20,000 nucleotides of DNA from Kondoa subrosea (Eukaryota): the NCBI GenBank assembly GCA_039545335.1, contig BCIN01000010.1:303574-323573 (forward strand), given 5' to 3'. Shown here one piece after another: positions 1-20,000 of this stretch. The notes under the pieces are model-generated. The model searched no databases. It worked only from the letters and a program-made list of their open reading frames with translations, and was not told where the DNA came from. Positions within the stretch are counted from its first letter, which is position 1. Each line of letters opens with the position of its first letter. Made by a program: the position numbers and the translations under genes.

Positions 1-2902
1 TAGCTGTCGGAGTCGGAGAGTAGGAATTATATTGCATGGGAGCCGGAGGAGGAGGGAGAGATGGATTTCGTTGTGGTTGAGCGTAAGATGAAGTTGAAGA
101 TGCCTGGCTCTGATATGGCTGCATACCATTTGTGCCTGCAGGATAAGAAGTCATCGACTGAGGCGATGGAGCGGGTCTGTATGCTGCAGGAGTTGGGGAA
201 TAGGAAGATACTGGTAATCGATTGGAAGACGGATTCGAGGAAGAGGGTCTCGTATCGGGGAAATGCACTCCGCCATGCAAGCTTGTTGCGGGAGTGGTGG
301 GATATTGAGGAAGATAAGGAGTTTGGTTCGATGACAAGTTGAGGCTCCCCATTGATTGACTCAGCGACGAGTCAGTAGAAGTATTCAGTCTGGACGAGAG
401 GTCTGCGGAAGCCACCGCTCTTGAGCGCTCGCTGGACCGTGTAGTCGTATACCTTGTGACACTTGCTCGGATACTGTCTACCAACTCCTTGAGATCTCGA
501 TAGAAAGCAATGCCTTTGCTGAGAACAGAAGGTCATGAGATTCGGCTGTTTGTGGAATGGACGTGAGCCTCACCCTAATCCAGCTCTAACGTCTTCGTAA
601 GCCTCGAAGGCTGAAGTGAAACGGCTTTCTAGCTCCTTTCTACCGCTATCAGCCGTATTCCATTGTTTTTGTATTGTCTTGGCGCTAGTACTTTCTGTCA
701 AGAGCCTATATTGTGTCGACAGCTCCTGCAAAAGCGATTGCTGGTGATGCAGTGTTGAGGCAATTCGAGCCTGATGAGGTCGGAACTTCTCCAATTCAGC
801 CGCAAACAGCGTCGGCTCAACATTCTGTGACTTGCGATTGAGAATAAGCAGATGAGAAATATCGTCCGCTTGCGTCTAGTATCAGTGCAACAAGCATCAG
901 TCTCTCAATCCCGCTCCTCTGACAGACATGCCTCACCCTTTCTTTGAGATCTTTGAGGACATCCGCGCGTTCTCTTTTAATTGCATACAGCCTCTCGATC
1001 AAACTTTCGACAGCTGCCACGGCCTGATCGATTTGAGCCTGGTCATCTTCGCTCGCATTGAAATCTCCCTCGCCCAGCAGGTCTAATTCTTTTGCATTGC
1101 CAGAAGATGATTGTAATGAGCTTGCATACAAGTGCTGCAAAGCTGAGAAATCGCTCAAGATTGCTACATCGGCCTTACAGCGGTCCCAAAGAGCTGACAC
1201 ATGCGAATCAGAGGCGGATGCGTCTTCGATTGCCGATTGCCGTTCTTTGATGTCAGTCTTGAGACTTCTAAATTCCATGACAGAAGCTGATGGTGCCTGG
1301 TTGAAGTGTGATGGATACTTGCGCCGAGCACTTTCGCAATCTCGTTCTTCGGTAGCTAAGTCTTGTGCCGAGCGTTCCAATTCGCCCAGACACTGGTTCT
1401 TGAGGCTGACAAGGGTGTTGAGGAATTCAGTAGTCTTTGTGGTCCGTTCTTGAGTCGACACCTCTCTCGAGTACTTCGCCACGTTCTGACTAGGTTCAAT
1501 AGACGAGGCAGTATCTTTGCTTTTGAATTTGGCCAGAGACGATGGAAGACCGAGATATTCTAATGAGGTGATCATTTCGCCATCTGCCACTTCAGCTCCT
1601 TCAGCTTCTTTCCTGACTAGTTTCGCTTTCTCCTCCGAATACATGCTTGCGCTTTCATGCACCGACAAGGGCACCAGCTTGATAAAAATGTCGGGGCCGA
1701 CAATCTTTTGAACTTCAGGATTCCCGTATACTTCTTGTATAGGAATTGGATCTGCTACTGATGTCTTCTCTAGGATTGGTAGGGAGGCTTCCAATGTAGG
1801 TTTGGCATGATAGATGAGATCGTTCTCCTTGGAAGCTGTTGCCAAAGCGGACTGAACGAGAGTTTGATGCGATTTGGTCATTTCATTCAAAGACGCAACC
1901 GAGTCAGCTGGAAGGGTCGGATTCAGGGAAGGTGCAAAGATAGCATGGAAATGGGATGCGTTGCGAGTCGCTTCTTTGGCCGATTCGACAGCTGAGGTCA
2001 ATCGAGTCAAAGCATCTCCATACTTGGTTGCTGTTGTATCGGCAATTGAGCGGTTGTATTGTGCCAATGAGGCAAAGTAGCTTGCTTTGCACTAAAGGAT
2101 GAAGGATCTCAAAACAGCAACTAGCGTGTGACGGAGATGCGAGCATACCTGAATCAGCAATGACCAGCTTCGACTAAACCAGCCCTTTGACACAAAATCC
2201 TTAAGATCTTCTTCTACAGAATGATAGAGTCCTGCAGCGGAATTGCAGACTTTCGCTTTCAAGCCAGCCCCTTTCTTGTCTGTCGACATACGCTCGATGA
2301 AGACTTCTGTTGCTTGACCCAGCATCAGTGCAATGAGGACTTTGACAACTTCTTTGGACAGGTCAGTGGAGGGTGCGTGAAGGAAATTGTCGTTGATATA
2401 GGTGTACATTCCAGCAGACTGCTTGAAATAGGTGAAGGCTCGCTTCAGACCTTCAGGAGAGGCCCTATTCTGGGAAGCAGCAAGAGCAGAAAGGGTTGCC
2501 GCAATGTTGAAGATGACGGAAGCCTTCTCGTAAGCCAATGACAGCTGTGAGATCTGCTTCTGGGTGAATGCATCGGCCCTGGAAGAGTTTCCGCTGTCAG
2601 GTCTCGCAACAAATATTCAACCAAAAACTACCTCACCAAGGAAACGGAACTCGAAGTTCAGGGAAACGCAGCTCAAGCAGCTCAAGTTGGCCAAAGTACT
2701 TGTATAGCAAATCTCTTGCTGTTACATCTGATCCAGCTGTGCCACGTAACGCATCTTGCCTACATCTATTCAGGGCTGCGCACTCGTCCGAATAATCGTC
2801 AGGCTTCTCGCCATAGACTGAACCAATGATTGATCTGATGGCTGGGGACCAATCCACTTCCTGCGTCACTTTCGACGGCGCGTACAGCAAAGGGGAGGTC
2901 AT
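1..2902 (-). CDS. BRO1: BRO1/ALIX-family ESCRT-associated vacuolar protein sorting protein (Bro1 domain, V domain, proline-rich tail); 3' end lies outside the window
   Basis: Exons 2902-2637, 2578-2149, 2091-937, 875-574, 518-<1, all with GT..AG introns of 55-61 nt. The spliced protein has Bro1-domain motifs ([95 protein letters not shown]), V-domain [10 protein letters not shown] and KGIAFYRDL, then a P/S/Y-rich tail still open at base 1. The proline-rich tail favours Bro1 over Rim20/PalA. Confidence 0.92.
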
Positions 2903-2987
2903 CCGCGCGGCGAGGTGTCGAAGTTGCTCGATTGTCGCTGTCTATAAGAAACCTCCATCTCATTGTTTCTTGTTTCTTGCGAGAGCC
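2903..2987. promoter_or_regulatory. Shared divergent promoter/5'-UTR region BRO1-NUP2 (85 bp)
   Basis: Head-to-head ATGs; contains TATAAG at 2943-2948 and a CT-rich tract before the NUP2 ATG. Confidence 0.6.
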
Positions 2988-5099
2988 ATGGGCAAGCGAA
3001 CGTGAGCTTTTAATGCACTAATGCTTTACGCAAGAACTGATATTAGCTTTCATCAAGGGCGGAGTCGCAATTGACCCAGGATAATGTTCGTTTCGATATG
3101 TGGAACTTGCTTAGGATCAGGCTGATATTGCTGACAGGTGAACGATGCGTACGACGACGATTCTCATGAAGAAGGCAAAGATTTCGCGAAAGCCGCACCT
3201 GAAGCATTGCAGACCAGAAAGTTGGTTTGTCTGCTTTCATGCTGTGGAGAGATTTTTACCTAGGCAACAGAATCAAAGGGCTACCTAGCAGGAGGTCAGG
3301 ATCATCTACACCTGTGCAATCTCCCAAACCTTCGTCAGAAAACAAGGCATTCAACTTTAGTACATCTGCGAACCAAAGCAGCAATGCTTCATCAACCCTC
3401 GATAATCCATACATTTCGCTGCGAGGTCTCAATGTATCAGTGATCAACACACTGCAGAAGCTGATTACAGAAGACCCATTCACGAACTTATATGATCAGC
3501 TGTCGAACATGACACAAAAATACAAGATAGAGCGAGATCAGATCGATAAAACAACAGTCTCTTCTTCTGCTGGCACTACAACGCAAGGAGTCGTCAATTT
3601 TGCTGTGAATGGAGAGGTCGCAACTGCATCGCAACCGACACCAACTCCCTTTGCAGGATTTTCCTTTTCGTCTCCAGCATCCACATCCAAATCAACAATA
3701 GCAGAGAAGAAAGATAGTAAAAGTGGACCTCCGGCTCCTCCTGCGAATGGCTTCTCGTTTGGTGGTAAAGTTATGGGCACACCCGAATCCGCTAAAAATC
3801 TGCCCTCATCCTCATCTACACCTTCACCTGGAGGCTTTGTATTCGACGCCAGCAAAGTACCAAAGAATGCAGAAAAGTCGGCCTTTTCTTTCCCTGTTCA
3901 ACCTCCGGTCACCAGCAAGGAGCTAAGCGTGCCCAAACCACTTGCTGCCGTCAGCATGCCGTCACGTCCTTCTCCCTTGCGAGAGTCATCGCATGTCGAC
4001 TCACCTCCATCAGCGAAGAAAGCGGAAGAGCCAGTCAAAGTCAATCCATTTGCCTCTTTCGGTGGTTTCGGCAGCAACAAGCCTGTAATTCCACCGCCCG
4101 TCACAACAACAGCAGCAGAAACCCCTAGCAATCCTTTCGCGGCATTTCAACCCAGCAACAAGGCACAGTCAAGTAGCATCACAACACCATCGTTCAGTTT
4201 CGGATCTGCTGCAACTGCAACTGAAAGTGCACCCAAGCCTACCTTTTCTTTTGGGACGACAATAGCTAAAGATACAAAGAGTGAAACGAAAGCAGCTCCC
4301 ACATTCTCATTTGGTTCGGCTAATACAAGTCAAAGTTCATCTGATAAGCCGAGCTCTACTTTCAGTTTCGGCGCTCTTCCAGCCACTACAACATCGTCCA
4401 GCAGTGTTGCAACACCCTCTGTTACTTCTTCATTCTCTTTTGGTCAAGCAGCCAAGCCCGCCAATGTCGGCTTTTCTTTTGGATCAGCAACTTCAACAAA
4501 TAATGCGACACCATCCTTTTCATTTGGCGCTGCTAGTAGTGCGACGACTTCCAAGCCTGCATCGGTCGGTTTCTCTTTCACTCCTTCAGTACCGTCAACA
4601 GCTGCTTCCTCTCAGCCGCAATCTGAAGCTGAAGAAACACCAGCAGGCGAAGTTTCTGGACCGCCAGAAGTCGTTGACAACCCTCTGTTGACCACTGGCG
4701 AAGGTGAAGAAGATGAGACAACGCTACATGAAACGAGGGCAGCTGTTTATGTATTAGAGAAGGGAGCAGAAACGAAATGGGTCAATCGAGGAGTTACGCT
4801 CTTCAAGGTGAAAGAGGATTCTAAAAAGGGAAAGAAAAGGGTTCTAGCTCGGTTAGCTACTACTGCGTCTGGTACTATCGTCTTGGTATGCAAATCAGTC
4901 GTTTCCTTCTTCTCGCAGGCTGACAGTTGATCCATAGAATTTCAATATCCCTAAAGGCTGGAAAGCCGAATGTAACGGCAAAGAAGTGAGCTTTGTTGGT
5001 TTCTTTGGAGAGGAGAACAAGGCATGCAAAGTGAAAGTCAAGACTGTAGAAAAGGCTACGGAACTTAAAGAGGCGCTCAACGCTGCAGCTGAGGTGTAG
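2988..5099 (+). CDS. NUP2: Nucleoporin Nup2/Nup50 (N-terminal NUP50 importin-alpha-binding segment, FxFG repeats, C-terminal Ran-binding domain)
   Basis: Exons 2988-3001, 3058-3085, 3138-3220, 3271-4885, 4938-5099. The spliced N-terminus reads MGKRTAESQLTQDN...FAKAAPEALQTRKIKGLPSRR (Nup2/Nup50-type). It also has a helical segment YISLRGLN...EDPF, many FSFG repeats, and a RanBD-like C-terminus (GEGEEDETTLHETRAAVY...WVNRGV...RVLAR...IVLNF). Confidence 0.88.
3650..4582 (+). repeat. Coding FSFG/FxF nucleoporin repeats within NUP2
   Basis: Recurrent FSFG/FSFS/FSFT motifs separated by S/T/A/P/K-rich spacers in ORF 3227-4930; degenerate at the DNA level. Confidence 0.85.
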
Positions 5100-5167
5100 A
5101 GTTTGTCACGATTTTGCATTGCATGGCGTGTGACCGAATCGTATGCGTGATAATACGTGAATACATT

Positions 5168-6449
5168 TCAATCTTCGCCGTCGCGCAGTACGCCAGGACA
5201 GAAGTAAGTCAAAACACCTCCCGATTCGGGACCTGCGCCAATGTAGACATAGAAGACGCAGCAAAAGTCCTTGCAAATTGCTAAATTCGGCAGTTTGGGT
5301 TAGAAAGATTCGAAAGACATGAGTTTTGCTCACAAGCAATTGCCGTTCCAGCGATAGCTCTGCTGGTTAAGAACTTGCCCAGGCTCTTCGCATCGAGAGA
5401 GCACGAAAAGAATTGTTGAAGGTCCCCCCGTTGCTGCGTTGGTGTAGGTCCTTGAGCTGGATCATCGGGTGTCACAAATTCAGGATGTCTCAAGTCCCTC
5501 CATTCCACTGTTACTTTCGCTTGATCTGATTCTACACCCATTCGAAGTATTCCCGACCGGTTTGCCGACAAAGTAACAGTAGTTGAGATTTTGGATAAGC
5601 GGGCTAGTACCGTGGTCAAAGCAGTCAAGGGCGGAAGAACGATATGCAGCTTTAATCCTGATCAGTCTTACAACTTCATATGTGAAGATCCTGGACTTAC
5701 GTCGGGGTCTGGACACATAGGTTCTTTGATGTTGTTCAGATTTGGCAGCACCTTAACAGAGACATCTTGTACCACATCTAATTGTCGGCCGGATCCGCTC
5801 TAGCAAACAATGAGGTTATGCAGGCGGGATAGAGGACATTAACCTACCGCGTTTTTAATCGAAATGCTCAAGACGGGGAACTTGCCTTTCTTCGTTAGCC
5901 TCAAAATTACCTCAGTCTGGTACTCGAAGGTCAGAGCTATGTGTAGTATACACAGCAAAAGGAAGCCTACCGCACCATCGGCAGATTTTAGAGCTCTGGA
6001 TGAAGCGAAAGATTAGCGTCAGCTAGGTAAGTGAAATTGATTTTACTTTTGCAGCGAGTCAGTAAGGAGCTCCAAATAAATCTCGTTGCCGCTATTAGAT
6101 TCCACACGAGAAGTCTTGAAGAGGGTTTCCTGAGATGGCAGATCAGTTGACAAACAGCTTCTAATAATAATGGACACATACTGCTTCGAATTGGCTGGGA
6201 AGAAAAATGTCAGATGGGCGAGTATGCGATTCATGGGGACTCACGCCCAAACCTGAACACCGCTGGTATCTTCTCCTGCACAAATGAAGAATATGCGTTC
6301 TCGAGCCAGCTTGAGCACGCATCGTTTCGAAAGCTTATCAATAGATTGACAGACGCCTGCAGACAGGATGAGAGGAGAAAAATATAGACAAGAAAACTAG
6401 AAATACGAGTGAACGTCGCTAAGCTCGAAACTTCAGCCCTGAAGCGCAT
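5168..6449 (-). CDS. HUS1: Hus1/Mec3 subunit of the 9-1-1 DNA-damage checkpoint clamp
   Basis: Nine exons: 6449-6407, 6356-6245, 6194-6182, 6129-6047, 5995-5971, 5916-5848, 5799-5701, 5649-5334, 5280-5168; introns 48-54 nt. Spliced protein: MRFRAEV...SIDKLSKRCVLKL...GVQVWAQFEAETLFKTSRVESNSGNEIYLEL...KALKSA...LRLTKKGKFPVLS...VVQDVSVKVL...IKEPMCPDPDLHIVLPPL...VFYVYIG...GGVLTYFCPG. This is the Hus1 motif series. Confidence 0.9.
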
Positions 6450-6651
6450 CGCATTGAGGCGCGAGCACCCTGAGAGCTATTTGCAAGAGCTGCAGAGGCG
6501 TCAGCAGCGAGGACTGGTGGAATCTCATCAACCTCGTGGGTGTCATCTTTGTTGACTGATATCAACGATGCAATCTTGGTGACTGGGCGATACAAGAGCA
6601 TAGACGTCTTCTTCAATTTGATACTGATACGCTCGACCGCCTCCGCAAGCC
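6450..6651. promoter_or_regulatory. Shared divergent promoter region HUS1-CDH1 (202 bp)
   Basis: Head-to-head ATGs at 6449 (-) and 6652 (+). Confidence 0.6.
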
Positions 6652-8743
6652 ATGGATTCAGATCTCTTCAAGCGGATGCGCACAGGGACAAGTCAATCTG
6701 CTGCAAGTGATAGTACAGCCAGCACGTCAAATTCAAACACTAGCTCTGGTTCGAGCTTGTTCTCTCGTCCTGGCACTGGAGCAACTTCTTCCAGCTCACA
6801 TTCCAGCACGCATCAAAGAGCAGAGTCGTTTAGCGGACATTCAAGCGAGAAGCTGTTTGACACAGGCAGTCCATCTTCCCCGCGGAAGAGCGCAAAGAAG
6901 GACAAGAGCTATGGCGATCGCTTCATACCTAGCAGAGATCCAACTGGAATGGATCTCACAACTACGTACCAGCTCATGGGCGATGGAACGCGGCCTGGGA
7001 GTGCTTCGAAAGGGAAACGCAAGCTTGACAAGACTGATATGGATGCAAGAAAGGACGAAGCCAACAAAACTTTCAACGCTCTTCTTCGATCAGAACTCTT
7101 TGGATCTACTTCACAATTGTCTCACTCAACTTCTCTACCTACTTCCCTCGCAGCAGCAGCTCAATTGGACGGAGGCTCTCCCTCTTCTACTGGAAGCAGA
7201 AGATACACCTCGTCGACATCAGGACATCCCATAGCATCTCATAGTCCACCTGGTACACCAAATTCGACTGGCTCAGCAGGATCTGCCTCGAAGAATCTCT
7301 TTTCTTTCTCCACTCCTTCTCGCAAACGTCTTGCATTGACAGCGGGGGCACAAGGCGCCGATTCGCCTACATCAGATCGATATGCTGTATCTCCTGTCCG
7401 ATACGAATCGCAACAATTACTGCTCTCCCCACGAAAGACACCACGCAACCTCTCAAAAGTCCCTTACAAGGTTCTAGACGCTCCTGATCTGGCAGACGAC
7501 TTCTATCTGAACTTGGTCGATTGGAGCTCGTCGAATAACTTGGGCGTGGGGCTTGGGAACTGCGTATATCTCTGGTCTGCTGCGACGAGTAAAGTCACTA
7601 AGCTGTGCGACTTCACGGAAAGGAACGACCCTATTACTTCTTTAGCTTGGATGAATAGAGTCAGTCCCAACCTCACGTTATCACATGCGCGCTCACATAG
7701 GAACAGGGTCCGCACATTGCGGTGGGCACCAACACGGGAGCAGTCGAAATCTGGGACGCTGAGACGCAACAATTTATCCGCAAAATGGGTGGTCATACAT
7801 CTCGTGTTGGCGCCTTATCGTGGAATGAAGCTACCCTCACCTCTGGCAGTCGAGACCGCAACATCTTTCACAGAGATGTACGAATACCAGATCAATGGAT
7901 CAAGAAGCTCTCTGGACATAAGCAGGAAGTTTGCGGCTTGAAATGGTCTTTCGATGGGAAACAGCTTGCAAGTGGGGGCAATGACAACAAACTCTTTGTT
8001 TGGGATGGGCTACGAAGCGACGGGCCTCTCTGGAAGTTCAGCGAGCATTCGGCTGCTGTGAAAGCTATTGCTTGGAATCCGCATCAGCAAGGCATCTTGG
8101 CCAGTGGAGGAGGTACTGCGGACAAGAAAATCAGGTTCTGGAATACCATCACTGGTACGATGCTGAGTGAGGTTGATACCGGGTCACAAGTCGGTTGCTG
8201 GTCAAGCTTTTCGGATCATAAGCTGATGGTTTCTCTCCAATCTGACAGATCTGCAATCTTGTGAGTTTTCGACACCCTGATTCACCAACTATGACCTGAT
8301 GATCTCTATTAGCTTTTCAGTACTACTTCGTCAGAGCTGGTCTCCACGCATGGTTTTTCAGCAGGTGCCGTGCAAAATCAAGTTTGTATCTGGAAATAGT
8401 CAGTGCCTTTACCGGCTCTATGACCAATACTAACATGGCTACAGTCCTTCGATGCAACAAGTGGCTACTCTGACTGGTCATACTTATCGCGTACTCTATC
8501 TTTCAGCAAGTCCAGATGGTGAGTCGATTTTTTTTTGACCTGCAACAAGTTTTCCAATTGTCTTTTATAGGGAGAACTATCGTTACAGGTGCTGGCGATG
8601 AAACGCTCCGTTTTTTTGAGCACATTTACTTCTGTATTCAGTTCATAGCTCATTATTTGTCTCCAGGGGATTGCTTCAAAGCAGCACCGAAGAATTCGTC
8701 AACCAACAGATCAGTTCTTGATCCAACAGCTAGTATCCGATAG
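6652..8743 (+). CDS. CDH1: APC/C co-activator Cdh1/Fzr1 (Hct1/Srw1), WD40 repeat protein
   Basis: Exons 6652-7659, 7707-8189, 8249-8260, 8313-8398, 8445-8518, 8571-8615, 8667-8743. It has the C-box DRFIPSR, SQQLLLSPRK..R..SKVPYKVLDAPDLADDFYLNLVDWS (Cdh1-type rather than Cdc20), WD40 repeats (GHKQEVCGLKW, LASGGNDN, LASGGGTADKKIRFWN, GHTYRVLYL), many SP/TP sites and a C-terminal IR tail. The last intron has an anomalous donor (see findings). Confidence 0.93.
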
Positions 8744-9083
8744 GCTGTCGATGCACTTGCAATAATAAAGGCGGTGGAGTAACGATGAACAGGGCTGCAT
8801 GCTAGCGAGAACTACTCGAGAACTCAGTCAAAGGCACTGCTCCGACTGTATTGAGTCGGATTGACTTTCGTCATCATCGCGCGACCATTGTTATTTGCCT
8901 CATGAGCCACCTCACTGCAAAGCTGTAGACACGCAAATATATCGGCAGCGAGCACAGTGGCAGCATTCGAAGTTTGGCACTGATCCTACAACACGTGAAT
9001 CTTTACTAATGATTATTTGCGTGCAATAGCATCCCTTGAACACGCCAGGTCTCGCGTTCTGGGCCTCTAGTAGCACAACGGTG

Positions 9084-10854
9084 ATGGCCAGCTCAAGTAT
9101 ATCCAGTGCCAAAACGTCCTCTGCTGCAGTAGCTTTCTCAGATTCACCAACGGAATTGTTCCTGTCGACCCCAGCTCCTGTGCTTCACTTGCTTGGATAT
9201 TCTGCTCCATTTATTCGCGCTCTCACACCTCTTGCTCAAGCACTGACCTGGAACAGTCCGAATCAATGGCATTCGTGGATTCTACTTGCGACATGGTGGT
9301 CCTCTTGTTTATGCGGAAGAGTATTGCTCAAGTACGGTCTGAATGCATCATTCTTGCTGCTACTTGGGTATGGTTTCCTAGCAGATAGAAGTAGAAAGAA
9401 GCGGAAGGAATTGAATACGAGGAGAGACGGTTTTGAAGCTGCTTTGTCGCCAGACAAGCTTCAATCAGTCATGGAAGAGACTAGGCTGTTGAATCAAGCC
9501 TTACAAGATATCATCTCTACCTTTATCGTACCAATTCGACAATTGCTAATGTGGAAGAACCCATCAGCGAGTAAACTTGCAATTTCGTATCTGATCACAT
9601 CATACCCCGCCTATCTCGCATTCACAATCCTTATCGGAACCCGATACTTTGTCTTGATCCTGGGTACCATAATGATTTCATGGCACGCGAAGTGGTTCCA
9701 AGTTTTATACAAAGCTGGCAGCAAGAGTCTAGTGTGTAGATGGATCGCTCAGACTATGCGTGCGATATCTGTAGATGGCGGACGCGGTCTCATGAAGCAA
9801 TTTCGGAGGGGAAAGAAAGCATCTTCAATCTTTGCGAGTCCTGACTTGGGTCTTTCGATTACTCAAACTGTGTCTGCGACCGTCCATGGCACTGTGGCGA
9901 ACTCATCGAATGTTGTCGATATCTCCTCTATCGCCAACTTGAAGGGCGACGTTGTGCAGGAGAAAGACGAAGCTGAAGAAGATCTGCCTGAGAGCGATGT
10001 CTTATTCACCTTCAACGTATATGAGAATCAGAGATGGTGGGTGGGCTTGAACTTCTCTCAAGCTCTCTTGCCAAACGAAAGAGCACCTTGGTGAGTTCTT
10101 GTCCCTTCAAGTCGCAAAACCCCATGACTGACCAATGCGTTGGTCAGGACCGACTATTCGCTAGCTGCAGTCCAGCCGCCCTCTTCTTTCACACTACCAG
10201 CTGTTCAAACCACTCTCATAGCAGCACCAACCAAATCTGATCCCACAGCAACTCTGAAAAGGACAACCCAATGGCAGTGGGTCGATACGGATTGGCATGT
10301 TCGACCCGACTCTACTAGCAAGATTCCAGTCAAAGCTTCAGCTGCACAAACTACTCTTCAGAGCAGCGCCAACACAGCTTCACCTTCCAATCCTGCAGCT
10401 TTTTCAGAATGGGCAAGAAACAAAGCTTTGCTGGCCAGTCAGAATGTCAGAAAGAGCGCTACCGAGAAGGAACAAACTTCTTCGCCGAACAAACACAAGA
10501 GAATGTCCAGTCTAATGAGTAATTCGGACGAAGATGCAAAGGATAGTAATCAGGATATGAGCAACAATCTACCTCGAGCGGCGGCTCTGAAGGAAGAGGA
10601 TAGCGAGACTTGGAGTGCGGATGCAGAAGGATGGCAGTACACAGATAATGCTTGGGAGAAACCTACAGCAACTGGTGGCATGGGTCAGTTTGCATCCGGA
10701 TACTTTATTACAGTCTGATATTGTGTCGATCACAGGTCGTTACACCAGACGGCGTATTTGGGTTAGAAGAGCCAAGGTAGTAGAGACCGTAGAAAGAAGC
10801 GCAGACGATACAGGCTTGAGAAAACGGCTTACAAGTACAACAGGCACAGATTAA
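9084..10854 (+). CDS. Pex23/Pex30-family integral membrane peroxin with a reticulon-like hydrophobic region and a split dysferlin domain
   Basis: Exons 9084-10090, 10148-10683, 10736-10854. Hydrophobic segments (SWILLATWW, LISYLITSYPAYL-type) are followed by DysF-N (FNVYENQRWWVGLNFSQALLPNERAPWTD), WQWVDTDW and DysF-C (EGWQYTDNAWE...GRYTRRRIWVRRA). The start is taken as the first in-frame ATG (9084). The exact paralogue is not assignable. Confidence 0.82.
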
Positions 10855-10919
10855 TCTATTCTATCATGTGACAAGTATACAAGAACGACTTATGTATACA
10901 ACAATTCATGTGCATCAAC

Positions 10920-12043
10920 TTACATACACCAGCTCAGTAACCATCCTACAGCACAGACGTAAACTACTCTGCTTATCGCTTTCCATGCTGTACTCTTTTG
11001 CCAAGACCCAAAGACATTCAGGCCAGCGCTGAAAATTGGTCTGGCACCAAAGAGAAGTGGATCGAAACCAGAGGTATGGAAAGGCGAACATCGACTCTGA
11101 GCATCTTGACTTGATTCTGTCCCAGACGAGGGGCCATCCTCGTCAGATATTCCAGCGTCCTCTTGAGATGCGGTGTAGCCAGTCATTGATCCCGTATGAG
11201 ACGCAACCATATGCTCGTCAGTAGGTGTCGAGGCTTGCTCAGATGGTCTTGGGCTGACAGAACGCCAATCGAAAAACTTGTTCATGTTCTCTTCATGTAT
11301 AGCAGATATGATACGGGAATCGGTTAAATCGACCAGGGTCTGTGGGCACCACGAGGCAGGTTGTAACGTAACGATATTGATATTTGTCAATTGCTGCCGT
11401 ATACTGTCGGCATTCACTGATGGAAGACAGAAGGGCAGAATAGCTATGAAGGAGTTGCTGGTTTCTAGTTGTGCAAAAGTCGCAGCTACACTTCATCAGC
11501 TCTCGTAAGATTCGACACGGTCGTTTTTGACTCACAATCAATGTCAGACCCGTCGAATATCGCAAGAACGGCATAATTCATTAGCCTCGATGCAGCTGAA
11601 TGGACCAGACTTCTCGCTGTCGGAATGAGAGAGGAAGCGATGTGCTTGGAGAGTATAAGATCAAGTTGTCGAAAGGTTTCAGGTATTGAGAGCTCTTCTT
11701 CTAGTAGTCGTACGCTGTTTCCCAATTGCGAAGCGATGACATCGCGCTGGTCACCTGGACCCAAGTCTGAGTTGGCTAAAGGCAATAAGAACTGCTGAAG
11801 CTCACTCGTTGAGCCTATAATCTTGACACGGAGCCGTGCAACCTGTGTTGGAACATCTTCCAAGTCCCCCTCATTCACAAGATCCAATCGAGGTAAAACT
11901 AGACTATTGGCGAGCGAATCAAGGCCACTGTGATCGATCGGAGAGTGTGGATCCGATGTGTCTGATAGCGGAAGCTCCAAGGGGCTCTCTGGTGAAGATG
12001 TAATGCTCTGTTCTCGATTGATGACCTGATAAGAGCCTTCCAT
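10920..12043 (-). CDS. Uncharacterised 357-aa tail-anchored protein; candidate Atg32-like selective autophagy receptor
   Basis: ORFs 11486-12043 and 10920-11417 join in frame through one 50-nt intron 11535-11486 (GTGAGT...GCTGAT...TAG); exons 12043-11536 and 11485-10920. It has N-terminal YQVI, an S/P/acidic disordered stretch, a central alternating alpha/beta-like region, an acidic linker and the hydrophobic C-terminus AISRVVYVCAVGWLLSWCM. The gene model is well supported; the function is inference. Confidence 0.75.
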
Positions 12044-12181
12044 CTGGCCTGATTTCGCGTATTTATTGGTCCGCTAAATGCTTGCGTATGAGCGTTGAAG
12101 TCGATGTCCAGCGCACTAGAAGCGCCTTGATTGTTTTGGATCAAAGGGAGATTCACGAGTTGTTCACAACCGCCAGGAGGC
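12044..12181. promoter_or_regulatory. Shared divergent promoter region orphan gene-PIG-X (138 bp)
   Basis: Head-to-head ATGs at 12043 (-) and 12182 (+). Confidence 0.55.
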
Positions 12182-12919
12182 ATGACTCTGGCGACATCTT
12201 CTTTTCGTGGCCAGGGACTTCACCTTGAATTGATCACTCACATCAAATTGCAGACTCTCCCCGCGCAATGCTCACTTCACATTTTATACCTAATTCCAGC
12301 TTCCTTCATTCTTGACGTCTTTCAAGTTCAGGAATTGGTTAACGGTCATCATTTGACCAGCTCCAGGGATTGCAAAGCGAAGATTCTGCATTTAGATGAA
12401 AGAGATTTGGAACTCCCGTTCGAGCGAGCAAACAATGGCAGCGCAATGGCTTGGATCGATTTGGGATCTGGGGTCGAACCGGCAGAATGGACTGTGACTA
12501 TGCCTTTACACTTGAGGACACATTTGCCGACAAGAGATAAAGAACGGTTTAGAAGTGTTCAGCTATCTTCGCCGATGCTGTTGGGAGCCTGCGAGTCAAG
12601 GGAAGCACAAGGTGCGCGTCGAAGTCTGAAGTTATATGCTTGGCTTGAACAGAACACCTTATCTGATATAGATGCTCTCAACTGTTCTGCCGAAGATTTA
12701 CTTCTACCTCAAATCCCTTCTGACCTCGTATCTTTCCACCCATTGGCGACGTCGTGCTCGTGGAAAGACCAGCGGCTCCTTTCTGCCCAATTACCAGTGG
12801 GATCCCTATCGCATGAAGTCTGGGTAAACAGAATCAATATCTTTGTCATCTGGTCTTGCGTTCTTGTCACCTTGTACATCGCTCTACGCAAGCAGACTGA
12901 AAAGCTGAAGCGCCAATGA
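12182..12919 (+). CDS. PBN1: PIG-X/PBN1-family subunit of GPI mannosyltransferase I
   Basis: Family-like motifs GLHL, IPASFILDVFQV, DLELPFE, MPLHLRTHLP and LPVGSLSH, followed by one TM segment and a C-terminal KLKRQ (KxKxx ER retrieval signal). There is a probable in-frame 60-nt intron 12612-12671 (GTGCGC...CTGAT.TAG). The first ATG is at 12182. Confidence 0.8.
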   Translation: MTLATSSFRGQGLHLELITHIKLQTLPAQCSLHILYLIPASFILDVFQVQELVNGHHLTSSRDCKAKILHLDERDLELPFERANNGSAMAWIDLGSGVEPAEWTVTMPLHLRTHLPTRDKERFRSVQLSSPMLLGACESREAQGARRSLKLYAWLEQNTLSDIDALNCSAEDLLLPQIPSDLVSFHPLATSCSWKDQRLLSAQLPVGSLSHEVWVNRINIFVIWSCVLVTLYIALRKQTEKLKRQ

Positions 12920-13157
12920 CGACACAGCTTTTGGCTGATCTCGTCAGATCAAACGACTGCAGGGGACGACATGTGGAAATATCCTCTTGTCCGCGCAGCA
13001 ACAGATTACACCGGCATCCAGTACGACAATGAACGAGAGGAATGGGAGGAACGACATCTGTAATGCATAGATTTCTACCATAATATTGCCTCTTTATAAC
13101 AGACCCAATGTATGCGCTCAACGCATTTTCACCTCATGAATCTTTTATCCAAATGCC

Positions 13158-15609
13158 CTATGCGTCTGCGGAAGTGTCTGCATCATTGTTGCCAGTCCTC
13201 TCCTCGCCCCAGAGCTGAACTCGGACCTGAATATTTTGCTTCAGCAGATGCAGTGAGTAAGGAATATTTGCTGTTACTCACATTCTCAAAGACTTTGAGC
13301 ACTACACACAGAAACGTCAGCGACCATTGAGTGGAACGAAAAATCCTACTGACATTTCCGACGAGCTCCTTGAGCGGAAACTCCCTTAGCTTCCAAAGCA
13401 GCTTCATCCATCTTGACCATATCCTGCCACTTGCTACCTTCAAAGTTTGGAGTGTATCTATTCCGAGTGAATGAGATAGCGAACGGGATTTAAGCTATAA
13501 AGAACCCTTACTTGTGTAATCTCAAGCTTCTCATCCACGCAGGGACATCGTTCAACAATGTCACATCGACCACTTCGTCTGGGTTAGAGCCACTGCCAGG
13601 AATGACAGGAGGTGGCGGGCGAGCACTAGGACTTTGATGACCTCCTCCACCACCCAAACGAGGTGATCTTCTGTCACCCATTCTTCCTCCTGGACTTATT
13701 CCACCATTACTGTTTGGACCACCTGGGCTGTTCATTCCACCAGAATTATTGCTGGGCAAACCGAGACCCATAGCATTGAAATTAGCCGAAAGCATATTGC
13801 CTAAACCCATTCCTGGGTTCATTCCATTCATAACCATTAAATTTTGCTGTAGTTGCAATTGAGCTTGCATCTGTTGCTGCATCTGCTGTTGTTGCATGAG
13901 TAGAGCGTTAGCCATATCAGCAGGAGACATGTTTCCGGTAATCGGGGTGTTGCTGTTTGAATTATTGGTGGAAGACGACAAAAGACCATTAACACTTCGC
14001 CAATTCTGTTGCGCGGACAGGGCAGCTGCTTGTTGTGGACTGAGCATACTGTTGGTGCTGGCGCTCAGATTCGGTGATGTAGGCAGCATATTGCGCTGCT
14101 GGGCTTGGCCAGCAGAAACAACTCTGCGTTGTGCTTCACCGACATATGAGTTATTCGGAGACGTGCCATTGCCATTGGGACGTCCGGGCCTTCTGAACTT
14201 CTTTGCATCATCCAACACCAAATTGGGATTGATTGCGTTGAACTGAGAAGAAGCAACAGTGTTCCAGCCAGCTAGAGCATTGTTGACGCCAGAAGCATCG
14301 AAACGAGGACTCAGAGGTGTGTCACCATTGTCGGGTTGCGAAAACATAGGCACGACAGGGGTATTGACCATAGAAGCCCAGCTACCTCCACCAACCATAG
14401 GACTCAACTCGGCAAAGCTTGTTGCTCCAAGATTAGGTGATCTCATAATATTGTTATCGGAATTGCCAGCGGTGATACCATAATCAGAACCAGTAGATTT
14501 AGGGCGTTGGGAATTTGGTGATGCAGAGCGAACAGATTGTTCCGCAATAGCTTCTGGTGCTAAACCACCCCAGAGTCCACCACCAGCAGAGCCAGAGCCA
14601 AAGTTGTTGCTCGACAAAGTGCCGGGTGCGGAAATTCGATGAGCTTGAGCCTTAAGTTTAGCACGTTGAGAATTGAGCAAAGAAGAGCTACTGTCTTCAG
14701 TATTGAGGGCAGAAGCTGGCGAGAGGTAATTTCCAAAGTCGTTTGCTGCGCTTGCGCCCAAGGACTGACGAGCGAATTGCCGAATGACAGGCGATGCAGG
14801 TGACTTGAGTCCCATTGAAGCAAGCTTGGCTTCCATTTGAGCCTCCATAGACGCTAGTTACTTTGGTGAGCGATTGATCGTAAATCCATACACACGACTT
14901 ACCTTGCTGGGGATTGCTGGGGCTGAACAATGCGGCGTTGCTGGGATCGCATCGAGCCATCTGTTGTAGAACAGTGATGAAGAAGCGGATCTGTACTTGA
15001 GTACTTGATTGAAGCAAGCTGTACAGGGCAGCTGTTCTTTCGGCTTCAGATAGAACTCGGAACCATTGTTCAATAGCTGATAACTCTTCTTTGAAGTTCT
15101 GCAGAATGACATTAGGTACTTAAGACAATCATTGGGGTGACGTTTATATATACCTGATCAAGTGAAGCAGCAGCCATCTCTTCCAGAGTTTGCTCATAAT
15201 GTTGCAAATCCTCAAACCACCTGTCAATTGCATCCGCTGCAAGACCGCTTTTGAGCCGAATTACGATACTTATGCAGGCCAATTACTCACATTCAGGATC
15301 AGCCATGCCAGCTGAACCGGGTAACATCTCGCTGCTAGGTCTAGGACCTCTTGGAGCAGCATAGGTTCCACTCGTATTTCTGTTGGCTTCTGATCTGAAT
15401 TTGTTGCCAGGTGCAGTGGTAGGTTGCAACGTAGCGGACGCAGGACTTTGTCTGCCTACATTTGCGGCGGCTAGCGATGAAGGCGCGCCCGAATGACTTT
15501 GCGAGTGCTGATGCCTTGATTGAACGCCCAAATGCGATGAAGCAGTCACTGTTTGTTGCTGTGAGAAGCTTCGGGAGACAGGAGGTGGAGTAGGAGCTGG
15601 TGAAGACAT
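13158..15609 (-). CDS. VTS1: Vts1/Smaug SAM-domain RNA-binding protein
   Basis: Coding exons 15609-15291, 15236-15154, 15098-14903, 14853-13512, 13457-13354, 13301-13282, 13226-13158. It has the conserved N-terminal block [55 protein letters not shown]...[12 protein letters not shown], the motifs [10 protein letters not shown] and LDDAKKFRR, and the SAM domain [18 protein letters not shown]...[23 protein letters not shown]. Confidence 0.93.
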
Positions 15610-15668
15610 CTGTAATTGATAAGTCAATGTCATTCCATAGGCCCCTTTGTTTCGGCTTGCAAACTGAC
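15610..15668 (-). other. Probable 59-nt 5'-UTR intron of VTS1 ending immediately before the ATG
   Basis: The minus strand reads AG|GTCAGT...TTGAC...TTACAG|ATG; length and signals match the other introns in the window. Confidence 0.6.
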
Positions 15669-16017
15669 CTCGTCTGATATATATGATATTTAAGAATATA
15701 TAGAGTTCTGGAAGCTGACTGTTGAGTCACTGCTCGAACTTGGGGGCAAAGAAAGAGCAGTGCGTGATTCCGGGTCTCAAAAATCCCTGCCAGAGGTAAC
15801 AAGGGAGTGCTGATGGAGCTATGGGGGCGCCCAGATTCAGAACTAGCTGTGAATGCAGCGGACCAGCCCAATTTGAACGAAGAACGAGGTTTGGGAGCAA
15901 CCGCGGAAACTCGACAAGAAGGCAACAACTGGAACGCGGATAAAGGGGCCAATGAAGCTTCTTGAGCTCTATGAGCAACTAGCAGGAATCTATAGCTTGC
16001 GCTCGGTTACAAATGTG

Positions 16018-17265
16018 CTACCTTTTCTTATCCCCGTCTGCTGTTAGACTAGTCAACCATCGCTTGAATGCCTTAGTTTCCAAATGCGAACTGGCTCTAT
16101 CGCCTTCTTTGCCCCATTCTGTATTGTAGGCATCCAGCAATGCCTCCGTTAGAATCAGGTCTACATCGTCGAGCTTTTGTGGACTGGAAGTAGCGGTTTG
16201 AGAATTGGGGGAAGGCGCTTTCGACCCTGGGAATCCAGTCCCTTGTAGTTTCGGAATGCACTGTATGTTTGTCTCAGCAGAGAACACCGGTCAGCTCGAG
16301 ATAGCGCATACGAGTTTTACTCCAATAGCAGCCCTTCTTGCAACTCCGCCTTTCGCGATGCCTCCCTTCCCACTCAGCTCCAAAACCCGCAAATACATAC
16401 GATAGGACAATTCCAGATCGCCCACAGTATACGCTGTCTCGGCATACCGCAGAGCGAAGTAAGGGTTTTGAGGTTGTAAAAGAAGAAGATCGCCAAGTGC
16501 TGAAAGAGCTTGTTGATACCTGTGCTGACGAGAATTAGTACAAGAAAGGAGCACAGTCCTCCGTGTTGCTCACATGCCTAAGGAAGAGTACACTTCCGCC
16601 AATTCTTGCCAAGCTTCGACATCTGTATAGACTGTGTCGAGGTGCTCGACCAGCAATTCGATGCCTCGCTGCTGTGAAAGTTTAGCTGTTGATCTGGTAG
16701 CAACTTCTTTTGACATGGACTGTGCTGCGGAGTTTGAAGCAGGGGAAGAAGAATGATAGAGGTGAAGGGAAATGAGCCGTTTACGAAGAGCCTGCTCACA
16801 AATAAGGCATGCAAGCGTTGCGAGAAGCGAGAGAAGCATACGATATTGTTCTCGTCAGCTGCTAGCTCATTCTCGCAGAACAATCGAGCAGCTTCAAAGT
16901 GACCTTCAGCTTCCAGACCCATCTCTTGCAACGGCTTGACCCTAGGGCTGTCTGGGAACTTCTTTGCCAGTCTATCGATACACACCTGAGCATAGCGCTA
17001 AGATCAAAGCTCGTTCTCTGCTGAGCTCAACAGGTGAACTCACGCTCGCTAAATCCATCTTGCCCATGTCGAGCGCGGCTACTGCCAACTGATCAAGGAA
17101 GCTCCAAACATCGTCCTTCATTGCCTTTGTGCCATTCCCTTCCAATATCGCTTCCCCATGCTCACAGACCAGTCTTGAATCTCGAACAGCATTCTTGCGT
17201 AGCTTAGCAAGGACTTCTATCCGTTCAGCTGTCGTTGGTGGCTGCTTTGGTGGTAGCTCTCGCAT
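16018..17265 (-). CDS. EMC2: ER membrane protein complex subunit 2 (TPR protein)
   Basis: Exons 17265-17044, 16985-16842, 16791-16574, 16519-16312, 16260-16018. Motifs: DDVWSFLDQLAVAALDMG, CIDRLAKKFPDSPRV, ENNIALRKRLI, LVEHLDTVYTDVEAWQELAEVY, YQQA...LLLLQPQNPYFALRYAETAYT. Confidence 0.9.
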
Positions 17266-17350
17266 GTCTCACAGATTTGAGGGCGAAGTACAGAAACGTT
17301 GAAGTCCAACCATCGTTCAGTCTGGATAATATTCTTGGATTTCGTGCACG
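17266..17350. promoter_or_regulatory. Shared divergent promoter region EMC2-PTH4 (85 bp)
   Basis: Head-to-head ATGs at 17265 (-) and 17351 (+). Confidence 0.6.
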
Positions 17351-18216
17351 ATGTTCTTAGTGTCACTGGCCTATAGAAGATCTGCTTTACGGTGTTTCGC
17401 ACATATACAGCAATTGCGGCCTATATCCTCAGAAAAACCTATCGATACTTTGGATTCGGATTCGGATCTTCTTCGTGCTCAAGCTTTTGTAAAAGACTTT
17501 GCAGTCACAGATCTGCCAAAAGGTCGTTCGCTTTGCAGTTTAGGATTGCTCCTTTCAATTTACATCGTGAAGCTATCAGATGCTCTTACTTCGACCTTCT
17601 CTCGCTCCTCTGGACCTGGAGGACAAGTTGGTCTTCTTCCGTTTCCTTATGTCACTGCATATCATCTCATATCACCCTTGTAGAATGTCAACAAAGGTGT
17701 TGTTGCTTCTTTCACTGCAAGCCAGTGCGAATCTTATGATACGGGTCAAGTCTCCACGAAATGTAGTTTGAGACTATCGCTCTCTTCGGCTGAAGCCTTC
17801 CTGCACCCGTATATAATACGAAACCTTCGTTCTTCTGTCCGTTTTTCTTCTTCTTTTAGTTTCCTGCTATACTCCCGCGCGTTTTGTCTGACGGTGTCAA
17901 ATTTCAGAGTTACTTTGTGAAATCATCGAATAGCATTTTGGTTCAAGCATCTACGCATCGAACACAGGCTTTGAATGCCGAAGCAGCCCTCAGCCGGTTA
18001 CATGCTATAGTATTGGAGGCAGCTTCAGAAGGTTGGTTCTTCATTTGAACATGCTTAAAAGCAGGCTGATTTTTTGGCTCAGGATTGCGAGGAGTTACTT
18101 CATCAGAACAAAAGAATCGGGTTGCAGGACTGGAAAAGGCTCAAAAAGCTAGAGTGAAAGCTGCCAAGGAAGTACGCAGATCTATAAAGAGCTCAAGGGG
18201 CAAAGTGTCGTTCTGA
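17351..18216 (+). CDS. PTH4: Mitochondrial codon-independent peptidyl-tRNA hydrolase / ribosome rescue factor (ICT1/ArfB family)
   Basis: Exons 17351-17522, 17580-17626, 17684-17696, 17751-17836, 17908-18031, 18083-18216. It has an Arg-rich presequence-like N-terminus, FSRSSGPGGQNVNKVSTKC (GGQ), ILVQASTHRTQALNAEAALSRL and a basic C-terminal tail (KAAKEVRRSIKSSRGK). Confidence 0.88.
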
Positions 18217-18413
18217 TGCTACATCTGGGTTGAATATCATGTCATAGTAGATGAGCAGCGAATACTATCGTTCATCACCCGCATAAGTCTGGTGAAATGC
18301 ATTATCGCATATTAACCTGTTTTGGCCATCTCGACCTGCTCAATCATTCAGTGTTCATTGCTCAAAACCTATTCTGATCTTGCTGACTACACGCCAAACG
18401 GTCGTCATACGCC

Positions 18414-19638
18414 ATGTCGTTCTCTGATCTCGAATCTGGTCTCGCTCGAGGGGAACCAAGCAGTGCGGTCTTCCCTTCTCGCATCATCATGCCTCTCGCT
18501 TTAATTGAGATGTATTATAGAAGGCAACACTTTCGATACTCTTTGCTCCTCAGTTGGTCTGAGCTGTTTCAAGATCAACTCGAATGTAACTGGAATTCAA
18601 CGTTTGGTCGAATTGCTCGGAGGGTCGAAGGATACGCCTGCAATACGCAAGAAGCTGTCTGTCATCCCAACCTAGTCATATGTATGACCTGCTAGAGATC
18701 TGATTTTCTTGTATAACACAGGACAAACTTGACTGAAGTAACCAGGGAACTCATTATCGCTTCAACAGAAGATGTTAAACGACTTTCTTCATTACAACCT
18801 CCTCCTGTAGGATTTCTTTCACCCGGTCATCTTCCTACAGCTGATCAGGAATTCCTCTTAGAAAGGACAAGCGAAACTTACCCAAGCCAAGATCTCAACG
18901 GAATTCAAAGCTTCAGTGGATAAGTTTCAAGCAGTACAGAAGCTTGCTCTAGGTAAACAGAAAATAGCTGTCAATCAACATAAAGCTGCTTTGGAAGAAG
19001 GTGGAACTTCATCGCCTGCAATGTGAGCAATCAATTTCATTTGACATGAATGACAAAGACTCAGATGGATATCAGTACACCTACTTCTCGATCGAGGGAT
19101 GGACAGCTTGTCGAATTGGAAGAGCAGAGGTACGTTGATGCGTTTGCAACTTTGCCTGATTCGTGGGTTCTGAAAATGCGTCAAGACCGCAACAACAGAT
19201 ACAAATATCAGCAGTGTCAGATTCAGAGTTAGAGTACCAAGAACAATTGATCGAAGAACGTGAGGGCGAGATCAGAGAAATCGAGTCCGGCATTCATGAG
19301 CTCAACGAAATCTTTCGGGATCTGGGTACAATTGTGCATGAACAACAATCCATGCTGGGTCTGTTCACATCTAGATCATATTCCCAGTTAAGATACTGAA
19401 TTGATCTCCCATTTAGATAACATCGAATCTAACGTTATCAATGTTGCCAATGACACTCAAGGCGCTTCTTCTGAATTGACTACGGCTCATGAATATCAGA
19501 AGAAAGCAGGGCGAAGAATGTTCTGGTTGCTGATAATCTTCGTTGTCGTTACAATGATTGTACTGCTGGCAGTAAGCAACCTGGATCCAAGCTTTCTGAT
19601 TGCTAGATATTGATTTTCGACTGCAGGTATTGGCTTGA
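18414..19638 (+). CDS. PEP12: Endosomal/vacuolar Qa-SNARE, PEP12/VAM3 (syntaxin 7/12-like)
   Basis: Exons 18414-18462, 18521-18656, 18722-18806, 18862-19022, 19076-19129, 19186-19358, 19417-19571, 19627-19638. It has MSFSDLESG, an Habc region (FKINSNV...LGGSKDTPAIRKKL), the SNARE motif LIEEREGEIREIESGIHELNEIFRDLGTIVHEQQSMLDNIESNV and a C-terminal TM anchor. PEP12 and VAM3 cannot be distinguished here. Confidence 0.85.
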
Positions 19639-19763
19639 GAGGGTTTTGGGCCGTGTATTATCTATGTACAAAGGACTCTATCAGGAACTAATCAGCGTTG
19701 AGCATGCCACGTATAGCTCCGAAGCATACTGATGTTATCAATATTCACATGATTGCTTATGCA

Positions 19764-20000
19764 TCACTTCTCTCCCGGTCGGGGTGTCAAGCTCAGATAC
19801 AGCACCAGACCACCTAGAGCAGCTATTGAAACCAATAGTTGAGAATTGAAAGACCCAATATGGAAGCTCTGTGATGATTTTGAGCAGGCCCTCGCGCAGC
19901 TATCGTGACAAGCTTGACAAACACTACTTGCAGAATCTATGGGACTTGTATTGAGGTAGTGCTGAATAAGAAAAGCGGTCATTGCAAGAAATGAGATTGC
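19764..20000 (-). CDS. Probable 3' end of an unidentified membrane protein gene entering from the right edge
   Basis: The frame is open from base 20000 to TGA at 19766-19764. Two hydrophobic stretches (AISFLAMTAFLI; LLVSIAALGGLVLYLSL) flank a Cys/Ser-rich loop. No family was recognised. Confidence 0.4.
   Translation of the reverse strand, partial: AISFLAMTAFLIQHYLNTSPIDSASSVCQACHDSCARACSKSSQSFHIGSFNSQLLVSIAALGGLVLYLSLTPRPGEK

Follow-up and report, generated by a model that had tools for sequence, protein, structure and literature searches.

A minus-strand gene predicted to encode a tail-anchored protein with the layout of a selective-autophagy receptor

Gene structure and surroundings

The window analyzed was a single stretch of DNA of 20,000 nucleotides, in which the gene of interest lies on the minus strand between two genes whose products could be assigned to families (Table 1). 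It is arranged tail-to-tail with a gene of the Pex24p family, the stop codons being approximately 200 bp apart, and head-to-head with a PIG-X/PBN1 gene. The region between the two divergent start codons is a putative promoter, with CCAAT and AATAAATA located approximately 25-35 nt upstream of the ATG of the target gene. Genes for a BRO1/ALIX protein, an FG nucleoporin with a RanBP1 domain, and CDC20 lie farther to the left. None of the neighboring genes is indicative of autophagy, and scans of the whole window for tRNAs and Rfam families found nothing.

The gene was modeled with two exons, joined by a splice (11536|11485) that unites two open reading frames of different frames into one coding sequence of 357 amino acids plus stop codon. 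The ATG at 12043 is the earliest in-frame ATG past an upstream stop. Twenty-five frame-keeping GT..AG pairs were enumerated, three of them with a GTGAGT donor, and the 50-nt version retains more coding sequence than any other. Three nearby introns, read by eye from the boundaries of open reading frames, were approximately 50-60 nt long, with GTATGC, GTCAGT, or GTGAGT donors and branch sites of the CTSAC type. The TACTAAC branch site was absent from these three introns, again as read by eye, and this intron style argues against a Saccharomycetes-type yeast.

Codon usage was scored as log-odds against a training set of seven neighboring open reading frames, five of which have Pfam domains. In the proposed frames, exon 1 scored +0.076 and exon 2 +0.073 bits per codon, while the remaining five frames of both exons scored between -0.07 and -0.40; the training frames themselves scored +0.03 to +0.30 bits per codon on the same measure.

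Extension of the C terminus through one of three further donors (GTGTAT, GTATGT, or GTAAGT, at 10929-10918) was considered and rejected. Every such extension was at most 49 amino acids long, rich in cysteine, and antisense to the Pex24p-like gene, with a non-coding look. The protein most likely ends at its hydrophobic C-terminal segment, with no further 3' exon.

These data indicated that the two-exon gene is very probably genuine. The alternative is that there is no true coding gene here, or that the model is wrong because the open reading frames pair by chance, the splice is another one, or an exon was overlooked. The model was built from genomic DNA, with no homolog confirming the frame; the stretch was listed in two DNA runs, both from one sample that is possibly the source itself, and in no RNA run. 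Two donor-like sites, GTATGT and GTAAGT, overlap the stop codon, and the start codons of the target and of the PIG-X gene are just 138 bp apart. Against this, a canonical 50-nt intron, similar in type to the three neighboring ones (by eye), links two open frames of approximately 190 codons each without a frame break; the coding signal is positive for these frames alone, all five others being negative; and the candidate extensions look non-coding. A spurious gene or a wrong model is very improbable.

Table 1. Features of the gene and its predicted protein, in positions of the 20,000-nt window
Feature	Residues	Position	Strand	Description
Intergenic region		12044..12181	.	138 bp, from the start codon of the target gene to the first ATG of the divergent PIG-X/PBN1 ORF
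Exon 1	1-169 and first base of codon 170	11536..12043	-	508 nt
Intron		11486..11535	-	50 nt, phase 1; GTGAGT donor; branch-like CTGAT 10 nt before TAG acceptor
Exon 2	170-357	10920..11485	-	TAA stop codon at 10922-10920
N-terminal region	1-66			Acidic and Ser-rich; net charge -11, 11 Ser, 7 Pro; high disorder propensity
GSYQVI	3-8	12020..12037	-	AIM-like; fits the extended six-residue pattern
Ser/Thr/Asp/Glu/Pro cluster	13-35	11939..12007	-	Low-complexity, with interspersed Leu
NSLVLPRLDL	46-55	11879..11908	-	Border of the disordered N terminus with the ordered core
Ordered core	67-244	11262..11845	-	Low disorder propensity (composition); interrupted by the intron
Acidic Ser/Thr-rich linker	245-305	11079..11261	-	Disorder-prone; net charge -9 over 251-305
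SGFDPL	308-313	11055..11072	-	Second extended-AIM match, immediately before the hydrophobic C terminus
Weaker first hydrophobic stretch	311-331	11001..11063	-	By eye; outside the top Kyte-Doolittle windows
C-terminal hydrophobic anchor	339-357	10923..10979	-	Best 19-residue Kyte-Doolittle window, mean 1.57

Layout of the predicted protein

A preliminary description of this DNA had quoted a series of short motifs from the protein, and all of them are present at their places in the spliced product of 357 amino acids. In addition to those in Table 1, these are SITSSPESP (residues 13-21), RLRVKIIGST (70-79), YAVLAIFD (157-164), AILPFCLP (within 182-191), IVTLQP (207-212), KFFDWR (239-244), and FDPL (310-313). 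The acidic, disordered linker was likewise borne out by charge and by high disorder propensity, and so was the hydrophobic C-terminal segment, for the best hydrophobic window of the protein is found at its very end. The stop codon directly follows this segment and no plausible further exon was found, in agreement with the earlier statement that the protein, unlike Atg32, has no domain beyond the anchor.

Hydropathy predicts a single transmembrane segment with the N terminus in the cytosol. Three basic residues (K333, K338, and R342) are on the N-terminal side of or just within the anchor, and no residues follow it. For a transmembrane helix, a Kyte-Doolittle mean of 1.57 is borderline, and the 19-residue window includes R342.

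Structure prediction did not assign a fold to the core. AlphaFold2 run without an alignment gave a mean pLDDT of 40.2 for residues 1-169 and 39.5 for residues 171-357, and these models were unusable. Co-folding of residues 45-169 with 171-255 in ESMFold2 gave a score of 0.00 and a mark of 0.34, with the verdict 'no answer'. It had also been suggested that the protein might be linked to septin-like or degenerate P-loop proteins, and this idea was not upheld. Septin and AIG1-type P-loop GTPases carry the Walker A sequence GxxxxGK[ST], which is absent from the target protein: there are five lysines in the whole protein, none of them after a glycine, and no GTPase family was detected in Pfam at E ≤ 10. 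All that the target has in common with these GTPases is KIIGST, in which Gly-Ser-Thr comes after a hydrophobic run that looks like a strand.

Search for relatives

Homology searches were made with single-sequence methods, with the two exon halves queried separately, in libraries that may not contain Atg32. Pfam returned no family for either half at E ≤ 10. Sequence searches of the PDB at the same threshold, made with both halves and two sub-regions, returned only chance matches (superoxide dismutase, ribosomal L13, a cytochrome subunit, and ApoA-IV) and no Atg32 chain. No protein was found by phmmer for the exon-1 half among 1.84 billion representatives at E ≤ 0.001. Word-indexed searches among longer proteins found no match to either half; the exon-2 search covered proteins of 329-2000 amino acids, a range outside of which a 27-kDa protein falls. 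The ESM Atlas was queried with the exon-1 half and with the first 80 residues of the exon-2 half, and neither query gave a usable match. A metagenome scan with the exon-1 half gave 342 pattern matches, which came down to two loci matching at 68% over 19 residues (53-71), and these were judged to be chance.

As a control for sampling, the neighboring ORF of the Pex24p family (9030-10094) was searched among proteins of 621-2000 amino acids. Of the 6170 candidates, 4 proteins matched it; the three that come from Microbotryomycetes yeasts share 27-31% identity with it, and the fourth, an Onygenales protein, shares 26%. Judged by this one gene, the source lineage is apparently nearer to the basidiomycete yeasts. 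That a Pex24p-family peroxin lacks close relatives in this size class indicates that the lineage is thinly represented. The protein had been called an orphan, and it did remain without relatives in every search, though for a fast-evolving protein that is half disordered this status partly reflects sparse sampling of the lineage in the databases. Because the protein is short and fast-evolving and its lineage poorly sampled, the blank searches were underpowered and do not refute remote homology.

Candidate interaction motifs

The N-terminal YQVI (12031-12020) had been proposed as an Atg8-interacting motif (AIM). It is present, and it also fits an extended six-residue AIM/LIR pattern after the iLIR definition, but the bare motif does no better than chance. 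There are 8 copies of [WFY]xx[LIV] in the protein vs 5.3 expected, and 58% of shuffled sequences have one within residues 1-60. The extended match is somewhat more informative, since Y5 is the sole aromatic residue within residues 1-66 and the chance of a match there was 0.042 with shuffling confined to the N terminus and 0.097 with shuffling of the whole protein. The N-terminal YQVI thus appears weakly non-random, a result that is suggestive but not significant.

Directly after this motif is the Ser/acidic cluster of residues 13-35, in which S16, S20, and S34 lie in CK2-like sites and positions 17, 20, and 34 in [ST]P sites. In the portion of PMC10940145 drawn on here, regions that interact with Atg11/FIP200 are described loosely, as acidic or phosphorylatable residues beside two hydrophobic ones, and by its composition the cluster may loosely resemble such a region. 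It is of low complexity, and many disordered regions would match.

These statistics bear on a second interpretation, namely that the protein is tail-anchored but has a job outside of autophagy, as an organelle tether, an enzyme docking site, or a regulatory scaffold, and that its motifs are fortuitous. This is a distinctly possible explanation. The AIM-like motif is statistically weak, and many eukaryotic proteins have disordered stretches that are acidic, rich in Ser, and dotted with CK2-like sites, which favors it. It is less easily reconciled with a single N-terminal aromatic residue that falls in a complete extended-AIM context, for which the chance is 4-10%.

Possible relationship to Atg32

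The preliminary description had compared the protein with Atg32. As mapped in the portions of PMC8122514 and PMC8700587 used here, Atg32 contains an AIM (WQAI, 86-89) with serines 81, 83, and 85 upstream, an Atg11 region (S114/S119), a Ppg1-binding region (151-200), a pseudo-receiver domain (200-341), a transmembrane segment, and a C terminus in the intermembrane space. The target has candidate counterparts in the same order as on this map (PMC8122514, PMC8700587, same portions), namely an AIM-like motif, a putative phospho-Ser stretch for Atg11, an ordered core in the place of the folded domain, and a predicted single transmembrane segment near the C terminus. The differences are considerable. 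The motif of the target is of the Tyr type and located at residues 5-8, whereas the WQAI of Atg32 is at approximately 86; no segment comparable to the Ppg1-binding region was recognized; the target ends with its anchor, whereas Atg32 has an intermembrane-space domain; and the target has 357 amino acids vs a 59-kDa Atg32.

The protein could be a true but very remote homolog of Atg32 whose intermembrane-space domain was lost or never present. In addition to the order of features, a collinear series of Atg32 fragments listed in the preliminary description would favor this, as the series presumably agrees with ScAtg32. The word D169-F173, which exists only after splicing, presumably recurs in the pseudo-receiver domain of Atg32, and its distance from the strand followed by Gln-Pro, approximately 42 residues here (D169 to Q211), is presumably nearly equal in Atg32. 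If this match holds, we suppose that FIAILPF (182-188), not YAVLAIFD, is the better partner for the Atg32 strand. The best presumed block against Atg32 scores approximately 18 bits by a rough by-hand BLOSUM62 count, or E of about 0.7 for one such protein pair.

On the other side, the blocks are few, short, and below formal significance, which also fits the blank phmmer results. No sequence similarity to Atg32 was detected in any search run, whether by phmmer (exon-1 half), word-indexed, Pfam, or PDB sequence search, with the halves separate and in libraries that may not contain Atg32, and there is no domain past the anchor. Reviews confine Atg32 to the budding yeasts in the portions drawn on (PMC8700587, PMC7711908), and the latter gives no clear Atg32 ortholog in Magnaporthe or other filamentous fungi. 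No basidiomycete homolog was found in the literature searched, as far as the excerpted text extends (including PMC7711908, PMC4326477, and PMC13757524). Homology to Atg32, which would be a special case of a receptor role, was considered unlikely. Since the intermembrane-space domain is part-defining for Atg32 and is absent here, the protein was not filed as a member of the Atg32 family.

A candidate organelle-surface receptor

Known mitophagy receptors combine a cytosolic N-terminal AIM with a C-terminal transmembrane segment and lack sequence homology to one another, according to the excerpted text of PMC7609059. One of them, Atg43 of Schizosaccharomyces pombe, is a 27-kDa protein with an AIM of the Tyr type (YELI, 28-31) and a C-terminal transmembrane segment, and so its N-terminal Tyr-type AIM, in the cytosolic part, is paralleled by the AIM-like YQVI of the target; an AIM tethered to mitochondria suffices for Atg43 function (PMC7609059, in part). 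The same excerpts report that Atg43 has no homology to other receptors, that its own C-terminal region has relatives across fungi and its C terminus is protected inside mitochondria, and that it was not efficiently co-precipitated with Atg11. BNIP3/NIX, FUNDC1, BCL2L13, and FKBP8 are of the same design, with a cytosolic LIR, nearby phosphorylation sites, and a C-terminal transmembrane segment (PMC7609059, PMC8122514, in part). These four are metazoan proteins, and they are unrelated to the target in sequence and domains (BH domains, FKBP). In Atg43-like proteins, the conserved C-terminal region with the transmembrane segment binds the MIM complex.

The receptor-like layout proposed earlier was upheld at the level of its predicted parts: the acidic, Ser-rich N terminus carries an AIM-like motif and is followed by the ordered core, then by the acidic linker, and finally by the C-terminal anchor. 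Because of this layout together with one weakly non-random motif, we tentatively propose that the most likely specific role of the protein is that of a tail-anchored membrane adaptor that would work as a selective-autophagy receptor on the surface of an organelle. Two details favor this role, namely that the only aromatic residue of the N terminus lies within a complete match to the extended AIM pattern, directly followed by the Ser/acidic cluster, and that the hydrophobic segment is at the extreme C terminus with basic residues on the presumed cytosolic side. An orphan look would be expected of a fast-evolving receptor in a poorly sampled lineage. Since this layout arises repeatedly by convergence, the data argue that the protein may work like a receptor, not that it is an Atg32.

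In such a role, the protein of 357 amino acids would be inserted in the membrane by its tail and face the cytosol, and the anchor would fix it on an organelle, either the mitochondrion or another. Y5 and I8 would occupy the two hydrophobic pockets of Atg8, and phosphorylation of the neighboring Ser cluster might recruit the Atg11 scaffold.

Autophagy receptors are a minority among tail-anchored proteins, which counts against this assignment. A function outside of autophagy is further favored by the flanking genes, which give no hint of autophagy, and by Pfam, which detected no autophagy-related family; however, no alternative family was detected either, and the layout as a whole equals that of the known receptors. 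One specific function suggested by the peroxin neighbor, a peroxisomal anchor of the Pex15/Pex26 type, was rejected, as there was no Pfam match at E ≤ 10 and adjacency alone is no evidence.

Implications

In the portions of PMC7711908, PMC9980689, and PMC13757524 drawn on here, filamentous and basidiomycete fungi are said to have no known mitophagy receptor and no clear Atg32 ortholog, the latter being restricted to budding yeasts; proposals instead include Atg24/SNX4. At the motif level, the predicted tail-anchored protein with its N-terminal AIM-like sequence is a concrete and cheaply testable candidate for such a receptor, and its practical value hinges on orthologs in a tractable species. 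If the protein were a true Atg32 homolog that had kept the AIM, phospho-Ser stretch, pseudo-receiver core, and anchor in a fungus other than a budding yeast, Atg32-type, Atg11-coupled receptor mitophagy would be older than the Saccharomycotina, and would have been missed elsewhere only through evolution too fast for sequence searches. Such homology would revise the view that receptors were invented independently in each fungal lineage.

Genomic context of the tail-anchored protein gene

Three genes in the left part of the window were ordinary conserved genes, each with apparent short introns (see table). To the right of the PIG-X/PBN1 ORF lay a long open frame with poly-Gln runs, which had no Pfam family at E ≤ 0.01; by eye, its C-terminal end looks like the possible start of a SAM/Vts1-type domain. 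The open frames from 15000 to 20000 were all short and had no Pfam matches except a weak one to DUF5853 (E = 0.002, below the cut-off), and the GC content dropped to 0.43-0.44 between 18 and 20 kb.

Features in and around the gene for the tail-anchored protein
Feature	Position	Strand	Remark
BRO1 + ALIX V-domain protein gene	2-2616	-	ordinary conserved gene
FG-repeat nucleoporin gene with RanBP1 domain	3203-4930	+	ordinary conserved gene
CDC20/Fizzy WD40 protein gene	6628-8264	+	ordinary conserved gene
Pex24p-family peroxin gene	9030-10718	+	Pfam E=2.8e-26
Donor-like GTGTAT, GTATGT, GTAAGT	10918-10929	-	overlap last codons and stop of tail-anchored protein gene
SGFDPL, residues 308-313	11055-11072	-	second match to extended AIM pattern
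PIG-X/PBN1 family ORF	12131-12919	+	Pfam E=1.6e-27
Open frame, 449 codons	13508-14857	-	Ser, Asn, Gln, Gly-rich; poly-Gln runs

At the 3' end of the tail-anchored protein gene, none of the donor-like sites gave a credible further exon with any acceptor. The second match to the extended AIM (Atg8-interacting motif) pattern was located where the acidic linker ends, directly N-terminal to the hydrophobic C-terminus. The downstream neighbor, the Pex24p-family gene, is convergent, with the two stops about 200 bp apart; it has an apparent 58-nt intron (GTGAGT...CAG, at about 10092-10149), and its top database relatives were just 26-31% identical (621-2000 aa class).

On the other side, the PIG-X/PBN1 ORF and the tail-anchored protein gene are divergently transcribed, and only 138 bp separate the first ATG of the former (12182) from that of the latter (12043). 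This spacing points to a very compact putative bidirectional promoter.
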